A model generated the notes under the pieces. The model saw only the letters and a list, made by a program, of their open reading frames with translations, had not been told where the DNA came from and ran no database searches. The translations under genes were made by a program, and so were the position numbers. From the sequence record LR588166.1: a stretch of DNA of 64,000 nucleotides; one strand, written 5' to 3'. Positions 1-64,000 of this stretch are shown here, in pieces (positions within the stretch are counted from its first letter, which is position 1; every line of letters begins with the position of its first letter).

Positions 1-564
1 GTTATTGCGAATGCTAGACTGCCGTTTGCCTCAACTACTGTATATGGTATAGTAACTCTGTTAGATTCAGTTGCCAGTACATCTATATCTACTGCTGCTA
101 CACCGAATTCGGTGAAAACTGCATATGACTTAGCAACGACAAAAGCTAATATATCACATACACATACTCCTGTTCAAGTAGGTTTATCGAATATTTCTAA
201 TAACGGAAATACTATAACGGGAAATACAACTATATCCGGTGCATTGTCAGTAACAGGAAATGCTGTTTTTAATACATCTGATATAAAATTAAAAGATAAT
301 ATACAGCCCATTAAAAATCCAGTAGAACTTCTTAGCAAAATTTCAGGATATACCTATACTAGAAATGATTGTAATAACGAAAAACAAACCGGTATTATTG
401 CGCAGGAAGTTGAAACGATACAACCTGAAAGTGTAAGAGAAGTAGACGGTATAAAAACTGTAAACCATAATGGAATAATTGCACTGTTAGTTAGTGCAGT
501 TAATGAACTTTCTAAAGAAATAGAAGAATTAAAACAACAACTTTCTTACAAAAAAAGGGACTAA
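1..564 (+). CDS. Tail fibre protein, C-terminal part (tail-fibre repeat plus peptidase S74-type intramolecular chaperone); 5' end lies outside the window
   Basis: Frame is open from base 1: ASTTVYGIVTLLDSVASTSISTAATPNSVKTAYDLA matches the phage tail-fibre repeat; SDIKLKDNI...GIIAQEVE...P..V...coiled coil matches the S74 chaperone pattern. Confidence 0.85.
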   Translation, partial: VIANARLPFASTTVYGIVTLLDSVASTSISTAATPNSVKTAYDLATTKANISHTHTPVQVGLSNISNNGNTITGNTTISGALSVTGNAVFNTSDIKLKDNIQPIKNPVELLSKISGYTYTRNDCNNEKQTGIIAQEVETIQPESVREVDGIKTVNHNGIIALLVSAVNELSKEIEELKQQLSYKKRD

Positions 565-581
565 CCTAAGTCCCTTTTTTC
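550..581. terminator. Bidirectional intrinsic terminator between convergent genes
   Basis: A7-GGGACT-loop-AGTCCC-T6. Confidence 0.8.
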
Positions 582-1169
582 TGAAATTCCTAATAGCATT
601 AAGCTAAAATCATTTAAGCAGTATTCTAGTTTATCTCTTATTTTATTTAATTCTTTTATATTTTTATTAAAATATTTGTAATCTTTATTATATTTTGATT
701 TAAAAACACATATTTTATTTAAATCGCAGTTTATATCTGAAATTACAGATAATAAAAAATATTCTGTATAGAATGTGGATATAATCCACGATGTTTTTAG
801 AGTAACTAAATCAGACAACAATGCTGCCTGTAACTCTTGATGTATACTATAAACGGGATTTATATTCTTTTTATAATTAGCAAGTATGGCAGGGTATTTA
901 TATTTAGATGTTTCTGTTTCTAGCGTGTTATATAATGTACATAATTCTGAATCGAATTTTATAGTTTCGTTATAATAATTTAACGCAATTTTAGTTGCTA
1001 TATCTAATTCTAATTTTTTATATAATTCTTTTGTGCAAAGATTTTTTATATTAGAATTAATACCTTTATTATTATATAATTCTTTGTTTATTATACCGGT
1101 TTTATTATATATGTTTAAATATTTTTTATATTTAAATTCAATTAAATTAGTTACTTCATTGTGTACCAT
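561..1169 (-). CDS. Hypothetical protein
   Basis: 202-aa ORF in the minus-strand operon; no motif recognised. Confidence 0.6.
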   Translation of the reverse strand: MVHNEVTNLIEFKYKKYLNIYNKTGIINKELYNNKGINSNIKNLCTKELYKKLELDIATKIALNYYNETIKFDSELCTLYNTLETETSKYKYPAILANYKKNINPVYSIHQELQAALLSDLVTLKTSWIISTFYTEYFLLSVISDINCDLNKICVFKSKYNKDYKYFNKNIKELNKIRDKLEYCLNDFSLMLLGISEKRDLG

Positions 1170-1171
1170 TT

Positions 1172-1663
1172 TTATACTTCTTTATGGTTTGACAATATTA
1201 ATTTAAGTTTATCGATACTTTTAGCAGATTTAAAACTTTGCTTTGCACCATAGTGCATAGGATTCGGCCAAGTACCCAATGAAACCCAAGCATATCCTGA
1301 CGATTCCGAATTAAGTATAGGAATGAATTCGTCTTCTACAACACAAACAAAACTGTAATATCTAAAATTTTTATCTTTACTTTCGTAAATATCAAACGGA
1401 TAAATTTTATCTATATTGGGTACAAAACCCATTTCTTCTTGAAGTTCTCTTAGAAGTCCATCCTTCGGTAATTCGTTATTTTCTAACATACCTCCCCATA
1501 AACTCCATGTAAGACTATATGTCTTGTGCTCTGCACGCAAATTATATAGAATTCTATTAGTTTTGCATGAAATAAAAAGAGTCCCCACAGCTATCTTTTT
1601 AGCTAATTGAGCAGATGTTATCGACGCGCCAATATCCTGCTTTATAATCCCCTGCGTATCCAT
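1172..1663 (-). CDS. Nudix hydrolase
   Basis: Nudix box GGMLENNELPKDGLLRELQEEMGF; start is probably the ATG at 1663, overlapping the upstream gene. Confidence 0.85.
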   Translation of the reverse strand: MDTQGIIKQDIGASITSAQLAKKIAVGTLFISCKTNRILYNLRAEHKTYSLTWSLWGGMLENNELPKDGLLRELQEEMGFVPNIDKIYPFDIYESKDKNFRYYSFVCVVEDEFIPILNSESSGYAWVSLGTWPNPMHYGAKQSFKSAKSIDKLKLILSNHKEV

Positions 1664-2969
1664 ATTGCCATTCTCTATCTTTAAATTTGTATAATTCTTT
1701 ATCGTATAAATTTCTAACATACACAGGACTATTATTTGTTACTCTTGCATTAAATGTAACTACCCATTGTGTTCCTGTATATTCTATTATATCAGAATCG
1801 TATGCAACAAAACTATTACCCCATGGGTATGAATTTTTTATTGCAGGTTCTTCTCCTTTAGTTAACGAATTTAGTACCATGTATCTTTGGCCTATTTGTG
1901 CTTCTGGTAATTTATTTCCAGGAAACATTTTAGATGGATCTATAATTCTATTTATAGGCGGAATAGTAGCAGAAGGCAAAGTTTCGTCTATTGGGGTAAA
2001 TGTAGTTGTATTTGTAGACGAAGGTTCTATATATCCTATTATTTCTATATCGGGATTATCTATATTTCCCTGAATGAGTTTAACTGTAGTAACATTTTGT
2101 TCAACTGAACCGTATATATTAAGTAATTTGTCCCACGAATCGGATGATACATCTCCGTATGTATTAAGTAATGTTAGTTTGTTATCAATTACTCTTAGAC
2201 CATAGTTTCCGGGTGTCACACATAACTGTTCTTTAACTGTACCGGGAGTTACATTAAAGAAATCGGTCGTACTTTTTATATCAGAAAAACTATCTGTATA
2301 AATGTTACTTATGATTGTATTGATTATCTTTTGTTTTTTAACTTTAGCTGGTGGATTTATATATACAATCATTTGAAATATAAGAGACGATATATCGTAG
2401 TCAGTAGATGTCCCTACAGGTATAGTCCTGTTAGACCATTGTGTTTCTTTTAATTCTAATTCAAATATTCTAGACCAATCTAAGGGGTTTTGATTTTGTT
2501 CTAGCTGTATACTAGGGTTAAATAATACTAATATTTGTTCTAAAATTTGTAATTTATTATCTGTATTAGAAGTCAATATATCTAATCGTGTTGTTAGTTT
2601 ATAAGGCACAGGCATATATGCTTCAACTGTGTATCTATTTCCGGGTTTGTTAATATAACTACCATTTGCATCTGTAGCTAATTCCGTAACATTAGATACT
2701 TTTACCCCTTGTGTATCAACCCGATAATCTGGTGCCAAATCTAAACCAGTGATATAACCTGCCATAATAGGCACAGGTATTACTGTATTTTGATTATTTC
2801 CGTTAATAATAGATGCAACTTGTCTAGACATATCTCCGTATATAACTGGGACTCTTTTTTGAATAGATACGCCGTTATCGTCAGGTGCAGTTCTTATGTT
2901 TATATCTGAAAAAACTCGTAGAAACTGTAAAAGATATCGTCTTAACTGCTCGTCGTAAAAATAGTTCAT
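1599..2969 (-). CDS. gp15: Tail sheath stabiliser / tail completion protein (T4 gp15-like) with C-terminal extension
   Basis: N-terminus YFYDEQLRRYLLQF...RVPVIYGD and MPVPYKL..RLDI...QILEQILVLFNP, typical of the gp15 family. Confidence 0.7.
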   Translation of the reverse strand: MNYFYDEQLRRYLLQFLRVFSDINIRTAPDDNGVSIQKRVPVIYGDMSRQVASIINGNNQNTVIPVPIMAGYITGLDLAPDYRVDTQGVKVSNVTELATDANGSYINKPGNRYTVEAYMPVPYKLTTRLDILTSNTDNKLQILEQILVLFNPSIQLEQNQNPLDWSRIFELELKETQWSNRTIPVGTSTDYDISSLIFQMIVYINPPAKVKKQKIINTIISNIYTDSFSDIKSTTDFFNVTPGTVKEQLCVTPGNYGLRVIDNKLTLLNTYGDVSSDSWDKLLNIYGSVEQNVTTVKLIQGNIDNPDIEIIGYIEPSSTNTTTFTPIDETLPSATIPPINRIIDPSKMFPGNKLPEAQIGQRYMVLNSLTKGEEPAIKNSYPWGNSFVAYDSDIIEYTGTQWVVTFNARVTNNSPVYVRNLYDKELYKFKDREWQYGYAGDYKAGYWRVDNICSIS

Positions 2970-4060
2970 TATTTTTTACCGTATATTTCGTTGAGTTTAT
3001 CTTCGTTTAGATTTACTCTGGCTTTTACTGCTTTAGATAGTGCTTGTTTTTCTGGTGCTGTAGTACAATCATTATTTGTAACAATGTTTGTGTTATCAAT
3101 GAATGTATCTAATAGCATATTTACAGGAGTCCATTTTCTCCTAGCATCATCTTCTATTTTTATATAGCGATTTCCTACTTTTCTAAATAATCTGTCTGGC
3201 TTGAAGTCTGTTCTTAAAAAGAATTCTCCCTCTTGCATATCATCTGGAAATTCTGTACCAGACCCTTTTAGTTTGTATGCATTTGGCGGCACACCAGTTC
3301 CAGTCCATAATAATAATTCGAACGAACCGTTTTCTTTTTCTGCCATCCAGAGATGTGCAGCATCCGACCACGTGGGATCGAACATAACATTTTTTCTTGC
3401 TTCTTCTATTATACCATCTGTTATGTCCTGATATTTGTCGTCGTTTGTTATAGGGCATTTATTATCATCATAACATCCAGCAGGACCTATTTCTTCTCCG
3501 TCGGGACCTATTGCTGTTCCGTCTGTTCCTATAATATCTTCGTATTCTTGACCGCCTTTTAGTTGTTGAGCTTTTACTCTCCATAAATGAGACCACCAGC
3601 CCGGACCATATCCTTCTGCAGAATGAGTAGCATCTTGAATTACATAATATCTATTTAATATAGGATCGTTAATATCTAGTGTATCGGGATCTCTTAAATG
3701 CGGTAATTCCAATACATCACCGGACATTAATTTTCTACCTATTTGATTTAGCATAGAATTATAATGAAATGTTATGAAAATGGTATCGTTTGTTAAAAAT
3801 ATACCGAACTGTGATAAATCGAATTCAGAATTTTGCGGCTGATAACACCCCCTTAAGTCAAACAAACTACTATCATATTTTCTATTTCTATTTTCTAAAA
3901 ATAAAATATCTTCTATTGTAGTTTCGTCGCCTTTACCTGTCCCTACATATTTGTGAACTATAATTCCAGTACCGCCCATTTCGACAAAATCTTTTACAGT
4001 TCTGTCTACGAAACTATAGTCTTTTCCTTTGTTAGGATTCCAAAGTGATAACCGTGCCAT
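2969..4060 (-). CDS. gp14: Neck / head-closure protein (T4 gp14-like)
   Basis: DLSQFGIFL.ND.IFITFH and ..GDVLELPH motifs; adjacent to the gp15-like gene; late-type promoter upstream. Confidence 0.65.
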   Translation of the reverse strand: MARLSLWNPNKGKDYSFVDRTVKDFVEMGGTGIIVHKYVGTGKGDETTIEDILFLENRNRKYDSSLFDLRGCYQPQNSEFDLSQFGIFLTNDTIFITFHYNSMLNQIGRKLMSGDVLELPHLRDPDTLDINDPILNRYYVIQDATHSAEGYGPGWWSHLWRVKAQQLKGGQEYEDIIGTDGTAIGPDGEEIGPAGCYDDNKCPITNDDKYQDITDGIIEEARKNVMFDPTWSDAAHLWMAEKENGSFELLLWTGTGVPPNAYKLKGSGTEFPDDMQEGEFFLRTDFKPDRLFRKVGNRYIKIEDDARRKWTPVNMLLDTFIDNTNIVTNNDCTTAPEKQALSKAVKARVNLNEDKLNEIYGKK

Positions 4061-4114
4061 ATAAACTCCTAGTTATAGGTATTTATCTGATAAAATAAAC
4101 AAAAATATCTCAAT

Positions 4115-4143
4115 AAAAAAGCAACCTTAGGTTGCTTTTTTTT
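4115..4143. terminator. Intrinsic terminator (bidirectional form)
   Basis: A6-GCAACC-TTA-GGTTGC-T8. Confidence 0.75.
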
Positions 4144-4624
4144 CTCTTTGCTTTTTTCTTAAATCGTTGTATTTTTTTTCATAATTAACCGATAGTTCGG
4201 GGAATTCTATTTTTAATAAATCTTGTGCTTTTTTTATTTTAGAAAAATCTATTTTTTCTGGTAAATCTCGTAAAATATCTTTATCTTTTTCTATAATAGA
4301 TAATATATCGGGGTTAGTTATATACTTAACTGCTTCTCTGTCGAGGGAAGCCAAAACCATATTTCTTTCAGTTCTTATATTTTTTAATGTTTTATTTGCA
4401 GCAGAATCTAAATCTATTACTACTTTAGTTGGATTTTGTATTTTATCAAATTTTAATGAATCGAAAAATTGTTGTTCTAATGTGTCGGGAAGTTTATCGT
4501 ATATAACATATTGGGTATTTTCATTAAATATACCCAGCGTATATAATTCTTCTGTAGATTTGTCTGTTATTAATTTAGCAACCCTTGTTTCGTCGATAGG
4601 GTTTGTATAAAAGATGGTTTTCAT
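4127..4624 (-). CDS. Putative tail-fibre assembly/chaperone protein
   Basis: Directly downstream of three fibre genes; LKNIRTERNMVLASLD...KDILRDLP resembles tail-fibre assembly proteins. Confidence 0.5.
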   Translation of the reverse strand: MKTIFYTNPIDETRVAKLITDKSTEELYTLGIFNENTQYVIYDKLPDTLEQQFFDSLKFDKIQNPTKVVIDLDSAANKTLKNIRTERNMVLASLDREAVKYITNPDILSIIEKDKDILRDLPEKIDFSKIKKAQDLLKIEFPELSVNYEKKYNDLRKKQREKKAT

Positions 4625-4637
4625 GTGTATCTATCCT

Positions 4638-6173
4638 TTAGTAGTATATTACAAGTGAGAAGAACGGTGCATCGAAATAATCTTCGCCGAATCTGTTAGT
4701 CCAACCCGATGGATTGTAATTTATTATGTGATCTGCTTTTGTTATTTTACAGTTAACATCAAAATATGTGGTAGTTTTTGTTGTTACCCATTGTTCAGTT
4801 ATATTTAGTTGATTATTCCATACCATTGCATCAGCGTTTCCTAATACAACTACATAATTTGTATCTGGCGCAGGCACAGATAGATATACTCTATAGCGAC
4901 CCGATGCTAATTTACTAACTGTTAAATTCCAGGAATCTAGTCTACTGCCAGTGGGACCGGACCAAGATATCCATCCTTTTGATTTTTTTATTAAAGTGTT
5001 ATATCCGGCCCATTCATTTAATGCTTGCGCCGGAGTAAATCTCATAGTATTGTTTGAATTACTTCTTACAAAACCTATTTTGCTATTTCTAGTAAATTGA
5101 TCACTAGTATTGTTGCCCGTAGATCTTAACAATCTACCAGTGATGGCACCCGAGGAATCTCGCTCTACTACAGTGCCCGGAGTAGCAAGTGTAGAGTTTA
5201 TTCTACCGTCTAATGCAGCAGAATCTGATGCCTTACCGTTGACAGGAAGAGCCCCTATTTGTGCAGGAGTCGGTCTATATCCCAAATGAAATACTTGATT
5301 ATTGCCAATGTATAGTTGATTTGGAGATAATCTATATTGTAATGCCAGGACAGGAGCTGTATTAAGTGAGCCTCTATTATACAGTTTAATAAAAACAGAT
5401 GATGTACTAAGAGTAGTATTATTTAATTCTAATATAGTAGCTGATGAATTGTTAGTAGCTATTGTATTATTAATAGATAGACCGTTAGAAATACCCCTAG
5501 ATTCTAAGTATGATTTTCCTGATCTAAACGACATTAATCCGTCAGATGGTGTTACATTAATGGCTGCATTTGCTACAGGAGCAGCAACCTTCATAAATTT
5601 TGCAGCAGGTATTCCGTTTAAATTATTCGAGTTTGCTGCTTTATCTGTTTTCTTTAGAAATAAAGCATCTGCTTCTGCTTTAGTGTAAGTAACATCCTTA
5701 CCGAAAACACCTAAATTTGTTCTAGCAGAACTTGCGTTTAATACGTCTGCAAAATTTTTAGATTTATCGAATATAGGGTAATTTTCTAATTTATCTAGTT
5801 TTACTGAATATTTGTCTACTAAGTGAGGGTTATTATAGTTAGTAATATGAGCCCATACTGCATCTTCTTCGAATTTAGTAATAGGAACCCAGTTATTTAT
5901 ATTTGTACTATCTAATCCATTTGGTCCAGGGAATATGTACATTTGCCTTGTATTTTCTTTCCACCATAACTGCCCTGTTACGGCAGATACCGGCGGAAGA
6001 TGATATGAGAAATTATTTAGTATATTAATTAAATTCTCACCAACATCTTGTACATATGATTTTACATAAGTTCCTGTGAATACTAATGAAGTTTCTGTAT
6101 TTTTTTTTAAATCTTTGACTAAATATCCGCCATCGATTAATCTATATCGATAATGTTTTACTCTGTAATTCAT
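4638..6173 (-). CDS. Tail fibre-like protein (paralogue 3)
   Basis: Shares the ENF/NNF..PP...GQLW, HI.N.NNPH.V.K...L..L.N and terminal SKGWISW.G...YRV modules with the two upstream genes. Confidence 0.75.
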   Translation of the reverse strand: MNYRVKHYRYRLIDGGYLVKDLKKNTETSLVFTGTYVKSYVQDVGENLINILNNFSYHLPPVSAVTGQLWWKENTRQMYIFPGPNGLDSTNINNWVPITKFEEDAVWAHITNYNNPHLVDKYSVKLDKLENYPIFDKSKNFADVLNASSARTNLGVFGKDVTYTKAEADALFLKKTDKAANSNNLNGIPAAKFMKVAAPVANAAINVTPSDGLMSFRSGKSYLESRGISNGLSINNTIATNNSSATILELNNTTLSTSSVFIKLYNRGSLNTAPVLALQYRLSPNQLYIGNNQVFHLGYRPTPAQIGALPVNGKASDSAALDGRINSTLATPGTVVERDSSGAITGRLLRSTGNNTSDQFTRNSKIGFVRSNSNNTMRFTPAQALNEWAGYNTLIKKSKGWISWSGPTGSRLDSWNLTVSKLASGRYRVYLSVPAPDTNYVVVLGNADAMVWNNQLNITEQWVTTKTTTYFDVNCKITKADHIINYNPSGWTNRFGEDYFDAPFFSLVIYY

Positions 6174-6174
6174 A

Positions 6175-7773
6175 TTAGAAGAACCATGTAAATGTTATGT
6201 TGTTAGCGTCTGCGTATACATTAGTAAACGAATCTAAAGAATAGTTATTATAATTAATATTGTATGTTCTGAAGAATTCTAAATCTGTATAAGTAGTGCT
6301 TCTTAAATATACCAATGATGAATTGTAGCTAAGTCTCCCAGTGCCAGCAGCCATACCAGTAGATATTTGACCGTCACTAGTAACTCCTACAAACGGAACA
6401 ACAGAACCCGCAGCAGGCGTAGAAAATGAATTGTAATATATTCTATATTTCCCTGTACCTAGTTTAGTTAATGTACAGTTATGTGACTTATAAGTAGAAC
6501 CTGTTATTCCGTTAAATTGTATCCAAGCTTTAACTACACCTTTAGGTTCGTTAGCCCTAAACCACGACTGGAATGAAGAGACATTTGCTCGTCTAACATA
6601 GTTATCGCTTGTATTTGAATTTCTAAATAGAATTAAATTTCCTGTTTCTATGTTTTCGTCTGGATTAGAAACTTGAATGTGTCTAGCATGTACATCTCCT
6701 GCACCATCTCTTAATACAACTGCATTGTCATTTGGACTGCTAGATTGATAAATGCCATTTAATAATAGTGTATTGACAGCCTTTCCGTTTAGTGGAAGTG
6801 AACCGACAGCAGCGTTAGACGGTATTCTTCCTGTATGATACATTTCACTAGGATTAGTATCGTAGTCTATTATTAAATTAGTTTTTGTAAATCTATATGA
6901 TTTTACTGGTTGTGCTGTTTGATTGTTTGCAGTAGCACGATTAAATAAAACCATAGTAACTATAGGATCACTATTATCGTTAATAAACGATAACATAGCA
7001 CCGGTATCGTTTGCAGATGCAATTCTTCCGTCTGACCTTATTCCAGACAACAAATCTATATTTCCTGCACCTGTGTTAACTACTATAGAACCTTTAGAGT
7101 TATTATATGTTAACGCAGTATTAGTGATTATACTGGTTGTATCGAACGTTCTATAAACAACAGGGTTGTCTACAAGGACAAAATCAGCACTAGTTAAGCC
7201 ATCTAATCTGTCAGTATTATTTACTGTACCACCTTTTGTCATAAAAAGATTGTTTACAGTAGTTTTATTGTAAGTTTCTGAAGTCCCGTATACTTCTAAA
7301 TTAGATCGGCATATAGATGCATCTAATACATCTGCAAGATTTAATGTTTTGTTAAATGTGTAAACATTAGGAACATTTCCCAATCCCACTTGTTCTTTTG
7401 TTGTCTCGTGGGGATCGTTAATACCTGTTCTTGATTCGTGATCTGTTAGCTCATTTAAAATAGTAGATCCTAGATTTTTCCAATCGGAAGAAACAGACGT
7501 AGGTTTATCATTACTTATGTAAACTTTAACACTTTTTTCATCTGGATTAAACCATAATTGACCTTCTATCGGATTTAACGGAGCAATAGTATGACTAAAA
7601 TTTTCCATCTTCCATAGCATATTTTGGAAGAACTGACTTTTGTAAGATTCATTATACGATCCTATTAGTCCAATAGAAGAGTACGTATTGTCTATTTGTA
7701 TATCGTTAACGGTTTTATTTGGTTTAGAAGAGCCGCCGTTGACAGATGAATAACGTTTAATAGTGTAAGGCAT
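6175..7773 (-). CDS. Tail fibre-like protein (paralogue 2)
   Basis: MENFSHTIAPLNPIEGQLW; DPHETTKEQVGLGNVPN; VKAWIQFNG...KLGTGKYRIY. Confidence 0.75.
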   Translation of the reverse strand: MPYTIKRYSSVNGGSSKPNKTVNDIQIDNTYSSIGLIGSYNESYKSQFFQNMLWKMENFSHTIAPLNPIEGQLWFNPDEKSVKVYISNDKPTSVSSDWKNLGSTILNELTDHESRTGINDPHETTKEQVGLGNVPNVYTFNKTLNLADVLDASICRSNLEVYGTSETYNKTTVNNLFMTKGGTVNNTDRLDGLTSADFVLVDNPVVYRTFDTTSIITNTALTYNNSKGSIVVNTGAGNIDLLSGIRSDGRIASANDTGAMLSFINDNSDPIVTMVLFNRATANNQTAQPVKSYRFTKTNLIIDYDTNPSEMYHTGRIPSNAAVGSLPLNGKAVNTLLLNGIYQSSSPNDNAVVLRDGAGDVHARHIQVSNPDENIETGNLILFRNSNTSDNYVRRANVSSFQSWFRANEPKGVVKAWIQFNGITGSTYKSHNCTLTKLGTGKYRIYYNSFSTPAAGSVVPFVGVTSDGQISTGMAAGTGRLSYNSSLVYLRSTTYTDLEFFRTYNINYNNYSLDSFTNVYADANNITFTWFF

Positions 7774-10148
7774 TATAGATTTACCCAGGATGAAAAATAT
7801 ACTTGTAATGATGCTAATCCCGGATCGTCATATTCCCTTGAATAATCTTGATAACCGGTTCCGTCGTTGTTATTAAAATTACTGTTTAATGTACTAGCAA
7901 CGTCAAAGTATGATAATGTTTTGTTATAGCAATATATAGACACTGCTCTAAATGCTTTAGAATAGTTAACAACATCTCCCTCTATGGCACCTACGTGCCC
8001 CTCTGACATACATTGTGTCATAACAACATAATTTGTATTTGTTGGACGCAAAGTAGTAAAATAGAATCTATATAATCCTGTTCCTAATTTTGTTATAGAT
8101 AAGTTTAAAGTGTTTATTACAAAGAAGGAACCGCCCGTAAGGTTTGTGTCTGAGAATGATGCCAGACCTTTTGGCATATCTATTTCTACTTTCCAGTCAT
8201 ATCCTAAATAAGTTACTAATTGGTCCCTGCTAGCAAAACGAACATAATTGTCATTGGTATTATTGTTTCTAAATGTTACTTGGGCATTTACTGACATAGG
8301 GTCTGCATTAGTGTATGTCATACTAAATGAAGATGCAGATAGATACCCGCCGTTTGCATCAGGAAGATTAGAAGGTGTATATCTTACTGCTATTGTGTTG
8401 GCACCCGGACTAGTTGAATTTATTTTACCGTTAAGTAAATATGAATCTACGGCAGTACCGTTCCACGCTAATGCTCCTACTTCGGCAGCTGTCGGCGGCC
8501 GTCTGTCGTGGAATGCTAAATTACCAGAACCTATATATAGATTGTCTGCTTTAAATGATATGATACTATTTGCTACTAATGGTGTATTTATTGCACCAGT
8601 ATTATAGAAGACAAACTGTATTCCGTTATCTAATGTATTGTTAGTAACCATATTCATACTAACAGCAGTAGTATTATTTTGAGAATGAATATCTGTAACA
8701 GTACCGCCTAGTATTAGACTAGTTCCATAATTAGGTTTATATGCTAATCTGAAACTATTATCATTCATTACTATTACATCTCCTGATGTAACAGATGAAG
8801 TTATAGACGAAGTAACAAACGGTGTTTGTTTTTTAACGTAAGCTGTGCTATCTAACCCGCCTAGTAATTCTGAATCTGGAGAAGAACTATTTGATTTATC
8901 TACGAATAGATTATTATATTCTTGGGAATTGTATGTTTCGTTTTTACCATATATAGATAAATTATTTCTAGCGGCTGCCTTATTTAAAACATCTGCTAGG
9001 TTCAGTGTTTTATCGAATGTATTTACGTTATCTACTAACCCTAGCCCTATCTGTTCTTTTGTAACTTGATGGGGGTCGTTTTTATCATTAATGTGAGCAC
9101 TAAGTAAATCTAATGTGCCCTGAGTTAATGGATGCCATTTTGCTAGATTTGTAAATTCACCAGGTTCTCCTACATATACATAAAATGATCCTTGTGTCCC
9201 AGGTCCTTCTGTTTTATACCATAGTTGTCCTTTTATAGCATTTTGGGGAGGAGAAGAACTAGCAAAGTTTTCTACCATCCATATCATGGATTCACTAAAT
9301 GCTTTTTCGTAACCTGCCGAATTATATCCTGGCATAGATATAGAAAGTAAGTTAGAAGAAATATAGTTATCAGGTACATTTAATCCTGGAATCTTGTTAT
9401 AGCACTTTGCAGAAAAAGATAATACCTCGAAAGTACATAAATCCTGATTACCTGATACAAATCCAAATAATGCAGATGTTTTAAAATCAGTTAGTGTATC
9501 ATCGTTTAGATCTATAGTAAACACTGAGTTATCTAATATTACGTTAGAATTCCAGTCGGAACACTTAGCTGTTATTTTATTATTTTCTCTAATTACATTG
9601 ATAATTGTATATCTATTTGACCAGCCGAGATACCCTGTAGATGATGTAGAAGTAGCCCCAGCAGGACTGTTAATTCCTATTGTTTTACTAGAAAGAATCG
9701 TTCTGGTTTTATTGTTATCTAAAATTAGTTCCCAATTCCTTCCAGATCCACTGCTGGATGTATTACCTAATGACCGGACAGCAGATATATATTTTCCTTT
9801 TTGTCCAGCAACACACAAACCTAACCTGTTATTTCTTATAGAACTGCTAGATATTTTTATTGTAATATTAAAATCACTAACTTGATCCATGTATAACGCA
9901 TAGCTATATAACGATGCTGCATTAGTTGATATAGGATCAGGAGTTCTTGTGTAAGAAAGAATAGAAGTAGCTGACCATCCTGCAGTGACGCCGCCTATTG
10001 CTTTTCCTTCCCATGCATCATACAAGTTAACTGATGTAGCTTTTGACCAATCGGAAACAACTTCTTGGTAACTAGGAAAAGAAGTTAGTTCTCTATTTTG
10101 GTAATAATTATTTGATAAACGTAATTCGTAACCCATGACAATGCTCAA
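7773..10148 (-). CDS. Tail fibre-like protein (paralogue 1) with an extra N-terminal beta-rich domain
   Basis: MVENFASSSPPQNAIKGQLW; HINDKNDPHQVTKEQIGLGLVDN; KLGTGLYRFYF. Confidence 0.75.
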   Translation of the reverse strand: MSIVMGYELRLSNNYYQNRELTSFPSYQEVVSDWSKATSVNLYDAWEGKAIGGVTAGWSATSILSYTRTPDPISTNAASLYSYALYMDQVSDFNITIKISSSSIRNNRLGLCVAGQKGKYISAVRSLGNTSSSGSGRNWELILDNNKTRTILSSKTIGINSPAGATSTSSTGYLGWSNRYTIINVIRENNKITAKCSDWNSNVILDNSVFTIDLNDDTLTDFKTSALFGFVSGNQDLCTFEVLSFSAKCYNKIPGLNVPDNYISSNLLSISMPGYNSAGYEKAFSESMIWMVENFASSSPPQNAIKGQLWYKTEGPGTQGSFYVYVGEPGEFTNLAKWHPLTQGTLDLLSAHINDKNDPHQVTKEQIGLGLVDNVNTFDKTLNLADVLNKAAARNNLSIYGKNETYNSQEYNNLFVDKSNSSSPDSELLGGLDSTAYVKKQTPFVTSSITSSVTSGDVIVMNDNSFRLAYKPNYGTSLILGGTVTDIHSQNNTTAVSMNMVTNNTLDNGIQFVFYNTGAINTPLVANSIISFKADNLYIGSGNLAFHDRRPPTAAEVGALAWNGTAVDSYLLNGKINSTSPGANTIAVRYTPSNLPDANGGYLSASSFSMTYTNADPMSVNAQVTFRNNNTNDNYVRFASRDQLVTYLGYDWKVEIDMPKGLASFSDTNLTGGSFFVINTLNLSITKLGTGLYRFYFTTLRPTNTNYVVMTQCMSEGHVGAIEGDVVNYSKAFRAVSIYCYNKTLSYFDVASTLNSNFNNNDGTGYQDYSREYDDPGLASLQVYFSSWVNL

Positions 10149-10231
10149 TATTCTTTATGATATTTATCATAGTAATTTTAGGTAAATTTATGAAATTATA
10201 TTTATTTTCTTTTATAAAACATAAAATATAG

Positions 10232-10260
10232 TTGTTTAATTTAGCTGGGTGTAATATAAT
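10232..10260 (+). promoter_or_regulatory. Sigma70-like promoter upstream of the ncRNA candidate
   Basis: TTGTTT-17 bp-TATAAT. Confidence 0.55.
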
Positions 10261-10265
10261 TTGTA

Positions 10266-10535
10266 GTGTATGCAATACATTTGCATATATACCAAGCACT
10301 GTATGGTGAGTTGCATACAGCGATGGGCAATCGTAGTGCCGACATTGATCTAGTATGATCTGAAATAGGTCCCTTACGCCGAGGTAAGGCTATCTGGCAC
10401 GGATAGTAGTGGATGTGTATGTTCGAAATAACGATATCATATTTTAGACATACGCCGCCGTCAGCATTTTTAGTTTGCAACTGCTGATATCTTTGAGTTT
10501 TGTTGACGGCTGGGCGCGGTGCCCAGTGCATTTTT
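10266..10535 (+). ncRNA. Candidate structured non-coding RNA of unknown family
   Basis: About 47% GC (counted over 10291-10530) versus about 30% in flanks; at least 8 adjacent hairpins; G-U pairs favour the + strand; promoter upstream and GC hairpin plus T-run at the end. Confidence 0.6.
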
Positions 10536-10730
10536 ATTGTAGAGTTACTGTGTAAAAGGAATAAATGTGATTAAAGACGAGGTTCTTTTCTAAAACTGTT
10601 TCTAAAAATAAATGCGTTAAAACCTGGGTTTAATTAATGCATTATATATGCTATATAATTATCCCTACATAAACATGTATGTTTAACTTGTTTAGTTAAC
10701 AATAAAATATACAAATTAAGGAATTAACTG

Positions 10731-10898
10731 ATGACTAAATTTAATAAAAAATCGTTAGATACGTATGAAGATAGAGAAGATTATAGAGATGAAGAAACCG
10801 GTGACAGGTTAAATAATAAGAAATCTGAACCTAAAAAAAATAATACTGATTATAAGCCGTTTGGTAAAATTACCAACCGCTATAATAATGATAATTAA
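10731..10898 (+). CDS. Small charged hypothetical protein (55 aa, not in the ORF track)
   Basis: AAGGA RBS upstream; MTKFNKKSLDTYEDREDYRDEETG...YNNDN*. Confidence 0.55.
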   Translation: MTKFNKKSLDTYEDREDYRDEETGDRLNNKKSEPKKNNTDYKPFGKITNRYNNDN

Positions 10899-10935
10899 AT
10901 AGTAAATATTATTATCATTTACTACGGTGATAATA

Positions 10936-11346
10936 ATGATAGAAACTATTTTAACTTCGAGAGTATTTGCTTATGTAGTTTGCATAGGTATAATATCGTT
11001 AGCAATAACGCTCTCATATCAAAAATATCAAAAGCTTATTAGTGTAAATAAATCTCTTGAACAATCTATAGAAACGTTAACTAATGATAATAATTCATTG
11101 CAGTTAACTATTTCTGAACAAAATAAAAAGATTGAAACATATATTCAACTTAGATTATATGAAGAATCTATAGCCAAACAAAAAGCAGAATCACATGCTG
11201 CTTTAGAAAAACAATTACAAGATACTAAATCTCAGTTAAATGAATTAATAGAACGTAGAAAGAATGAGGCACCAAATGATCAAAGTGTGTTATGCTCTAC
11301 TGTCAGGATTGATCCTGCTTTACGCAACTGGATGCTCGCAAACTAA
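10936..11346 (+). CDS. Rz: Inner-membrane spanin (Rz-like)
   Basis: Single N-terminal TM helix followed by a long coiled coil; 3' end overlaps a lipoprotein gene. Confidence 0.75.
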   Translation: MIETILTSRVFAYVVCIGIISLAITLSYQKYQKLISVNKSLEQSIETLTNDNNSLQLTISEQNKKIETYIQLRLYEESIAKQKAESHAALEKQLQDTKSQLNELIERRKNEAPNDQSVLCSTVRIDPALRNWMLAN

Positions 11347-11593
11347 ACCAGTTAAATCTGTAGTGATAGAAAAGGAAATAGTTCCTGTTCTTCCGCCAGA
11401 TTCTCTTATAGTATATTGTTACGAAAATGAAAATCCCGATACGTATGGCGAAACGGTAGGTTCGGTTAAAAAACTAAAATCTATAATTAAAAATTCTTGT
11501 AATAAAAATATGAAAGATATAGAACTTTGGAAATCTGAAGTTAAAAAACTATATCCTACTGCGAATGACTTAGAAATAAAAAAGCAGCCTTAA
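11276..11593 (+). CDS. Rz1: Outer-membrane spanin lipoprotein (Rz1-like)
   Basis: Signal peptide with lipobox LLYATG|C; P..PP motif; overlaps the i-spanin; GAGG RBS before ATG 11276. Confidence 0.75.
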   Translation: MIKVCYALLSGLILLYATGCSQTKPVKSVVIEKEIVPVLPPDSLIVYCYENENPDTYGETVGSVKKLKSIIKNSCNKNMKDIELWKSEVKKLYPTANDLEIKKQP

Positions 11594-11604
11594 GCTGCTT
11601 TTTT
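11579..11604. terminator. Bidirectional terminator between the spanin genes and the holin/endolysin genes
   Basis: A5-GCAGC-CTTAA-GCTGC-T6. Confidence 0.8.
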
Positions 11605-11853
11605 ATTGTCCGAGTCACATGGGTTTATTTTATCTTTTATATTCTGTTTTATATAACTTCCTGCAATACCTAGTATACTAAACAAACATACTAATCCTAT
11701 AAATACGTGAGTTTCTATCAAAGAACTAAATCCAATAATTGCCGGAACACCGTATTGTGCAATAGCCATTAATAAATTCACTACATGGAAAATATAAGAA
11801 TATCTTTTATATATTTTAGTCCAATTATCTGTTAATTTAAGTTTCCTAAACAT
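11590..11853 (-). CDS. Putative holin (two TM segments)
   Basis: 87 aa, two hydrophobic segments, basic N-terminus; overlaps the end of the endolysin gene. Confidence 0.6.
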   Translation of the reverse strand: MFRKLKLTDNWTKIYKRYSYIFHVVNLLMAIAQYGVPAIIGFSSLIETHVFIGLVCLFSILGIAGSYIKQNIKDKINPCDSDNKKAA

Positions 11854-12347
11854 ACATTCCTCTCTTCAGTTCTTCGTTTTACTAATCCTTTTAAAACAAC
11901 TCCTCCTGCTTTAGTCCATTTTAGTAATTCGTTGCATGCTCCTACTTTATCGCCTGCATTTAATTTTCTAAGCATTGTGGATTGATTTCCATTTTTTAAT
12001 GTGACAAATCCGTCTTTAACCCCTTTTTTCCCCGGTCCTACGTTATATAAGAACGAAAGAAACGCAGCATGTTCGTATGGCGTTAATTCTACCTTTACTA
12101 CATTTGTTAAGATTTTATTATGTTCTAAAAGATCTTTTGCTAATTGATCCAAACATTGGTTGTCTGTAAATTGTTGTCCTTTTTTTAGCTCAGGTCCGGT
12201 GTGACCGTAACAAGATGTTAAAATTCCTACTGGATCTACATATACCTCGTTTACTTTACCTTCAAACGGAGCCAATAATGCTCCTCCTAGTGCAATTGCA
12301 CCGGATAATCCCATTGCAATTAATTTTTTTCTAATATTATTATCCAT
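11832..12347 (-). CDS. SAR endolysin, GH24 lysozyme
   Basis: N-terminal Gly/Ala-rich SAR helix (LIAMGLSGAIALGGALLA) followed by the catalytic E-x8-D-x5-T triad (FEGKVNEVYVDPVGILT). Confidence 0.9.
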   Translation of the reverse strand: MDNNIRKKLIAMGLSGAIALGGALLAPFEGKVNEVYVDPVGILTSCYGHTGPELKKGQQFTDNQCLDQLAKDLLEHNKILTNVVKVELTPYEHAAFLSFLYNVGPGKKGVKDGFVTLKNGNQSTMLRKLNAGDKVGACNELLKWTKAGGVVLKGLVKRRTEERNVCLGNLN

Positions 12348-12408
12348 ACTAATCCTTTATAAAATAAAACATGTTAACATATATGTCAACTATATGTATA
12401 ACGGCAGC

Positions 12409-12437
12409 TTTGCAATAGTAGCATTATGCTATATACT
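12409..12437 (+). promoter_or_regulatory. Sigma70-like early promoter
   Basis: TT(T)GCA...TATACT with 16-17 bp spacer, ahead of the accessory operon. Confidence 0.5.
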
Positions 12438-12468
12438 GTTTTTTATAACATAAACCGTTGGAGTATAT

Positions 12469-12900
12469 ATGACACTTATTTCTCAAATAAAAGCAGATCA
12501 ACTTTCTGCTCGTAAATGTAAAAATAAAATAGCTACATCTCTCCTTACTACACTACTTTCAGAAGCATCTCAACCCGGCATAAATGACGGAAAAAGAGAA
12601 TCTACAGATAACGAAGTAATAAGTGTGATTAATTCGTTTATCAAGAATAACAAAATAGCACAAGAAAATGCTAGCAAAGATATTCTTTGCGTATTACAAG
12701 AAGAATTAGCTATCTTAGTTTCTTATCTACCCGAACAATATACAAAAGATAAATTAACTGAGATTATATCTAAATATATAAATAATAATCCTGATTTTAC
12801 TATTTCGTCTGTTATGCAGTATTTACGACAAAATCATTCAGGAAAATATGAAGGTAGAATGGCAAAAGAAATAATTGATACTTGTATGTACGGAGTTTAG
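12469..12900 (+). CDS. GatB/YqeY-domain protein
   Basis: IKADQLSARK...LL.TLLSE...TDNEVISVI...EELAILVSYLPEQ pattern. Confidence 0.8.
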   Translation: MTLISQIKADQLSARKCKNKIATSLLTTLLSEASQPGINDGKRESTDNEVISVINSFIKNNKIAQENASKDILCVLQEELAILVSYLPEQYTKDKLTEIISKYINNNPDFTISSVMQYLRQNHSGKYEGRMAKEIIDTCMYGV

Positions 12901-12901
12901 T

Positions 12902-13114
12902 GTGAAAATTTTAGAAATGGCAGAATCTAGTTGGATAGAATTTGTAGAAAGAAAAGACAATGATGTTGTATTGCAGACAAAGTCTGGATATACATATCTT
13001 ATAAAACGAGTTCCAGATGACGTATGGCTCGAATGGAATACAGCTCCTTCCGCGGGGGCGTATTTTGTTGCAAATATAAGAAACAAATATCAAATTAATA
13101 AAGTTGTAGGATAA
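12902..13114 (+). CDS. KTSC-domain protein
   Basis: SSWI...Y....VP..VW.EW..APSAGAYF..NIR; GGAG RBS before GTG 12902. Confidence 0.75.
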   Translation: MKILEMAESSWIEFVERKDNDVVLQTKSGYTYLIKRVPDDVWLEWNTAPSAGAYFVANIRNKYQINKVVG

Positions 13115-13584
13115 TGATAGAAATAATAGCAGCAATTGGACCCAAATTAGAAATAGGACTCAATGGACGATTGCCATGGAATTACATATCAGAGGATATG
13201 GCTCATTTTAAAAAACACACAATAGGGAAATGTGTTATAATGGGTAAGACGACGTTCGAGAGTTTAAATAAAATACCTCTGTCTGGTCGTACTAACATTG
13301 TGATGTCTACTAATGAAATTTACACAGGCGTATGCAACGTAAGATCGGTCAAAGATGCGTTAGATACAGCAATGATAAAAGACAAAGGAATTGCAGTGAT
13401 AGGCGGCGCCAGCATCTATAAACAATTTGAAGGTATAGCAACTAAACTTGTAATAACACATATACCGGATAAGTATATATCGTCTGCAGATACTTATTTT
13501 CCAATAGATCTAAATAATTGGAATGTTTTTAACGAATATAATATAACATCTGATATAATTGTTAAGGAATATGTTAAAAAATGA
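13114..13584 (+). CDS. frd: Dihydrofolate reductase
   Basis: IG.NG.LPW..SEDMAHFKKHT.GK.VIMGKTTFESL...PL.GRTNIV; VIGGASIY. Confidence 0.95.
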   Translation: MIEIIAAIGPKLEIGLNGRLPWNYISEDMAHFKKHTIGKCVIMGKTTFESLNKIPLSGRTNIVMSTNEIYTGVCNVRSVKDALDTAMIKDKGIAVIGGASIYKQFEGIATKLVITHIPDKYISSADTYFPIDLNNWNVFNEYNITSDIIVKEYVKK

Positions 13585-13826
13585 TATTTTTTCATATTTT
13601 AGGGGTTGTAGGTACAGTATGTGTATTATTCTGTTATTGGATGATAGCAGAAGGTAAATGGACAAATAAAACTAAAAAATATTATTTAATTAATGGAATC
13701 GGCGCGTTATTTTTGTTAGCTAGTTTAGTTGTTAATTTTAATTTAGGATCTGTAATTCTAGAGATATTCTTTTTGATTATTACTGTTCGTGGATATTTAA
13801 AGGCAATAAAAGAAAACGATGTATAA
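13581..13826 (+). CDS. Small membrane protein (CBU_0592-like)
   Basis: Three hydrophobic helices; YYLINGIGALFLLASL..NFN. Confidence 0.65.
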   Translation: MIFFHILGVVGTVCVLFCYWMIAEGKWTNKTKKYYLINGIGALFLLASLVVNFNLGSVILEIFFLIITVRGYLKAIKENDV

Positions 13827-14088
13827 CGAAATAATAAACCGTATAAATTCTGAACAAGAATTTAAGAGATTATTAAAGGCGTCTGATACTAATTTTCCTG
13901 TAAAAATATCTAAACATTTTATATTTGATAAATCTTCTAATGTTTCTCTAAATATGAAAGATATAATTTATCCTGTTGTATGTATAACTGTGTTTTCATT
14001 TGTGCAAAATACAGATATAGGTGTATGCAATCACCATGTATATCCATTAGAGTGCATTAAAGCTAAATTGTTTACTGAGGAAAATTAA
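13819..14088 (+). CDS. Hypothetical protein
   Basis: Overlapping start in the operon. Confidence 0.55.
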   Translation: MYNEIINRINSEQEFKRLLKASDTNFPVKISKHFIFDKSSNVSLNMKDIIYPVVCITVFSFVQNTDIGVCNHHVYPLECIKAKLFTEEN

Positions 14089-14643
14089 ATGGGATCTCAT
14101 TTAATAAAAACTGGTGTAAAAAATATAAAAAATAATTCTCAACAGATAGAATTTGACGATATAGTTAAGTTAGTATCTGATTCGTATAACAGATGTGTAA
14201 ATGAAATAAACAAATCAAAAATAGAATCCGATCTGTTATTAGAAACAACGTACTCTGAAGAAATAGAATACGTCGAACGGATAATTAATTTTTATAGGAA
14301 AAAAAATACAAAATTATTGTTAAATGCAATGAAAATTACTAAAACAAAACATTTACTTTTTTCTATTAAGTCTGCAACTGCTCGCCCTGCACACGGCGAA
14401 GTGCTATGTATTGGTAGATATAAAGGTTGGCCATCTGCTTGGGCTATACTTGAAAATGTAATAGGTATACACACATCTTGTGGTAATTCTAATCAACAAC
14501 AATTTCAACTATTAAATATAAACTTAATAGACAAAAAATTTATTAATAACGTAGTGGATGAAAATGGAAATATAGTTATTGATTCCGAAATTCGTAAGGA
14601 ATTAGAAAAATACGCTGTAGTAACTAGGAAAAGTTGGTATTAA
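14089..14643 (+). CDS. Hypothetical protein
   Basis: Starts immediately after the previous stop; GAGG RBS. Confidence 0.6.
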   Translation: MGSHLIKTGVKNIKNNSQQIEFDDIVKLVSDSYNRCVNEINKSKIESDLLLETTYSEEIEYVERIINFYRKKNTKLLLNAMKITKTKHLLFSIKSATARPAHGEVLCIGRYKGWPSAWAILENVIGIHTSCGNSNQQQFQLLNINLIDKKFINNVVDENGNIVIDSEIRKELEKYAVVTRKSWY

Positions 14644-14658
14644 TAATAGGGGTAAAAC

Positions 14659-15222
14659 ATGAATATTTCCTTGCGCCGCGCCAGAAAATTAGAAATTAAA
14701 TTAAAGAATTTTTTAAATGAATCTGCAAATTATAAAGCACAGATTAGGGTAAATTCTAATAGTGAACAAATCATAGAAACACTACATGTATCTAGGGTAA
14801 AATTTGAAACTGAATTAGAAAATAAAAGAAAACTAATATCTGCTAGATTTAAAATAAGAGAACTAATTGGTAAAAATAATCACAACGTAGGCATCGATAA
14901 TCTTATTACCCAAAGAGAGCACATAAAAGAACAAATAGTTCTTCTGCAAACTATGTTACTTAATGATACTGTAGAAGATTGTATTGCATGTGATATAATA
15001 GAAGCAGAACGAAAACTCAATGAATCTATGGGTAAGAAAACTACTGTAGTTCCTGTTTCTATTATAAATTCTAATTTAAAATCAAAATACTTATTAGAAA
15101 AAAATTCATTAAAAGCACGTTTAGACGAAATTGATGAAAAGATTTTATCGTTAAACAATTCTACTACTATAACAATTGATGACGATATAAAAGAATTATT
15201 GTTAGATAATAGACTTATTTAA
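14659..15222 (+). CDS. Hypothetical coiled-coil protein
   Basis: 187 aa, heptad-rich. Confidence 0.6.
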   Translation: MNISLRRARKLEIKLKNFLNESANYKAQIRVNSNSEQIIETLHVSRVKFETELENKRKLISARFKIRELIGKNNHNVGIDNLITQREHIKEQIVLLQTMLLNDTVEDCIACDIIEAERKLNESMGKKTTVVPVSIINSNLKSKYLLEKNSLKARLDEIDEKILSLNNSTTITIDDDIKELLLDNRLI

Positions 15223-15293
15223 TAATCATATATAACTATTGACGTTATATTTTAATTGTGTTTTACTATGTAAAAATTTTAAGGAATAAAAAT

Positions 15294-15545
15294 ATGAAAG
15301 TAGAAATTTACGGTAAAGAAAATTGTCCGCATTGTAAAAATGCAGTTCAGTTATGTGAAATGAGGGGATTAGAATACTATTATTATGATGTTAGTGATCA
15401 AGAAACCGGAATGGAATTAATAACAGAATTAACTAATCGTATAGGAACTAGGCCGAAATCTGTTCCTCAAATTTTTATCGATAATCAACATGTGGGAGGA
15501 TATACTCAGTTTCATTGTGCATTAGATGCAGCAAGGAATATGTAA
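15294..15545 (+). CDS. Glutaredoxin
   Basis: VEIYGKENCPHC; SVPQIFID..HVGGY; AAGGA RBS before ATG 15294. Confidence 0.92.
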   Translation: MKVEIYGKENCPHCKNAVQLCEMRGLEYYYYDVSDQETGMELITELTNRIGTRPKSVPQIFIDNQHVGGYTQFHCALDAARNM

Positions 15546-15695
15546 ATAAAACTATTGTATGTTTTTGTGTAAAGATGTAATACTTCGTTTTATCGGTTAA
15601 ATTTTAAAAATTTTCTAATTCAGTAAACAAAAAGGTCGTGTTAGAAACATTTTGTAAAAATTTCTTTAAAACTTATATAGATATTTGGTTATTAC

Positions 15696-16226
15696 ATGTC
15701 TAGCATATATAGTAAGTTAAAAGATATAATAATTATCGATGTGGAAGCTAGTGGATCGTATCCTATTGAGATTGGATTTATAACTAGTTCGGGCAAAATA
15801 GAATCTAATTTAATAAGAAGACACCATTCTTGGTTATCTTGGGACTATAGAGCAGAAAGAAAAGTCCATAAAATTTCTAAGAGTATGCTTAGCTCGCACG
15901 GAATAAGTGTCAGGAATGCTTGCACATGGTTAAATGAGTCGTTATGCGGAAAGACTGTATATTCTGATTGCGCACAAAATGATAATAAGTGGTTGCGTGC
16001 ATTATTTTCTGCAGGAAACTGCGGGCAGAATTTTAGAGTATTAGATACTAACAATCTAATGCCGCAGTATCCGAAACGGTTTTATAATGAAAAATTTTTA
16101 GAATTTAAGAGAAAGAATTATAAATTAACTCAACAACACAGAGTAGATTCAGATGTTTTAGTAATTAAAGATTCTTTATTGGAACTAGCAGAATTGGAAG
16201 AGTTTATTAATGAGCAGTTTAACTGA
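15696..16226 (+). CDS. DEDDh-type 3'-5' exonuclease
   Basis: IIDVEASG (ExoI), SD...ND..WL (ExoII), HRVDSD (ExoIII). Confidence 0.75.
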   Translation: MSSIYSKLKDIIIIDVEASGSYPIEIGFITSSGKIESNLIRRHHSWLSWDYRAERKVHKISKSMLSSHGISVRNACTWLNESLCGKTVYSDCAQNDNKWLRALFSAGNCGQNFRVLDTNNLMPQYPKRFYNEKFLEFKRKNYKLTQQHRVDSDVLVIKDSLLELAELEEFINEQFN

Positions 16227-16389
16227 TATAAAAGAATTGATAGAAAAGAAGAGCATTAATATAACCATACTAGAATTTTCTGGCTGGTACTTAAAGACTA
16301 ATATTGGTATTTTTACATTAATAGGAGACCAGTATTATAAAGATGGAACACCTATTTCTAAAAAAGAAATTGAGGAACTTCTAAAATGA
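16210..16389 (+). CDS. Small hypothetical protein (59 aa, not in the ORF track)
   Basis: MSSLTDIKELIEKKSINITILEFSGWYLKT...ELLK*; fills the gap and shares an ATGA overlap with the next gene. Confidence 0.55.
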   Translation: MSSLTDIKELIEKKSINITILEFSGWYLKTNIGIFTLIGDQYYKDGTPISKKEIEELLK

Positions 16390-16673
16390 AACGAGTTGCA
16401 TTATTGATACCGTTGTGTGTTTTATATGGTTGCAGTTCTAATCCATACGAAAACAATATAGTCAATAATGCAACTCGTTATGTAACAGTAGAAACACCAG
16501 AAACAATAAGCAGAAACATTGCAAACCGATATGTATTAAATACCGATGAATTTCCTGCAAAACCCCACGACACATATAAAATGTATGGCGAACAAATTAA
16601 ATCTACCTTTAGGGGAAATGCAAGAAGATTAATAGAATCTACTATTATTTCTATATTTAGAAATAATAGATAA
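16386..16673 (+). CDS. Putative lipoprotein
   Basis: MKRVALLIPLCVLYG|C lipobox. Confidence 0.65.
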   Translation: MKRVALLIPLCVLYGCSSNPYENNIVNNATRYVTVETPETISRNIANRYVLNTDEFPAKPHDTYKMYGEQIKSTFRGNARRLIESTIISIFRNNR

Positions 16674-16675
16674 TA

Positions 16676-17104
16676 TTATTTCTTTCTTTTCTTAGATGCT
16701 ACAGGTTTTATTTCGTCTGCTGTATGTTCTGTTTTGGATTCGTTATTAAATGTAGTTTCATTAGAAACAATTGCTTTATTTGTCGGTTTCTCTTCTATTT
16801 TAGAAAAATCTTTACATGCATCCCATTCAAATTCTTTAAAATGTGCAGGACCATCGTATACAACTACTCTTACTTCTTCGATTTTTAAAGTAGGATATAC
16901 TACACCATCTATTTCTACTAAGCCGCAAATTTCAAACTCCTTTAAGAGCGAAGGATCGGTTTGATTAGTTAACACACATCTTCCGGTGCATTTACCTACC
17001 TCTACATTAAATTTTCTATTGCTGATTTGGGATAATATTGTTGCTTTTCCTGCAGGTTCATAAGGAACTTTGGCAAAAAATTTTACTTTATTAAGAAATA
17101 TCAT
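16676..17104 (-). CDS. Hypothetical protein, probably late-expressed
   Basis: GGAG RBS and ATAAATA motif (17128-17134) upstream. Confidence 0.65.
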   Translation of the reverse strand: MIFLNKVKFFAKVPYEPAGKATILSQISNRKFNVEVGKCTGRCVLTNQTDPSLLKEFEICGLVEIDGVVYPTLKIEEVRVVVYDGPAHFKEFEWDACKDFSKIEEKPTNKAIVSNETTFNNESKTEHTADEIKPVASKKRKK

Positions 17105-17215
17105 AATCTTCTCCTAAGTTTATTTAATATTTATCTGCTAATACATTTGACGAAATACATTGAATATTTTAAAATATTGCAAATAAACACGTATAATTCA
17201 GTTTGGGAGTGTAGC

Positions 17216-19399
17216 GTGAAATTAGAATCGGATAATTCTGTAACAATAGAATCTACAAACATGGTAGGTGGAAAATCTTTCACTATTAAAAATAGTCCGA
17301 AAGCCTTTTCTATTCTATCTAACGGGTTATATAAAGATAAAATTCGTGCAATTGTAAGAGAAATTGGGTGTAATGCACGAGATAGTCATGTTGCAGCAAA
17401 TAAATGTGATGTTCCTTTTGAATATCATGTTCCTACTGATTTAGAGCCGTTTTTTAGCATAAAAGACTTCGGTGTAGGTTTAGATTACAACGAAGTAATG
17501 AATATTTATACTACTTATTTTGATTCTACAAAAACACAATCAAATGATTTTATTGGTGCTTTTGGGCTCGGATCAAAGTCACCGTTTTCCTATGTAGATA
17601 ATTTTTCTATAATTTCTACAAAAGATGGAATAACAAGAACTTTCGCTGCATTTATAAGTGAATCTGGTGTTCCGGATATGCTTATGCTAAGCGAAATAAA
17701 AACAAATGAGCCCAACGGAGTTGAAGTAAAGATTCCTGTATCAAATCGGGCTGATTACAAAATTTTTGATAAAAACTGTGTAGATGTATATTCGTGGATG
17801 AATGTGTTGCCAGTAGAAGTAAATGGCCACCATGTATTAAAAACCCCAGAAGTTTTTCTATCTGTGACAAACAGAGCTACAATATATAAAGGCACCAACG
17901 AATCACATAAACTATACGCAAGACAGGGCGGAGTATTATATCCAATTGATATAGAATCTATATCCGAAGAATATCTTGATGATAGCTATGTCCGTAAATT
18001 AGATAATAGAAACTTTTATTCACATTTTGTTGTAATAGATTTTAGTATAGGAGAATTAGATGTATCTGCATCTAGAGAAGAACTATCTTATATTCCGTTA
18101 ACTCAGAAAAATTTATCTACTGCATTAATTGATTTTGTATGTTCCTTTACTAAAGCTATCACAGATGATATAAATTCGAATATAGACGCAGTAACGAAAA
18201 CAAAAGTGTTATATGATTATAAACAGAAATCATTTAATATATTTGTGCCTGATATAAAAACATTAACCAATATCATATATGCCAATATTTCGGATTCTGT
18301 AGAGATAGGTCAAGTATATATACCGATATCTGAAGTAAAAGCATTGTTTACCAATGTTAACTGTTATACACTGGATTATGGTATTTTTAGGAAGGCAAGA
18401 TTTTTAGTTACATACTATAAACATCTAAGTACAGGTGAAATAAAAAGATATAGAAATTATACTTCCAGTGCCTCATACGAAGGTATAACATATATTTCTG
18501 ATAATATAGCAATTGACGATAGTAATACTGTAAAATATTTTATAATAGATGATAATACATCGACAAGAGCAATAAGAGACTATATATCGAATATTTACAG
18601 AGCACGGTGTAAAGTTATAATTTGTAAAAATAAAAATGGAAAAATAAAAAGAAACGATATATATAATTTCGCAAGAAAATATTATATTTCTAAATCGCAA
18701 ATTATATTTTCGTCTGATCTAAATATTCCTGTTATTCCTAAGCAAAATAACAGAATCAAAAAAGAAGATGAAGAATGTATTTTGTTATGCAGAAGTTTTA
18801 ATATATGGAAAGAATCGATAGTAAAGCTGTCTGATATAAAGGATGATTGCTATTATGTAGAATTTTCTGGATGGAATATGACTACTGATTTGTCTGATTC
18901 GGATATTACTGCACTTACATTATATCATTCTAAACCGATATACGGGGTAAGAAAGATAACCTTAGAACAAGTCAAGAAAAATAAACATTTTATTCCTATT
19001 ACTGATCATGTAATAGATGAAATGTATAATAATGTTAAGGATGTTATAAAACAGTGTAGACCGGATTCTACTTATTCCGATGTAGACAAATTGCTTTATT
19101 ATATAAATTCTGCAAACTTAAAGGACTCATTAACAAATACTGAAATAAAAGAATATGAAAAATACAAAAATACTTATAAACCGATTAGTGAGTCGTCGAT
19201 TAAAAATATCATACGACATTTAGATACAGAAAAACTAGCTAATCAATTAAAAATAATACATAAACGCGCCAGCCGGTATGAAAATATTCTATCTAAGTAT
19301 CCGCTTATTGAACACATCAATTTAAGTAAAGTAGGTATAGTACACGTAGTGAATTATATGAATATGATAGATAACAACGGAGAATCTAAAAATGACTAA
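17216..19399 (+). CDS. rIIA: rIIA-like protein (GHKL/HATPase N-terminal domain)
   Basis: AFSILSNGLYKDKIRAIVREIGCNARDSH; DFGVGL; STKT.SNDFIGAFGLGSKSPFSY; GGAG RBS before GTG 17216. Confidence 0.9.
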   Translation: MKLESDNSVTIESTNMVGGKSFTIKNSPKAFSILSNGLYKDKIRAIVREIGCNARDSHVAANKCDVPFEYHVPTDLEPFFSIKDFGVGLDYNEVMNIYTTYFDSTKTQSNDFIGAFGLGSKSPFSYVDNFSIISTKDGITRTFAAFISESGVPDMLMLSEIKTNEPNGVEVKIPVSNRADYKIFDKNCVDVYSWMNVLPVEVNGHHVLKTPEVFLSVTNRATIYKGTNESHKLYARQGGVLYPIDIESISEEYLDDSYVRKLDNRNFYSHFVVIDFSIGELDVSASREELSYIPLTQKNLSTALIDFVCSFTKAITDDINSNIDAVTKTKVLYDYKQKSFNIFVPDIKTLTNIIYANISDSVEIGQVYIPISEVKALFTNVNCYTLDYGIFRKARFLVTYYKHLSTGEIKRYRNYTSSASYEGITYISDNIAIDDSNTVKYFIIDDNTSTRAIRDYISNIYRARCKVIICKNKNGKIKRNDIYNFARKYYISKSQIIFSSDLNIPVIPKQNNRIKKEDEECILLCRSFNIWKESIVKLSDIKDDCYYVEFSGWNMTTDLSDSDITALTLYHSKPIYGVRKITLEQVKKNKHFIPITDHVIDEMYNNVKDVIKQCRPDSTYSDVDKLLYYINSANLKDSLTNTEIKEYEKYKNTYKPISESSIKNIIRHLDTEKLANQLKIIHKRASRYENILSKYPLIEHINLSKVGIVHVVNYMNMIDNNGESKND

Positions 19400-20135
19400 T
19401 GCAATTCCATATATTATTAGAAAAGATAGTGTAACGGTGGTATTAACTGATACTCCGTATATCATAAGGGAATCTGATAAAAAATATAAAAAAGCAATTA
19501 AATTTATAAAAGCCGAACAGTGGGATGAATTAAAGAAACTAATTGATGTTAAAAATCATATTTCTGAATTCCTGAATGGTAAAATTAAAGTAGTCCGGGG
19601 TCGGTTTGAGTATAATGGTCAGGTAATTCATAATTCCTTAACTAAACGGATTATGCAAATGCATTCTGACGGTTTTCCAGTAGACCCGATGATTAATTTC
19701 CTTGTAAATTTAATGGAAAATCCTAGTTTTACTGCGGTTAATGGTTTGTATGATTTCTTAGAAACAAATAATCTTCCTATTACTACTGACGGATTCTTTT
19801 TAGCATACAAACGAATTCGTGAAGATTATACTGATGTAAGAACTGGCACAATAGATAACAGCGTAGGTAAAGTTGTTTCTATGCCAAGAAATGAAGTACA
19901 AGATAACAGCAATATTACTTGCGCTCCTGGATTGCATGTATGTTCGCGCGAATATCTACAACATTTTGGTGGTGAAAAGGTAATATTAGTAAAAGTAAAT
20001 CCTAAAGATGTAGTGTCTGTTCCTAAGGATTATAATTTTTCTAAAATGCGTACTTGTAAATACGAAGTAATATCCGAGCTGTCGTTAGAAGATGCGTTTG
20101 AAGATATTGCATCTAACAAGCCAGTTCACAGTTAA
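19392..20135 (+). CDS. rIIB: rIIB-like protein
   Basis: FL.NLMENPS...V..LYDFL....LPIT.DG.FLAYK; CAPGLHVCS; KMR.C.YEV; follows rIIA. Confidence 0.9.
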   Translation: MTNAIPYIIRKDSVTVVLTDTPYIIRESDKKYKKAIKFIKAEQWDELKKLIDVKNHISEFLNGKIKVVRGRFEYNGQVIHNSLTKRIMQMHSDGFPVDPMINFLVNLMENPSFTAVNGLYDFLETNNLPITTDGFFLAYKRIREDYTDVRTGTIDNSVGKVVSMPRNEVQDNSNITCAPGLHVCSREYLQHFGGEKVILVKVNPKDVVSVPKDYNFSKMRTCKYEVISELSLEDAFEDIASNKPVHS

Positions 20136-20148
20136 TAAAACTGTACAT

Positions 20149-20175
20149 AAAAAGGGATGCAATGCATCCCTTTTT
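20149..20175 (+). terminator. Intrinsic terminator
   Basis: GGGATGC-AAT-GCATCCC-T5 with an upstream A-run. Confidence 0.8.
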
Positions 20176-20218
20176 ATTTTATTATAAAATATGTTACTAT
20201 CCTTTAATGGTATAAAAT

Positions 20219-22240
20219 ATGAAAAATTATTTGTTAACTGTACCTGTCAATTCTAATGTAGATTATACTAAACTAGATATACACGATTTTGTTCCTGCAA
20301 TAAAAGAATTAACAACTAGATTATTTTATAACACAGGTGTAACACTTCAAAAAGAAACTATTTTGTTTAATGATTTGGTAGTATCCGAAGATGCTAGTCG
20401 ATTAGCATTTATTAATAGCATTTTGCATAATCTATTGAATACTTGCTCTACTACTGAGTTAGAAAATATTGCAGATGAGTGTGATACCATTTGCACAGAA
20501 TACTATAATAATTCTAGAATCGCATATTCTGAAAGAGAATACAATGCATATAAAAATATAAAAAATAATGAATCGTATTTTTCGAGTCTAAAATATTATG
20601 AACAAAAATATGTGGTTGATGCTATAGAATATTACGAAGAAGAATCTGATATTAATTTCTCGCATGATACAAAAATATACCTATCATCTTTATATTCGAA
20701 ACTTAATAAAGCACAGCAGAATTTTTCTAATAATATAATAAAACATACTGCAAAAAACAGGTATTACTTTGAACACGATTTCCAAGTTGAAGGTATACCA
20801 GATAACATAAAAGATATAATGCGGGAGAATGCAAGGGCAGACGGCCATGAATCCGGATATGTAGCTACAACTGAACACTACATCTACACAGCTATAATGC
20901 AATATTGTTCGTACGAGTATACTAGAAAAACAATGTTAGAAGCTTTTTATGTAGCTAGTAACGGCGAATATAGCAATACAACTAATATAACAGATATTGT
21001 ATCTATTAAATCTGAAATAGCAAAATTGTTTGGGTTTAGTACGTTTGCAGAAAAATCATTAAAGCATAAAATGGCAAAAACACCCGATAATGTATTTTCT
21101 GTATTAAATAAATTGAAAGACTTAGTAGTAGATAAAGCATTAGAAGAAGAAAAAGAACTTTTAACTTTTGCTAAATCTAAAGGATATCAACGACCTTCCG
21201 TCCGTGCCGCCGATAGAAATTATTATTCTACTATGAGATTGAAAGAAGAATATAATTTAGACAAAAAGGTTATAGAAGAGTATTATACATATGAAGGTGT
21301 TCTTCCTTGTGTATATGGTGTTATAAAAAAACTTTTTGATGTTACATTTGTAGAAGACCCTAATGCATCTGTGTGGCATGAAGATGTTAAATGCTATAAG
21401 GTATTTGAACATAACAAGCATATTGCATATATTTTTATAGATCCGTTTTCTAGGAACGGAAAACAATCCGGGGCATGGATGAATGGTATTGTTAAAAGGG
21501 ATTTTGCTTATAATACTACTCTACCAGTTGCAGTAATAGTGACTAATCTGTCAAAAACATCTATTACATTAGATGATGTACGTACACTCCTGCATGAATT
21601 TGGTCATGCATTACACCATGTACTTACTAAAGTAGAATTTCCTAATTATAATGGAATTTCTGTAGAATGGGATGCAGTAGAATTGCCGAGCCAATTATTG
21701 GAAAATTGGATTAATGATAAAGAGCTTTTAATTGAAATGTCGTCTCATTATTCTACAAAAGAAAAAATTCCAGAATATATAATTGATAACTGGTTAGCTA
21801 TAGATAATTATATGGCTGCGTCTTCTTTAAGAACACAGTTATTGTATTCATTAGTAGATATGAAAATTTTTAATAGCAATGCAAAGACAGATAAAGATTG
21901 TATAGAAATTTTTAATGAAGTAGCAAAAGATTTAAAATTAAACATAGAAGATAATCCGTTTATGCATTTGTTTTTATATTCGTTTTCTCATATATTTTCC
22001 GGAGGATATACAGCAGGTTATTATAGCTATTTGTGGGCAGAAATTATGTCAAGTGATGTTTATTTAGAATTTAAAAATAAAGGAATGTATAATATAGAAT
22101 TTGCTAATAAAATTAAAAAAGATATTCTATATGCAGGTTCTATTAATGACTTTGATGTAATGTATAGAACATTAATGGGTAGAGATCCTGACCCAGAATC
22201 TCTGCTAATAGTTAGGGGATTACAGAATAGCAAAAAATAA
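20219..22240 (+). CDS. M3-family zinc oligopeptidase (oligopeptidase A-like)
   Basis: LHEFGHALH; WDAVELPSQLLENW; FSHIF.GGY.AGYYSYLWAE; GRDP. Confidence 0.92.
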   Translation: MKNYLLTVPVNSNVDYTKLDIHDFVPAIKELTTRLFYNTGVTLQKETILFNDLVVSEDASRLAFINSILHNLLNTCSTTELENIADECDTICTEYYNNSRIAYSEREYNAYKNIKNNESYFSSLKYYEQKYVVDAIEYYEEESDINFSHDTKIYLSSLYSKLNKAQQNFSNNIIKHTAKNRYYFEHDFQVEGIPDNIKDIMRENARADGHESGYVATTEHYIYTAIMQYCSYEYTRKTMLEAFYVASNGEYSNTTNITDIVSIKSEIAKLFGFSTFAEKSLKHKMAKTPDNVFSVLNKLKDLVVDKALEEEKELLTFAKSKGYQRPSVRAADRNYYSTMRLKEEYNLDKKVIEEYYTYEGVLPCVYGVIKKLFDVTFVEDPNASVWHEDVKCYKVFEHNKHIAYIFIDPFSRNGKQSGAWMNGIVKRDFAYNTTLPVAVIVTNLSKTSITLDDVRTLLHEFGHALHHVLTKVEFPNYNGISVEWDAVELPSQLLENWINDKELLIEMSSHYSTKEKIPEYIIDNWLAIDNYMAASSLRTQLLYSLVDMKIFNSNAKTDKDCIEIFNEVAKDLKLNIEDNPFMHLFLYSFSHIFSGGYTAGYYSYLWAEIMSSDVYLEFKNKGMYNIEFANKIKKDILYAGSINDFDVMYRTLMGRDPDPESLLIVRGLQNSKK

Positions 22241-22331
22241 TAAATTTTGCTACATATATAAAAAGCTATGTAACGCTATGCTATTTGGCTTTTGTTGCAT
22301 TTTATAGCACAAAAACACCATAAAAATAGCC

Positions 22332-22360
22332 TAGACAAGCAACTGTAAACACTGTATAAT
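22332..22360 (+). promoter_or_regulatory. Sigma70-like promoter
   Basis: TAGACA-17 bp-TATAAT. Confidence 0.7.
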
Positions 22361-22387
22361 TGCTTTATTATAGTAAGGGATAAAATA

Positions 22388-22684
22388 ATGAACATTCATT
22401 TATCTTTTAAGGAACAACTTTCTAAGCTAATTGATGAAAATATAAATACATATCCTGATGCTATAGATTGGATAGTATCTCAAATGTCTTTAATAGATAT
22501 CGAATCTAAAAAGACAAAAGCAGAATCTATTATGGAAGCTCTTATAGGTGATACTGAATTTTTTAATAACCCTTTAGAACAGGGTGGAAGTAATAAAGAT
22601 TTTATAGTGTGGTATGTAACTAAATATAATTGTACTACTAAATACGCTATCGAACGGTTACTTCATTATTGTAAACAGAATTAG
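22388..22684 (+). CDS. Hypothetical protein
   Basis: AAGGG RBS; promoter upstream. Confidence 0.6.
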   Translation: MNIHLSFKEQLSKLIDENINTYPDAIDWIVSQMSLIDIESKKTKAESIMEALIGDTEFFNNPLEQGGSNKDFIVWYVTKYNCTTKYAIERLLHYCKQN

Positions 22685-22799
22685 CCCTTAGGACCGCCAA
22701 ATGTTTTGGCTTAAGGCGTACCGGTGCTGTATCGGAGCTTAGTGATTCGCTACCACAAAAGCATAAGCAGCTAGGAGACTTAAAACGTCTCCTATTTTT
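22682..22799 (+). ncRNA. Candidate structured RNA element (pseudoknot) ending in an intrinsic terminator
   Basis: Stems CCTTAG/TTAAGG, GCCAAA/TTTGGC, CCGG/TCGG; loop GCTGT complementary to GCAGC at 22767; terminator TAGGAGAC/GTCTCCTA-T5. Confidence 0.5.
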
Positions 22800-22811
22800 A
22801 TATATACAGGA

Positions 22812-23012
22812 GTGAAGTATATGAATAGCGATTATGCCTCTATGTTTATAGTAATATTTGCTATATTAGTTGTGTTTATTTGTAAACCGACAACATTTAA
22901 TGAGCCTAAAAACACTATCGATACAAACAAAAGCAATGTAGCGAACGACAGTATTCCACTTACAGGAAACATTTCTAGAACACCGGGTATAGGTACAGGT
23001 ATAGGATTATGA
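22812..23012 (+). CDS. Small membrane-anchored protein (66 aa)
   Basis: CAGGAG RBS; one TM helix; C-terminal PGIGTGIGL. Confidence 0.6.
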   Translation: MKYMNSDYASMFIVIFAILVVFICKPTTFNEPKNTIDTNKSNVANDSIPLTGNISRTPGIGTGIGL

Positions 23013-23161
23013 AAAAGAAAAACCCAATCGAGCGCAATCCAGTTGCACATCATGTAAACACATTTAACAAACCTAAAGTAGAAAAAGATAAGACAAAATA
23101 CTCTAGGAAACAAAAACACAGGACTAGGAATAGTCCTGATTTTTTATGTATAATATATTGA
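23009..23161 (+). CDS. Small basic protein resembling alternative ribosome-rescue factor ArfA (50 aa, not in the ORF track)
   Basis: MKKKNPIERNPVAHHVNTFNKPKVEKDKTKYSRKQKHRTRNSPDFLCIIY*; ATGA overlap with the upstream gene; V.K.K..Y.RK.KH motif. Confidence 0.55.
   Translation: MKKKNPIERNPVAHHVNTFNKPKVEKDKTKYSRKQKHRTRNSPDFLCIIY
23119..23145 (+). terminator. Intrinsic terminator inside the ArfA-like ORF
   Basis: CAGGACTA-GGAA-TAGTCCTG-A-T6, ending 14-16 nt before the stop codon. Confidence 0.8.
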
Positions 23162-23187
23162 CAGATATTGTATTTGGAATATACAAT
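23158..23187 (+). promoter_or_regulatory. Sigma70-like promoter
   Basis: TTGACA-18 bp-TACAAT. Confidence 0.6.
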
Positions 23188-23209
23188 ATGCATAACAAGG
23201 AGTGTTATT

Positions 23210-24328
23210 GTGGCAAAAACGAAACATATTTTTAAAGTTCCAGATTATTCTCTTTTAAAATTAGATTCTAAGACATATACTAAGGATTATAGGAATGCAA
23301 TTTGGTATTTGCATTATGAAGCATCTGCTGCTACTCTTAAATCTGCAACACTAAAATGGATTAAAAATAATACATCTTATGATGTAAAAGATTTATCTTC
23401 GTTGAGTGATTCTGATTTTTCTATTATCGGAAAATATTGTACTATACTAAATGCCGGCGGACAACTTCCTAGTCATGCTAATTTCGTCGAATCACACATA
23501 GACAAGATATTTCAATCTATCAAAAAAGAAGAAATTACAGAAATTGTCGAAGAACCAGAACCTAAAATAGAGCATGATAGTTGCAAAGTTAAAAAAATAA
23601 GTATACAGGATAGAATTAAGAGCCAGGCATATAAAGCTTGCGGAGAAATTGAAGGATTAATAGATCAATTTTATAGTAATCCTAGTGAGTTTGTAGTATC
23701 CCAGCAAGAAATAGAATCCTTATTTAAAAAATCAGAAATAAAATCCCATCATGTAAAATATATTACCGAAATATATAGCACTAATAAAAAAGAATTAGAG
23801 GAGCTTTCGGCAGGAAAATCTGAACAGTTAAACGAAGGTTATAATTTTTTAACTAAACGGGATATAAACAAAGCCATAAAGCTATTTAATTTAATTATAG
23901 AAACTGCGTCTAGTAGTAAAATAGTTACTGTTAAAAAACGAGCTAAAAAACAAAAGCCGTTGGATATTTCTAAATTAGTTAAATCATTTAAATATTTAGA
24001 AAAAAGCACAGATCTTAACTTAGAAAGTATTAATCCTGTCCATATTGTTGGTGCAAAAGAAGTATGGGTGTTTAATACAAAAAGTAGAAAGTTAGGAAAA
24101 TATATTGCTTTAGACACTACAGGTCTATCAATAAAAGGAACCACTATAACTAATTTTTCTGAAAAAAGTATAGAAAAAACTATTCGTAAACCAGAAGAAT
24201 ATTTTAAAAATATTAAGAAAATTTCTAAAAAGGCAAAAGAAAAATTATTTGTAGATACTAAATCTGTCGAAACTAAACTAAAAGGAAGAACAAACGAGCA
24301 TTGTATCATTCTTGAGGTTATAAAATAA
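23210..24328 (+). CDS. Conserved phage hypothetical protein
   Basis: AAGGAG RBS before GTG 23210; C-terminal SINP..IVGA.EVWVFNTK.RKL...G.SIKGTTI..F....S.EKT.RKP. Confidence 0.7.
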   Translation: MAKTKHIFKVPDYSLLKLDSKTYTKDYRNAIWYLHYEASAATLKSATLKWIKNNTSYDVKDLSSLSDSDFSIIGKYCTILNAGGQLPSHANFVESHIDKIFQSIKKEEITEIVEEPEPKIEHDSCKVKKISIQDRIKSQAYKACGEIEGLIDQFYSNPSEFVVSQQEIESLFKKSEIKSHHVKYITEIYSTNKKELEELSAGKSEQLNEGYNFLTKRDINKAIKLFNLIIETASSSKIVTVKKRAKKQKPLDISKLVKSFKYLEKSTDLNLESINPVHIVGAKEVWVFNTKSRKLGKYIALDTTGLSIKGTTITNFSEKSIEKTIRKPEEYFKNIKKISKKAKEKLFVDTKSVETKLKGRTNEHCIILEVIK

Positions 24329-24363
24329 ATAGTGTTATCTATATATAGAGGCACTTTATAAAA

Positions 24364-25116
24364 ATGGCTACAAGTACAGCAAGAACAGAAATAAAGAAAC
24401 AAATAATGCGAAGACTGGGAAATAGTATGACTGATGTAGAACTAGACCCAGAAGATTTAGATTTAGCAATAGATTTTGCAATAGATAGATACCGCCAGCG
24501 CGCCGAAAATGCTTGCATGGAAAGTATGCTGTTTATAACTCTGCAAAGAGATGAAACTGAATACACTTTACCTACTGAAGTTCAAGAAGTAAGACGACTA
24601 TATCGCAGATCTGTTGGATCAGGAACATCTGGCGGTACTAACTTTGATCCGTTTGAATCTGCATTTTCGAATATATTCTTTTTACAAGCAGGTCGAACTG
24701 GCGGTCTAGCAACATGGCATCTATTTTCCGAATACCAAGAAACCTTAGGAAGAATATTTGGATCTGAAATAAACTTTACATGGAACTATGCAGATAGAAA
24801 ACTTACTATCATGCGAAAATTCCAAGGTGCCGAAACAGTATTGGTAGTTGTGTGGGTAGCAAAATCTGAAGATGTGCTTTTGACTGATGTATATAGTAGA
24901 CCGTGGTTAAGAGATTATGCTATTGCCCAGTCTAAATATATGTTAGGTGAAGCACGTAGTAAATTTACTAATGGCTTACCAGGACCGAACGGTAGTGTTA
25001 CTTTAAACGGCGATCAGTTAAAACAAGAAGCATTTGCTGAAATGGAACGTTTAGAAAACGAAATTATAAATTATACAACCGGGACATCGTTTGGTATGCC
25101 ATTCATTATTGGATAA
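24364..25116 (+). CDS. gp13: Neck protein (T4 gp13-like)
   Basis: I.RRLG....DVEL..E.L..AI..A; W..DYA.A..K...GE.RSKF...PGP.G..TLNG..LK.E. Confidence 0.85.
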   Translation: MATSTARTEIKKQIMRRLGNSMTDVELDPEDLDLAIDFAIDRYRQRAENACMESMLFITLQRDETEYTLPTEVQEVRRLYRRSVGSGTSGGTNFDPFESAFSNIFFLQAGRTGGLATWHLFSEYQETLGRIFGSEINFTWNYADRKLTIMRKFQGAETVLVVVWVAKSEDVLLTDVYSRPWLRDYAIAQSKYMLGEARSKFTNGLPGPNGSVTLNGDQLKQEAFAEMERLENEIINYTTGTSFGMPFIIG

Positions 25117-25120
25117 ATGG

Positions 25121-25762
25121 ATGATTATAGGGACGTTAGGATTTATTGGGTCAGGAAAAAATACTGTAGCAAAATATTTAGTTGAAAATCATAATTTTAT
25201 ACAGGATAGTTTTGCGGCAGCGTTAAAGGATTTACTGTCATCTACTTTTAGTTGGGATAGAACGTTATTAGAAGGTACCACACCTGAATCTAGGCGTTGG
25301 AGAGAAACTACAGATACATGGTGGGCGACAAAGTTAGGTATACCTAATTTTACTCCTAGGTATGCAATGCAATATATAGGAACTGATGTATTACGGATGC
25401 ATTTTAATGATAATTTATGGATATTAACATTAGAAAAGCGATTAGAATCATTTATACAAAATAATAAGAATGTAGTAGTATCAGATGTAAGATTTAAAAA
25501 TGAATATAATATGCTAAAGCAATATGGTACAAAGTTCATATATGTAGAAAACGTTATCCCAGAATGGTATAATATTGCATTAGACTTAAATACATCAGAT
25601 TATACTGATAAAGAAAAACAAAATATTATTGAGAATTCGACATTAAACGGTGTCCATATATCCGAATGGGACTGGGTAGGATTGGGTTACGATGAAAAAA
25701 TTATTAATAATAGTACACTGGAAGAACTGTTTCTAACTGTAGATAGTATTATTAATAAATAA
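25121..25762 (+). CDS. Deoxynucleoside monophosphate kinase (T4 gp1-like)
   Basis: IIG..GFIGSGKNT P-loop; SFA..LKD; TPR..MQ.IGTD..R; VVSDVRF.NE. Confidence 0.9.
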   Translation: MIIGTLGFIGSGKNTVAKYLVENHNFIQDSFAAALKDLLSSTFSWDRTLLEGTTPESRRWRETTDTWWATKLGIPNFTPRYAMQYIGTDVLRMHFNDNLWILTLEKRLESFIQNNKNVVVSDVRFKNEYNMLKQYGTKFIYVENVIPEWYNIALDLNTSDYTDKEKQNIIENSTLNGVHISEWDWVGLGYDEKIINNSTLEELFLTVDSIINK

Positions 25763-25765
25763 TAT

Positions 25766-25788
25766 AAATAGGGGCAATGCCCCTATTT
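25766..25788 (+). terminator. Intrinsic terminator
   Basis: AAATAGGGGC-AAT-GCCCCTATTT. Confidence 0.8.
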
Positions 25789-25879
25789 TATTGAGTGTTA
25801 TATCTGCAATGATTATTAAGTATGCGATAAATACTGATATCGTAATACTGTATAATTCATAAAGGGAGATTATAACACA

Positions 25880-28519
25880 ATGGCAACTCTCATTTCTCCG
25901 GGTGTAAGTGTAACTATAACAGACGAATCTTTTTATGCATCGTCTGGTCCGGGAACTGTACCGCTTATAATCATAGCAACTGCTCAAGATAAAACTGATA
26001 GTGCCGGTACTGGAATTGCACCGGGAACCACTAGACAAAATGCAGGTAGACTATGGCTAATTAGTTCTCAAAGAGAACTACTACAAACGTTTGGTGTCCC
26101 GACTTTTAAAACAGTCGGCGGAACTGCATTACACGGATATGAACTAAATGAATATGGATTGTTAGCAGCACATTCGTATTTAGGAATATCTAATAGAGCA
26201 TATGTTGTGCGGGCAGATGTAGACACATCTCAGTTAGAACCGTCTGATACTGAGCCCACTGCTAATCCTGCAGACAACACCTATTGGTTAAACCCTACAA
26301 AAGTTGTGTCGGGGTTGTATGAGTCTAACGGCACTGACTGGGTAAAAGCAAATGTATTCTATGCAACTGAATTTGACGCAGCTGGTCGCCCAGCAAATGT
26401 TCCGTCTAGTTACAAATATGCAATGTCAGTAGGACAAGCTGCTCCTAACGTAGAAAATGCAATATATAGACGCAATATATCCGGCGCCTGGGTTTTAATT
26501 ACTGCTAACGATAATACAGTTGTATATAATAAGGTATATCCTGTAGTAGGTGCTGTAGGGAATCTATGGGTAAACCTAAGGGAAACTTCATATGCATTGT
26601 CTAGATTCGATGCAAATGTAGGAAGTTTTGTATCCGTATCTACTCCTTTGTACAAAACAAGCGATGATGCTACCGACGGTTTCGGAACTACACTACGCCA
26701 GGGCTCGGTGTTTGTGCAATATAATGCAAAAGGAACATTATCTAGTGCAGTTAATCCTGCAGTAACTGAACTACAACATAAGGTAAAAATACACAACGGT
26801 AACACTTTCACTGCTGTTTCTGTAACCTTAGCAGCAACTGGTCCTTATAGCGATACATTAGTATTAGGACGCTATAACGGAACATCAGTGACAGTTAACG
26901 CATCTGGTTCTAGCGTAGAGGCATTTGCTCAATCGTTAGGACAAGCTTTAGTTTCTAACGGTGTTACTGATATTTCAGTTAATTACAATACTGCCTCTAG
27001 AATGGTAGCGTTAGTTAACGATAGTGGAAAAGATATAATAGTTACATCATCTACTATGTTTAGTGCCGGCATATATTCTAATTGGGTTCCACTAGAATAT
27101 AGTTCTGCTGTAAAACAACCGTCCGGTCAATTAGATAACGGTACATTGTGGTACAGCACAGATTATAAAGTTGACATTCTAGTTAATGATGGCGTAGGAG
27201 CATGGACTGATTTAGCTGGCAGTTTATTTGTACAAAGTGCTGAACCTACTACTAACGTAGCTGACGGCGATGTATGGGTAAGCACTTCGTCTGCAGGCAA
27301 TTATCCGGTTATATATCGTAGGGTAAATAACCAGTGGAGATTAGTAGATAATACTGATCAAACAACACCTAACGGTGTAATATTTGCTGATGCAAGACCT
27401 GTAAATTCCGGAGCATTAGATGCAGACGCACCGGACGCACTTGCATATCCGCAGGGAATCTTACTATTTAACACTCGCTATTCCACACGTAACGTTAAAC
27501 AATGGCAAAATAATTATACCTTTGAAGGTAACGTTATAGGAGATAGATGGGTATCTGTTAGTGGTTTAAGATCGGATGGTTCTTTATACACCGGCGGCGA
27601 AGCAGTTAAACAAGTAGTCGTTCGTTCTATTGCTAGCACAATACAGGCTAATGAAGATATTCGTTCTGAAAACGTGTTTTATAACCTAATTGCTGCGCCT
27701 GGCTATCCTGAATTAATAGACGAGTTAGTAGCATTAAACGTTGATAGAAAACAAACTGCATTTGTTATAGGCGATTCGCCATTTACTTTGAGTGCAACTG
27801 GTACTAATTTACAAGAATGGTCTTCTAATTCTAAATTAGCAACAGAAAACGGTTCAGATGGATTAGTTACTGCTGATCCGTATTTAGGTGTATATTATCC
27901 GTCCGGTCTAAGTACAGATCTAAATGGTAACAATGTAGTTGTTCCTCCTAGTCATATGTTACTTCGTACTATTGCGTATAATGACCAGGTTGCATATCCG
28001 TGGTTCGCTCCGGCAGGATATCAACGCGGTATAGTGTCTAACGCAACTTCGGTAGGTTATATAAACAGCGAAGGTGAATTCGTTGCAGTTTCGTTAAATG
28101 AAGGGCAGCGGGATACTCTGTATACTAATAATGTTAACCCGATATCGCAAGTGCCTAATAGGGGTATAGTAGTATGGGGTCAAAAATCTAGAAATCCAGT
28201 TACTTCGTCATTGGATAGAGTTAACGTAGCAAGATTGGTAAACTATGTTAGATATCAATTAGATTTGTTGCTAAAACCGTTTGTATTCGAGCCAAACGAT
28301 TCACGTACTCGTCAAGCAGTGCAGGTAGCAGTAGAGGCTTTCTTAAGCGAAATAGTAACATTACGCGGTATCACTGATTTCGTTGTAGACTGTTCTGATT
28401 CTAATAATACTCCGGATCGTATAGATAGAAACGAATTGTGGGTTGACGTTGCAATAGTGCCCACCCGTGCAGTTGAATTTATTTATGTTCCGATTCGTTT
28501 GCAAAATACCGGATCTTAA
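25880..28519 (+). CDS. gp18: Contractile tail sheath protein
   Basis: MATLISPGVSVTITDESFY; YPWFAPAG.QRG; RD.LY.NNVNPI; IVVWGQKS; DRVNVARL; DRNELWVDVAI.P.RAVEFIY. Confidence 0.95.
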   Translation: MATLISPGVSVTITDESFYASSGPGTVPLIIIATAQDKTDSAGTGIAPGTTRQNAGRLWLISSQRELLQTFGVPTFKTVGGTALHGYELNEYGLLAAHSYLGISNRAYVVRADVDTSQLEPSDTEPTANPADNTYWLNPTKVVSGLYESNGTDWVKANVFYATEFDAAGRPANVPSSYKYAMSVGQAAPNVENAIYRRNISGAWVLITANDNTVVYNKVYPVVGAVGNLWVNLRETSYALSRFDANVGSFVSVSTPLYKTSDDATDGFGTTLRQGSVFVQYNAKGTLSSAVNPAVTELQHKVKIHNGNTFTAVSVTLAATGPYSDTLVLGRYNGTSVTVNASGSSVEAFAQSLGQALVSNGVTDISVNYNTASRMVALVNDSGKDIIVTSSTMFSAGIYSNWVPLEYSSAVKQPSGQLDNGTLWYSTDYKVDILVNDGVGAWTDLAGSLFVQSAEPTTNVADGDVWVSTSSAGNYPVIYRRVNNQWRLVDNTDQTTPNGVIFADARPVNSGALDADAPDALAYPQGILLFNTRYSTRNVKQWQNNYTFEGNVIGDRWVSVSGLRSDGSLYTGGEAVKQVVVRSIASTIQANEDIRSENVFYNLIAAPGYPELIDELVALNVDRKQTAFVIGDSPFTLSATGTNLQEWSSNSKLATENGSDGLVTADPYLGVYYPSGLSTDLNGNNVVVPPSHMLLRTIAYNDQVAYPWFAPAGYQRGIVSNATSVGYINSEGEFVAVSLNEGQRDTLYTNNVNPISQVPNRGIVVWGQKSRNPVTSSLDRVNVARLVNYVRYQLDLLLKPFVFEPNDSRTRQAVQVAVEAFLSEIVTLRGITDFVVDCSDSNNTPDRIDRNELWVDVAIVPTRAVEFIYVPIRLQNTGS

Positions 28520-28540
28520 CATAAATTAGTAATGCAAAAT

Positions 28541-28563
28541 AAAAAGGCACTAAGTGCCTTTTT
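28541..28563 (+). terminator. Intrinsic terminator after the sheath gene
   Basis: A5-GGCAC-TAA-GTGCC-T5. Confidence 0.8.
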
Positions 28564-28565
28564 AT

Positions 28566-28594
28566 TTGACTACAAATTATATCTATAGTATACT
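28566..28594 (+). promoter_or_regulatory. Sigma70-like promoter of the inserted endonuclease gene
   Basis: TTGACT-17 bp-TATACT. Confidence 0.7.
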
Positions 28595-28620
28595 ATTGTT
28601 TAAAACTAAGGATTGCTTTT

Positions 28621-30237
28621 ATGTCTATTGTATGTAAAATTTGTAATAAATCATTTCCTAGTATGATTACAAGTACACATCTAAAAACACATAACATCAC
28701 TACTGCAGAATACAAAGATCTTTATGGAAAATATTCTCTTGTATCAGATGAATATAGATCAAAGCGGTCAGAACAGTCATCTGGCATTAATAATCCTAAT
28801 TATGGAAATAAATGGTCAGACAGCATGAAAGAATCTATGTCTAATAAAAAATCCGGAATTATTCCATGGAATAAAGGCATAGAGTTACATGATACTACTA
28901 TGTACGTGAAATCTGCAGAACAGAGAGAACTAAAGTACAAAGAAGGAATACTAACTAGGAAATCATATGTTAGAACTGTAGAAATAAATAAAAAAATTTC
29001 TGATAGTGTGAAGAAGTATGCTGCAGAAAATAAAGAAGAAATAAAACAGAGAAGTGCCAAAGCAAAAGATACATATAGTACAAAGAAAACGTTAGGGTTA
29101 GTGCAAATACGAAAAGGATATAAGTTAACCAAATCACACAAAGAAATAGCTATACAAACATTAAACAATTATAGGGCTTCTAAAATAGCTGAATCTAATA
29201 AACAAATAGAAAGTAATATATCTCTTGCAAATCTAACATTATTAAATGACATAAATGAAAACAGCTTAGTGTTAAGGTGTAATATATGTAATAATGAATG
29301 TTCTTTTACAAAACAATATTTTAGAGCTAGTAAATTTAAAATAGAATTATGTCCTGTATGTTATCCTAGAAATAGTAATAGATCTGAAAAAGAAAAAGAA
29401 TTAGAATATTTTATAACAAGTTTAGGTATTTCGTGTATAAATTCTGCACGTATAAACAATAAAGAAATAGATATATTTTGTAAAGAATTAAATATTGGAT
29501 TTGAATTTAACGGATTATACTGGCATAGTGAGGATGTTTTAGAGTATTCTGGGTATAGTAAAACAAAAGATTACGAAAAGAAAATATTTTTTAGAGATAA
29601 AGGAATTAGATTAATTCAAATATTTGAAGATGAGTGGGACTTAAAGCAGGATATAGTAAAGAGTAGAATAAGAGCTATATTAGGAAAAACAGAACACAAA
29701 ATATATGCAAGGAAATGTACTGTTAAAGAAATAAATTCTAAAGTTGCAAATGATTTTGTAGAAAAAACACATTTACAAGGTAAAGGTAGAGCAAATGTAA
29801 GATTAGGGTTGTATTATAACAATGAACTAGTTTCTGTAATGACATTTTTAAATAAAGATATTACTAATAAAACATCGAGTTGTCAAATAAATCGTTTTAG
29901 TGTAAAACATAATACATCTATCCCGGGCGCCGCCGGAAAATTATTTGCTTACTATATAAATAACTATAATCCATCTAGTGTTATTTCGTATGCAGATTCT
30001 CGCTGGTCTGACGGTAATTTATATGAACAGCTAGGATTTAAATTAGATAAACAGACACTCCCTAATTACTGGTATATAAAAGATAATGATCTTAAAAGAT
30101 ATCATAGATACAATTTTAGAAAAGATAAGTTGCCCGAAACTTTACTAACAGAAAAAGAATATATGGATAGTTTAGGATGGAATAGAATATGGGATTCGGG
30201 ATCTACTAAATGGGTTTGGACAAATAAAGGGGCATAA
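28621..30237 (+). CDS. Free-standing homing-endonuclease-like protein: C2H2 zinc finger, NUMOD3-like motif, Vsr/DUF559-like nuclease and GNAT/Mom-like C-terminal domain
   Basis: CKIC...THLKTH; NPNYG.KW; EIDIFCKEL.IGFEFNGLYWHS; RLIQIFEDEW; VISYADSRWSDGNLY.QLGF. Confidence 0.75.
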   Translation: MSIVCKICNKSFPSMITSTHLKTHNITTAEYKDLYGKYSLVSDEYRSKRSEQSSGINNPNYGNKWSDSMKESMSNKKSGIIPWNKGIELHDTTMYVKSAEQRELKYKEGILTRKSYVRTVEINKKISDSVKKYAAENKEEIKQRSAKAKDTYSTKKTLGLVQIRKGYKLTKSHKEIAIQTLNNYRASKIAESNKQIESNISLANLTLLNDINENSLVLRCNICNNECSFTKQYFRASKFKIELCPVCYPRNSNRSEKEKELEYFITSLGISCINSARINNKEIDIFCKELNIGFEFNGLYWHSEDVLEYSGYSKTKDYEKKIFFRDKGIRLIQIFEDEWDLKQDIVKSRIRAILGKTEHKIYARKCTVKEINSKVANDFVEKTHLQGKGRANVRLGLYYNNELVSVMTFLNKDITNKTSSCQINRFSVKHNTSIPGAAGKLFAYYINNYNPSSVISYADSRWSDGNLYEQLGFKLDKQTLPNYWYIKDNDLKRYHRYNFRKDKLPETLLTEKEYMDSLGWNRIWDSGSTKWVWTNKGA

Positions 30238-30250
30238 TGCCCCTTTATTT
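30222..30250 (+). terminator. Intrinsic terminator
   Basis: AAATAAAGGGGCA-TAA-TGCCCCTTTATTT. Confidence 0.8.
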
Positions 30251-30325
30251 GTATCCTATAATGAAAAATTGTTAGTTACTGATAAATATGTTTATCGTAA
30301 TAACGAGACATTAATAGGAGAATGT

Positions 30326-30946
30326 ATGGCAACATTAGACAAATTTGGGGTACCAAGTTCGGCAGGTTCAGAACGCGGTATTTTACAACCCAAGCTCCAG
30401 TACAAGTTTCGCGTGAGTTTTGATGGTTTTGGCGATGGATCTAATTCTCGCCAGTTAACCCAGAGCGTAGTTTCTGTCGAAAGACCGAAAATAAACCATG
30501 CGTCGACTGCTGTTCATTCGTATAACTCTGTAGCATATGCTATGGGGAAACACGAATGGCAAACTATCGAAATTGTATTGCGTGACGATATTCAAAACTC
30601 AGTTGTTAATGTAGTTGGTAAACAATTGCAGAAACAAATGAACCATTTTGAACAATCTAGCCCAGTAGCTGGTAGAAACTATAAATTTACTATGAGAATA
30701 GAATCTCTAGACGGAAACAACAATACTGCACCATTAGAATACTGGGATGCAGAAGGTTGTTTTTTACTTGATGTAAACTATGGTTCTCGTGCATATGATA
30801 GCTCTGAGCTTACCTTAATAACCCTTACTGTTCGTGCAGATAACTATACTCATCATGCAGGCGGCAACGAAGTTGCACTCGGTGGCGATCCGTTTACTGA
30901 CGACGACGCCGGATTACGCGGTGCACCTGGTGCTCGTGTAAACTAA
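30326..30946 (+). CDS. gp19: Tail tube protein
   Basis: PKLQYKFRV.F; RPKI; GK..WQTI.I.LRDD; W...GCF...V.YG; GGAG RBS and ATAAATA upstream; follows the sheath gene. Confidence 0.85.
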   Translation: MATLDKFGVPSSAGSERGILQPKLQYKFRVSFDGFGDGSNSRQLTQSVVSVERPKINHASTAVHSYNSVAYAMGKHEWQTIEIVLRDDIQNSVVNVVGKQLQKQMNHFEQSSPVAGRNYKFTMRIESLDGNNNTAPLEYWDAEGCFLLDVNYGSRAYDSSELTLITLTVRADNYTHHAGGNEVALGGDPFTDDDAGLRGAPGARVN

Positions 30947-31005
30947 TAAGAAATCTGCAAGCTATTTTACTTAGCTTGCAGTTATTCTTTTTATTGGATT
31001 TATAT

Positions 31006-32484
31006 ATGGCATTTGATGATATATTCGGTACAATAGCCGGCGCTGCCGGTGATATATTTGGGGCAACAGTGGGAGAAGCAGGAAATATTTTGTCTTCTGT
31101 TGCTACCCGGTCTGCTAAGAAATTTTTAGGCGGTTTAATTGGCGACGGGCATGGCGCATATCTAAGAGATAGTAGACATGCAACATATAATTTTGGTCTT
31201 AGGGGTTCGTATATACAACAGAACTATCCTAGGTCTAAGTTTCAATATCTTGTAAAAATAAACTATAATACTATAGATCCAGTAAAATCGTTTGTTGATA
31301 CTTATTTAAATAGAGATGAACAAGATATGATAGTTCCTCTAATAAAACGTATCGATATGCCATCTATGCAAATAGATACAGAAAAATTAAATCAATATAA
31401 TAAATGGCGTATTTCTCAAACAAAGATAAAATTCCAGCCTATTACAATGGTGTTACACGATGTAGTAGATGGAAAAACATTACGTTTTTGGGAAATGTAT
31501 TATGAATATTATTTTAATGACGGTGTTTACGCCAAGAAAACATCAGATTCTATAAGTAATTTTGATCCCATTAGAAATACATTAAGAAGGGGCGAGTTAA
31601 ACGTATCTGAGTTTTATAATGATATTATCTCTAAAGAAGGTGTTTTTAAACGAGATTTTGGATTTAGGTTAGATACTCAAGTGTTTAATACAACTTCATT
31701 TATAGGAAAATATAGTAGATATTTGTTTGACTCTATTGATATATATCAGGTTCACGGACAATCATATTCTAGAGCAAGATTAGTAAATCCCAGAATAACA
31801 GATTTTAGACATGATGCATTAGCATATGACAATTCTAGCGATTTAATGGAATTAACATTTACATTTGAATACGAAGATGTAGTGTATGATAACTTTGTTA
31901 GGCCATTGGCTGAAACTGAACTTGAATTTTATGATAATGCTAATAATTTAGAATTAGATTATCAACCTGCCCGTCCGCCAGTTAGTGTTAGGGTAAGAAA
32001 CGACAGTACTGAGGGTGGTTTCGGCAGATCTTCGTCTGGATTAGGTAATGTATTGGGTGATATTACGGGGGATATATTCGGCGGAATTCGGTCTGGTGTA
32101 TCTACAGTTTTAGATGCAACAGGTGTAAATGGTGTGTTAGATAATATAGGAGTAGGCGCAGTATTAGGAAGTGCTGCTAATAGCGTATTAGGAAATATCG
32201 AGCGAAATGTAACAGACTATGTTACTACTTTTCCTGAAAATGCAGCAAGGGCAGTAGGTGAAAGTATATTTACAGGAGAAGTAGAATTCCCGGTAGATCC
32301 GAAAGGTTCTATGAGAAAAATATTAGATCAAGCAAAATCAGAAACTACTGGAACTATACGAAGAACATTTGAAACTAGTGTAAATACTGCTATAACTGGT
32401 GTTTTAAATGGCGCAGGAAAAATTATAGATAATCCTAGGGGATCTAGAAATACAAACGTATCTAACAGGAGTGTTGGATTATAA
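31006..32484 (+). CDS. Tube-fold baseplate hub / tail-tube initiator-like protein with Gly-rich segments
   Basis: PR.KFQYLV; IDMPS..I.TE.LNQYN..RI.QTKI.FQPI...LHD; L.NP.I..F.HD.L.Y....MELT.TF.YE. Confidence 0.6.
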   Translation: MAFDDIFGTIAGAAGDIFGATVGEAGNILSSVATRSAKKFLGGLIGDGHGAYLRDSRHATYNFGLRGSYIQQNYPRSKFQYLVKINYNTIDPVKSFVDTYLNRDEQDMIVPLIKRIDMPSMQIDTEKLNQYNKWRISQTKIKFQPITMVLHDVVDGKTLRFWEMYYEYYFNDGVYAKKTSDSISNFDPIRNTLRRGELNVSEFYNDIISKEGVFKRDFGFRLDTQVFNTTSFIGKYSRYLFDSIDIYQVHGQSYSRARLVNPRITDFRHDALAYDNSSDLMELTFTFEYEDVVYDNFVRPLAETELEFYDNANNLELDYQPARPPVSVRVRNDSTEGGFGRSSSGLGNVLGDITGDIFGGIRSGVSTVLDATGVNGVLDNIGVGAVLGSAANSVLGNIERNVTDYVTTFPENAARAVGESIFTGEVEFPVDPKGSMRKILDQAKSETTGTIRRTFETSVNTAITGVLNGAGKIIDNPRGSRNTNVSNRSVGL

Positions 32485-32939
32485 TGGCACTTGATAGATT
32501 TAGTATAGACATGTTGAAGCGTAGAGGAGCTTCTAAGAAAGTAATACAAACGGGTTCGTCTTTAGTTAACACATTTGAAAATGGATCTGGCTTTGATAAT
32601 GCTTTGGATGCTACTAGTCTTATTCTAGACAATTATGGAAATTCTTCAGTTGGCGCCGTTAATTCGAATATGTTTTTTGCTCTACGATCATTCTTTGTAA
32701 GTAAACATACTTCTTTACCTAACGCAGAAACCCTAGCATTGATGATGTTAGATGCAGCTAAGCTACTAAATAAACCACCGATGACATTAGCAGAAGAAGT
32801 GGCAAGTACGGGACAATTAATGTTAGGAAATGACACATATACTGTATTAAATTTTTTAAGACCCGCCGGAGAAAAGCAAAATCTATTAATAATAAACGAT
32901 AATTCTGGGAAATTCAGAGGAAGGAATGTAAAGTTATAA
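32484..32939 (+). CDS. Hypothetical (probably structural) protein
   Basis: Translationally coupled within the late operon. Confidence 0.55.
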   Translation: MALDRFSIDMLKRRGASKKVIQTGSSLVNTFENGSGFDNALDATSLILDNYGNSSVGAVNSNMFFALRSFFVSKHTSLPNAETLALMMLDAAKLLNKPPMTLAEEVASTGQLMLGNDTYTVLNFLRPAGEKQNLLIINDNSGKFRGRNVKL

Positions 32940-33367
32940 TGGGTAGTTACAAGCAAGGAACATATATTCCAAAGAATCCTGGAAAATATATAGGAAAAAA
33001 ATTACCATACTATAGATCTGCATGGGAATATAAATTTATGCAGACAGTTGACGAAAATATGGCGGTAATTGAATGGGCCAGCGAACCCATTTCTATTCCT
33101 TATTTTAATCCAGTTACAAACAAACAATCGTTATATGTGCCAGATTTTTTAATGGTATACGTTGATAGTAAGGGCAACAAACACACCGAAATAGTCGAAA
33201 TAAAACCGAGAAAAGAAACATTTTTAGAACATGCTAAAACTAAACAAGATAAATATCGGTTAGCAATGAATGCAGCAAAATGGCAAGCGGCCGCCAAGTT
33301 TTGCTCTGCACGGGGTATAAGATTTAGAGTAATTAACGAAGACCATATTTATAGGAATCCTAAATAA
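32939..33367 (+). CDS. gp4: Head completion nuclease (T4 gp4-like)
   Basis: Y.PKNP.KY.G....YRSAWE..FM...D.N..VI.WASE...IPY; Y.PDF; EIKP; N.AKW.AA..FC...G..F.VI.E. Confidence 0.9.
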   Translation: MGSYKQGTYIPKNPGKYIGKKLPYYRSAWEYKFMQTVDENMAVIEWASEPISIPYFNPVTNKQSLYVPDFLMVYVDSKGNKHTEIVEIKPRKETFLEHAKTKQDKYRLAMNAAKWQAAAKFCSARGIRFRVINEDHIYRNPK

Positions 33368-33368
33368 C

Positions 33369-33875
33369 ATGACTAAAAGATTAGAAGAAGTATTTGATTT
33401 TGCTTCGTTTGACGAAGAAGCGCCAGCAGAAATTATAGAAACTGCTAACGAAGAGGATGTTTCTGGCCAAATAGTAGACATAAATTCTCAATCGGATAAA
33501 ATTGATGCAGCATTAGTTGGTGTAACTCATTTGGATAGTCATGACAGAGATATGGATGAAATTGCAAAAACTGCAATGGATGCATACCGCGATTTGTGGG
33601 ATATAAGTCAAAACATACATGATGCCCAAGTAGGTAAAGTGTTAGAAGTGGCACATAATATGCTTAAAACTGCCCAGGACGCCAAGGAAGCAAAAAATTA
33701 TAGAAAATTAAAAATGGTAGAGTTACAAATTAAAAAAGCAAGATTGGATTGGGAAATGACTCATAAAAAAACGTCCACCGATGCCCCTGCCGGATCTAAT
33801 GGTGTATATTTTGATAGAAATGAGCTAATAGGTCTTCTTTTAAATAAAGATAATGATAACTCTGCAGATAAATAA
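33369..33875 (+). CDS. Hypothetical protein, possibly terminase small subunit
   Basis: Helical protein with acidic N-terminus and C-terminal DRNEL motif, near gp4 and the terminase; function not demonstrated. Confidence 0.4.
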   Translation: MTKRLEEVFDFASFDEEAPAEIIETANEEDVSGQIVDINSQSDKIDAALVGVTHLDSHDRDMDEIAKTAMDAYRDLWDISQNIHDAQVGKVLEVAHNMLKTAQDAKEAKNYRKLKMVELQIKKARLDWEMTHKKTSTDAPAGSNGVYFDRNELIGLLLNKDNDNSADK

Positions 33876-33899
33876 AATAAACTATAAAGGAAGATATAA

Positions 33900-34502
33900 A
33901 TGAAATCTTTCAGAGATTATTACGATGCGTCAAAACGCAAATATTCGTTTGTAATTAAAATAGCTACAGACGAAATAAATTCTGAACAAAAATCTGTATT
34001 AGAATCTAGTTTAGTAAAATATGATATACTTTCGTTTTCTAATTTTAAAGAAACTCCTTATCAATTAAATCCGTTAGATTTTCCTAATATACCTTGTTCT
34101 AAAGTATTCATAGCAGAAATAGAGATGGTATATCCAGCTACACCGGATTTATTAAGAAATTATATATCTAAAGCACTCTGTATAAAAGAAAGCAATGTTC
34201 TGGTATTTACTTCTGAAGATCCTAGATTAGAAGACGCAAAAGAATTCGTGTACAGACAAAGTAAAGAATATAAAGATAATTATAAACCAGTATTAGGTTC
34301 GGAAGAAATATGGAAAACTGAAGCACCATATGGCGACGAATCAGTTAAAGAAGCACTAGCGGCAGCTCCTGCAAAAGAAGATAGTTATGTAACTAACAAT
34401 CTAATTCCGGCGCAAAAACTAGATAAAATAAACAATAAAGAAGTTGTAGTTCCTAATAACAATGCTGTTATAGGTACTAATGATTATAGAAATAAAAGAT
34501 AA
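33900..34502 (+). CDS. Hypothetical late protein
   Basis: ATAAATA and GGAAG upstream; MKSFRDY N-terminus. Confidence 0.6.
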   Translation: MKSFRDYYDASKRKYSFVIKIATDEINSEQKSVLESSLVKYDILSFSNFKETPYQLNPLDFPNIPCSKVFIAEIEMVYPATPDLLRNYISKALCIKESNVLVFTSEDPRLEDAKEFVYRQSKEYKDNYKPVLGSEEIWKTEAPYGDESVKEALAAAPAKEDSYVTNNLIPAQKLDKINNKEVVVPNNNAVIGTNDYRNKR

Positions 34503-34531
34503 AGGGCCCAGGGTCCTAGATAGGAGAAATC

Positions 34532-36028
34532 ATGTTTAATATTAATGACATTCTGCGTCTAGCAGGAGTTCAGGCAGTTAGAGAATCAGAAATATGCGAT
34601 GATAAAGACTGCACTGATGCCGAATGCCCTGTGCATGGCAAAGACAAAGTAGAAGAAACTGCATCTGCAGGAGCATCATCAGCAGGCGGAATAGCTTCTG
34701 TTGCAAAACCATTTACCGAAGATGACGACGATAATTATGATTGGTTGGCAGCCCAACAACGTCGTTCTCGCCAATATCGCCCAGGCGAATTTGAATTCGA
34801 TGAGGCTAGTAAATTAGATGAAGAAAAGGATGAAGATGGAAATAGAATTTTCCACACATTTAAATCTTGGGTCCGCGCATGTAAAGCATTAAAACCCGGT
34901 GTTAGATTCGAGGGTGACGAAGACATATGCCAGGCATTCGGCTGCGGCGAATGGGATGGAGAAACCGGATATATTTCTAAAGATGCTCCGTATCCTACTA
35001 AATGGGATAATTCAGTTAATGAAGATTCTGCGTTTGATGAATTAGCAGGAACTGCAGATGATTATTCTGATGATATTTCGTTTGGCATAGATGATAACGA
35101 TGACGTTACACATTACAGAAATAACTTTGAAGTAACTGATGTCGATGATATGATACAAGATATACTTGCATATAGTGATATATATAGGGATCAGGCAAAA
35201 CTAGAAACTTTACCATATGCAGTTATAAAGCGAATTCACGATAAAGTTATGGGTGAAACATTTGAATCTACTTTAGATGAAATATCTAAATTAGCTGGAA
35301 TATCTAATGTAGAAGAAAGTGTGCATGATATGGATATTCCTAAGACCGGATATGCATTTAATGATCCTAAAAAAGACCCTACATTAGATGATGATTACAA
35401 AGCTGTTTCTTTAGAAGAATTAGAGAATGCATATAGAATTCTTAAAAACGCAGGCCTTAATGTATCTGCAGAAGAAATAAAAACAGTAATAGATAGAAGA
35501 AAAAATGTGTCAGAGGCATCGCCTAATTTAGATAAAGCAGCTAGTGATTATACTTTAAAAAATTTCGGTGACTTCGATAATGACGATGAAGACGACGAAG
35601 ATCTAAATGATTTAGAAAATTCGGAAGATTTTGAAGATATACCTGTAGATTTTGATATAGATCTTGGACCCGGAACAGTCGGAAGCGAAGTTGCTAATTC
35701 AGTAGATGATGTTGCAGAAATTATAGCAGATATATTGATGACTAGTAACAAGTATAATAGCGAGCAAGAATTAGTCAATATGCCAGTTCAGAGACTTCGT
35801 GCTATACATAAATCATTAATGGACGAAGGTGCGGTCACTTCAATAAATACTAATACAGTAGATGCTAACGACTATTTCCCTAACGGATATGATGGAAATG
35901 TAGTAGGCGCAGCTGGACCGTCTAGTGCAAAATCTGGCGATAATGCTTTACAAAAAGCATTTGCATCCGAGAGTATAGATGATATAAGAGCGTCGTTGCA
36001 TGAAGCCCTTAATAAATTTAAAGGTTAA
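34532..36028 (+). CDS. Highly acidic putative head internal/scaffold-type protein with internal repeats
   Basis: D/E-rich; ILRLAG and SKLAGI motifs; two copies of an approximately 40-aa module. Confidence 0.6.
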   Translation: MFNINDILRLAGVQAVRESEICDDKDCTDAECPVHGKDKVEETASAGASSAGGIASVAKPFTEDDDDNYDWLAAQQRRSRQYRPGEFEFDEASKLDEEKDEDGNRIFHTFKSWVRACKALKPGVRFEGDEDICQAFGCGEWDGETGYISKDAPYPTKWDNSVNEDSAFDELAGTADDYSDDISFGIDDNDDVTHYRNNFEVTDVDDMIQDILAYSDIYRDQAKLETLPYAVIKRIHDKVMGETFESTLDEISKLAGISNVEESVHDMDIPKTGYAFNDPKKDPTLDDDYKAVSLEELENAYRILKNAGLNVSAEEIKTVIDRRKNVSEASPNLDKAASDYTLKNFGDFDNDDEDDEDLNDLENSEDFEDIPVDFDIDLGPGTVGSEVANSVDDVAEIIADILMTSNKYNSEQELVNMPVQRLRAIHKSLMDEGAVTSINTNTVDANDYFPNGYDGNVVGAAGPSSAKSGDNALQKAFASESIDDIRASLHEALNKFKG

Positions 36029-36083
36029 TATTATGTTAAGGAAATAAAAGGGTGTTATGCACCCTTTTATTTTTTATTTAGAT

Positions 36084-37652
36084 ATGGCAGCAGAAGATTA
36101 TTTAATTAAAAAGGCTTTTAAAAAGGTCTTATACACAGACAAACAGATAGAAGAACTAAAAAAATGCATGGATCCTATAAATGGTCCTATGTATTTTATG
36201 ACAAATTTTGTCTACATTCAGCATCCTACAAAAGGTCGTCTGTTATTTAAACCGTTTCCATACCAAGTAGGTTTATTAGAAGCGTTTCACAATTATAGAT
36301 ATTCTATAGCTATGCTAGGAAGGCAGCTAGGTAAATCTACTGTAGCTGGATCTTATTTACTATGGTACGCAATGTTCGTACCTGATAGTTTTATTTTAGT
36401 TGCATCGAAAACAGGAGGCGACGCCAAAGAGATTATGGGTCGAATTCGGTTTGCATATGAAAGTTTGCCAGATCATATTAGGGCAGGTGCAATTACTTAT
36501 AATAAACATAGTATAGAATTTGATAACGGATCTAAGATTAAATCAACTACTACTACCGAAAATACAGGTAGGGGAATGTCCATTTCGCTAGTATATTTAG
36601 ATGAAATGGCATTCGTGCCGTACAATGTGGCTATAGAAATGTGGACTTCTCTATCACCCACATTATCCACTGGCGGTAAATGTATAATAACTTCTACGCC
36701 TAATACCGACGAGGATTTGTTTGCCGATATATGGCATAATGCAAACAAATTAACTGACGAATACGGAAATGAACGAAAAATAGGTGCTAATGGATTTAAG
36801 CCGTTTAAAGCTACTTGGAAAGATCATCCTGACAGAGATGAAAATTGGGCAACAATAGAGCGTGAAAAGATAGGGGAAGAAAGATTTCGTAGAGAACACG
36901 AAGTGGAGTTTATTTCTTTTGAAGAAACTCTTATAAATTCTATAAAATTAAATCAACTAGAATCTAAAACTCCTATAAGAAAAACAGGCCAAGTCCGTTG
37001 GTATGAAGAAATAAAGCCGACAAATACATATGTTGTTGGATTAGATCCATCTATGGGAGCAGGCGGCGACAATGCTGCAATACAAGTGTTAGAATTACCT
37101 ACAATGAAACAAGTAGCTGAGTGGCAGCACAACAGAACACCAGTTGAGGGTCAAGTTAGGTTGTTAAATGAAATACTTACAGAAATACAAAACGCAGGTG
37201 TAGTAGAATTATATTGGTCGCTGGAATCTAATAATTTAGGAGAAGCTGCATTAGTGGTAATACGTGATACAGGAGAAGAATATTTTCCTGGAACATTTTT
37301 GCATGATCCTGTAAAACAAGCAGGGGCGAATAGTCGTAAAAGACAAGGTTTTCTTACTACTAATCGGACAAAAATAGAAGCATGTTCTAGATTGAAATCC
37401 TTAATAGAAAATAATAAAATAAAAATATCATCTTCTGCATTGATTAGTGAATTAAAGAATTATGTACACAGAGGAGCCACGTTTGAAGCTCGTCCAGGAA
37501 CTACAGACGATTTGGTGTCTGCACTTATATTAACACTAAGGATGACTCAGTTTATTGCATTATGGGATGATAATACAAATGGTGCAATCAGTGCAAGTAT
37601 AGAAGTCGTCGATGAGGATGACGATAGTATGCCCATGCCTTTCTTATTTTAA
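36084..37652 (+). CDS. gp17: Terminase large subunit
   Basis: RQLGKST (Walker A); LVYLDEMAF (Walker B); ITSTPN; GLDPSMG.GGD; DDLV nuclease motifs. Confidence 0.95.
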   Translation: MAAEDYLIKKAFKKVLYTDKQIEELKKCMDPINGPMYFMTNFVYIQHPTKGRLLFKPFPYQVGLLEAFHNYRYSIAMLGRQLGKSTVAGSYLLWYAMFVPDSFILVASKTGGDAKEIMGRIRFAYESLPDHIRAGAITYNKHSIEFDNGSKIKSTTTTENTGRGMSISLVYLDEMAFVPYNVAIEMWTSLSPTLSTGGKCIITSTPNTDEDLFADIWHNANKLTDEYGNERKIGANGFKPFKATWKDHPDRDENWATIEREKIGEERFRREHEVEFISFEETLINSIKLNQLESKTPIRKTGQVRWYEEIKPTNTYVVGLDPSMGAGGDNAAIQVLELPTMKQVAEWQHNRTPVEGQVRLLNEILTEIQNAGVVELYWSLESNNLGEAALVVIRDTGEEYFPGTFLHDPVKQAGANSRKRQGFLTTNRTKIEACSRLKSLIENNKIKISSSALISELKNYVHRGATFEARPGTTDDLVSALILTLRMTQFIALWDDNTNGAISASIEVVDEDDDSMPMPFLF

Positions 37653-37683
37653 ACTAAATATAGTTAAATTGGATTTAGATTTA

Positions 37684-39174
37684 ATGAAACTATTTGAAGT
37701 GTTTACTTTATATGAAGATAAAGCAGAACTGATTGTGAAAAATCAAGGACCCAAACTCCTTACTGCTGCTAAAAATTATGGATCGAATATTCGTACGGCT
37801 GAAGAAATAATGAATGTTCTTAAGAGTGCAGATCCTACATCTAATCAGACATATTTGCAATGGATTACTAATAGATTTATTGCAGGTGAATTTAGATTAG
37901 AAGATACTAATAGAATAAGGGCAGAGCTTATATCATTCGAAAGATATAAACGTGTTTTACCGAAAAAAGATATAAATCAGTATAAAACACTAGGAGAATT
38001 GTATGCAGTAATTGACCCATTAAATGACGCAGCACCAGGCAACGATCTGATTGGTGTATCTAATAAACAAGTTAAAAAGCATGCATATAATGCCAAACGC
38101 CAAGAATTAATTTCGTCTGGTCAAGCAGATGTAATTTATAAAGGCCAAGAAGGAATGCTAGTTAATCCCAAAACAGAAGATGCAGCAATATTCTTTGGTC
38201 AAGGAACTAGGTGGTGTACCGCAGCAACTAGTAGTGATAATATGTTTAGTCACTACCATAGTCAGGGACCGTTATATACTTGGTTAGGTTCTGATGGATT
38301 CAAAGCACAATTCCATTTAGAAACTAATCAATGGATGGATTCAAAAGACGAGCCTTTAGACGACGCTCAAATGTCTAAGCTATTGTTAATTCCTATAATT
38401 AAAAAATTGTACGACGACGGTATAATTAAATCTGAGAAATCACTTCTCGGCGACCGCGGCGGCTTCGATGACGAATATGATAATAGACTATCGGATGACT
38501 ATTATTTCGACATGTGGGCTGATCGAAAATACCGTATCAAACAACATATCGAGAAACACGGCATGTCTGAGAATTTAATAGATACACTTTCTGTTAAAGA
38601 TCCTTTATTACCGTTGTTTGTTTTGCCAGAATACTCAAAATACCCTGCGTCGAAATCACTCGATGATTATTTTTTAAAATTATCCAAAATAGAACCGCTC
38701 GACCAATATAAAGAGATAAATGGGTATTTTGAAAGTGATATGTTACTTCGATTAACTAGATACCTTGAAGATTCTACAGGGTCTCATTCTAAATCTTTAG
38801 ATGATGCTGGATTTAATTTTGTTCGTCGATTACTGGACATAGGCGGAAAGGATTTTGATTTAATAATATCGAACTATCTAAAACATGTAGCTGAGAATTC
38901 TAAAACAAAACAATACCTTCTGTCTAATCTTCCGTTAGCTGTTGAGATTGCTAATTCGATCGAATGGCCAGAACTTATGACAGCAATTGAGCATGAGCTT
39001 AGCAATGCTAAAACACCAAAAGAAGAGAACGATGCAATAAAACTAGGCAGTGATTTAATGTTTAAATCTAATAGCCTGCCTGTATCTAAATGGTTTATTA
39101 ATTTACTTAAAACTACAGATGCAGGTAAACGATACTTATCATCATTACCTGAGTATGACAACACAAAACAATAA
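37684..39174 (+). CDS. Hypothetical protein, probably virion-associated
   Basis: ADPT.N..YL.WI; LP.KDINQYK; GTRWCTA; CTAAATA late-type motif upstream. Confidence 0.6.
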   Translation: MKLFEVFTLYEDKAELIVKNQGPKLLTAAKNYGSNIRTAEEIMNVLKSADPTSNQTYLQWITNRFIAGEFRLEDTNRIRAELISFERYKRVLPKKDINQYKTLGELYAVIDPLNDAAPGNDLIGVSNKQVKKHAYNAKRQELISSGQADVIYKGQEGMLVNPKTEDAAIFFGQGTRWCTAATSSDNMFSHYHSQGPLYTWLGSDGFKAQFHLETNQWMDSKDEPLDDAQMSKLLLIPIIKKLYDDGIIKSEKSLLGDRGGFDDEYDNRLSDDYYFDMWADRKYRIKQHIEKHGMSENLIDTLSVKDPLLPLFVLPEYSKYPASKSLDDYFLKLSKIEPLDQYKEINGYFESDMLLRLTRYLEDSTGSHSKSLDDAGFNFVRRLLDIGGKDFDLIISNYLKHVAENSKTKQYLLSNLPLAVEIANSIEWPELMTAIEHELSNAKTPKEENDAIKLGSDLMFKSNSLPVSKWFINLLKTTDAGKRYLSSLPEYDNTKQ

Positions 39175-39202
39175 ATACAATTAAAGTTTTGAGGTAAGAA
39201 TT

Positions 39203-40693
39203 TTGATTAATTATAACAGAACTGCTAAAAAAATATTTTCTGTATTAAAAGGGCACAGCTATCGGGTTAAAATGTATGACCTAACAGGCAATGAGGTGAT
39301 AGACCCGGAAAAAGCTCGTCGATTTTATGTTCAATATCCGAACATGATGATAACACTAGATGAAGACACTGGTGAAATTCGTATGAGCAAAAACAATAAT
39401 ATTTCTTTAACTGAATACGAAAGTACATTAGTTCAGTTAAAGAACATAGCAGTTCATTACATGCTAAATTTTACCTTGAAAGACTTCGGGAGAGAAATAA
39501 CACCGAGAGATTTTGCATACCAAGCAAAAGTTAAAAAGGAAAAAGAAATGTCTAACGGATCTGTATCTGAATCTATATCTCCTCTAGTTGGTTCTAGAAA
39601 AACAAGTTATCAAACAATAGAAAATGTTAAAATACATGTAAAGCATAAGACACATGTCGACGAAGAGATTAGGGGAGCTCGTTCTAGAAATATTTCTGCA
39701 ATTTTTATAGAACACTCGGGAGAAAGATTTCGTTTTCCTCACAATAATTTAGTTGGTGCCCGCGCCATGGCAAGGCATATACAGCAAGGCGGTAATCAAT
39801 ACGATTCGATTGGTTCTTATATAATAGAAAGCTGTGCTAACTATACTAAGTTAAGAGAATTTATGAGATATATTCGTTCTAACAATCTTATAACAGAAGA
39901 TAGCAACGATGTTATTGCTAATATTAAGGAAAGCATAGATAGTATAGCTACAGATTTAAAACGTCTATCTGGTGTAAATACCTACGATATAGTAAAATCT
40001 AGGATCGAAGAAACAGAAGAAGCAGAATGCGATGTGTCTGATGTAGATAAGTTTAAGGATATGTTTACTATTCGTAAGTTTGATGATAAGTTTACTGATG
40101 TTCTTCCTATAGTGAGTAAACTCGTTAAGGAAAAACAATCATATTTAAAGAAAATAGAAGAAGCAGTTTCTAAACAAATTTATATAGAGTCTATGCCTAT
40201 TTTAGAAACTAATGCTATAATATATGAAAATCCTAATATTAAGTTAGGACATAGCTTACAAGAACTTAGTTCTAGAATATTAGAAAATACATTATTAGCT
40301 AATTATATTTCGTCGATGGGATCTAAGTTAATAAAAGAAAATACTTTAAATAAATTCGAATGTTCTATAATTAAATCATTTTTTGAAAACGTTAGTGTTA
40401 AAAAAGCAAATACTAATCAAACTAATGGGTTATTTGCAGAATCGATTAACGAATTTGGGATAAATATTCCTGACTTCCCGGATAATAATCCCTTTAATAA
40501 AAATAAAGACAACAAATACAGTAATTCGGATTTAGATAAACACGCATCTGATCAAAAAGTAGATGCAAATGACACTGTCTCTAAAATTGATTTTATTATA
40601 AGCAATAGCCACGGAAGATATAATGACAGAGAAAAATTACTAAAATTGCCAGATGATGTTATTAACAGAATATATTCTAAAATTGCTAAATAA
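39203..40693 (+). CDS. Conserved structural protein
   Basis: GSRKTSYQ; RSRNI.AIFIE..GERFRF..NNL.GARAMARH; ATAAATA upstream. Confidence 0.6.
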   Translation: MINYNRTAKKIFSVLKGHSYRVKMYDLTGNEVIDPEKARRFYVQYPNMMITLDEDTGEIRMSKNNNISLTEYESTLVQLKNIAVHYMLNFTLKDFGREITPRDFAYQAKVKKEKEMSNGSVSESISPLVGSRKTSYQTIENVKIHVKHKTHVDEEIRGARSRNISAIFIEHSGERFRFPHNNLVGARAMARHIQQGGNQYDSIGSYIIESCANYTKLREFMRYIRSNNLITEDSNDVIANIKESIDSIATDLKRLSGVNTYDIVKSRIEETEEAECDVSDVDKFKDMFTIRKFDDKFTDVLPIVSKLVKEKQSYLKKIEEAVSKQIYIESMPILETNAIIYENPNIKLGHSLQELSSRILENTLLANYISSMGSKLIKENTLNKFECSIIKSFFENVSVKKANTNQTNGLFAESINEFGINIPDFPDNNPFNKNKDNKYSNSDLDKHASDQKVDANDTVSKIDFIISNSHGRYNDREKLLKLPDDVINRIYSKIAK

Positions 40694-40773
40694 AATTATT
40701 ATCAAGATCATTAAAATGGATTCGAAATAAAATTAATTCTGTATACTTTGCATATTACACTAAAAATAAATGG

Positions 40774-40802
40774 TTGACAAATAGATAACTGCATTATATA
40801 AT
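40774..40802 (+). promoter_or_regulatory. Consensus sigma70 promoter for gp32
   Basis: TTGACA-17 bp-TATAAT. Confidence 0.9.
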
Positions 40803-40815
40803 TACACCATAACTT

Positions 40816-40892
40816 AGTTTTGCAGCTAACCCGAGCAAAACTGTATTAAAAGGGTTTAGGATAAAATAAAAAAATATTAAGGATAATTCATT
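40816..40892 (+). promoter_or_regulatory. Leader pseudoknot plus A/U-rich tract (candidate translational autoregulatory operator)
   Basis: S1 AGTTTTGC/GCAAAACT; loop AACCC pairs with GGGTT at 40852-40856. Confidence 0.6.
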
Positions 40893-41879
40893 ATGGCTTC
40901 TCTTGCTGAACTACGTCAAAAATTAAAAGATCAAGAAACAAAACGTGGCACAAAATCATCTGGCAGTGCAGATAAAAGTAATTTCCCATTCTGGGACATG
41001 AATGAAAACGACAGTGCTACTGTAAGATTTCTTCCTGATGCAAACACTGATAATACCTTTTTCTGGGTAGAAAAACAACAAATTAAAATTCCATTTAGTG
41101 GCATTGTAGGTATGAATAGTAAACCTACAGTTGTTACTGTACCGTGTGTAGAAATGTGGGGGGAATCTTGCCCTATTCATCAAGAAATCCGTCCGTGGTT
41201 TAAAGATCCTTCGTTAGAGAAATTAGCGCGTACTTATTGGAAGAAACGTTCTTATATTTTCCAAGGACTTGTTCGTAAGTCACCTCTTGTAGAACAAGAA
41301 CTACCAGAGAATCCTATTCGCAAATTTACATTCGGAAGTCAGATTTTTAATCTAGTTAAATCGTCTCTATTAGACCCCGAAATGGAAAACATTCCCACTG
41401 ATTATTTAAATGGTACTGATTTCCAGATAACTAAATTAATGAAGGGCCAATATGCCGATTACGCTACATCTAAATGGGCAAGGAAAGAATCTTCGTTAAC
41501 TGAAGAAGAATTCCAGGCAATCCAAACATATGGTCTGTATGATTTAAGTAAATTTTTACCTGCTAAACCTGATGCAGAAGCATTAGCTGCTATATTCGAG
41601 ATGTTCGAAGAATCAGTGGAAGGTAAAGAATATGATCCGCAGCGTTGGGGGAAATACTATCGCCCTTACGGGGTTGAAGTTCCTACTAATACTTCCGTAA
41701 GTGTACCTGTATCTAAACCAGAACCTAAGACTACGGTATCTAGTTCTTCAGTTATAGAAGACGATAACGATGATCTTCCTTGGGAAGATACTACTAAACC
41801 TGTAGAGCCTGTCAAATCTGCTTCTAATGCGCAAGATATAATTGCGCTCATCCGCGCCCGCCAAAACAGCGGCAACTAA
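40893..41879 (+). CDS. gp32: Single-stranded DNA-binding protein
   Basis: FPFW; VRFLPD; VPC.EMWG..CP; YWKKRSY.FQG; PTDY..G.DF...K..KG.YADY..S.W; acidic tail. Confidence 0.9.
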   Translation: MASLAELRQKLKDQETKRGTKSSGSADKSNFPFWDMNENDSATVRFLPDANTDNTFFWVEKQQIKIPFSGIVGMNSKPTVVTVPCVEMWGESCPIHQEIRPWFKDPSLEKLARTYWKKRSYIFQGLVRKSPLVEQELPENPIRKFTFGSQIFNLVKSSLLDPEMENIPTDYLNGTDFQITKLMKGQYADYATSKWARKESSLTEEEFQAIQTYGLYDLSKFLPAKPDAEALAAIFEMFEESVEGKEYDPQRWGKYYRPYGVEVPTNTSVSVPVSKPEPKTTVSSSSVIEDDNDDLPWEDTTKPVEPVKSASNAQDIIALIRARQNSGN

Positions 41880-41884
41880 ATAGG

Positions 41885-41912
41885 GAGAGGGGATCGCTGA
41901 TCCCCTCTCTTT
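41885..41912 (+). terminator. Intrinsic terminator
   Basis: GAGAGGGGATC-GCT-GATCCCCTCTC-TTT. Confidence 0.8.
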
Positions 41913-41985
41913 AATATAACCTAAAATAGCCAAAAAGTACAACTACAATGTTGGAAGGACGGCAGTATTATAAAAAGGACATTTT

Positions 41986-42231
41986 ATGACAAAACCATTC
42001 GATATTTCTAAATTTAGAAAAGATATTACTAAAAGTATCACTGGCATTAGTACAGGATTCAATGACCCAACTATTTGGATTAGTACCGGCAACTATACAC
42101 TTAATTATCTCATTAGTAGCGATTTTAATAAAGGCGTACCTATGGGTAAAGTAACCATGTTTGCTGGCGAGTCGGGTTGTTTGCCTGAAACTGCTAAAGT
42201 GAAAATTAGACTATCTAAGAAGCAATCTTAA
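41986..42231 (+). CDS. uvsX: UvsX/RecA recombinase N-extein (64 aa) fused to a 17-aa split-intein N-fragment
   Basis: ISTGNYTLNYLISSDFNKGVP.GKVTMFAGESG followed by CLPETAKVKIRL (intein block A, Cys1 at 42178). Confidence 0.9.
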   Translation: MTKPFDISKFRKDITKSITGISTGFNDPTIWISTGNYTLNYLISSDFNKGVPMGKVTMFAGESGCLPETAKVKIRLSKKQS

Positions 42232-42240
42232 CTGTCCAGT

Positions 42241-42283
42241 GTCTCCGTCGAGGATAAATACTTTTATCTAAAACGGAGACTTT
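42241..42283 (+). promoter_or_regulatory. RBS-sequestering hairpin with internal late promoter
   Basis: GTCTCCGT (42241-48) pairs with ACGGAGAC (42273-80), which contains GGAG; ATAAATA at 42254-60. Confidence 0.7.
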
Positions 42284-43717
42284 ATGGGAAATTACAATGT
42301 TCTTTCTACAAAAAACTTTAAGAAGCTATGTAATGAGTTAAACATAGTAACGATATCAGAAAAGTACATTTCTGATATACGTAAGATAGAAGATTCTGCT
42401 AAGAGCAAAGTGGATTCTGCATCTCAGCGTATGATATTAACTATGATAACTGTGAAAGTTCCCGACTTATATGATGCATATAACAGATACTATCAGCTCA
42501 GAACAGATGGTATTAGTACAAAAACTCAAGACAGTATTTCTTATATTTTTGGAAAAGACTTCCTCGAATCTGTTAATTTACTAATCAGTAATAGATATAA
42601 AACTGCATTCCGTAAAGGAATGACAGTGGAAGAGGCATTTATAACACGTAATAAAGACTTTTCCAATAATGGTGTGTATTATAACCAGATGACTGATAAG
42701 CAAAAGAAACGTTTATCATTATTGCTTAGTGTGTATACACCAGAAAGGTTGGAGTTTTATAAAAAGACAATTTCGTTTTTTATTAAGTTAGATTTGACTA
42801 ATTATGCAGGAAGAATGAAAAGACTGATGAAACTGGGATCTAGTACGTCTTTATATGCTAGCGTATTACGGTATGGTAAATCTGTCGGAAAAAGCACACA
42901 TTCATCTGTATCTGCGGTAAAGAGAAACTATTTGCCTACTTCGATACAATATTGGATGGCAAAGGGGTTTGATGAAGATACTGCATTAGTGAAGATAAAC
43001 GAACATCAACAGAAAGCAAGTGCCATGTCTTCCAAAAAACTAAAAGGCACTAGCGAATACTCTGTTCGATCAGTTGCATATTGGATTAAAAACGGGTATA
43101 GCGAAGAAGAGGCAAAAGGGAAAGTATCTAATATACAGAATACTTGGAAAAATGTATCTCAAGAAGAGCGTGATCGAAGAATAGAATCGTGGATGACTAC
43201 AATGAGTCTTAAAACAGACGAGGAGAAATCTTTGATAAACCTTAAAAAAACTCACAGCCCGGAAGGGATAATGGCAAGGACAAATTGCGATTATGATATT
43301 GCATTTAAGCAAAGCGTTGATTTTTTTAAGAAACGAAATAATTCTTCTAAAGTATCTCAAGAACTATTTTGGGGAATTGCCGAGGATATCGATACCGATG
43401 GAGTTTACTTTTCTGAACTAAACTACGAATACCCTGTTATGGGGAAAATAGTAGATTTCTATGATTCTAAAAGCAAAACAGTAATCGAATTTTATGGAAA
43501 CTTTTGGCATGCAGATAGTACATATACTGATGACACACTGATATATGGAAAAACTGCTAAAGAAATAAGAGAATCGGACATTTACAGAGAAACGTTAATT
43601 AGATCATCTGATTTGGTTAGTGATTTTATAGTAGTTTGGGAAAAGGACTTTAGGAAGAATCCGAAAGAAACAATTAAAAATTTAGTTAATATTTTAAATA
43701 ATAAAAGGAAATTTTAA
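42284..43717 (+). CDS. Free-standing Vsr/DUF559-like homing endonuclease between the split-intein halves
   Basis: C-terminal SK.SQ.LF...E......VDFY......IEFYGNFWHA...VWE.D; N-terminal repeats S..YW..KG..E..A. Confidence 0.75.
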   Translation: MGNYNVLSTKNFKKLCNELNIVTISEKYISDIRKIEDSAKSKVDSASQRMILTMITVKVPDLYDAYNRYYQLRTDGISTKTQDSISYIFGKDFLESVNLLISNRYKTAFRKGMTVEEAFITRNKDFSNNGVYYNQMTDKQKKRLSLLLSVYTPERLEFYKKTISFFIKLDLTNYAGRMKRLMKLGSSTSLYASVLRYGKSVGKSTHSSVSAVKRNYLPTSIQYWMAKGFDEDTALVKINEHQQKASAMSSKKLKGTSEYSVRSVAYWIKNGYSEEEAKGKVSNIQNTWKNVSQEERDRRIESWMTTMSLKTDEEKSLINLKKTHSPEGIMARTNCDYDIAFKQSVDFFKKRNNSSKVSQELFWGIAEDIDTDGVYFSELNYEYPVMGKIVDFYDSKSKTVIEFYGNFWHADSTYTDDTLIYGKTAKEIRESDIYRETLIRSSDLVSDFIVVWEKDFRKNPKETIKNLVNILNNKRKF

Positions 43718-43720
43718 TAA

Positions 43721-44992
43721 ATGGAATACATCGAAAAGGAAGTAACAGTTAGTGAACTGAAGTCTCTCTACAGTAGTAATGAATACGAAATTGAGTTAGA
43801 CACACCAGATGGCTGGCAAAAACTGGGATCTTGGTTCGATAAAGGCCCTCTTAGTATGGTGACGGTAGAAACGCAGGATGGGTTAGTTACTAGATGTGCA
43901 GTAAACCATATGATCGAAGTGGTAGACGGATCGGAAACTTTTTGGACACTTGCAAAAGACTTGTACGAAGGCCAACAAGTGCTTACTGTAAACGGTGTCT
44001 CAACAATTAGTTCTGTAACTGAAAGTGGCATCGAAGAATGTTTCGATTTCGAAATACTCCACGAAAATCATCGTTACTATGGTGATGGATTCTCTTCTCA
44101 CAATAGTGGCAAATCGTATATAGTATCAGGAAACATTGTAAAAGATGCACAAGAAAAGGGAATTTTTGTTGTATTACTTGATTCAGAAAATGCACTCGAC
44201 GAATCTTGGCTACATGCACTAGGTGTAGACACCGGACCGGAAAAAATGTTACGCATCTCTGTATCGATGATAGATGATGTAGCAAAAATTATTAGTGATT
44301 TTGTTAAAGATTACAAGACTAATTATGCCGAACTACCTAACAATGATCGACCAAAGGTGCTTTTTGTTATTGACTCGCTCGGAATGTTATTGACACCAAC
44401 GGAAACTGCACAATTTCAAAATGGTGATATGAAAGGAGATATGGGCAGGAAAGCAAAACAATTAAAAGCATTGATTTCTAACTGTACAAATATGTTCGGC
44501 AACTTAGACATAGGCCTTGTTTGTACTAACCATACATATGCATCTCAAGATTTATTTCAGCCTGACGCTGTAATTTCAGGCGGCAGTGGCGCAGTCTATG
44601 CCGCGTCAATTGTAGTGGCAATGCAAAAGTTAAAGTTAAAAGAAGACGAAGCAGGTAATAAAATTTCTGAAGTAGCTGGTATTCGTGCAGTATGCAAAGT
44701 TGTAAAATCTCGATATGCAAAGCCGTTTGAGACAGTAAAAGTAAATATTCCATATGATACAGGTATGAGTCCAATATCAGGTCTATTTGACTTGTTTGAA
44801 AAAACAGGTAAACTTGTAAAACAAGGCAATAGATATAAGTACATAACCAAAGATGGTACCGAAATGCTGTATTATAGGAAAGAATGGAATGATTACGATA
44901 AACTAAAAGTAATTATGAATGAATTTACAGACGAAGACCTAGGCAATGTCGTAGAAGTGGAAGAGGGTCATTTAGAAGAGTTCGATGAATAA
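43721..44992 (+). CDS. uvsX: Split-intein C-fragment (128 aa) fused to the UvsX/RecA C-extein
   Basis: TRCAVNHM (block B), CFDFEI...HRYY.DGFSSHN|S (blocks F/G), then SGKSYIVSG; DSENAL; FVIDSLGML; SGGSG..YAASIVVAM.K.KLKE. Confidence 0.92.
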   Translation: MEYIEKEVTVSELKSLYSSNEYEIELDTPDGWQKLGSWFDKGPLSMVTVETQDGLVTRCAVNHMIEVVDGSETFWTLAKDLYEGQQVLTVNGVSTISSVTESGIEECFDFEILHENHRYYGDGFSSHNSGKSYIVSGNIVKDAQEKGIFVVLLDSENALDESWLHALGVDTGPEKMLRISVSMIDDVAKIISDFVKDYKTNYAELPNNDRPKVLFVIDSLGMLLTPTETAQFQNGDMKGDMGRKAKQLKALISNCTNMFGNLDIGLVCTNHTYASQDLFQPDAVISGGSGAVYAASIVVAMQKLKLKEDEAGNKISEVAGIRAVCKVVKSRYAKPFETVKVNIPYDTGMSPISGLFDLFEKTGKLVKQGNRYKYITKDGTEMLYYRKEWNDYDKLKVIMNEFTDEDLGNVVEVEEGHLEEFDE

Positions 44993-46820
44993 ATTATGCG
45001 AAACAGATCGTATTAATATTATCAAATTACACTTCGATGATTTAAAATCTGTATCTGAATTAAAGCAAATATACGGAGTCTCTTATGATGTCATTAAAAC
45101 CATCATAAGAGATGAAACGAATCGTCTACCGTTACAAGAAACTGATATAAAAATTTTGAAATTTAAAAAACTTGTTTCACAGGAGTTGTTATTTGAATTA
45201 CATGTAATTAAAAAACAATCATTTAATGAAATAAGAAAAACTTATAAGATTAATGAACTTCATTTAAAACAAGTGTTTAATGATTACGGAATACCAATTG
45301 AAAAGTGTTTATATACTGCTACTAACAAGAAGCGTAAAACAAAAAAGCCTGAAGATTTTACTAAAGACTTTTTCGAACACTTAGTATATAACGAAAGACG
45401 AACAATTAGTTGGATAAAAAATAATTATAACTTTAATTATGAAGAACTAAAAAATCATTTAACACATTTAAAAATCGATTATACTAATTCGTTGCCACCT
45501 GCTGTAAAACATCAACAAGATAAAATATCTAGAGAAACCCTAGCAGAAGAATTAAAAATTAAATCTATTGTTGATATAATAAATGAATACGGAATTTCGA
45601 GAACTTATGTAGAAAGCGTTATAAAAGAATACAATATACAGTATTTTACAAAACCGAAACATTCTATATTAAGTGGTAAAGAATCAGAAATTTATCGGAT
45701 GTATTATGATGAATGTATGACTACATACCAAATAGCAGAAAAATTGGGAGTATGTCAATACACCATATGGAAAATAATGGCAGATAACGGATGGAAAACA
45801 CGAGAACCGATTAAAAAAATTGATTTGATTTGGAATGATATAAAAGAAGAAGTTGTTAAATTAATAGACAACGGTTATACATTAGCTGCTTTATGTGAAA
45901 AATACGAAATAACATCTATTACTGAAAAGTTAATAGAAGAAGGTATAAAATATACAAAGGGAAATATTTCTTCTGGTCATGCAGAAATATCTGAATATGT
46001 GCGTTCATTGGGATTTAATGTAATCGACAATGATCGTACTATTATATTTCCGCGAGAAATTGATATTTTTATTCCCGAACTTAACATAGGAATAGAATAC
46101 AACGGATTATATTTTCATAGCACACGAACAGAAGGAAATGTAACAAAGCATAGAGAAAAATATAGCATATGTAAACAAAAAGGTATTCGTTTAATACAAA
46201 TTTTTGAAGATGAATTTATTCATAAGAAAGAACTAGTAAAGAGAAAATTAGCACACATTTTAGGAAAATCTAATAATAAATGCTATGCAAGAAATTGTAT
46301 AGTTAAAGAAATAACGGTAGCAGATAAACGAAATTTCTTTAAAAAATATCACATACAAGAAGATTCTGCATCCTCATATGCATATGGACTATATTATGAT
46401 AACGAATTAGTTTGTGCTATGTCTTTTCTTAAAAAGAAGAAATGTACAGAATTAGTTAGATATGCATCTTCTATGCACGTGATAGGCGGATTTTCTAAGT
46501 TGTTGAAATATTGTATTAATAATAACAAAATAGATGTTATAAACACATATGCTGATCTCAGATGGTCGAATCCGACAAATAATGTATATGTAAACAATGG
46601 GTTTGATATACTGTATGAGACTGATTTTAATTACACTTATGTGAGTAAAGAGGATTTTTCAAAAAGGCTTAATAGGCAAAAATTTATGAAACACAAGTTG
46701 AAAAACATTTTATCAGATTTCGATAAATCATTAACAGAAGAAGAGAATATGAAAAATAATGGATTTTATCGAGTATACGATGCTGGCCATTTAAAATTGC
46801 AATATAAGGTTAATAAATGA
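44985..46820 (+). CDS. Homing-endonuclease-like protein: tandem HTH repeats, Vsr/DUF559-like nuclease and GNAT/Mom-like domain
   Basis: EIDIFIPELNIGIEYNGLYFHS; RLIQIFEDE; ELVRYAS...GGFSKL; TYADLRWS; paralogous to 28621-30237. Confidence 0.75.
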   Translation: MNKLCETDRINIIKLHFDDLKSVSELKQIYGVSYDVIKTIIRDETNRLPLQETDIKILKFKKLVSQELLFELHVIKKQSFNEIRKTYKINELHLKQVFNDYGIPIEKCLYTATNKKRKTKKPEDFTKDFFEHLVYNERRTISWIKNNYNFNYEELKNHLTHLKIDYTNSLPPAVKHQQDKISRETLAEELKIKSIVDIINEYGISRTYVESVIKEYNIQYFTKPKHSILSGKESEIYRMYYDECMTTYQIAEKLGVCQYTIWKIMADNGWKTREPIKKIDLIWNDIKEEVVKLIDNGYTLAALCEKYEITSITEKLIEEGIKYTKGNISSGHAEISEYVRSLGFNVIDNDRTIIFPREIDIFIPELNIGIEYNGLYFHSTRTEGNVTKHREKYSICKQKGIRLIQIFEDEFIHKKELVKRKLAHILGKSNNKCYARNCIVKEITVADKRNFFKKYHIQEDSASSYAYGLYYDNELVCAMSFLKKKKCTELVRYASSMHVIGGFSKLLKYCINNNKIDVINTYADLRWSNPTNNVYVNNGFDILYETDFNYTYVSKEDFSKRLNRQKFMKHKLKNILSDFDKSLTEEENMKNNGFYRVYDAGHLKLQYKVNK

Positions 46821-47017
46821 TTACAGATGTTGAAGCAATAAATGAAATTTGGGCTGCCGTGCGACCATATATTAAGTCATCTGAGCGCATTCATGCAGCG
46901 GATGCGTTTATAGAAGTTTTAGATGAATACGGAATGCTTGATGTAGATATTCAAATGTTTGAAAAAGAACTTAAAATAGCAGCAAAAACACATTTAGGTG
47001 AAGTAGATGACGACTAA
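46817..47017 (+). CDS. Small hypothetical protein
   Basis: ATGA overlap; acidic 66-aa ORF. Confidence 0.6.
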   Translation: MITDVEAINEIWAAVRPYIKSSERIHAADAFIEVLDEYGMLDVDIQMFEKELKIAAKTHLGEVDDD

Positions 47018-47333
47018 TTTAGAATTTAGTGACGAATTTCTATCAACTGTATCGTCGTTGAAAGCCAATATAACATCCAAAAATAAAGATGCTGTCATAG
47101 AACAATTAGACAAATTGTTAGATATGGTAACAAAAGATATGAATGCAGTTATATGGGTAATACAACCTGAAAATATTAATAACCTACATATACTATGTTC
47201 CGATTCATTTAATATTCCTATTAGTCAATTTAGACTAAAACGAAGAATACCGTCAAAATCTCAACGAGCTCATTTATTTTTAAAAGTAATTAGGATTGCA
47301 CTTGCTGGAAAAGAAAATGAACAATTGGTATAA
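47007..47333 (+). CDS. Hypothetical protein
   Basis: Overlapping ORF in the operon. Confidence 0.5.
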   Translation: MTTNLEFSDEFLSTVSSLKANITSKNKDAVIEQLDKLLDMVTKDMNAVIWVIQPENINNLHILCSDSFNIPISQFRLKRRIPSKSQRAHLFLKVIRIALAGKENEQLV

Positions 47334-47781
47334 CATTGTCTATGCAGATTTATCTAAGATACCCGATTTCATTTCTTTTTTCGAAAAGGAAATAGATATT
47401 TCTAAGTCTACAGAAATGTCTTTAAAGGGTAAAACTTTAGAGAAACATTGCGCAGAGTTGCCGGGTATAGTGGAGAATAGATTTGCACAGCTTCAAGAAA
47501 TTGAAGCTGTACTAGAATTACTTAATATTCAGTATAAACAAGAAAAAAGCGACAGATTCAAATTTTATCTACAGCAGTTTCCTAAAGCACTTTCTTCTAG
47601 GGATGCAGAGAAATATGCAGAAGGAGATCCACTTGTAGTGAACAGGGCAATATTAGTTAATGAAGTTGCATTGCTAAGAAACAAATATCTTTCGCTAATG
47701 AAGGGTTTAGATTCTAAGAATTGGATGGTAGGCCACATAGTTAAACTTCGTTGTGCAGGACTAGACGACGCACAAATTTAA
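47317..47781 (+). CDS. uvsY: UvsY-like recombination mediator
   Basis: Helical; LSSRDAEKY.EGD..V...KGLD.K.W.VGHIVKLR.AGL; lies between uvsX and uvsW. Confidence 0.7.
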   Translation: MNNWYNIVYADLSKIPDFISFFEKEIDISKSTEMSLKGKTLEKHCAELPGIVENRFAQLQEIEAVLELLNIQYKQEKSDRFKFYLQQFPKALSSRDAEKYAEGDPLVVNRAILVNEVALLRNKYLSLMKGLDSKNWMVGHIVKLRCAGLDDAQI

Positions 47782-47793
47782 ATAGGATTCGTA

Positions 47794-49245
47794 ATGGCAA
47801 AGGATTGCAAATTAGTAATAAAAGATGAAGTAAATATTGCATTTACTGGACTTGATGTAAACACTCGTAGAAAACTATCTGATTCGTTAAAATTCTTTTT
47901 ACCTCATGCAAGACACCAACCTGCATACAAGTTAGGTAGATGGGATGGATGTATTAGGTATTGTGATATAGCCGGACGTTCGTATCTTAATTTTTTAGAT
48001 ATACTTATTCCTATTGTAGAAAATAGTGGTTATTATATAACCATAGAAGATAATAGACAACCGTTTTCGTGTAATTTTGAACCAATAGATGCTAACTCAT
48101 ATTCTCATCTCACTTGGCCTGTAGGACATCAATATGAAGGGCAGAATATTGTTCTACGGGATTATCAAGTAGAGGCAGTGAATAATTACTTAGCTAATAC
48201 ACAGAGTATAGCAACATTGCCTACTGGTTTTGGAAAAACATTAGTTACTGCTGCATTAGCACATAAAGTAGAAAAGTATGGAAGAACAATAACAATTGTT
48301 CCATCTAAAGACTTAGTTACCCAAACAGAACGGGATTTTAAGAACTTCGGATTAGATACTGGCGTTTATTTCGGAGATAGAAAAGAATTAGGCAAAACTC
48401 ACACTATAGTTACCTGGCAAAGTATTGAAGCTATTTATAAACAAAGTAAAGCAGACGAAAATGCATTAACATTAGAAGAATTCATTGAAGGGGTAGTAGC
48501 AGTAGTAGTCGATGAAGCACATACTATTAAGGGTCAATCATTAAAAGAACATTTAACTTCTACATTTGCTAATGTTCCCATTCGATGGGCTATGACAGGA
48601 ACCATACCGGAAGAGGAACATGCCGCTGCTGCCCTTATTGCATGCATAGGTCCTGTTACAAAAACTGTGAAAGCAAAAGAATTGCAAGAAGCAGGAATAC
48701 TTAGTGAATTGCACATAGAAGTCCTACAATTAAACGATTATCATACTTCGCATCCGAACTATGCAGCCGAATTAAAATTTCTTACTACAGACCCTACTCG
48801 TTTAAAATGGCTAGCCGAACATATAAAATCTCAAGAAGGTAATACGTTAGTATTAGTTGATAGGCTGTCGAGCGGAGAAGAACTTCTTAAGCATATACCC
48901 AATGCTGCTTTTGTTAAAGGTGATTTAAAAAGTAAAGACAGAAGAACTGAATATAAATCAGTTACATCAGATACAGATAAAATTATTATAGCAACCTTTG
49001 GGGTTGCATCTACTGGTATTGATATACCATACATACATAATGTATATTTATTAGAACCAGGAAAGTCTTTTATTAGGGTAATTCAGTCTATCGGTCGCGG
49101 TCTACGTAAGGCACCCGGAAAAGACTATGTATCTGTATTTGATATTACTTCTGTTGCAAAATATTCTGCAAGGCATTTAACTAAAAGGAAAAAATTCTAT
49201 AAAGAAGCAGAATATCCATTTTCTGTGAAAAAAATAGATTATTAA
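47794..49245 (+). CDS. uvsW: UvsW-like SF2 DNA helicase
   Basis: LRDYQ; LPTGFGKT; VVVDEAH; MTGT; VASTGIDIP; QSIGRGLR. Confidence 0.92.
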   Translation: MAKDCKLVIKDEVNIAFTGLDVNTRRKLSDSLKFFLPHARHQPAYKLGRWDGCIRYCDIAGRSYLNFLDILIPIVENSGYYITIEDNRQPFSCNFEPIDANSYSHLTWPVGHQYEGQNIVLRDYQVEAVNNYLANTQSIATLPTGFGKTLVTAALAHKVEKYGRTITIVPSKDLVTQTERDFKNFGLDTGVYFGDRKELGKTHTIVTWQSIEAIYKQSKADENALTLEEFIEGVVAVVVDEAHTIKGQSLKEHLTSTFANVPIRWAMTGTIPEEEHAAAALIACIGPVTKTVKAKELQEAGILSELHIEVLQLNDYHTSHPNYAAELKFLTTDPTRLKWLAEHIKSQEGNTLVLVDRLSSGEELLKHIPNAAFVKGDLKSKDRRTEYKSVTSDTDKIIIATFGVASTGIDIPYIHNVYLLEPGKSFIRVIQSIGRGLRKAPGKDYVSVFDITSVAKYSARHLTKRKKFYKEAEYPFSVKKIDY

Positions 49246-49246
49246 T

Positions 49247-49498
49247 ATGAATTTTTATCAAGACGGAATTTATATAAAATTAGATGCAGATTTAAATGAA
49301 CAATCGAACTTATTTAAATTAAAATCAGAATTATATGTACATTCGTATCCTACCCCTGATTTTTATAGATATATCAAAAATGGTAAAACCATGTTAGGGG
49401 TAGTATATGTCGGTTCATTAGAAACTGTATTTCTTAATATTATTAGCGGAGACTTTGACAAAGAAAAATTTTGTGCTATAATAGAAAAATACAAATAA
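49247..49498 (+). CDS. Hypothetical protein
   Basis: Operon-coupled 83-aa ORF. Confidence 0.5.
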   Translation: MNFYQDGIYIKLDADLNEQSNLFKLKSELYVHSYPTPDFYRYIKNGKTMLGVVYVGSLETVFLNIISGDFDKEKFCAIIEKYK

Positions 49499-49508
49499 AG
49501 GTGTAATT

Positions 49509-50012
49509 TTGAAAATTTTATTAACCGAAAATGAATCATACGAATTAGATAGAGTCCCAGACGACATAGAGGATATACGGTATTGTATATTAGATTGTAA
49601 TGATAAATCTAATGTAGATTTTTACTTTTTGCCTCTTATATTTTTAGAAAGTTTTTATTCTCCCGCAGTTGTCCTTAAGATAGGAAAGTACAGTATACAA
49701 ATGCCGTTAGATTGGTCTATACTAGTATGCGACGAAGAATATTCTGATCTAGAAGTAGTACCACTTACTAGTCTAAATGACAGGGGGTTTCATACAATAG
49801 TATTTAATCCACTAAAACACATGGTGCCTGTTCCTTCTGAAATAACAATAACTAGTGTATTTACTGAAGTAAAGTGGTATTTCCCTAAATTAAAAAGTGG
49901 TGCTGTCCTAGTTATTCCTTTAGAAGACGGACCTAATCCGAATTGTGCATTGTTTGTAAAAGAAGGGAATAAAATTCCCGATCCTATAGATATAGCAGAG
50001 TTATTTAAATAA
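49509..50012 (+). CDS. Conserved hypothetical protein
   Basis: AAGGTG RBS; beta-rich 167-aa ORF. Confidence 0.6.
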   Translation: MKILLTENESYELDRVPDDIEDIRYCILDCNDKSNVDFYFLPLIFLESFYSPAVVLKIGKYSIQMPLDWSILVCDEEYSDLEVVPLTSLNDRGFHTIVFNPLKHMVPVPSEITITSVFTEVKWYFPKLKSGAVLVIPLEDGPNPNCALFVKEGNKIPDPIDIAELFK

Positions 50013-50479
50013 TGGCAGAAGAAAGCATTTTACCGCTTTGGATGGAATTACAAGCATTAGATTATAATGATAGAGATTTTTATGACAAGTTAACTGATGA
50101 ACAGAAGAAAGTATTTTCATCGTGGATTATAATGAGATATTCTAGTAATATAATCGGTGATAATGCAGATTGGGGTCTTATAATGACCAATGATATTGTA
50201 AATGTGGATTTTTCATTAATGTATAAGCATCCTAAACTGCAATGGATGCTATTGTCGTTGTGTGGAACTGGAAGAAAAGAACAACGTAAATGGATTGCCC
50301 CAAATAAAAAGAAAAAAAAGAATCCGAGGAAAGAATTTATTTTTAAAATTCATCCAAACGCAAAAGATGATGAAATTGATATGCTTGCAGATTTGTACAC
50401 TGATGCAGAATTAAAGGATATTATGTTATCCTACGGATATGAAGATAAAGAAATAAAAGATATTTTAAAGAAGAAATAA
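50012..50479 (+). CDS. Clamp-loader small subunit-like protein (T4 gp62-like)
   Basis: ALD..DRDFYD.L.DE..K.FS.WIIMRY.S; HPKLQW.LL; ..KWI. Confidence 0.55.
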   Translation: MAEESILPLWMELQALDYNDRDFYDKLTDEQKKVFSSWIIMRYSSNIIGDNADWGLIMTNDIVNVDFSLMYKHPKLQWMLLSLCGTGRKEQRKWIAPNKKKKKNPRKEFIFKIHPNAKDDEIDMLADLYTDAELKDIMLSYGYEDKEIKDILKKK

Positions 50480-50492
50480 TTCTAGTAAGTAT

Positions 50493-51200
50493 ATGCAAGC
50501 ATCTAAGAAAAATAAAAAGGCAACATCGATGGCAAAGTGCGAGTTTTGTAGTAAAGAATTTAAGTCAGAACGAACAATAGCTGCTCATTTGTGTGTTAAA
50601 AAGAAGAGGTTTGCAGAAAAAGACACAGTTGGGTCTAGACTGGGATTTAGGGTATTTCAGCGATTCTACGAACTAACTACTTCTTCTAAAACGCCTAAAT
50701 CTTTTAGAGAATTTATTGATAGTAAATTTTATATAGATTTTGTTAAATTTGGAAGACACCTAATAGATATTAATCCTATTAACACAGATGAATACATAGA
50801 TTTCATAATAAAGAACGCTATACCGCTGTCTGATTGGAAAAAAGACTATGTATATGTGAGATATCTTAAAGAATATACTCAGAAAGAACCTGCACAAAAA
50901 GCACTAGAACGAACTATAATCGAGATGGGCACTTGGTGTACTGAAAATAATGTAGATATTGTAGATTTTTTTGAAAAAGTTAATACAGTAGAGGCAGTAT
51001 ATCTTATTAAATCAGGAAAGCTTAGTCCGTGGGTATTATATCTGGCATCTTCTTCTGATAAATTGTGGGTTAGAATAAATGAAGAACAAGAAAAATTTAT
51101 TCAAACTGCTGTAGATTTTGATTGGTGGCAAAAGAAATTTATTGCAAATAAGGATGATGTTGACTTTATAGTGTCTGTATTGACAGAGGCTAAGTTGTAA
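50493..51200 (+). CDS. Zinc-finger-containing hypothetical protein
   Basis: CEFCSKEF.SERT..AHLC. Confidence 0.6.
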   Translation: MQASKKNKKATSMAKCEFCSKEFKSERTIAAHLCVKKKRFAEKDTVGSRLGFRVFQRFYELTTSSKTPKSFREFIDSKFYIDFVKFGRHLIDINPINTDEYIDFIIKNAIPLSDWKKDYVYVRYLKEYTQKEPAQKALERTIIEMGTWCTENNVDIVDFFEKVNTVEAVYLIKSGKLSPWVLYLASSSDKLWVRINEEQEKFIQTAVDFDWWQKKFIANKDDVDFIVSVLTEAKL

Positions 51201-51201
51201 T

Positions 51202-51804
51202 ATGGCAAAAGTGGTTACTGATGTTGATATTGACGTAGCAGATAGGTTAACAGTTTTGTCTGGACTACAACACATATCTGCTAAATTAGACGGAGTGGGA
51301 AAGAAACATTTATCTGGTGTATATTTTCAACCTATTCCGTTTGATCCGGAACAAAATATGAGCAACATAGATTATAAAGTTGCAGAAGAATTAGGCTACA
51401 TGAAGATTGATCTTCTTAACGTAAGTATATACGAACAAGTTAGATCAGAGGAACATCTAAAGAAATTAATAGATAAAGAACCTAACTGGTCTTATTTTGA
51501 ACATAAACAGATAGTTCAAAATTTATTTCATTTAGGAAATTATGCTGATCTAGCAGTAGGAATGAAACCGAAAAGTGTAGAACAGTTAGCAATGTTGCTG
51601 GCTGTTATACGTCCGAGTAAGTATCATTTACAATATAAACCTTGGGATATTATTGCCAAAACTGTGTGGGATAAGCCCAGCGACGGATCATATCATTTTA
51701 AAAAAGCACATGCCATTAGTTATGCACTTGCAATTGTTGTTCAGTTGAATTTATTAGAAGAAGAAGCAGAACAAGAACCCGATCCATTTAAGTTATTTTC
51801 CTGA
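51202..51804 (+). CDS. Miniature DNA polymerase III alpha (DnaE)-like protein
   Basis: TDVDID (PDIDxD-like), KH.SGV, KIDLLNV, FKKAHAISYA (FNKSH..Y-like); only 200 aa. Confidence 0.7.
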   Translation: MAKVVTDVDIDVADRLTVLSGLQHISAKLDGVGKKHLSGVYFQPIPFDPEQNMSNIDYKVAEELGYMKIDLLNVSIYEQVRSEEHLKKLIDKEPNWSYFEHKQIVQNLFHLGNYADLAVGMKPKSVEQLAMLLAVIRPSKYHLQYKPWDIIAKTVWDKPSDGSYHFKKAHAISYALAIVVQLNLLEEEAEQEPDPFKLFS

Positions 51805-52186
51805 TTAAAGATACTTGTCGTCTTTTTATTCTCTTTTTGAGCATATTGTTAAGAGAAGTACATGGTCCGAAAACTATTTTTATATCTTTGTTTACTAGGG
51901 TTTTTAGGCAATATCTAAATTCTGCCATTTCATTTGGCATGAATATATTTATTGGTAATATCCTAGAAGATTCCCACCACCAACAGTCACCGCATTGAAG
52001 AAATATATCTTTGTGTTGACTGTTTTTTAATGATTTAAAATCATAAAAACTTATATATTTGTCATCCGAATTTTGAATAATTCCTATATAGAAATTTTCT
52101 AAGTGTTGTATGCCACTCAAGAATGGAAATTTTTCAGATAATTCTGCTAACTCTTGATCTATTGTATTATTATTTGTGTTGTCCAT
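51788..52186 (-). CDS. Conserved hypothetical protein
   Basis: FPFLS...YIGIIQN; WWWESSRILPINIF; lone minus-strand gene with GAGA/GAAG upstream. Confidence 0.65.
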   Translation of the reverse strand: MDNTNNNTIDQELAELSEKFPFLSGIQHLENFYIGIIQNSDDKYISFYDFKSLKNSQHKDIFLQCGDCWWWESSRILPINIFMPNEMAEFRYCLKTLVNKDIKIVFGPCTSLNNMLKKRIKRRQVSLIRKIT

Positions 52187-52248
52187 GATTTTCTTCTCTC
52201 TTTATTATTTATTCCTTTAACACTAACCGTTTTAATATAAATACGTGT

Positions 52249-53118
52249 ATGACATTCCATACATTATATAAATATGATAATTTTGTAGAACTGTTATATG
52301 ATAACGGTATACTTTCTTGCAATTGTAAATTATTGGATAATAGACCTATGCATTCACAAACAATAAAACTATACAAAGGTGTAGATAATCAAGTAAAATT
52401 TAGGGTTTATAATCCTGATAGACGATTAGTAAATATTCATGGACTTTCTGTGTTTGCTAGTTTAATTAATACAGAAAATAAAGAACGAGTGCTAGTAAAA
52501 CAGTGTGATATATATGAGCAGTCTCCTGGCATTTTTGTATTGTCTATATTAGAAGGAGATCTAATAAATGTGCCTAATGGATATTACACTTTAAGTATAA
52601 TAGGACAAGAAGAATTTATTCCCGGCATATCTAATATAGACGGACTCCCTGTAATTAGTACGCCGTTTTATACAAATACATCATCTGATATACAACTGTA
52701 TGCAGAAGTTAGAGATAGCTTAGAAAAGGCGCCCATAGACACTATAGTTGCTACTGAATGGCGAAAAGTAATAAACACTGATTATACTTTTAATTATTAC
52801 AATGCAGGTCCATTTCCATCTAATAGAGTAAAAAATTATAGATCGGGCGTGCATACTATTGCAATATATGCAGAAAATTTCACAGGTAAATTTGAAGTAT
52901 ATGGTACATTAGACCAAATTCCTTCGCTAGAAGATGAATTTAGTTCTTGGTTTCCGATTAATTTAAGATCTATGTTTGATTATATTCAGTTTAATAATTT
53001 CACTGGAATAATGCCATACACTTTTCAAGCAAATGTTCTTTGGTTAAAATTCCGTTGGTATCCGGATTCGACAATCCCAAACAATGGAGAAATTTCTAAA
53101 GTAATGTTAAGAAGTTAA
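52249..53118 (+). CDS. Putative structural/baseplate-associated beta-rich protein
   Basis: TATAAATA at 52236-43; IKLYKGVDNQVKFRVYNPDR. Confidence 0.5.
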   Translation: MTFHTLYKYDNFVELLYDNGILSCNCKLLDNRPMHSQTIKLYKGVDNQVKFRVYNPDRRLVNIHGLSVFASLINTENKERVLVKQCDIYEQSPGIFVLSILEGDLINVPNGYYTLSIIGQEEFIPGISNIDGLPVISTPFYTNTSSDIQLYAEVRDSLEKAPIDTIVATEWRKVINTDYTFNYYNAGPFPSNRVKNYRSGVHTIAIYAENFTGKFEVYGTLDQIPSLEDEFSSWFPINLRSMFDYIQFNNFTGIMPYTFQANVLWLKFRWYPDSTIPNNGEISKVMLRS

Positions 53119-53147
53119 TTGACAACGAAAAACGTGCATGCTATAAT
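53119..53147 (+). promoter_or_regulatory. Consensus sigma70 promoter for the primase gene
   Basis: TTGACA-17 bp-TATAAT. Confidence 0.85.
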
Positions 53148-53153
53148 GTGCGC

Positions 53154-54176
53154 GTGATTAGCGAACTTTTAAAACAAGAAATAACTTCTAGACTTCCGTA
53201 TTTAAAGCCAGGAAACAAAGGATGGTTAGTTTGTAATTGTCCTTTGTGTGTCGCTATGGGTACAACTGCCGATAAGCGAAAACGGTTCGGTGTTATGTTT
53301 GAATCGGATGGAACAATAGGGGTCCATTGCTTTAACTGTACATTTGTAACAAAATGGACTCCGGGGGCTCTGATAGGAGAGAAAATAGAGTTCCTTCTAC
53401 GACATATAGGTACATCCGATGATGATATTCGTAAACTCAAATTCCAGGCATTTAGAGAGAAAGAAGCAGGAGACATATTTAAAACTCCCGAACTAGAATT
53501 AAGTATTAAAACTAATTGGACTACTACTAGTCTTCCTAAAAATTCTAAACCTATATTAGAATGGTTAGAAATATCTCCTAATGATCCCAATCTTCTTAAA
53601 TGTGCAATGTATGCCTTATCTAGAGGATTTCCGGATATGTCTAATATATATTGGTCACCCTCTCAGAAATTTTTATGGAATAAACGAATAATACTTCCGT
53701 TCACATATAATGGAAAGGTTGTAGGATATTGCGGAAGATATTTTGAAGAACAACCAAATGAATTAGAAATAAGAAGATATGAAAATAGATTCCCTGAGCA
53801 TTTTGTCTATGGGTTAGATTCCCAAAGATCCTACAATAGAAAATATGTTATACTAACGGAAGGAGTAATAGATGCTATAATGGTAGATGGAGTATCTACC
53901 ATGGGTTCTGTAAGTAAACATCAAGCAAATATAATAAACTCGCTAGGCAAAGAAATAATAGTATTGCCTGATTTTGATAGTAACGGCAGTCATTTAGTAG
54001 ATTCTGCTTTAGAATATAACTGGTATGTATCATTTCCTAATTGGGATAATAATATAAAAGATGCTAGTGAAGCATCCCAAAAATATGGAAGATTACTTAC
54101 AGTTCAGAGTATTATATACGGTATCGAACGGAATTCTACTGCCATACGAATTAAAAGAAAAATAAAAGGAATATAG
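53154..54176 (+). CDS. dnaG: DNA primase (zinc-binding domain plus TOPRIM)
   Basis: CNCPLC...HCFNC; RIILPF...G.VVGY.GR; TEGVIDA; VLPDFD.NG. Confidence 0.9.
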   Translation: MISELLKQEITSRLPYLKPGNKGWLVCNCPLCVAMGTTADKRKRFGVMFESDGTIGVHCFNCTFVTKWTPGALIGEKIEFLLRHIGTSDDDIRKLKFQAFREKEAGDIFKTPELELSIKTNWTTTSLPKNSKPILEWLEISPNDPNLLKCAMYALSRGFPDMSNIYWSPSQKFLWNKRIILPFTYNGKVVGYCGRYFEEQPNELEIRRYENRFPEHFVYGLDSQRSYNRKYVILTEGVIDAIMVDGVSTMGSVSKHQANIINSLGKEIIVLPDFDSNGSHLVDSALEYNWYVSFPNWDNNIKDASEASQKYGRLLTVQSIIYGIERNSTAIRIKRKIKGI

Positions 54177-54177
54177 T

Positions 54178-55617
54178 GTGAAACAAAACAAAGACGTAGT
54201 AAAGGATTATAATACTGGCGTAGAAGATTTGTTTATAAAATTTTTCTTAACTGACCCAGAATTGTTTATTAGATGCCGATCTATAATACAACGAGACCAC
54301 TATTCGGATAAGATTAACCAAAAAGTTATAGATTTTCTAAATGAACATGCAGATAAACATAGTACTCTTCCTACTGTAGAACAAGTATCTGCCATAATAG
54401 GAAAATCATTTGAGTTATTAGATAACATACATGATAGCCACAAAAATTGGTTTTTAGAAGAATACGAAACATTTGCTAGGCATAAACAACTAGAGAATGT
54501 GATATTAGAGTCTCCTGATTTATTAGTTACCGGTCGGTACGGAGAAGTTGAACAAAAAGTTAAGAATGCAGTTTCTATTGCATTAGTTAAAGATTTAGGT
54601 ACTGATTATTTTGGAGATCCACTGTCTAGACTTAATGCCATTAAAGACAGAAAATCGTTAGTGTCAACTGGCATGAAAGATTTAGATGCAAAACTGTACG
54701 GTGGTTTTGAGCGCGGCGCTCTAAATATTTTTGCAGGACAATCGGGCGCTGGCAAATCTATATTCCTACAAAATATAGGGTTAAATTGGGCTATAGCAGG
54801 ACTTAACGTAGTTTACCTTAGTTTAGAATTAAGCGAAAACTTATGTTCTATGCGCATAGATTCTATGAACACAGGTATTGATACAAAAGAAGTTTTACGC
54901 AGGGTAGATGACGTAGCTATAAAAGTTATTGAATCTAAAAAGAAAACTAAAGGCTCCCTTCGAATTAAGCAATTACCTAACGGTTGTACAGCCAACGATA
55001 TACGTTCTTATATAAAAGAATACGAAATTCAAACAGGACTAAAAGTAGATGCAATAATGTTAGACTATTTGGATTTGTGTATGCCTATAAGTAAAAAGGT
55101 AAGTCCATCGGATCTGTTTGTTAAAGACAAATACGTTTCTGAAGAATTAAGGAACTTAGCAGTCGAGCTTCAAATTCTATTAGTCACTGCATCGCAGTTA
55201 AACAGAAATTCACACGAATCTGTAGATTTTGGACATGAACACATTTCTGGGGGTATTTCTAAGATTAATACTGCCGATAATGTAATAGCTATTTTTACAA
55301 CGCAAGCTATGAGAGAAAATGGAAGATATCAAATTCAATTTCTTAAAACACGTTCGTCGTCGGGCGTCGGGCAGAAAGTAGATCTTGCGTTTGATCAAAG
55401 AACACTAAGATTATCTGATTTAGATCCAGAACAAGCTAGCGCATTATCCGAGAATACAAGGAGTGTTATTGATAAACTCCGCGCAGATAGGTCATTAGAC
55501 ACACCTAATAATAAAGATACTCATGTACAAAAGACACCTGTTATTGAACAAAAACCGGCAGAATCTATGGTAGAAAAAAGTGCCCGGCTTCGTAATCTAC
55601 TTAGCGGCAACAGATAA
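54178..55617 (+). CDS. dnaB: Replicative DnaB-like helicase (T4 gp41-like)
   Basis: AGQSGAGKS; YLSLEL; IMLDYLDL; TASQLNR; KINTADNV; LKTRSSSG. Confidence 0.93.
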   Translation: MKQNKDVVKDYNTGVEDLFIKFFLTDPELFIRCRSIIQRDHYSDKINQKVIDFLNEHADKHSTLPTVEQVSAIIGKSFELLDNIHDSHKNWFLEEYETFARHKQLENVILESPDLLVTGRYGEVEQKVKNAVSIALVKDLGTDYFGDPLSRLNAIKDRKSLVSTGMKDLDAKLYGGFERGALNIFAGQSGAGKSIFLQNIGLNWAIAGLNVVYLSLELSENLCSMRIDSMNTGIDTKEVLRRVDDVAIKVIESKKKTKGSLRIKQLPNGCTANDIRSYIKEYEIQTGLKVDAIMLDYLDLCMPISKKVSPSDLFVKDKYVSEELRNLAVELQILLVTASQLNRNSHESVDFGHEHISGGISKINTADNVIAIFTTQAMRENGRYQIQFLKTRSSSGVGQKVDLAFDQRTLRLSDLDPEQASALSENTRSVIDKLRADRSLDTPNNKDTHVQKTPVIEQKPAESMVEKSARLRNLLSGNR

Positions 55618-55657
55618 TAGTAATAGTAGATAAATATAACGAATAGGGGATACTGAT

Positions 55658-55897
55658 GTGAGTACTAGACGTAGTATTTTAGAAGAACTTAATAATTATG
55701 TTCCTTCTAAGAGCAAAGAAGAATTGATAGAATATAGAGCAGAACATATAATACAATCTGCAATTCATCTAATTGAGTATATCGAATCTAATTACTCTGA
55801 TGCAGACGCAGAGCAATTAGAAAAAAAATTACTTAGTAGTATCAAATACAAGGATGCTAAACGATTTAGTAAGTCAGTGAGAAAACTTAAGGAATAA
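55658..55897 (+). CDS. Small conserved hypothetical protein
   Basis: ATAAATA and GGGGA upstream; TRRSILEEL. Confidence 0.6.
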   Translation: MSTRRSILEELNNYVPSKSKEELIEYRAEHIIQSAIHLIEYIESNYSDADAEQLEKKLLSSIKYKDAKRFSKSVRKLKE

Positions 55898-55899
55898 TA

Positions 55900-56511
55900 A
55901 TGAAAAAAGTATTCGAAGCTAGTACATTTGACGATTTCATTGGGTTAAACAGTCCGGTAGCACAGCAGAGCAGCTATATGCATGAAGCACCGGATGTATC
56001 TGATGCAGAATCTTCTTCTAAAAAGAAGATAGCTTCTAAACAACCTAATAAAAAAGCGCCTACTAAACGTACTACTAAAGAAGTTGTTAAACAATTTGTT
56101 AAAAAAGCAAGTGAAGATAATGCAAAAGTGGGTCCAGAAAAAAAAGAAACTGATCCAGAATATGTAAAGCAGTTTCTTATAGGTTTAGGATATCCGGAAC
56201 AGCAGGTGCAAGATATAATTCAAGGTAAATTAAAAGTCCAAACAAAAATACCTGAAATTATTCCAGATACACAAAAACTAGAAACAAAACCTGAACAACC
56301 TAAACAAACACAACGACCTGCGCCCGCTCGCGCTCCCGAGCCAAGACCTGACATAGCAGGCGAACTTAACTCCTACACTAAAGCCAACACATTTGAATTG
56401 ACTCCAGAACAACAGGAAGACATGGAGCGTATTCAAAGATTTGTAACATCAGGTGTGTTAAATAAAAGACAACTTCTTACGCTAATACGAGAATTAGAAA
56501 ACGATGACTAA
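55900..56511 (+). CDS. Hypothetical protein (K/E/P-rich, probably virion-internal)
   Basis: AAGGA RBS; low-complexity sequence. Confidence 0.55.
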   Translation: MKKVFEASTFDDFIGLNSPVAQQSSYMHEAPDVSDAESSSKKKIASKQPNKKAPTKRTTKEVVKQFVKKASEDNAKVGPEKKETDPEYVKQFLIGLGYPEQQVQDIIQGKLKVQTKIPEIIPDTQKLETKPEQPKQTQRPAPARAPEPRPDIAGELNSYTKANTFELTPEQQEDMERIQRFVTSGVLNKRQLLTLIRELENDD

Positions 56512-57703
56512 TAAAACTTTTAAAAGATTTTTATCTACAGAAAAATCTAAACAGGAATTAAAAGATCTAAACCGTCTCTATGAATCTGTGCGTAACGATA
56601 TTTCGGAGTTTACTACAATCATAGAGGCATTTATTTCGCCGGGAGAAATAGTAAATATATTCAACATTGCTTCTAAGAAAAGAGGATCTGGTAAAGGATT
56701 TTTAGGATCCTTTACTTCTGATAACAGAAGTGCATCAAATGCTGCCAATCAAGTTAAACAGCGAATAGAGCCTGTAATAGACCAAATATATGATCAGGCA
56801 GAACAAACTGAAATATCACATGAAGTTCAGTCAGATGATAAAGAAACTGCCGAAGAAGCTCAACGTAAACTTAATAAACAGGCAATAAAAGATAAAGTAG
56901 ATATAAAGACTGCGTTATCTGGCCAAAGACGAGCAGCAGATGTTAATAAAATGGTAGATTATTTAATGAGGCAGCTATCTAATTCTGCCGCCGCTGCATT
57001 TATATCATCTACTTTATCTGCCGCCGCAGAATCTGCTAAAAAAGGAACAGTAGCAAACGAAATATTTGCTATGTTATCATTTGCACTAGATAAAGTCAAT
57101 AAAGAATTAGATGATACTTCCTCTACAAATGAATCTATTATAAACGAAGGACCATTGGATTTTTTATCGAGGGCTTGGTCTAGAGTCACAGACACTATCG
57201 GCAATTCAAATGTAGGACAAAATGCATCTAATAAGCTAGACGTATTAAAGGGACAATTAGGTCTAAATGGCGGTCGCGGCGAAGTTGATGCAGATATACT
57301 AAAACGAGTATGGAAGAATAAATATCACGGTTCTACTGATAGTGCAGATATAGAGCAAATTCTCAAAGATTTTAAATTTAGTGATAGAGAAATCAAAAAT
57401 ATATTCAAAGAAGCAGGAATTACAAAAGAAGAAGATTATAATGAAGAATTGGTTAGGGTAGCATCTCTTATTAAGAAAGCAGGGTTGCGAGCGCCCGTAC
57501 TATCGTGGCTAAAAAGAAACCAATCTAGATTGTATAAACTTCTTCCTGAAAGTATCGAATCTCCTATAATGGAAAAGTCTACTTTATCTGACAAAGATGT
57601 TTTAGATATTATTACTCAATTAACTTCTGAGACTGAACATCGAGATACCAATGAACTCGATCCAGATAATGAATCTAAACAGTTAAATAGAAAACATCGG
57701 TAA
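56504..57703 (+). CDS. Hypothetical protein (probably virion-internal)
   Basis: Overlapping start; helical. Confidence 0.55.
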   Translation: MTNKTFKRFLSTEKSKQELKDLNRLYESVRNDISEFTTIIEAFISPGEIVNIFNIASKKRGSGKGFLGSFTSDNRSASNAANQVKQRIEPVIDQIYDQAEQTEISHEVQSDDKETAEEAQRKLNKQAIKDKVDIKTALSGQRRAADVNKMVDYLMRQLSNSAAAAFISSTLSAAAESAKKGTVANEIFAMLSFALDKVNKELDDTSSTNESIINEGPLDFLSRAWSRVTDTIGNSNVGQNASNKLDVLKGQLGLNGGRGEVDADILKRVWKNKYHGSTDSADIEQILKDFKFSDREIKNIFKEAGITKEEDYNEELVRVASLIKKAGLRAPVLSWLKRNQSRLYKLLPESIESPIMEKSTLSDKDVLDIITQLTSETEHRDTNELDPDNESKQLNRKHR

Positions 57704-57716
57704 TATTATTTTCTAT

Positions 57717-57763
57717 AAAAATCCCGTTACTGCTTGACGCAATAACGGGATTTTTGCTATTAT
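57717..57763 (+). terminator. Long inverted repeat (terminator) with a -35 box in its loop
   Basis: AAAATCCCGTTA...TAACGGGATTTT; TTGACG at 57734-39 and TATTAT at 57758-63. Confidence 0.6.
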
Positions 57764-57787
57764 AACTTCGAATAATAAGGTAATAGT

Positions 57788-59128
57788 ATGAATATTGCAG
57801 AAATACAAAAACACAAAGGGATTAAACATTTAGATAACTTAACACTCACAGAATTAGTATCATTTGTTAATTCCATGCATGAAGCTACTATAACAGAAAA
57901 AATAGACGGTTACTATTTATGTATGGGGTTAGATAATATAGGTTTATTCACATCCAGGGAAGGTAAGGGCGGAACTAGAATTTATAATATTTCTGCATTA
58001 GAAAAGACATTTAAGAATGTATACCATATAATAGCCCACACCCTGTTAGAACAAAATAAAGACATTTTAATTAAAAGTGGATTATCAGTTGGAGATATAT
58101 ATGAAATCGAAGTATTATACGGGAAGATACCCAACGTAATTGAATATGACGGCATCAATCGAATTGTATTTTTAAGAAATTTAAACGGCAATTCGTTTGA
58201 TTGTGTATCTACAGCAATGAATAACATAAGAGATTGTGTTGAGTTGTCTATACCTGTAGTAAATGACAATGGTGTAGGTTTTACTGAAGAGACGAGCATA
58301 ACAGAATGGGAATTTTCTAAATTAGAAAGTATAAAACTATCTAATCTTAATCTTCAATTAGATACAATTTTAAAAGATATAGTAGACTTTGCTAGTTCTC
58401 CTTCTAAAATAGAAGGGATGACTAATTTAAAGTCAATTGAACTTAAAGTGACCAGTAGGTTAAATAGCGAGAAGGTTACTGAAGATAGCAAACAACTCAT
58501 TAAAGATAATAGAGAGTATATTTTCAACAAAACAAAAGAGTTTTCTTCTAAGTTAAAAGAACGTATATTAAATGATATATCTTTAAAATCTAATTTCGGT
58601 GCTACTTTTGTAGAAGGATATGTAATACGTACACCTAGTATGCAAGTAAAAATTGTAGATAAGACTTTATTTACTGAAGTAAATGAATTTTATCATATGT
58701 ACAGTAATGCACTTTGTAGATTGGCAACGAATGATAATATCTCCGGACAAACTTCTCTATTTAGTGAAACTTTTATAAAAGTAGGCAAAGTCCTCGGCAA
58801 TAAAAATCTAGGCACAGTTAGGCGCAAACAAGTAAACATTGATGATAGAATTCTAAATAATATAGATAAAAATGTAATATTAGGAATACTATCTGAATCT
58901 ATAAACGAGCTAGACACTTTTACTAAATCTTATTTAAACAGATACAAAGATATGGAAAAAGTGGTATATAAATCGTATATGAAATATACATTTAGATATA
59001 ACGATTCTGTTCATACAAAAACATTAGAAGCAATTTCTAATCTTAGGAATAGATTGTATAATGCGAAAGAAATAGTTAGTAATTCTAGTTCTGTAAAAGA
59101 ATTATTTAACAAGTTGGCGTCTATATAG
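57788..59128 (+). CDS. ATP-grasp ligase-like nucleotidyltransferase (RNA/DNA ligase family)
   Basis: ITEKIDG (motif I, KxDG), EIEVLY (motif III), EGYVIR (motif IV), VKIVD (motif V). Confidence 0.6.
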   Translation: MNIAEIQKHKGIKHLDNLTLTELVSFVNSMHEATITEKIDGYYLCMGLDNIGLFTSREGKGGTRIYNISALEKTFKNVYHIIAHTLLEQNKDILIKSGLSVGDIYEIEVLYGKIPNVIEYDGINRIVFLRNLNGNSFDCVSTAMNNIRDCVELSIPVVNDNGVGFTEETSITEWEFSKLESIKLSNLNLQLDTILKDIVDFASSPSKIEGMTNLKSIELKVTSRLNSEKVTEDSKQLIKDNREYIFNKTKEFSSKLKERILNDISLKSNFGATFVEGYVIRTPSMQVKIVDKTLFTEVNEFYHMYSNALCRLATNDNISGQTSLFSETFIKVGKVLGNKNLGTVRRKQVNIDDRILNNIDKNVILGILSESINELDTFTKSYLNRYKDMEKVVYKSYMKYTFRYNDSVHTKTLEAISNLRNRLYNAKEIVSNSSSVKELFNKLASI

Positions 59129-60148
59129 ATGGCACATTTAAGTAAAACTCAACTATTAAAAAGAAATAATTGGGATATATTTCTTAATAAAATAGAAAAT
59201 AGAGAGTATTTTACACTAGTAAATGGTAGTAAAATAAAATTAGGATATAAGTCTACTGTAGCTAATTCTAAATTTGTTAAATTTTTACGTTCTTCGGGTT
59301 TAGAGAAGTCGCTAGAATCGTTAAAAAATGGGAATAAAATTGTATTCCCGTCCGGTAGTGATACTGTAGCCCTTTCTGAAATATTAAAATCTAGTGAATT
59401 TGGCGGAAAACCCGGAAGCAAACAGTTATTAGAAAGGCAAGAACATTCCTTTGTATCTATAATAAATAATGAAACAAGTAGTTGCCCTGTCACTATTAAT
59501 GCTAATTTAAAAATAGAAAATGTTACAAATGCATATAAATATAGTGGGAGAAACAGTTTAGGAAAAGAACCGTACACTGATGTTGTTCTTAATACAGTTA
59601 ACGGAGCGTGCTACAATATAAGTATGAAAGGTGTTACGTCACCGTCTATAGCAGGCGGCGGTCTAGCAGGCATAAACGTAATAGCACCCGGATTTATGAA
59701 CGAACCGTTGCAATGTGCTATAGAATACTTTAAAAACAAAGGATATAAACAGGGTCACGAATTTTCTAAAAATGACCCAGCGGATGTATTTTATAAAATT
59801 CCAGTTTCTGTTGCTACTAAGATAGTAAAAGGTACAAAAGAAATGGGAGGACCCATAGATTATCTATACATAGGTCCCATGGATGTAAAATATTCTGTTA
59901 CAGATAATGTAATTACATTTAATGGTAAATTTTTAACTGTTTCTGATTTAATAAATTCGGAAGAATTATATATTAGGATTAGGCGACGGTCAAATGACCA
60001 GACACTAACATATATTGATGTAGATACATTTGGATATCCTAGCTTATTTACTAGTCAATCCGAGCCTAACAGACGGATAGAAGTTTATAAGAAATCCCAA
60101 ATGCCAAGGAACGCAACAATAATTAATAAGGGTTTACAATGCGATTAG
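59129..60148 (+). CDS. Putative PD-(D/E)xK nuclease-like protein
   Basis: LKSSEFGG; EPYTDVVL...YNISMKG...SIAGGG (D-x-S-x-K variant). Confidence 0.45.
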   Translation: MAHLSKTQLLKRNNWDIFLNKIENREYFTLVNGSKIKLGYKSTVANSKFVKFLRSSGLEKSLESLKNGNKIVFPSGSDTVALSEILKSSEFGGKPGSKQLLERQEHSFVSIINNETSSCPVTINANLKIENVTNAYKYSGRNSLGKEPYTDVVLNTVNGACYNISMKGVTSPSIAGGGLAGINVIAPGFMNEPLQCAIEYFKNKGYKQGHEFSKNDPADVFYKIPVSVATKIVKGTKEMGGPIDYLYIGPMDVKYSVTDNVITFNGKFLTVSDLINSEELYIRIRRRSNDQTLTYIDVDTFGYPSLFTSQSEPNRRIEVYKKSQMPRNATIINKGLQCD

Positions 60149-60384
60149 ATGAAATACAAAGTAAAACTCCTGTATCCGATATTACTAAGGATATAGCTTT
60201 CGATAAGAGTTTATATCAAAAGGTCATTAAAATAATTAATAAGAGAATTAAATTAGGCGACCTCGGCGCCAGCGCAGCGAAACGGTCTGTAATAAAACGC
60301 TGGAAAACAGGCGATCGCATTGCGCAAGGTTATAATGCAGATTTAAGTAAAATAAATCTATCAATATCGGACGTATTAAAATAA
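60139..60384 (+). CDS. Small hypothetical protein
   Basis: Overlapping start; MRLDEI N-terminus. Confidence 0.5.
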   Translation: MRLDEIQSKTPVSDITKDIAFDKSLYQKVIKIINKRIKLGDLGASAAKRSVIKRWKTGDRIAQGYNADLSKINLSISDVLK

Positions 60385-61097
60385 TGAGCGGAAATGCATT
60401 TGGTCAATTAGAACCGGTGAGCTTATCGGTATTACCAGATATAGTGTTGTCGTTAGAAAGTATTCTTAGTTTATCTTTATCGAATAATTATTTAGGATCT
60501 ACTGGAAAATTTCCAGTAACAGGTGATATAGATTTAGCAATAGATAAAGATTATATAACGTTATCTGATTTTAAATCTTTATTATTATCTTCGTTTGGTC
60601 AAGAAAATGTAATCCAACATGGCGGACAGCCATCTTTCTCTGTTAAATATCAGCACACTGATACTAAATATTATCAGGTAGATTTTATGCACGGGGAAGT
60701 TAATTGGCTAAAATTATATTATTTTAGAGATGAAAACTCAGCATACAAAGGATCTCATAGAAATTTAGCAATTTCTGGAATTTTCCAAACACAATTCTTG
60801 GATCCCACTACTGATTATGTTTCTAGATATATATGGTCGCCTGTTAGGGGTATGGTACGAATAAATCGATATTACGATACATCTATACCTGACGTTACTA
60901 TATCGCAAACTACTCATCCTACTTTAATAAAATATGTACTAGGGGCTAATATAAATTCTTTAGAGGATTTATATAATTTTATTCCGTATTATGAAGGAGA
61001 TCCAGAAGCGACGTATTCTGCTATAGCAAATAATTTTAAAAATGCTAATATAGTGGACGGTTTTGTATTTCCTACAGAAATACAAAAATATATTTAG
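60384..61097 (+). CDS. Pol-beta-superfamily nucleotidyltransferase-like protein
   Basis: LGSTGK...TGDIDLAID (GS..DxD) and YYQVDFM (third Asp). Confidence 0.7.
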   Translation: MSGNAFGQLEPVSLSVLPDIVLSLESILSLSLSNNYLGSTGKFPVTGDIDLAIDKDYITLSDFKSLLLSSFGQENVIQHGGQPSFSVKYQHTDTKYYQVDFMHGEVNWLKLYYFRDENSAYKGSHRNLAISGIFQTQFLDPTTDYVSRYIWSPVRGMVRINRYYDTSIPDVTISQTTHPTLIKYVLGANINSLEDLYNFIPYYEGDPEATYSAIANNFKNANIVDGFVFPTEIQKYI

Positions 61098-61104
61098 GAT
61101 TTTT

Positions 61105-61536
61105 ATGTCTAGTTATCAATCACGTTTTGACAAAATTATGTCGTCTATAGACAATACAACTAATATAAAAGTAGACTGGGATGACATAAAAAACAATGGA
61201 ACTCAAGCAGAATTTCATAGAAAGCACAAAGGCGAAGTTATATTTGGATACAACTTCGGCGGAAAATTTTACTATAAACACGGCAATGTAATTAAGTCAC
61301 TTCCGTATCCCGGTCTAGAAGAGAGTGTATCTTTGCAAGAAAGTAGACCTACTAGATTAATAGACCTTATTTCTAGTATAGGAAAGAGTGATTTTATAAA
61401 AGATATAGTTTCTATAAAATCTACAGCCAACGGCATAGTTGCGTTAGTTAGTACAACGGATGGAAATGCATATGAAATAACTCTTATTCCGGCAGAATAC
61501 TCTACAAAATTTCCGGAAAAAACTAATAAACAATAG
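61105..61536 (+). CDS. Hypothetical protein
   Basis: AGGA RBS before ATG 61105. Confidence 0.55.
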   Translation: MSSYQSRFDKIMSSIDNTTNIKVDWDDIKNNGTQAEFHRKHKGEVIFGYNFGGKFYYKHGNVIKSLPYPGLEESVSLQESRPTRLIDLISSIGKSDFIKDIVSIKSTANGIVALVSTTDGNAYEITLIPAEYSTKFPEKTNKQ

Positions 61537-61602
61537 AAAAAGATAAATAACTATAGCTACAAAGGAAACTTTGTATAAATTAATTAATGGAGAATATTTA
61601 AC

Positions 61603-61905
61603 ATGGTACAAAAAGTACATGGCGGCATCTTAGCAGGTACTAACTTAACTGGTCATCTGCAATATCTAAAAATCGAAGTTGCTAGCGTTGACGTAAACCC
61701 GCAATTACCTAACAGCGTAGCAGAACAAGTATATCGCACTGTTTCTTTAAAATCGACTCTAGTTATTATAGAATTCGATACCGGTGTAATGCATGTTGCT
61801 GTAGAAAATGCTGGCGACGGCTGGACCAAGGCAGACCTAGAAGCTGCATTAACTGCTGCTGGTTTGACTGGTACTGTTACTGTAGGTAAGTTTACTGTAG
61901 TTTAA
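61603..61905 (+). CDS. Small abundant virion protein (candidate head decoration protein)
   Basis: ATAAATA, GGAG RBS, strongly biased codons (GCT/ACT/GGT), followed by a hairpin. Confidence 0.55.
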   Translation: MVQKVHGGILAGTNLTGHLQYLKIEVASVDVNPQLPNSVAEQVYRTVSLKSTLVIIEFDTGVMHVAVENAGDGWTKADLEAALTAAGLTGTVTVGKFTVV

Positions 61906-61928
61906 TATAGTTAACTTAAATGAAACTT

Positions 61929-61955
61929 GAAAGGGCTTAATAAGCCCTTTCTTGT
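61929..61955 (+). terminator. Hairpin/terminator
   Basis: GAAAGGGCTT-AAT-AAGCCCTTTC-TTGTT. Confidence 0.6.
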
Positions 61956-62023
61956 TCTTAGTGTGTAGAAAAAACTTTACATATGCGATAAATACCTATA
62001 TAATATGTGTATAGGTAATAGCA

Positions 62024-62488
62024 ATGACACAAAAAATTCATGGTACTAGTAGTGCCCAACAAAATCTAACTGCCGATGTACCCTATTTTATTGTATATGC
62101 GCAATCCGATAAGGCATATACTGATCCCGAAAACGCAGAAGGGATAAACATCTTAGTAACAAATAATATACATGATATAAGCCAAAAGAATTTCGAAATA
62201 CTTCTTCAAAGTATAGGTCTCAGAGCTATGCCAGTTATAATGAATAATCCTGTTCCTGTTGCTAATTTAGCTGCATATGGTGCCCCTACATTAATTGGCG
62301 AAGGATTTGTATGGAAATTTGCATGCGAAATGCCGGAAGTGTTTACTAATTATAACCCATACGGTACACCCGGAACAACTGGGTTATTAGTAGACGAACT
62401 AGATGGTATTATATTGCCGTCGGGTACCATCATAAGAACATATGGGTCGGGTTTAAACATAGAATTTGTGAGATCTTCATTAATATGA
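62024..62488 (+). CDS. Virion protein with an N-terminus paralogous to 61603-61905
   Basis: MTQKIHG...QNLT vs MVQKVHG...TNLT; own ATAAATA motif. Confidence 0.55.
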   Translation: MTQKIHGTSSAQQNLTADVPYFIVYAQSDKAYTDPENAEGINILVTNNIHDISQKNFEILLQSIGLRAMPVIMNNPVPVANLAAYGAPTLIGEGFVWKFACEMPEVFTNYNPYGTPGTTGLLVDELDGIILPSGTIIRTYGSGLNIEFVRSSLI

Positions 62489-63111
62489 ATAAAATAAAAT
62501 TAGAACAAATATTAAAAGAACAATTCGGTTTAAACGAACTAGAATTACGTTCATTTATGAAATATATTTCATTTAAGGATTTTGTGGCATTAACTGAGAG
62601 TCAAGACCACATAGATTCTGACATTATAAAACATATAGTAGAATCGTTAGATAATAGTTATTCTGCTGTAAGGGATACTTCGATTGCACCAAATCAACAA
62701 CAAAAAATTACTGCTGCTGATTTAACTAATTTAAAAGATACTCCTAATTTTAAGAAATTAAAAACTGGTGATAAACTTACAATTGCTAATCCCGAATCCG
62801 GAAATCCTAAAGATGTAACAGTAAAAAATAAAACAATAGCAGGCAATACTATTACTATTAATACTTCCGATGGCGGTTCAATTGTTCAATCGGGTGATAG
62901 TATAATTCCGGTTACTCCTAACATGTCTGCAGACGATGCAACAAAAGAAATCGATCGTATAAAAAAATTAGCCGGTATATCTAACGATTCGGCTGTAGAT
63001 GAATCATCATTTATGTCATCTGCTGCTATAAGTGGTGTAGTAACTCCATTAGGTGAAATAAAACGTAGACATAAGAAACCTAAAAAGCCCGGTCCCAAAC
63101 CAAAAAAGTAA
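62485..63111 (+). CDS. Hypothetical protein (probably virion-internal)
   Basis: ATGA overlap; RIKKLAGI motif; basic tail. Confidence 0.55.
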   Translation: MNKIKLEQILKEQFGLNELELRSFMKYISFKDFVALTESQDHIDSDIIKHIVESLDNSYSAVRDTSIAPNQQQKITAADLTNLKDTPNFKKLKTGDKLTIANPESGNPKDVTVKNKTIAGNTITINTSDGGSIVQSGDSIIPVTPNMSADDATKEIDRIKKLAGISNDSAVDESSFMSSAAISGVVTPLGEIKRRHKKPKKPGPKPKK

Positions 63112-63112
63112 T

Positions 63113-63568
63113 ATGCCTAAAAAAATAAACAAAAAGAAAATATTAGAGACATTTGATGAAGTAATATCATCTACTATACTGTCATTAAATGAAGATGAGT
63201 TAGAATTATTAGCAGATAAAAAGAATGAATCTGTATATGGTAGTTATGTAATTAAATATAAAAATGATAAGTGGATAATAGTTAATTCCGATACAGCAAG
63301 AAAAGAAAACATTTCTTTTAACTTATACAGTACGGCATACTGCTATGCTATGTGTATGGAAAAGAATTTAATAAACGGAAAAAGAAAAGTTCTAAATTGG
63401 GAATCTAGTTACACAAAACATTTAAATGATATAGTTCATTATTCGTATTCTAAACGATTTGCTAATTTAGAAGATACTTGTATGTATGATGACAGAATTT
63501 CTGTTGCTAAACACAACATAGTTAAGCTAAAGCGCGCAATTAGATCCTTTAGGTTATCTAATAAATAA
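63113..63568 (+). CDS. Hypothetical protein
   Basis: Operon-coupled ORF. Confidence 0.55.
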   Translation: MPKKINKKKILETFDEVISSTILSLNEDELELLADKKNESVYGSYVIKYKNDKWIIVNSDTARKENISFNLYSTAYCYAMCMEKNLINGKRKVLNWESSYTKHLNDIVHYSYSKRFANLEDTCMYDDRISVAKHNIVKLKRAIRSFRLSNK

Positions 63569-63604
63569 TGATAAATATATACAAAATTATAAGGTAATTT
63601 AGCT

Positions 63605-64000
63605 ATGTTTTTGAAAGACGTTAAAATTACAGAATCAAAAAAATTTAAGAAAATAAATTCGATGTTAAAATCGAGTTACGGTGTATCGTTATCTGAGTCG
63701 GCGTCTGTCGAAGAACTAGAAAAACTCAAAGAATCTGTTGTAAAATCAATTATTAATAATAGAATCAATAATATTTCTGCATCGTCACCCGAGCATGCTA
63801 AATGCATTTTAATGAAAGAAGGCATTGATACTTTGTTAGAAATGCATAGATCAGTAGATGGTAGGGTAGATTCGGCATCATATAATAATGTATTATCTAC
63901 TCTATTTAAAGATGCAGTAAATTTATTAAAACAAGGCGATGACATAGACGATGCTATGAGATCCACATTAAATTCGTATCGTTCTAGTTCATACAGATTT
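63605..64000 (+). CDS. Hypothetical late protein, runs off the window
   Basis: ATAAATA twice and AAGG upstream; MFLKDVKITESKKFKKINSML... open to the end of the window. Confidence 0.6.
   Translation, partial: MFLKDVKITESKKFKKINSMLKSSYGVSLSESASVEELEKLKESVVKSIINNRINNISASSPEHAKCILMKEGIDTLLEMHRSVDGRVDSASYNNVLSTLFKDAVNLLKQGDDIDDAMRSTLNSYRSSSYRF

Follow-up and report, generated by a model that had tools for sequence, protein, structure and literature searches.

The locus and its published counterpart

The stretch of DNA analysed here (the window, 64,000 nt) matches the genome of Pseudomonas phage vB_PaeM_MIJ3 at 100% identity. It contains, on the + strand at 10266..10537, an RNA element of about 265-270 nt, supported by its predicted fold, its outlying position in a fold scan and the mapping of a transcript from the sister phage PA5oct. 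The element sits at a divergent strand switch between tail-fibre and lysis genes, where the GC skew also changes, and its upstream neighbour is the divergently transcribed tail-fibre gene. Downstream, on the + strand, lie a spacer (10536..10730), a 55-aa ORF (10731-10898), an i-spanin-like gene (10927-11346) and an o-spanin-like gene (11264-11593), the spanin pair being assigned through Rz-like spanin PHROGs and Pfam LysC (PF23793). The spacer is predicted to be unstructured (fold z = -0.7) and evolves fast (17 variable sites in 195 nt), so that the RNA looks like a separate module. Within the spacer, a conserved block (10641-10661) holds a second TATAAT-type box.

The MIJ3 GenBank record has no feature at the RNA locus. 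Over 551 nt (10150-10700) the locus is 97.6% identical to that of PA5oct, and the flanking genes are shared. The equivalent position in PA5oct carries an ncRNA feature (GenBank MK797984.1, EST35_0168, 'putative lncRNA', noted as an RNA-Seq-based annotation), and directional RNA-seq of that phage led to the annotation of a + strand transcript, ncRNA003, at this locus (Lood et al., 2020; PMC7318152). Table 1 of that paper describes ncRNA003 as a 304-nt RNA from a locus without plausible ORFs (PMC7318152). The paper's coordinates, 103065..103368, translate to window positions 10279..10582, and the start of EST35_0168 likewise falls at 10279. The two sources disagree on the 3' end, as the paper gives 103368 (PMC7318152) and GenBank 103668, which would take in the 55-aa ORF; both ends of the RNA are known solely from RNA-seq coverage. 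ncRNA003 receives 0.01-0.05% of the reads, less than the average over the genome would give an RNA of this length (Lood et al., 2020; PMC7318152).

Judged by orthologous position, strand and near-identical sequence, the MIJ3 element is the same gene as PA5oct ncRNA003, from which it differs by four private substitutions within 11 nt (10507-10517). The RNA is thus real but no new discovery: the first-pass annotation had called it novel, a label that fails because both GenBank (EST35_0168) and the literature (Lood et al., 2020; PMC7318152) already contain the transcript. No account of the structure, class or function of ncRNA003 was found in the published literature, no paper besides Lood et al. 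(2020) was found to discuss it, and the paper on phage Paride is without transcriptomics. Pseudomonas aeruginosa jumbo phages are under study for therapy, and the group formed by PA5oct, MIJ3 and Paride consists almost wholly of genes of unknown function; just four non-coding transcripts have been reported for it, ncRNA003 among them. To the published one-line annotation, the present analysis adds a structural model, evidence of purifying selection and the removal of a spurious minus-strand protein from five records. It also sets out two testable readings, a stand-alone particle and a conditional terminator for the spanin genes. The locus reveals no new kind of system.

Coding potential

On the minus strand, the same segment holds a 96-aa ORF (10241..10531), which is judged spurious from its stops and its codon-position GC. 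That a small protein encoded there is the functional product (of 96 aa in MIJ3 and Ettore, and annotated at 80 aa in four relatives) is scarcely credible. The frame is uninterrupted in MIJ3, and automated annotation has placed a 'hypothetical protein', 80 or 96 aa long, in Cassandra, Deifobo, Ettore, Paride and PAC2. However, seven of the ten genomes carry one in-frame stop, and the shorter, 80-aa form requires a non-ATG start. The G+C content by codon position is 0.42/0.46/0.41, a third-position value well outside the 0.16-0.26 seen in real genes of the phage, and four of the eight variable sites affect the first or second position of a codon. Neither Pfam nor PHROG yields a match, and the published transcript runs on the opposite strand (PMC7318152). 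A protein gene is therefore rejected on the broken frame, the absence of codon-position GC bias and the lack of a family. The preference of the first-pass annotation for a + strand non-coding RNA over a protein gene agrees with both the directional RNA-seq of PA5oct and the broken minus-strand frame. A 27-aa ORF on the + strand, starting at 10270, was also discarded: it lacks a ribosome-binding site, and each of the two variable sites that it contains alters an amino acid.

Base composition and overall fold

Every feature described in the first-pass annotation is present in the sequence where it had been placed. Its count of G+C, 112 of 240 nt over 10291-10530, is correct and gives 46.7%, against 32.3% in the window. 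No more than 0.02% of all 240-nt windows are as rich, and they come from the RNA locus and from one site inside a coding gene (34545-34795). The locus is therefore the sole non-coding segment of the 64 kb that is so GC-rich, an enrichment resembling that of tRNAs.

The + strand folds at -95 kcal/mol (z = -3.7; none of 200 shuffles folds as well) and the minus strand at -72.3 kcal/mol (z = -3.0). The difference of 23 kcal/mol in favour of the + strand arises because the minimum free energy (MFE) structure contains 13 G-U pairs, whose complements on the minus strand would be mismatched, which bears out the strand preference deduced earlier from G-U pairing. Folding with DNA parameters gives z = -2.5. 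In a sliding scan of the entire 64 kb with 270-nt windows (1417 windows on each of the two strands), the locus yields the most stable fold, both strands considered (-95.9 kcal/mol; the mean is -50.6), and it is still the top outlier after GC correction (z = -3.9 in the 270-nt scan) and when compared with dinucleotide shuffles. About two thirds of the bases of the RNA are predicted to lie in helices.

Predicted architecture of the RNA

The RNA begins with a 5' domain (10268..10319) that is predicted from pair probabilities to be bistable. One form consists of two hairpins (10268-75/10281-88 and 10300-05/10314-19; P 0.19-0.44), the other of a single long hairpin closed by 10268-76/10310-18 (P 0.54-0.75). 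For these first ~50 nt and for the closing region, alternative folds lie within 1.5 kcal/mol of each other.

The part of the model predicted most robustly is a series of three abutting hairpins, H4 to H6 (10348-10510, P > 0.9). H4 (10348..10414) is a bulged stem of 24 pairs with an apical CCUUAC/GUAAGG helix and a 6-nt loop (P 0.92-1.00), invariant in the ten genomes. H5 (10415..10455), also invariant, has 15 pairs and a 9-nt loop with the motif GAUAUCA at 10433-10439 (P 0.94-0.99). H6 (10457..10510) combines a G+C-rich stem of 10 bp with a U-rich loop of 34 nt that includes UGAUAUC at 10485-10491 (P 0.98-0.99). The H5 and H6 loops are complementary to each other over 7 nt, a match found in 1.2% of shuffles.

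The three hairpins are predicted to be enclosed by a long-range helix, P1, whose 5' strand (10320..10341) pairs with 10511..10529. In three sequence variants, P1 has probabilities of 0.54-0.77 and its core pairs (10324-29/10520-25) of 0.59-0.77, and the 10320-10535 core with P1 is the MFE structure of that segment (z = -3.6). P1 competes with a local hairpin (10321-29/10337-47) for its 5' strand, and two isoenergetic global folds (within 0.5 kcal/mol) exist in MIJ3, PA5oct and PAC2, one forming P1 and the other sequestering that strand. In folds of successive prefixes of the RNA, the local hairpin (10321-10347) forms before P1. According to the pair probabilities, the 3' strand of P1 can, in MIJ3, also take part in a local hairpin at 10509-10527. 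A U-run (10531..10535), supported by the terminator scan, begins one base past the end of the closing helix.

The stems listed in the first-pass annotation fare unequally in this model. CCTTAC/GTAAGG, GTATGT/ACATAC and GCCGTCAGC/GTTGACGGC are favoured (P > 0.9), and some of the others are out-competed. The three-way junction built on GCACT/AGTGC, the CTATC/GATAG stem and the alternative TCAGCA/TGCTGA pairing exist in the sequence, but each has a predicted probability of 0.01 or less.

Promoter-like and terminator-like signals

A promoter-like site precedes the RNA on the + strand (10232..10260) and consists of TTGTTT (10232-10237), a 17-nt spacer and TATAAT (10255-10260), predicting a start at ~10265-10268. 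The -10 box is perfect and the -35 hexamer matches at three of six bases. Thus, although the arrangement noticed earlier is present, it stays below the promoter-scan threshold, because the first hexamer is so poorly matched. The pattern shows no enrichment in the window and does not stand out statistically. Neither hexamer varies among the ten genomes, and the sole variable sites, 10244 and 10247, fall in the spacer.

At the other end, and on the + strand alone, the terminator scan reports a terminator-like site that includes a U-run. It corresponds to the CTGGGC/GCCCAG hairpin and T-run of the first-pass annotation, which are recovered by the scan, but the hairpin is strong in MIJ3 only: the local hairpin has -12.7 kcal/mol in MIJ3 and -7.5 kcal/mol in nine relatives (P 0.17). 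By comparison of the sequences, the strong local 'terminator hairpin' is thus a peculiarity of MIJ3, and its weakness in nine of the ten genomes makes read-through into the spanin genes plausible.

Conservation and variation

The body of the RNA has four variable sites in 233 nt (1.7%) and the adjacent spacer 17 in 195 nt (8.7%; Fisher p = 0.001), an approximately five-fold difference measured on few sites, as the compared genomes are all at least 97% identical. The comparison of sequences shows the RNA to be under purifying selection relative to the neighbouring spacer; by itself, this conservation does not separate a function at the DNA level from one at the RNA level.

The whole RNA contains eight variable sites, four of which are unpaired in the MFE structure, two form one pair that is kept, and two alter pairs of the MIJ3 hairpin. 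The pair kept, 10460:10507, is G-C in MIJ3, G-U in eight genomes and A-U in PAC2. The substitutions private to MIJ3 (10507, 10511, 10515 and 10517) strengthen H6, P1 and the local terminator hairpin. Clustered as they are, they might have arisen in one mutational step at an imperfect inverted repeat and not through selection.

Covariation is absent, as 57 of the 58 modelled pairs are invariant, none is changed on both sides and the result is indistinguishable from shuffles. This follows from the lack of divergence, there being only four distinct sequences, and the fold accordingly rests on thermodynamics.

Searches for families, relatives and targets

The earlier statement that the RNA belongs to no known family holds. 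Rfam 15 gives no match at gathering score in the whole window and none at E <= 10 on 10100-10750 and 10262-10540, the families covered including riboswitches, ribozymes, RNase P, SRP, 6S, tmRNA, group I/II introns, CRISPR repeats, pRNA, ROOL/GOLLD and HEARO, among others. ARAGORN finds no tRNA or tmRNA gene in the 64 kb. Within the window, the RNA has no paralogue (blastn and covariance model R1), and there are no direct repeats or iteron-like copies. It shows no similarity to PA5oct ncRNA001, 002 and 004, and the loci of these three have no credible Rfam match.

The homologue search and covariation analysis suggested in the first-pass annotation produced orthologues within Wroclawvirus and neither a homologue outside this genus nor covariation. 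A 'distant' blastn search of 50,697 phage records returns nothing but 11 Wroclawvirus genomes, each of them at least 97% identical. Exact-seed searches, which detect close relatives only, give no match with three seeds in IMG/VR, two in GTDB genomes and one in metagenomes. The neighbouring proteins used as anchors lead no further: the tail-fibre protein, taken for synteny, has no relatives in IMG/VR or metagenomes, and the i-spanin-like protein and the tail-fibre N-terminus match only Wroclawvirus in a set of 5.8 billion proteins. In phage records outside the genus, the tail-fibre protein has domain-level matches only and the i-spanin none. Relatives of the endolysin (31-62% identical) occur on 16 IMG/VR contigs of unrelated phages, in which the RNA is not found by nhmmer or covariance model R1.

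The long H6 loop was also examined for targets in trans within the 64-kb window. The best duplex with any 60-nt segment of the window reaches -25.5 kcal/mol, no better than shuffled loops, which span -22.3 to -28.5 kcal/mol. Nor does the RNA resemble a sponge for RsmA/CsrA-type proteins, as it has just two GGA motifs (10401 and 10411), both inside the H4 helix and none in loops. Together with the 7-nt complement of the H5 and H6 loops, this lack of exposed GGA motifs is all that was found to bear on the roles put forward in the first-pass annotation (protein sponge, packaging RNA or regulatory RNA).

Interpretation

A genuine structured RNA element on the + strand is the favoured interpretation of the locus, with a probability of roughly 80%. 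Its most detailed form, a stand-alone RNA that acts in trans and binds a protein, is tentative, falling a little short of even odds. The element, as the MIJ3 counterpart of PA5oct ncRNA003, would then be an independent ncRNA gene some 265-270 nt long, which host RNA polymerase would start to transcribe at ~10265-10268 from TTGTTT-17-TATAAT. The three side-by-side hairpins (10348-10510) would be clamped by the helix 10320-10341/10511-10529, joining the ends of the core. As this closing helix stops one base short of the U-run, it is taken to double as the terminator stem, a job that an extra local hairpin may share in MIJ3. The folded product could form a compact particle and bind a protein, acting as scaffold or decoy. 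Such a particle is preferred to an antisense RNA because about two thirds of the bases are helical and no target in the window stands out for the long loop. The 7-nt complementarity between loops could lock the fold or link copies of the RNA. The framing of the RNA by promoter-like and terminator-like signals counts in favour of a stand-alone gene, and the low read share is odd for a stable RNA of this kind.

The same signals may be read differently, as a structured 5' leader of the 10731-11593 operon in which P1 and the U-run form a conditional terminator and the short RNA is a terminated by-product. Transcription would read through whenever the hairpin 10321-10347 captures the 5' strand of P1, and stop when P1 forms. 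The position directly upstream of lysis-related genes on the same strand fits this possible, though rather unlikely, arrangement, as do the two global folds within 0.5 kcal/mol of each other, one sequestering the 5' strand of the terminator helix and one forming that helix, the earlier formation of the local hairpin in prefix folds, and the weak local terminator hairpin of nine of the ten genomes. The GenBank feature reaches 103668, across the 55-aa ORF, two further PA5oct 'ncRNAs' adjoin small same-strand ORFs from upstream, and the transcript is of low abundance (PMC7318152). However, the unstructured spacer, more variable than any other stretch of the region, puts 195 nt between the U-run and the ORF, and the TATAAT-type box of the conserved 10641-10661 block could be the operon's own promoter. 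No riboswitch or leader family in Rfam matches, no regulator gene is evident beside the RNA, and the published table lists a 304-nt RNA at a locus without plausible ORFs (PMC7318152). It is distinctly unlikely that the element represents a new class of compact phage RNA, with a four-helix-junction core and a closing helix that is also the terminator, which either senses a phage or host factor to time spanin expression, and hence lysis, or self-associates through its palindromic complementary loops (10433-10439 and 10485-10491).

Two further explanations are less likely. An improbable one is that a relic of acquired sequence is transcribed and conserved or tolerated without function, its stability being a by-product of composition. 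The lack of homologues elsewhere, the low read share, the absence of covariation and a conservation derived from a few sites in genomes at least 97% identical are all compatible with such a relic. Against it stand the rank of the locus as top fold outlier even after GC correction and against dinucleotide shuffles, a variability five-fold lower than in the adjoining spacer, and the neat framing by promoter-like and terminator-like signals. Slightly more improbable still is an element acting as DNA or in cis (protein-binding, replication-related or providing a primer-type RNA), for which the transcript would be incidental or auxiliary. The divergent strand switch with its change of GC skew, the low transcript abundance and inverted repeats able to fold on either strand and also as DNA (z = -3.0 for the minus strand, -2.5 for DNA) agree with such an element, and conservation alone suits DNA as well as RNA. 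Yet the + strand RNA folds better by 23 kcal/mol with 13 G-U pairs, and one pair runs through G-C, G-U and A-U. The window also lacks direct repeats, iteron-like copies and a paralogue, G+C is raised here when unwinding elements have lower G+C, and the locus is away from the terminal repeat boundaries annotated in PA5oct. The structured ssDNA element offered as an alternative in the first-pass annotation is likewise weaker than a structured RNA, because the DNA fold has a z of only -2.5 and a + strand transcript exists.

Comparison with known RNAs

The lambda '6S' RNA is a short terminated leader upstream of the late and lysis genes, subject to antitermination by Q. The MIJ3 locus shares with it a short transcript, a putative sigma-70-type promoter and a putative terminator just upstream of same-strand lysis genes. 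It differs in that no antiterminator gene is seen beside the RNA, 195 nt of variable spacer precede the first ORF, and the RNA, which matches no family, is far more structured and conserved than a plain leader requires. Set beside riboswitches and attenuators, the MIJ3 RNA is predicted to have two isoenergetic global folds, but also has the 195-nt spacer before the ORF and no match to a known aptamer. With base-pairing, Hfq-dependent phage and prophage sRNAs it would have in common a promoter of its own, a terminator ending in a U-tail and a single-stranded stretch rich in U (the 34-nt H6 loop), whereas it is larger, mostly double-stranded, and forms loop duplexes within the shuffled range.

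ROOL and GOLLD are likewise orphan, G+C-enriched, multi-stem phage RNAs without a neighbouring protein partner. They are, however, several-fold larger, widespread and strongly covarying, and the MIJ3 RNA is ~270 nt long, confined to one phage genus and without an Rfam match. The pRNA of phi29 belongs to another type of phage and lies at another genome position, and the MIJ3 RNA does not match it in Rfam at E <= 10. Both are phage-encoded RNAs, and the MIJ3 RNA is, like pRNA, predicted to form a multi-helix junction; copies of pRNA are joined by loop-loop contacts, and the MIJ3 RNA has two loops complementary over 7 nt.

Identity and published annotation

The 551 bases around the RNA locus (10266..10537, + strand) are identical to Pseudomonas phage vB_PaeM_MIJ3 (LR588166.1), at the same coordinates, in a blastn search of phage records. 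Ten further records match at 97.1-98.4%, all of them Wroclawvirus, the sole genus of the family Arenbergviridae, and a 10-kb query returns the same eleven records. The MIJ3 record has no annotated feature at the locus. The PA5oct record carries an ncRNA feature there, EST35_0168 ('putative lncRNA; ncRNA003; Annotation based on RNA-Seq data'). This ncRNA003 (103065..103368, + strand) takes 0.01% of phage reads early, 0.05% in the middle phase and 0.03% late, and is one of four PA5oct ncRNAs described as regions under active transcription that have neither putative ORFs nor known promoters (Lood et al., 2020; PMC7318152). Subtracting 92786 from PA5oct positions gives window positions, which places the published span at 10279-10582. 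The GenBank 3' end of EST35_0168 is 103668 (window 10882, within a 55-aa ORF), 300 nt beyond Table 1 of PMC7318152, and this version (10279-10882) would run into the 55-aa CDS; probably one of these 3' ends is misprinted. An earlier preprint found the PA5oct ncRNAs to be without similarity to anything in GenBank, and a literature search returned no discussion of ncRNA003 beyond Lood et al. The transcript, proposed as novel in the first-pass annotation, is already known, annotated and published. The RNA class matches nothing curated: no Rfam family was hit even at E <= 10, and no tRNA or tmRNA was detected. The present analysis contributes a structural model, evidence for selection, the exclusion of an opposing ORF, and the finding that a strong local terminator hairpin is peculiar to MIJ3.

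Fold stability and predicted anatomy

The high G+C content noted at first pass was borne out (112 of 240 nt over 10291-10530, against 32.3% for the window), and is reached elsewhere in the window only at 34545-34795, inside a coding gene. The + strand RNA fold (-95 kcal/mol, z -3.7) was equalled by none of 200 shuffles; for the minus strand the values are -72.3 kcal/mol and z -3.0, and the spacer immediately downstream is unstructured (z -0.7). When the whole 64 kb was scanned on both strands in 270-nt windows, the most stable of 2834 folds began at 10261 (+), with -95.9 kcal/mol (mean of all folds -50.6, sd 9.7), and it kept its place as the strongest outlier when G+C was regressed out. The next most stable folds lie at 30196-31185 (+) and 61741-62100 (+), both within long ORFs, and at 16381-16650 (-) and 4996-5355 (-).

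For three sequence variants (MIJ3, PA5oct and PAC2), partition-function folding consistently predicts a robust core of three abutting + strand hairpins, 0-1 nt apart: H4 (10348-10414, pair probability 0.92-1.00), H5 (10415-10455, 0.94-0.99) and H6 (10457-10510, 0.98-0.99). The favoured closure of this core is a long-range helix, P1, pairing 10320-10341 with 10511-10529 (P 0.54-0.77), which gives the minimum-energy fold of segment 10320-10535 (z -3.6). P1 ends a single base before the U-run at 10531-10535, so that the core-closing helix also occupies the position of a terminator stem. Alternatively, its 5' strand can form a local hairpin (10321-10347), and the core is then closed by a short helix, 10296-10299/10526-10529. 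For the 5' 50 nt, a pair of small hairpins and a single long hairpin are the predicted alternatives. Global alternative folds differ by <=0.5 kcal/mol in the three variants and by <=1.5 in phi30-2, so that no single arrangement of the periphery stands out; it is possibly genuinely bistable. Among the stems proposed at first pass, three are favoured by the pair probabilities, while a local three-way junction, CTATC/GATAG and TCAGCA/TGCTGA can be found in the sequence but lose out to other pairings. Loop-loop complementarity of at least 5 bases occurs just once, as a 7-nt match of 10433-10439 in the H5 loop to 10485-10491 in the H6 loop; the two stretches have a palindromic hexamer in common, and shuffled loops equal this match in 1.2% of cases.

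Comparison among Wroclawvirus genomes

Ten genomes were compared, representing four distinct core sequences, and the comparative evidence for the RNA is thin but consistent. All but one of the 58 modelled pairs are invariant, and covariation measures across these four core sequences are no better than controls. The exception is 10460:10507, where MIJ3 has G-C, PAC2 has A-U and the eight remaining genomes have G-U. A change in phi30-2 at 10312 would break the long 5'-domain form and leaves the two-hairpin form unaffected. Variable sites make up 1.7% of the RNA body (10268-10500) against 8.7% of the spacer at 10536-10730 (Fisher p = 0.001) and 1.5-4% of neighbouring genes, which points to a constraint on the RNA equal to that on coding sequence. 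No other stretch of the 3.5-kb region varies as much as this spacer, which also has small indels near 10618-10624.

Over 3.55 kb, ten differences are private to MIJ3, and four of these cluster within 11 nt (10507, 10511, 10515 and 10517). Each of the four replaces a wobble or mismatch with a Watson-Crick pair in predicted H6, P1 or the local terminator hairpin (10509-10527), and because of them this hairpin reaches -12.7 kcal/mol in MIJ3 against -7.5 in the other genomes. One mutational event can perfect imperfect inverted repeats. The cluster may reflect selection on structure, and may equally be a single templated mutation in such a repeat.

A 96-aa minus-strand frame opposite the RNA (10241..10531) is intact in three of ten genomes, MIJ3 and Ettore included, and is interrupted by one in-frame stop in the other seven. 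Four relatives are annotated with an 80-aa version that has a non-ATG start; overall, a 'hypothetical protein' of 80 or 96 aa stands in five Wroclawvirus records (1592-1831/1882 in the retrieved stretches). G+C is much the same at all three codon positions (0.42/0.46/0.41; GC3 of seven real genes nearby is 0.16-0.26), and the product has no match in Pfam or PHROG. A protein gene was rejected on these three grounds, and it is most improbable that such a protein is the functional product. The frame is concluded to be a by-product of high G+C and few stop codons in this segment, and its annotation in the five records is likely an over-prediction.

Genomic setting and interpretation

To the left of the RNA, the divergent tail-fibre ('YomR-like') gene on the minus strand has its start codon at 10136 in the PA5oct annotation. 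PA5oct and the protein database give ATG at 10136 (787 aa); a mechanical ORF list gives TTG at 10148 (7773-10148, 791 aa). To the right, the 55-aa ORF on the + strand is followed by an i-spanin-like gene (10927-11346) and an overlapping o-spanin-like gene (11264-11593), matching Rz-like PHROGs and Pfam LysC. This pair converges on a holin-like gene (11590-11853) and an endolysin gene (11832-12347) on the minus strand, and the four genes make up a lysis cassette. In PA5oct the sole description of both spanin-like genes is 'structural protein', their products having been detected by mass spectrometry. Within the spacer, a conserved block (10641-10661) carries a TATAAT-type box that may serve as promoter for the 55-aa ORF and the spanin genes.

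With a probability of roughly 0.8, the locus is a real RNA element of the + strand that is structured and under selection. The favoured reading, held tentatively, is a stand-alone, compact RNA with a putative protein-binding role. Its ends would be clamped together, a feature of stable RNAs; promoter-like and terminator-like signals frame it, and a fast-evolving, unstructured spacer parts it from the next gene. The promoter-like site, TTGTTT-17-TATAAT at 10232-10260, has invariant hexamers, with both variable sites confined to its 17-nt spacer, and is below the scan threshold and statistically not special. Protein binding is preferred because the RNA is mostly helical and no base-pairing target stands out for the H6 loop in the whole window. 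An RsmA-type sponge was rejected, since no GGA lies within any loop.

Against these arguments for a free-standing RNA stands its main rival, a long leader in which the closing helix would terminate transcription conditionally ahead of the spanin operon. The predicted bistable periphery, a local hairpin that nine of ten genomes have only in weak form, the low transcript abundance and the GenBank 3' coordinate of EST35_0168 all speak for it; it is held less probable than the stand-alone reading. A functionless relic is a good deal less probable again, and a DNA-level element slightly less so still; folded as DNA, the locus reaches z -2.5.

Relatives and paralogues

No relative of the RNA outside Wroclawvirus was found by blastn of phage records or with six exact DNA seeds, run variously against IMG/VR, GTDB genomes and metagenomes, and protein anchors near the RNA gave no route to one. 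Endolysin relatives occur in unrelated IMG/VR phage contigs (13-93 kb, viral, 41-64% G+C) at 31-62% identity, eleven of them at 52-62%; a search of these contigs did not find the RNA. All other genes tested in the vicinity of the RNA lack relatives outside the genus, so the endolysin looks horizontally shared. The window holds no paralogue of the RNA, and PA5oct ncRNA001, 002 and 004 (364-599, 352-802 and 417-1035 in the retrieved stretches) have no sequence in common with ncRNA003 and no credible Rfam match. Like ncRNA003, ncRNA002 is rich in G+C (46%), and it has a strong fold of -146 kcal/mol over 451 nt. ncRNA001 stops 5 nt short of a small CDS and ncRNA002 134 nt short of one, and both may therefore be leaders.

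Follow-up and report, generated by a model that had tools for sequence, protein, structure and literature searches.

Genomic setting of the element

The window analysed here, a stretch of 64,000 nucleotides, belongs to the Pseudomonas jumbo phage vB_PaeM_MIJ3 (LR588166.1), with which it shares 100% identity at identical coordinates. MIJ3 is a PA5oct-like phage of the genus Wroclawvirus, and its AT-rich genome comprises 288 kb with 33% GC. The region is found at 97.8–98.8% identity in PA5oct, Deifobo, Paride, Cassandra, Ettore, Callisto, phi30-2, phi30-3, and PAC2, all of which are members of Wroclawvirus. The phage is transcribed by the host RNA polymerase (PMC7318152).

The element of interest lies in a series of genes that are all encoded on the plus strand (Table 1). 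An oligopeptidase A gene is followed by a sigma-70-like promoter and a 98-aa ORF, and the stop codon of this ORF marks where the element starts. The 3'-UTR position that the first-pass annotation had considered is therefore the one observed. The promoter is invariant in 10 genomes, and it is the likely start of the element-carrying transcript. Downstream, a ribosome-binding site (RBS) leads into a small membrane ORF that overlaps a short DUF7230 (ArfA-like) ORF.

The 98-aa ORF is an ORFan. It belongs to no Pfam family, and no homologue beyond the genus was detected among 5.8 billion proteins or in phage records. Its relatives are confined to its own 90% cluster, plus one metagenome contig that switches to unrelated sequence. 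That contig (ENA, L034, 7193 nt) follows the phage near-identically across rIIB and the oligopeptidase and for 197 nt into the ORFan, after which the unrelated sequence creates a false 96-aa "relative". The switch probably marks the end of a chimeric contig.

No feature of the locus evolves faster than the small membrane ORF, in which 14 of 192 sites are variable across the 10 near-identical genomes and the Gly-rich C-terminal repeat carries a 6-nt indel. The 3' end of the DUF7230 ORF harbors a second terminator, T2. One extra T in the U-run of T2 gives phi30-3 a different, longer annotated DUF7230 tail, and the residues past the T2 hairpin appear dispensable when the sequences are compared. 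The DUF7230 copy of phage PaP1 ends in an ordinary stop codon and contains no internal terminator. Farther along the window, three collinear direct-repeat blocks with 71–73% identity connect positions 29463–29734 and 46055–46314, some 16.6 kb apart. They point to a gene present in two diverged copies, and the blocks probably belong to paralogous homing-endonuclease-like genes.

Table 1. Features at and around the element, in window coordinates
Feature	Position	Strand	Description
Oligopeptidase A gene	upstream of the 22332 promoter	+	
Sigma-70-like promoter	22332–22360	+	11/12 hexamer matches, 17-nt spacer; fronts the upstream ORF
98-aa ORFan	22388–22684	+	equivalent to gp189 of PA5oct; its 3'-UTR is the element
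Element (3' trailer and T1)	22685–22799	+	begins at the ORFan stop codon
Hairpin 1	22685–22718	+	plausible bulged two-part stem-loop, directly 3' of the stop codon; from pair probabilities and centroid
Hairpin 2	22721–22735 (22721–22724/22732–22735)	+	weak stem-loop of 4–6 bp, in competition with other folds
A-rich linker	22736–22771	+	mostly unpaired in the unpaired-probability profile; contains 22767–22771
Intrinsic terminator T1	22772–22799 (stem-loop 22772–22794 and U-run)	+	8-bp stem, 4 G-C pairs, 7-nt loop, 5 U
RBS and small membrane ORF	22808–23012 (RBS 22808–22812; ORF 22821–23012)	+	63 aa; no promoter of its own detected
DUF7230 (ArfA-like) ORF	23009–23161	+	50 codons; Pfam PF23876, E 3e-16; overlaps the stop codon of the membrane ORF
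Terminator T2	23119–23138 and U-run (to 23146)	+	from the terminator scan; inside the 3' end of the DUF7230 ORF
Second sigma-70-like promoter	23158–23187	+	in front of a 372-aa gene
GATAAATA copies	25826, 30281, 33248, 33867, 40459, 42253, 55629, 61542, 61987, 63570	+	candidate late promoter

Terminator T1 and the spacer in front of it

The terminator proposed earlier at the 3' end of the element was recovered by a consensus scan that returned 4 sites of this type, compared with 0.7 expected from shuffled sequence. When the whole element is folded, the pairs of T1 reach probabilities of 0.83–1.00. A G+C stem-loop is followed by a U-run and lies 3' of a same-strand gene, which is the arrangement that defines an intrinsic terminator. 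By sequence and fold, T1 is a genuine intrinsic terminator, and this assignment is solid. Its stem is invariant in the 10 genomes, and only an AT-repeat past the U-run differs in length.

T1 is also weaker than most terminators of the MIJ3 genome. The comparison set comprised the 46 intergenic terminator-like sites located at most 250 nt from an ORF end. Within this set, the energy of T1 (−10.7 kcal/mol, against a genome median of −12.4) ranks 34th, and only 3 of the 46, T1 included, carry a 7-nt loop, while 35 have loops of 3–4 nt. Over 13 nt, the 5' arm of T1 together with its loop (22773–22785) exactly matches the anticodon arm found in the two tRNA-Leu(UAA) genes of the phage (MIJ3 174955–174972 and 175464–175481; BLAST E 0.67), a likeness that is probably due to chance.

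The distance from the ORFan stop codon to T1 is exceptional. It amounts to 87 nt, compared with a median of 13 nt and a usual range of 6–24 nt in the same set. The spacer is also GC-rich, as had been noted before, with a GC content of about 0.50–0.51 against 0.29 in the flanks; in local GC contrast it stands at the 99.4th percentile genome-wide. About a dozen non-coding segments reach the GC content of the spacer, several of which are tRNA clusters. Among spacers of at least 40 nt, the value of 0.51 is the highest, and the next one (0.44) contains tRNA-Ser genes. A long GC-rich spacer of this kind hints at some function beyond that of a plain 3'-UTR. Elsewhere in MIJ3, the top GC-rich stretches outside tRNA genes and ORFs of at least 60 aa are found at 232354–232443, 216162–216251, and 228914–229003 (GC 0.63–0.68), and these may represent structured RNAs or small GC-rich genes.

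The element is carried by 11 phage records that correspond to 10 distinct genomes, about 98–100% identical to each other, and conservation figures therefore describe 10 near-identical genomes of one genus. Across these genomes, positions 22685–22799 contain two substitutions in total. The resulting 2 variable sites in 115 compare with a rate of 5.9% for third positions of codons (binomial p 0.03). Intergenic stretches elsewhere are comparably quiet, and once T1 is left out, the difference between element and codons is no longer convincing. The sequence comparison points at most to mild constraint on the element.

Folding of the trailer

The first-pass annotation had read the spacer as a series of hairpins drawn together by a closing helix and a pseudoknot, possibly forming an aptamer with an expression platform. 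All the sequence strings quoted in support occur at the positions given for them, and the hairpin series stands in part. Hairpin 1 is built from an outer helix (22686–22691/22711–22716), a 4-nt bulge (22692–22695), and an inner helix (22696–22701/22705–22710). Pair probabilities range from 0.57 to 0.95 in the outer helix and from 0.39 to 0.72 in the inner one, and hairpin 1 is, besides T1, the sole structure retained in the centroid. Its energy of −10.3 kcal/mol is equalled in 2% of 36-nt genome windows and in 9% of shuffles matched for composition (p = 0.09). Hairpin 1 is accordingly a plausible real structure that remains statistically borderline.

The remaining helices fared worse. Hairpin 2 has a pair probability of 0.42 and competes with a rival pairing. 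Folded alone, it extends to 6 bp (−4.8 kcal/mol), with only 3 of the 7 supposed loop bases left free. The closing helix (22682–22685/22749–22752) has a probability of 0.001, and a 4-bp helix of such size arises in 39% of shuffles. As for the pseudoknot between the loop at 22726–22730 and the linker at 22767–22771, a complement of at least 5 bp is present in 55% of shuffled loop/linker pairs, and the loop is largely consumed by the extended hairpin 2. Relative to shuffles, the whole element folds with a z-score of −1.18 and the spacer alone (22685–22771) with +0.35. A hairpin and a terminator are really present, and the multi-helix pseudoknotted architecture is indistinguishable from chance.

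The two substitutions do not alter this picture. Position 22719 (T/C) is a C in 9 of the 10 genomes, which would convert a possible extra closing pair with 22684 from G-U to G-C. The T-to-C change at 22730 in phi30-3 would likewise turn a possible G-U into a G-C pair, and it fits the extended hairpin 2 and the proposed pseudoknot equally well. Such structure-compatible substitutions are no evidence for pairing, since by a rough estimate some 70% of random transitions would do as little harm.

A terminating riboswitch depends on a second pairing able to compete with its terminator. Blocking the 3' arm of T1 costs the best fold 9.5 kcal/mol, and the 5' arm then finds almost no partner; the same applies to a nascent transcript ending at 22786. 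The loop-linker helix ends at 22771, and the T1 stem starts at 22772, so that the two adjoin with no overlap. In the modelled fold, the loop-linker helix could at best stack on T1 and would not block its formation. Because no alternative pairing competes with T1, no expression platform is visible in the element.

Folding of the opposite strand raises the reading of a functional RNA antisense to the trailer, which we consider the least probable of those weighed here. The minus strand of the element folds better than the plus strand and beats its shuffles (−37.9 kcal/mol, z −2.54), and a weak terminator-like site lies on it at 22695–22683. However, neither a minus-strand promoter-like site nor a proper terminator is found nearby, the neighbouring genes run in the plus direction, and it is on the plus strand that the strong hairpin has its U-run.

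Searches for known families, relatives, and hidden genes

The lack of a match to known riboswitch and ribozyme classes, already noted in the first-pass annotation, agrees with database searches. No match was obtained with Rfam 15 at the gathering score over the 64-kb window. At E ≤ 10, the segment 22500–23000 returned no riboswitch or ribozyme family and one irrelevant sub-threshold sRNA match. An aptamer thus lacks both an Rfam match at this threshold and any fold that beats shuffles beyond the one hairpin that accompanies T1, and the earlier suggestion of a ribozyme finds no counterpart either. ARAGORN detected no tRNA or tmRNA in the window and 12 tRNAs elsewhere in the MIJ3 genome. A tRNA- or tmRNA-like element was rejected on this result, together with the probability of 0.001 for the 4-bp pairing that precedes a CCA at 22753–22755.

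The element is single-copy, with no paralogue across the 288-kb genome. In blastn searches of 50,697 phage records and 72,556 plasmids, matches came only from the genus (the 11 records mentioned above). IMG/VR contains no exact copy of a 20-mer taken from hairpin 1, and neither IMG/VR nor the phage records, the metagenome loci, or the protein collection yielded a diverged homologue of the element. Lood et al. (2020) annotated four ncRNAs in their RNA-seq study of PA5oct, none of them at this position (PMC7318152).

Genes of the DUF7230 family occur in 133 Pseudomonas phage records (Pakpunavirus, for example, PaP1), in 289 Vibrio phage records, and on high-GC IMG/VR contigs. In PaP1, a Vibrio phage, and the IMG/VR contigs, the gene is preceded by a small, translationally coupled ORF, and neither an RNA nor a terminator of comparable kind is present upstream. 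As far as these sequences indicate, the element is no conserved companion of the ArfA-like gene. On the other side of the cassette, homologues of the 372-aa gene (30–50% identity) in IMG/VR and JGI metagenomes follow a DNA ligase and an 80-aa gene, and the whole gp189–191 module is missing there.

Coding explanations were considered and set aside. A 46-codon stop-free frame, shifted by −1 relative to the ORFan, has no start codon, no slippery heptamer on inspection by eye, and no relatives. The 59-codon open frame on the minus strand has no relatives either, and read-through of the ORFan stop codon would add only 9 residues. Two RNA-based candidates were set aside after inspection by eye as well. 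For a CRISPR-repeat mimic (RNA anti-CRISPR), the element was compared with the P. aeruginosa I-F, I-E, and I-C repeats, which it resembles in part, and the repeat stem has no counterpart in it. For an RsmA/CsrA sponge, GGA motifs lie in stems or in the bulge and none in hairpin loops.

Promoters and RNA evidence for the downstream genes

The promoter scan detected sigma-70-like sites at 22332–22360 and 23158–23187 and a weaker one inside the ORFan (22601–22630, 10/12 matches), and none between 22685 and 22820. A second motif, GATAAATA, was considered along with these. Throughout the MIJ3 genome, the 80 nt preceding ORFs contain it 13 times as often as expected (24 occurrences against 1.9). Its copies are found before the sheath gene and after several terminators, and they often precede structural genes. 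By analogy, GATAAATA is a candidate T4-like late promoter, and it falls outside the sigma-70-like motifs reported for PA5oct (PMC7318152). No copy lies near the element (22685–22820).

The description of the next genes as having an RBS and no promoter of their own is therefore borne out for both types of site, and an independent promoter of either type at 22795–22811, which would have spoken against attenuation, was not found. Because no promoter motif separates T1 from these genes, the membrane ORF and the DUF7230 ORF are probably fed by read-through of T1.

RNA evidence comes from four RNA-seq runs of one infection study (X1–X4) in the form of assembled contigs, whose depth is a poor measure that cannot rank parts of genes and may include DNA carry-over. 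One RNA contig spans 22179–22912 and crosses T1. In run X1, short contigs covering 22411–22686 reach about 1,300–1,700-fold depth, some 8–10-fold above the long flanking contigs (one ending at 22440, another starting at 22720), which lie at about 170–180. The change from long low-depth to short high-depth contigs near 22411–22440 gives a weak hint of a transcript start. The depth profile of X1 is compatible with a discrete, abundant transcript running from the 22332 promoter to approximately T1, with about ten-fold less RNA beyond it. The depth step across T1 is shallower or not clean in runs X2–X4, and in X4 short contigs at 22614–22704 are deeper than their neighbours, which is a weak signal.

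Proposed function and competing explanations

We favour, with a probability of roughly 55%, the interpretation that the element is a structured 3'-UTR ending in a constitutive leaky terminator, which throttles the downstream cassette. The mRNA of the genus-specific 98-aa gene would carry an untranslated 3' trailer in which a bulged hairpin at the stop codon is followed by an A-rich linker with little structure and by the canonical T1. Most transcripts initiated at the 22332–22360 promoter would end at T1, and read-through would be the likely source of mRNA for the membrane ORF and the DUF7230/ArfA-like ORF. T1 would thereby act as a constitutive leaky attenuator that holds the cassette below the level of the upstream gene, with no ligand sensing. 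We infer that T1 terminates transcription in vivo and that it does so incompletely, and hairpin 1 may serve as a structure that protects or processes the 3' end. The attenuator idea of the first-pass annotation is retained to this extent: a real terminator precedes promoter-less genes and is able to attenuate, while the aptamer and the expression platform drop out.

The main rival is a trans-acting sRNA of about 90–160 nt, derived from the 3'-UTR and ending at T1, that would act on phage or host mRNAs, possibly via Hfq. We regard it as unlikely, although several features agree with it. The layout is of the Hfq type, with stem-loops, an A-rich single-stranded stretch at 22753–22771, and a terminator with a U-tail. 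Such an RNA could be processed from the mRNA or start at the weak promoter-like site within the ORFan; the GC content equals that of the phage tRNA regions, the element has changed more slowly than third positions of codons, and the deeper X4 contigs lend a weak further hint. However, none of the four ncRNAs annotated in PA5oct maps here (PMC7318152). Contigs cannot show a discrete short RNA, no seed or target was identified, and paralogues in the genome and relatives elsewhere are both lacking.

It is likewise doubtful that the spacer has no present function and is a relic at the junction of a horizontally acquired cassette, such as a decayed gene end or a recombination scar, with T1 the only part that matters. 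The nearest distant relatives retain the 372-aa gene and miss the gp189–191 module, the neighbouring cassette is also GC-richer than background, and the fold of the spacer is no better than random, all of which would suit a relic. On the other hand, the two open frames across the spacer have no protein similarity, the DNA resembles nothing else in phage or plasmid records, and the sequence is somewhat conserved.

A regulated attenuator, in which an aptamer or a site bound by protein or RNA within 22685–22771 tunes T1 and thereby controls the membrane-ORF/ArfA-like cassette, is very improbable. It would account for a long GC-rich spacer placed right before a terminator that gates promoter-less genes. 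Both substitutions are compatible with the proposed pairs, and the T1 depth step seems to differ among RNA runs, the latter being a very weak point in its favour. Against it stand the lack of an Rfam family at E ≤ 10, a spacer fold that does not exceed shuffles, and the missing antiterminator; the pseudoknot would not overlap the T1 stem, and it is, like the closing helix, at chance level. The substitutions lose their weight in view of the estimate for random transitions, and the DUF7230 genes of PaP1, a Vibrio phage, and the IMG/VR contigs have no such element upstream. A more specific proposal is a long shot: the trailer would be a genus-specific cis-regulatory RNA through which read-through of T1 responds to a factor of phage or host origin, or to translational or ribosome-rescue status, and thereby determines how much of the ArfA-like rescue factor is made during infection. 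If true, this trailer would define a new attenuator class linked to the control of ribosome rescue.

Should the leaky-terminator interpretation be correct, the locus illustrates ordinary phage operon punctuation, and the ArfA-like cassette is probably supplied by terminator read-through. Its value would then lie in the annotation of PA5oct-like therapy candidates, where it defines one unit made up of promoter, ORFan, 3'-UTR, and T1. The long GC-rich spacer is nonetheless a genuine oddity, and 3'-UTR sRNAs and regulated attenuators of jumbo phages are poorly charted.

Comparison with known systems

Terminating riboswitches share with this locus a region located directly 5' of a terminator that precedes regulated genes. 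The element differs from them in having no Rfam aptamer, no exclusive antiterminator, and no statistically supported fold, and in its position in a 3'-UTR after an ORF instead of just after a promoter. Hfq-dependent 3'-UTR-derived sRNAs of Gram-negative bacteria form a class that includes CpxQ and SdhX. By analogy, the element would resemble this class in a terminator held in common with the parent mRNA, an A-rich single-stranded stretch, and a U-tail.

The four ncRNAs of PA5oct (ncRNA001–004) belong to the same phage lineage and are similarly GC-rich, non-coding, and devoid of database relatives. They differ in their coordinates and in their definition by RNA-seq signal in ORF-free regions (PMC7318152), and the element has no sequence similarity to ncRNA003.

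The leaky inter-cistronic intrinsic terminators of phage and bacterial operons provide a further parallel. T1 departs from them in its distance from the stop codon, well above what is usual in this genome, and in the GC-rich spacer that fills it. It resembles them in combining a G+C stem and a U-run after one ORF and before promoter-less genes, and its moderate energy and large loop fit partial read-through.

Follow-up and report, generated by a model that had tools for sequence, protein, structure and literature searches.

A VidaL-type split intein and a candidate homing endonuclease gene in the fractured uvsX gene of Pseudomonas phage vB_PaeM_MIJ3

The split intein VidaL is already used in protein engineering; the protein of PDB entries 6vgv and 6vgw has been described as 'VidaL UvsX-2' and originates from a metagenome of Lake Vida. 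VidaL is naturally split at site S1 (as this site is defined in PMC13014065), has an N-piece of 16 aa and splices in trans, a reaction reported to be fast (half-life at 37 C about 1 min) and constitutive in vitro (PMC13014065). Other naturally split inteins with a short N-piece, likewise of phage or metagenomic origin, are AceL-TerL (25 aa), GOS-TerL (37 aa) and PolB16 OarG (15 aa). In AceL-TerL and GOS-TerL the split follows the first helix (S2), while PolB16 has no catalytic cysteine (Ser1, Ser+1), and the host genes of all three differ from uvsX. Contiguous mini-inteins are found in the P-loop of UvsX, for example in gp204 of Salicola phage SCTP-2.

Fractured phage genes (gp41-1, NrdJ-1, IMPDH-1 and others) consist of co-oriented halves, with a free-standing endonuclease gene, often Vsr-like, between the intein halves. 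A hairpin in the 5' UTR of the endonuclease gene, over its ribosome-binding site, is a feature of these genes, and the downstream half takes its start region from the 3' end of the endonuclease gene (PMC2677866). UvsX is absent from the eight host enzymes described in that study. The inteins Gp41-1, Gp41-8 and NrdJ-1 from that study are treated as canonically split, with an N-piece of ~100 aa and a C-piece of ~35-50 aa (PMC13014065). Recombinase genes are also targets of I-Bth0305I, an endonuclease of ~266 aa encoded within a recA group I intron. This enzyme and the EDxHD family, including the Hef-type members, have a C-terminal D...E...H...D arrangement with a Vsr-like fold, and a helical N-terminal region with repeated motifs (PMC3239194).

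The window analyzed here (64,000 nucleotides of sequence record LR588166.1) belongs to the jumbo phage vB_PaeM_MIJ3, in which the uvsX recombinase gene is present in two pieces. The locus has the following features.

41986-42231, + strand: ORF1, 81 aa, UvsX residues 1-64 plus the 17-aa intein N-piece
41986-42177, + strand: uvsX N-extein, residues 1-64 (PHROG 97), ending ...KVTMFAGESG, the first half of Walker A
42178-42231, + strand: intein N-piece, 17 aa (CLPETAKVKIRLSKKQS), with TAA stop; aligns to the N-terminus of VidaL
42235-42288, + strand: RNA hairpin 5' of the endonuclease gene (MFE -22.8 kcal/mol, z = -4.18)
42284-43717, + strand: ORF2, 477 aa, candidate free-standing Vsr-like homing endonuclease gene (family motifs, domain model, Pfam matches of relatives)
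43718-43720, + strand: second TAA stop, between ORF2 and ORF3, read directly from the sequence
43721-44992, + strand: ORF3, 423 aa, 128-aa intein C-piece plus the remainder of UvsX
43721-44104, + strand: intein C-piece, 128 aa (VidaL match; blocks B, F and G)
44105-44992, + strand: uvsX C-extein, 295 aa (PHROG 97 and Pfam RecA), starting at Ser+1 with SGKSYIVSG
44985-46820, + strand: Hef-like homing endonuclease gene, a neighbour outside the split intein (phrog_3339, 1.1e-94; HTH domains; weak MTES_1575 match)

This organization resembles that of the fractured genes in its phage setting, its co-oriented halves, the endonuclease gene between them with its 5' hairpin, and the supply of the start region of the downstream half by the endonuclease 3' end. 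It differs in that ORF2 ends 3 nt before ORF3, while the corresponding reading frames overlap in the relatives L004 and L006. ORF2 and ORF3 share a reading frame (43721-42284 = 1437 = 3 x 479) and are separated by TAA TAA (43715-43720); an SD-like AGGA is located ~11 nt 5' of the ORF3 ATG, which is rather distant. ORF1 ends with ...FAGESG/CLPETAKVKIRLSKKQS and its stop codon; ORF3 starts with MEYIEKEVTV and its residues 121-137 include GDGFSSHN/SGKSYIVSG.

The two exteins match collinear stretches of the UvsX-like recombinase family PHROG 97 (ORF1 residues 1-65 to profile positions 14-84, ORF3 residues 128-396 to positions 83-445), so the pieces abut exactly in the family profile, and as judged from this profile the split pattern is not due to chance. 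Pfam RecA matches ORF3 residues 125-350 (2.2e-10), and the C-extein shares 57-65% identity with UvsX of Rak2-like and other jumbo phages. The N-extein aligns with the N-termini of the intein-free UvsX proteins of phage CBB and Vibrio phage 2.275.O, which read FAGESGAGKSYIVSG across the junction. The Walker A motif GxxxxGK[ST] is whole only once the pieces are joined, giving GESG/SGKS in MIJ3, where CBB and Vibrio phage 2.275.O have GESGAGKS. The tryptic junction peptide expected of spliced UvsX is VTMFAGESGSGK.

The intein pieces are homologous to VidaL. The C-piece matches the crystallised protein (6vgv_A) with E=1.7e-35, and 63 of the 123 aligned columns are identical (51%). The N-piece is identical to the VidaL construct ESG[A]LPKEAVVQIRLTKK at 12 of 18 positions, 9 of 15 inside the intein; when the last 25 residues of ORF1 were searched against the PDB, the single match with E<10 was the N-terminus of 6vgv_A, a match that is weak alone (E=1.8). 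As in VidaL, the intein is located in the P-loop, is split at S1, directly after block A and beta-strand 2, and has Cys1 and Ser+1, with an N-piece of 17 aa against 16 aa. About half of the residues differ, and in MIJ3 block B is followed by an insertion of 3 residues (VVDGSE). The VidaL construct starts with ESG-[A]LPKEAVVQIRLTKK and finishes with ...SH[A]-SGK; its residues before and after the intein are thus identical to those of MIJ3, so that both inteins occupy one P-loop site of UvsX and the MIJ3 intein counts as an allele of VidaL. The extein residues retained by this construct indicate that UvsX is probably the host protein of VidaL too. On sequence grounds the MIJ3 element is a member of the VidaL family and no new intein type.

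All residues of class 1 splicing chemistry are present. The nucleophiles are Cys1 (CLPET...) and Ser+1 (HN/SGKS), and the C-piece contains blocks B (..CAVNH63), F (C107-F-D109-F) and G (S-H127-N128). As in VidaL, block B (TxCAxNH) carries Ala and not Thr at -3. The family alignment shows no exchange at His63, Asp109, His127-Asn128 or Ser+1, although identity within the family is just 42-60%. CLP opens every family N-piece examined, and Ser follows HN at +1 in all family copies. The MIJ3 intein is predicted to be active in protein splicing, as its homologue VidaL splices in trans and its exteins are under purifying selection (see below).

The original prediction had described a uvsX gene fractured within the Walker A loop by an intein split right after block A, with a 477-aa Vsr-like endonuclease between the halves, in the frame of ORF3 and separated from it by TAA TAA. 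Every coordinate and sequence it gave for ORF1, ORF2 and ORF3 is found in the sequence, and this anatomy is borne out by the abutting PHROG 97 pieces, the VidaL alignment with its 17-aa N-piece, and the motifs and fold matches of ORF2 described below. The comparisons it had proposed, with known split inteins and with uvsX lacking the insert, led to 6vgv_A and to the CBB and Vibrio phage proteins, respectively.

We consider it very probable that this is a fractured uvsX gene, produced by invasion of a P-loop mini-intein by an endonuclease gene, and that class-1 protein trans-splicing yields a UvsX protein of 359 aa. A mini-intein would have occupied the P-loop codons of uvsX, and a free-standing gene for a Vsr-like (EDxHD-type) endonuclease would have invaded it at S1, in the loop after the second beta-strand, leaving uvsX as two co-oriented ORFs. 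Two precursors would be made, one of 81 aa (UvsX 1-64 plus 17 aa) and one of 423 aa (128 aa plus UvsX 65-359), whose intein pieces would associate and complete the HINT fold. In infected cells, Cys1 would then form a thioester, the chain would be transferred to Ser+1 and Asn128 would cyclise, giving the 359-aa UvsX with intact Walker A (GESGSGKS), while the endonuclease would promote its own spread. That UvsX production in MIJ3 requires trans-splicing is well supported, although indirectly, by the intact catalytic residues, the 51% identity to VidaL, which trans-splices in experiments, and the strict purifying selection that acts on either half of UvsX (see below).

ORF2 by itself has no match in Pfam, PHROG or, at the sequence level, the PDB. 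In an alignment with 18 homologues, D391, E402, G405 and H409 are invariant and D432, R435, W452 and E453 nearly so. The spacing of 7 between E402 and H409 equals that between F62 and H69 of Vsr as given in PMC2677866. Members of the family match PF18741 (7/18) and DUF559 (4/18), and the family profile detects in the PDB only the DUF559-like 3hrl, over the catalytic motif at a sub-threshold E=0.34. Helices make up the whole N-terminal region of ~370 aa, in which a YW(I/M)xxG(F/Y) repeat occurs twice (residues 223 and 266); the Vsr-like domain is C-terminal (about residues 370-477). The helical N-terminus swamped the search with the full-length model, in which Vsr appeared at just E about 2; refolded alone (pLDDT 93.8), the domain gave cleaner matches to the Vsr fold, among the top ones 1vsr (TM 0.52/0.52), 1cw0_A (TMq 0.57), PvuRts1I/AbaSI and three mitoribosomal chains, at modest Foldseek E-values (0.035-0.27). 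We take these three chains to be RAP-domain proteins, with a Vsr-like fold. Motifs, Pfam matches of relatives and modest fold matches together suggest that ORF2 is a Vsr-like nuclease of the EDxHD type, with D391, E402, H409 and D432 as the D...E...H...D residues. The sole link to the EDxHD prototype family is an hhalign match to the neighbouring Hef-like endonuclease (E=6.4e-4, probability 28%); I-Bth0305I (3R3P) gave no PDB sequence or profile match to ORF2 and was not among the top 50 fold matches. ORF2 differs from I-Bth0305I in its length of 477 aa and its location inside an intein. Nuclease activity and a cleavage target of ORF2 are predictions. GC content does not distinguish ORF2 from the genome.

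The hairpin 5' of ORF2 has a core stem of 42241-42248 paired with 42273-42280, and none of 200 shuffled sequences folded equally well. The 3' arm includes the Shine-Dalgarno GGAG of ORF2 (42275-42278), which is spaced 5 nt from the start codon at 42284. L004 (z -8.4) and L006 (z -5.6) have comparable hairpins in front of their endonuclease genes. By hiding the ribosome-binding site, the hairpin probably keeps translation of the endonuclease low. It also contains ATAAATAC at 42254-42261; compared with the T4-type late-promoter element TATAAATA, GATAAATA agrees at 7/8 positions. The late-promoter-like motif (TATAAATA / ATAAATAC) was tested for enrichment in the window and none was found, and the promoter-like ATAAATA common to the three hairpins examined is without statistical support there. 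PA5oct promoters have been reported as TATAATA/TTGAC. A scan for sigma-70 promoters and terminators gave background level only.

The family also occurs in other viruses. Among 52 viral-metagenome loci (IMG/VR), 28 carry a contiguous mini-intein, 13 are split with the same endonuclease family, 9 are split with no more than endonuclease remnants and 2 are truncated. The three-ORF layout with this endonuclease family is thus found in 13 IMG/VR loci, and furthermore in L004, L006, the P0025 contig and L069. An N-piece was found in 18 split IMG/VR relatives, where its length is 15-17 aa; those of L004 and L006 measure 15-16 aa. In split relatives lacking the endonuclease gene the stop and start codons are separate, the gaps measuring 29-251 nt, and remnants of the endonuclease 3' end are present in 5 of the 7 gaps listed. 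The 9 loci that are split after loss of the endonuclease indicate that the split form is viable on its own. The contiguous form, at the same site in 28 IMG/VR loci, seven database proteins and SCTP-2 (52% identity), is uninterrupted, lacks an endonuclease and measures 133-148 residues in the IMG/VR and SCTP-2 copies; it presumably represents the state before invasion. The intein tree is poorly resolved, and an AU test rejects the split forms as a single clade (p=0.005), a result given little weight because of just 121 columns and possible recombination.

Variation was compared in ten sequenced Wroclawvirus genomes. ORF1, ORF2 and ORF3 are all intact, with no frameshifts or stops. The UvsX exteins have 34 variable sites (11 in the N-extein, 23 in the C-extein), all synonymous, so that not one amino acid is changed; both halves are under strict purifying selection. 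The 1.9-kb cassette of intein and endonuclease has two variable sites (Fisher p=1.5e-13), none of them in the intein C-piece. The block of near-zero diversity starts at most 13 nt from the first intein codon and ends at most about 105 nt from the last. Synonymous-only changes in the exteins next to a nearly invariant cassette argue for a uvsX that works as a gene and a cassette that spread recently, and the almost invariant cassette between variable flanks fits putative site-specific cleavage and homing by ORF2. It is conceivable, though on balance doubtful, that the whole cassette (N-piece, endonuclease gene and C-piece) is a currently active mobile unit in the PA5oct-like phage population, homing as a single block into uvsX P-loop sites, and that the S1 split arose or reverted more than once, as the loop at S1 tolerates invasion.

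Fixation of the cassette, seen in 11/11 sequenced relatives, would also suit conditional trans-splicing, a post-translational switch to time or dose UvsX, for instance upon redox changes or DNA damage, the element then being no neutral parasite. Inteins tend to cluster in recombinase P-loops, Cys1 is redox-sensitive, and a RadA intein in the ATPase domain is reported to be under environmental regulation (PMC4513877). However, no sequence feature demands conditional splicing, VidaL is reported to be fast and constitutive in vitro, and the endonuclease, its remnants and the contiguous and absent states in relatives suit the life-cycle of an ordinary selfish element; conditional splicing is unlikely. 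Very improbable is a UvsX that functions unligated, its halves assembled via the intein pieces like the split NrdA of phage Aeh1, where a fractured phage gene is reportedly rescued by interaction domains without splicing (PMC3045599). The break in MIJ3 falls inside the P-loop (GESG/SGKS), where a folded intein of ~145 residues would stay, and the splicing residues, which mere docking would not need, are all conserved.

A contiguous cis-splicing intein would result if the intervening 1.5 kb were removed at the RNA level, through an intron of group I or II, or were skipped by translational bypass, and the strong hairpin immediately 3' of the ORF1 stop is in favour of this. Against it, all three ORFs have start and stop codons of their own, and ORF2 an SD as well; a permissive Rfam scan of 41800-45200 gave no intron family, only a chance snoRNA match; relatives without the endonuclease gene retain the separate stop and start around gaps of a few tens to hundreds of nucleotides; and the homologous VidaL, which occupies the same site, is reported to be split in nature and to work in trans. 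RNA-level removal is hardly credible. Equally hard to believe is that the insertion inactivated uvsX, leaving decaying pseudogenes while recombination relies on other proteins, for although most GenBank records name ORF1 a 'hypothetical protein', the exteins carry synonymous changes only, the intein catalytic residues are invariant and the arrangement is kept in dozens of unrelated viral contigs.

With a fractured, trans-spliced uvsX as the preferred reading, the locus reveals no new mechanism. The suggestion that the intein may be a new tool went too far: it shares host protein, insertion site and a family of 15-17-aa N-pieces with VidaL, a tool that already exists, and is at most one more variant, possibly orthogonal. 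It is a previously unremarked natural relative of VidaL. The widely used VidaL-type ultra-short split intein thereby gains a natural home in cultured phages, namely MIJ3, PA5oct, Paride and eight other records. Unlike VidaL, the MIJ3 intein is found in cultured, genetically tractable phages of P. aeruginosa, with its endonuclease gene and genomic context known; since they infect PAO1, natural trans-splicing, homing and fitness are directly testable, beyond what metagenomes allow to be inferred. The series from intein-free via contiguous and split with endonuclease to split with remnants accounts for the 'atypical' split site: S1 marks the insertion point of one lineage of free-standing endonuclease genes. 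Dozens of natural variants with a 15-17-aa N-piece can be screened for orthogonality or speed. Should the cassette indeed be mobile and splitting repeated, these cultured P. aeruginosa phages would offer the first opportunity to follow the natural life-cycle of an atypically split intein in the laboratory, with invasion, splitting, endonuclease decay and possibly re-fusion as observable stages.

No description of the MIJ3 locus was found in the literature searched. The only split intein described in the MIJ3 genome paper is that of PolB (orf153-155), and inteins, recombinases and endonucleases all go unmentioned in the PA5oct paper. In 11 GenBank records, the annotation of which can now be corrected, 'hypothetical protein' is the usual name for ORF1 and ORF2; some of these phages are studied as candidates for therapy. 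The PA5oct orthologue of ORF3 has an ESI-MS/MS note in GenBank and was thus detected as a protein, precursor and spliced product being indistinguishable from this flag. The Hef-like gene overlaps the uvsX stop by 8 nt and lies between uvsX and a uvsY-like gene, which in CBB and the Vibrio phage is located directly 3' of uvsX.

The uvsX gene of Pseudomonas phage vB_PaeM_MIJ3 is a textbook fractured gene in the sense of Dassa et al. (2009; PMC2677866), with two UvsX halves (exteins) that each carry an intein half and enclose a free-standing endonuclease gene. The split-intein observation was confirmed and its mechanistic interpretation is supported. The novelty is modest; the analysis adds comparative evidence on the origin and maintenance of the split, and population evidence for recent spread of the cassette (N-piece, ORF2 and C-piece). 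The three ORFs, read from the sequence, and their surroundings are as follows:

40893-41879: gene for a gp32-like ssDNA-binding protein, upstream of uvsX
41986-42231: ORF1, N-extein and 17-aa intein N-piece, ending in FAGESG, then CLPETAKVKIRLSKKQS and a stop codon
42241-42248 with 42273-42280: core stem of a hairpin between ORF1 and ORF2 (-22.8 kcal/mol, z = -4.18)
42284-43717: ORF2, 477-aa endonuclease, with a second TAA directly after it
43721-44992: ORF3, in the same frame as ORF2; residues 1-128 (the intein C-piece) end in ...GDGFSSHN, followed by SGKSYIVSG of the C-extein
44985-46820: Hef-like gene for a second homing endonuclease (phrog_3339, 1.1e-94), sharing 8 nt with the end of uvsX, stop codon included
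46817-47333 region: two small ORFs between the Hef-like and uvsY-like genes
47317-47781: uvsY-like gene, 45% identical to the gene directly after uvsX in a Vibrio phage

All elements of the original prediction, i.e. the ORF1 end, the 477-aa ORF2, TAA TAA, the shared frame and the 128-aa Hint remainder, were present. Residues 1-65 of ORF1 match positions 14-84 of PHROG 97 (UvsX-like recombinase) and residues 128-396 of ORF3 match positions 83-445, so that the two UvsX pieces abut exactly. The nearest intein-free relatives, with 60-65% identity in the C-extein, come from Pectobacterium phage CBB and Vibrio phage 2.275.O; they are uninterrupted at the junction, reading FAGESGAGKSYIVSG. The predicted rebuilding of Walker A by splicing also holds, GESGSGKS being a valid motif after ligation; the ligated mature UvsX would comprise 64 + 295 = 359 aa.

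The intein was identified by comparison with solved structures. The best solved structure for the C-piece was VidaL (6vgv_A/6vgw; E=1.7e-35, 63/123 aligned columns identical), far ahead of all others, and the same chain was the sole structure match, weak by itself (E=1.8), of the last 25 residues of ORF1. The VidaL chain starts ESG-A-LPKEAVVQIRLTKK and ends ...GDGIVSH-A-SGK, against ESG-C-LPETAKVKIRLSKK and ...GDGFSSH-N-SGK in MIJ3; the construct therefore retains ESG and SGK from its native exteins but has the catalytic Cys1 and Asn replaced. By this comparison VidaL appears to be inserted at the same P-loop site in the same kind of protein. One VidaL intein bears the name 'UvsX-2'. The intein of MIJ3 thus represents an allele of a family already known and characterised, and a cultured-phage member of these S1-split inteins. 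Every N-piece in the family starts with Cys-Leu-Pro and is 15-17 aa long; His63 (block B), Asp109 (block F), His127-Asn128 and Ser +1 are conserved without exception. VidaL is described as a natural split intein that depends on cysteine; its N-piece has 16 aa, the break lies at S1 right after beta-strand 2, and its t1/2 is ~1 min at 37 C (PMC13014065). It already serves in semisynthesis and in the editing of proteins in live cells (PMC13014065; PMC11185735). The atypical split just after block A therefore stands as an S1 split like that of VidaL, not as a new split type.

The 3.2-kb region was 100% identical, at the same coordinates, to the MIJ3 record (LR588166.1) and 99.4-99.6% identical in ten further Wroclawvirus records (PA5oct (two records), 30-2, 30-3, Deifobo, Paride, Cassandra, Ettore, Callisto and PAC2). 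Alignment of ten genomes (41900-45100) revealed 11 variable sites in the N-extein and 23 in the C-extein, all 34 synonymous, leaving the proteins 100% identical. Both UvsX halves thus appear to be under strong purifying selection, which indicates that the fractured gene is functional. The cassette (42178-44104; 1,927 bp, first to last intein codon) held two variable sites, each an amino-acid replacement in ORF2 confined to one genome (A118T, Ettore; S302L, PAC2), and its density of variable sites was lower than that of the exteins (Fisher's exact test, p=1.5e-13). Across 9.2 kb in three genomes, neighbouring genes varied by 1-2.5% and the cassette by 0%; the Hef-like gene, unlike the cassette, varied at the background rate (1.4%). 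The invariant block has its 5' edge at most 13 nt from the intein start. This pattern suggests a cassette of much more recent origin than the DNA on either side, or one made uniform throughout the population, the outcome expected from recent homing of intein and endonuclease as one unit. The near-invariant cassette may also be explained by a sweep accompanied by recombination in the flanks. Mosaic boundaries lie close to the locus: PA5oct and Paride depart strongly from MIJ3 at the 3' end of MIJ3_00046 (38900-39190), in 66% of columns, and an ~80-nt indel is found at about 40527 inside a 'structural protein' gene (39203-40693).

Searching with the C-piece retrieved 15 database proteins. Eight start with the C-piece (413-456 aa); the other seven are contiguous UvsX proteins with a mini-intein at the same site (six of 497-509 aa, one truncated at 456 aa). 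An IMG/VR scan yielded 52 loci, all with the C-extein SGKS...: 28 contiguous, 13 split with an ORF2-family gene between the pieces, two truncated, and nine (L021, L022, L025, L037, L038, L041, L046, L049 and L050) split with the pieces merely 29-251 nt apart and no endonuclease gene. Decayed remnants of the endonuclease 3' end were seen in five of seven short gaps inspected (L025, L037, L046, L041, L049); that of L025 reads VIEFYGDFFHRNP...VVWESDYRRNP. The split state therefore outlives the endonuclease, which argues strongly, from comparative data, that trans-splicing rather than the intervening DNA makes uvsX work. Removal of the intervening DNA at RNA level finds no support, as a permissive Rfam scan (41800-45200) detected no group I or II intron and the short gaps leave no room for one. 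The intein tree was poorly resolved; on its 121 columns, monophyly of the split forms was rejected (AU test, p=0.005), a hint, and only a lead, that the split may have been gained or lost repeatedly.

Among cultured phages outside Wroclawvirus the only close match was Salicola phage SCTP-2, whose contiguous intein is 52% identical to the MIJ3 C-piece and whose UvsX bears a second intein. This protein, gene 204 (2743-4713 of the SCTP-2 locus), is labelled 'hypothetical protein'; its first, contiguous intein lies at the MIJ3 P-loop site and its second, also contiguous, between ...KISGG and C, a site likewise occupied in a metagenomic protein (P0035). MIJ3 has a second fractured gene outside the window (orf153-155), which encodes DNA polymerase B and carries a split intein together with an HNH endonuclease; its closest contiguous relative is again in SCTP-2 (PMC6892783). 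Two intein families are therefore common to both phages.

The endonuclease had been predicted to be Vsr-like, and this is supported by motifs, domain matches of relatives and fold. ORF2 alone matched nothing in Pfam, PHROG or PDB sequences, and few homologues turned up (23 at E<=1e-3), two of them named 'very short patch repair endonuclease/protein' at source. All those at least 35% identical with context examined lie within fractured uvsX loci; two more distant relatives looked up are free-standing elsewhere. In the family alignment D391, E402, G405 and H409 are invariant and D432, R435, W452 and E453 near-invariant, which fits the Asp, Glu (seven residues before His), His, Asp pattern of Vsr-like 'EDxHD' homing endonucleases (Dassa et al., PMC2677866; Taylor et al.). 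PF18741 was matched by 7/18 family members and DUF559 by 4/18. The model of residues 345-477 (pLDDT 93.8) had Vsr-type structures among its best PDB matches, at modest Foldseek E-values (0.035-0.27): E. coli Vsr (1vsr, TM 0.52; 1cw0, TMq 0.57) and the nuclease domains of PvuRts1I and AbaSI. The top three were mitoribosomal chains, which we take to be RAP-domain proteins with a Vsr-like fold. Searches of the PDB with the ORF2 sequence and the family profile found no direct link to the prototype I-Bth0305I; the only link towards that family was through the Hef-like endonuclease next door, which its profile matched weakly (E=6.4e-4). Strict EDxHD membership is therefore no more than probable. The first ~370 residues, which are predicted to form helices throughout and contain two YW(I/M)xxG(F/Y) repeats, presumably bind DNA.

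The hairpin carries GGAG in its 3' arm, five nucleotides 5' of the ORF2 ATG. Hairpins of different sequence occupy the equivalent place in L004 and L006, two further loci (z -8.4, -5.6). The same arrangement was reported for 15/16 fractured-gene endonucleases, and in phage Aeh1 such a hairpin attenuates translation (PMC2677866). All three hairpins contain ATAAATA, resembling the T4-type late promoter TATAAATA. The motif showed no enrichment within the 64-kb window, and PA5oct promoters are reported as sigma-70-like (PA5oct literature); a promoter is not claimed. Just 3' of the gp32-like gene, an 11-bp GC-rich palindrome (41885-41909; GAGAGGGGATC...GATCCCCTCTC) is followed by TTTAATAT on the + strand; this terminator-like element would place gp32 and uvsX in different transcription units. 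At the other end, the uvsY-like gene directly follows uvsX in CBB and Vibrio 2.275.O, whereas in MIJ3 the Hef-like gene and two small ORFs intervene. With ORF2 and the adjoining Hef-like gene, MIJ3 uvsX is thus beset by two endonuclease genes.

The element is of a well-known kind, but the MIJ3 uvsX locus is unreported within the literature searched: no description was found in that on UvsX or PA5oct with inteins, the only split intein described in the MIJ3 genome paper is that of DNA polymerase B (PMC6892783), and inteins, recombinases and endonucleases go unmentioned in the PA5oct omics paper. In the other Wroclawvirus records ORF1 and ORF2 are mostly labelled 'hypothetical protein', and the product of ORF3 is named 'RecA' or 'UvsX-like recombinase', except in PA5oct (4822-6093 of its locus), where it is 'structural protein (ESI-MS/MS)'. 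The gp32-like protein of PA5oct bears the same ESI-MS/MS note. Two explanations offer themselves: virion preparations contain recombination proteins, as cargo or as contaminants, or the label misleads.
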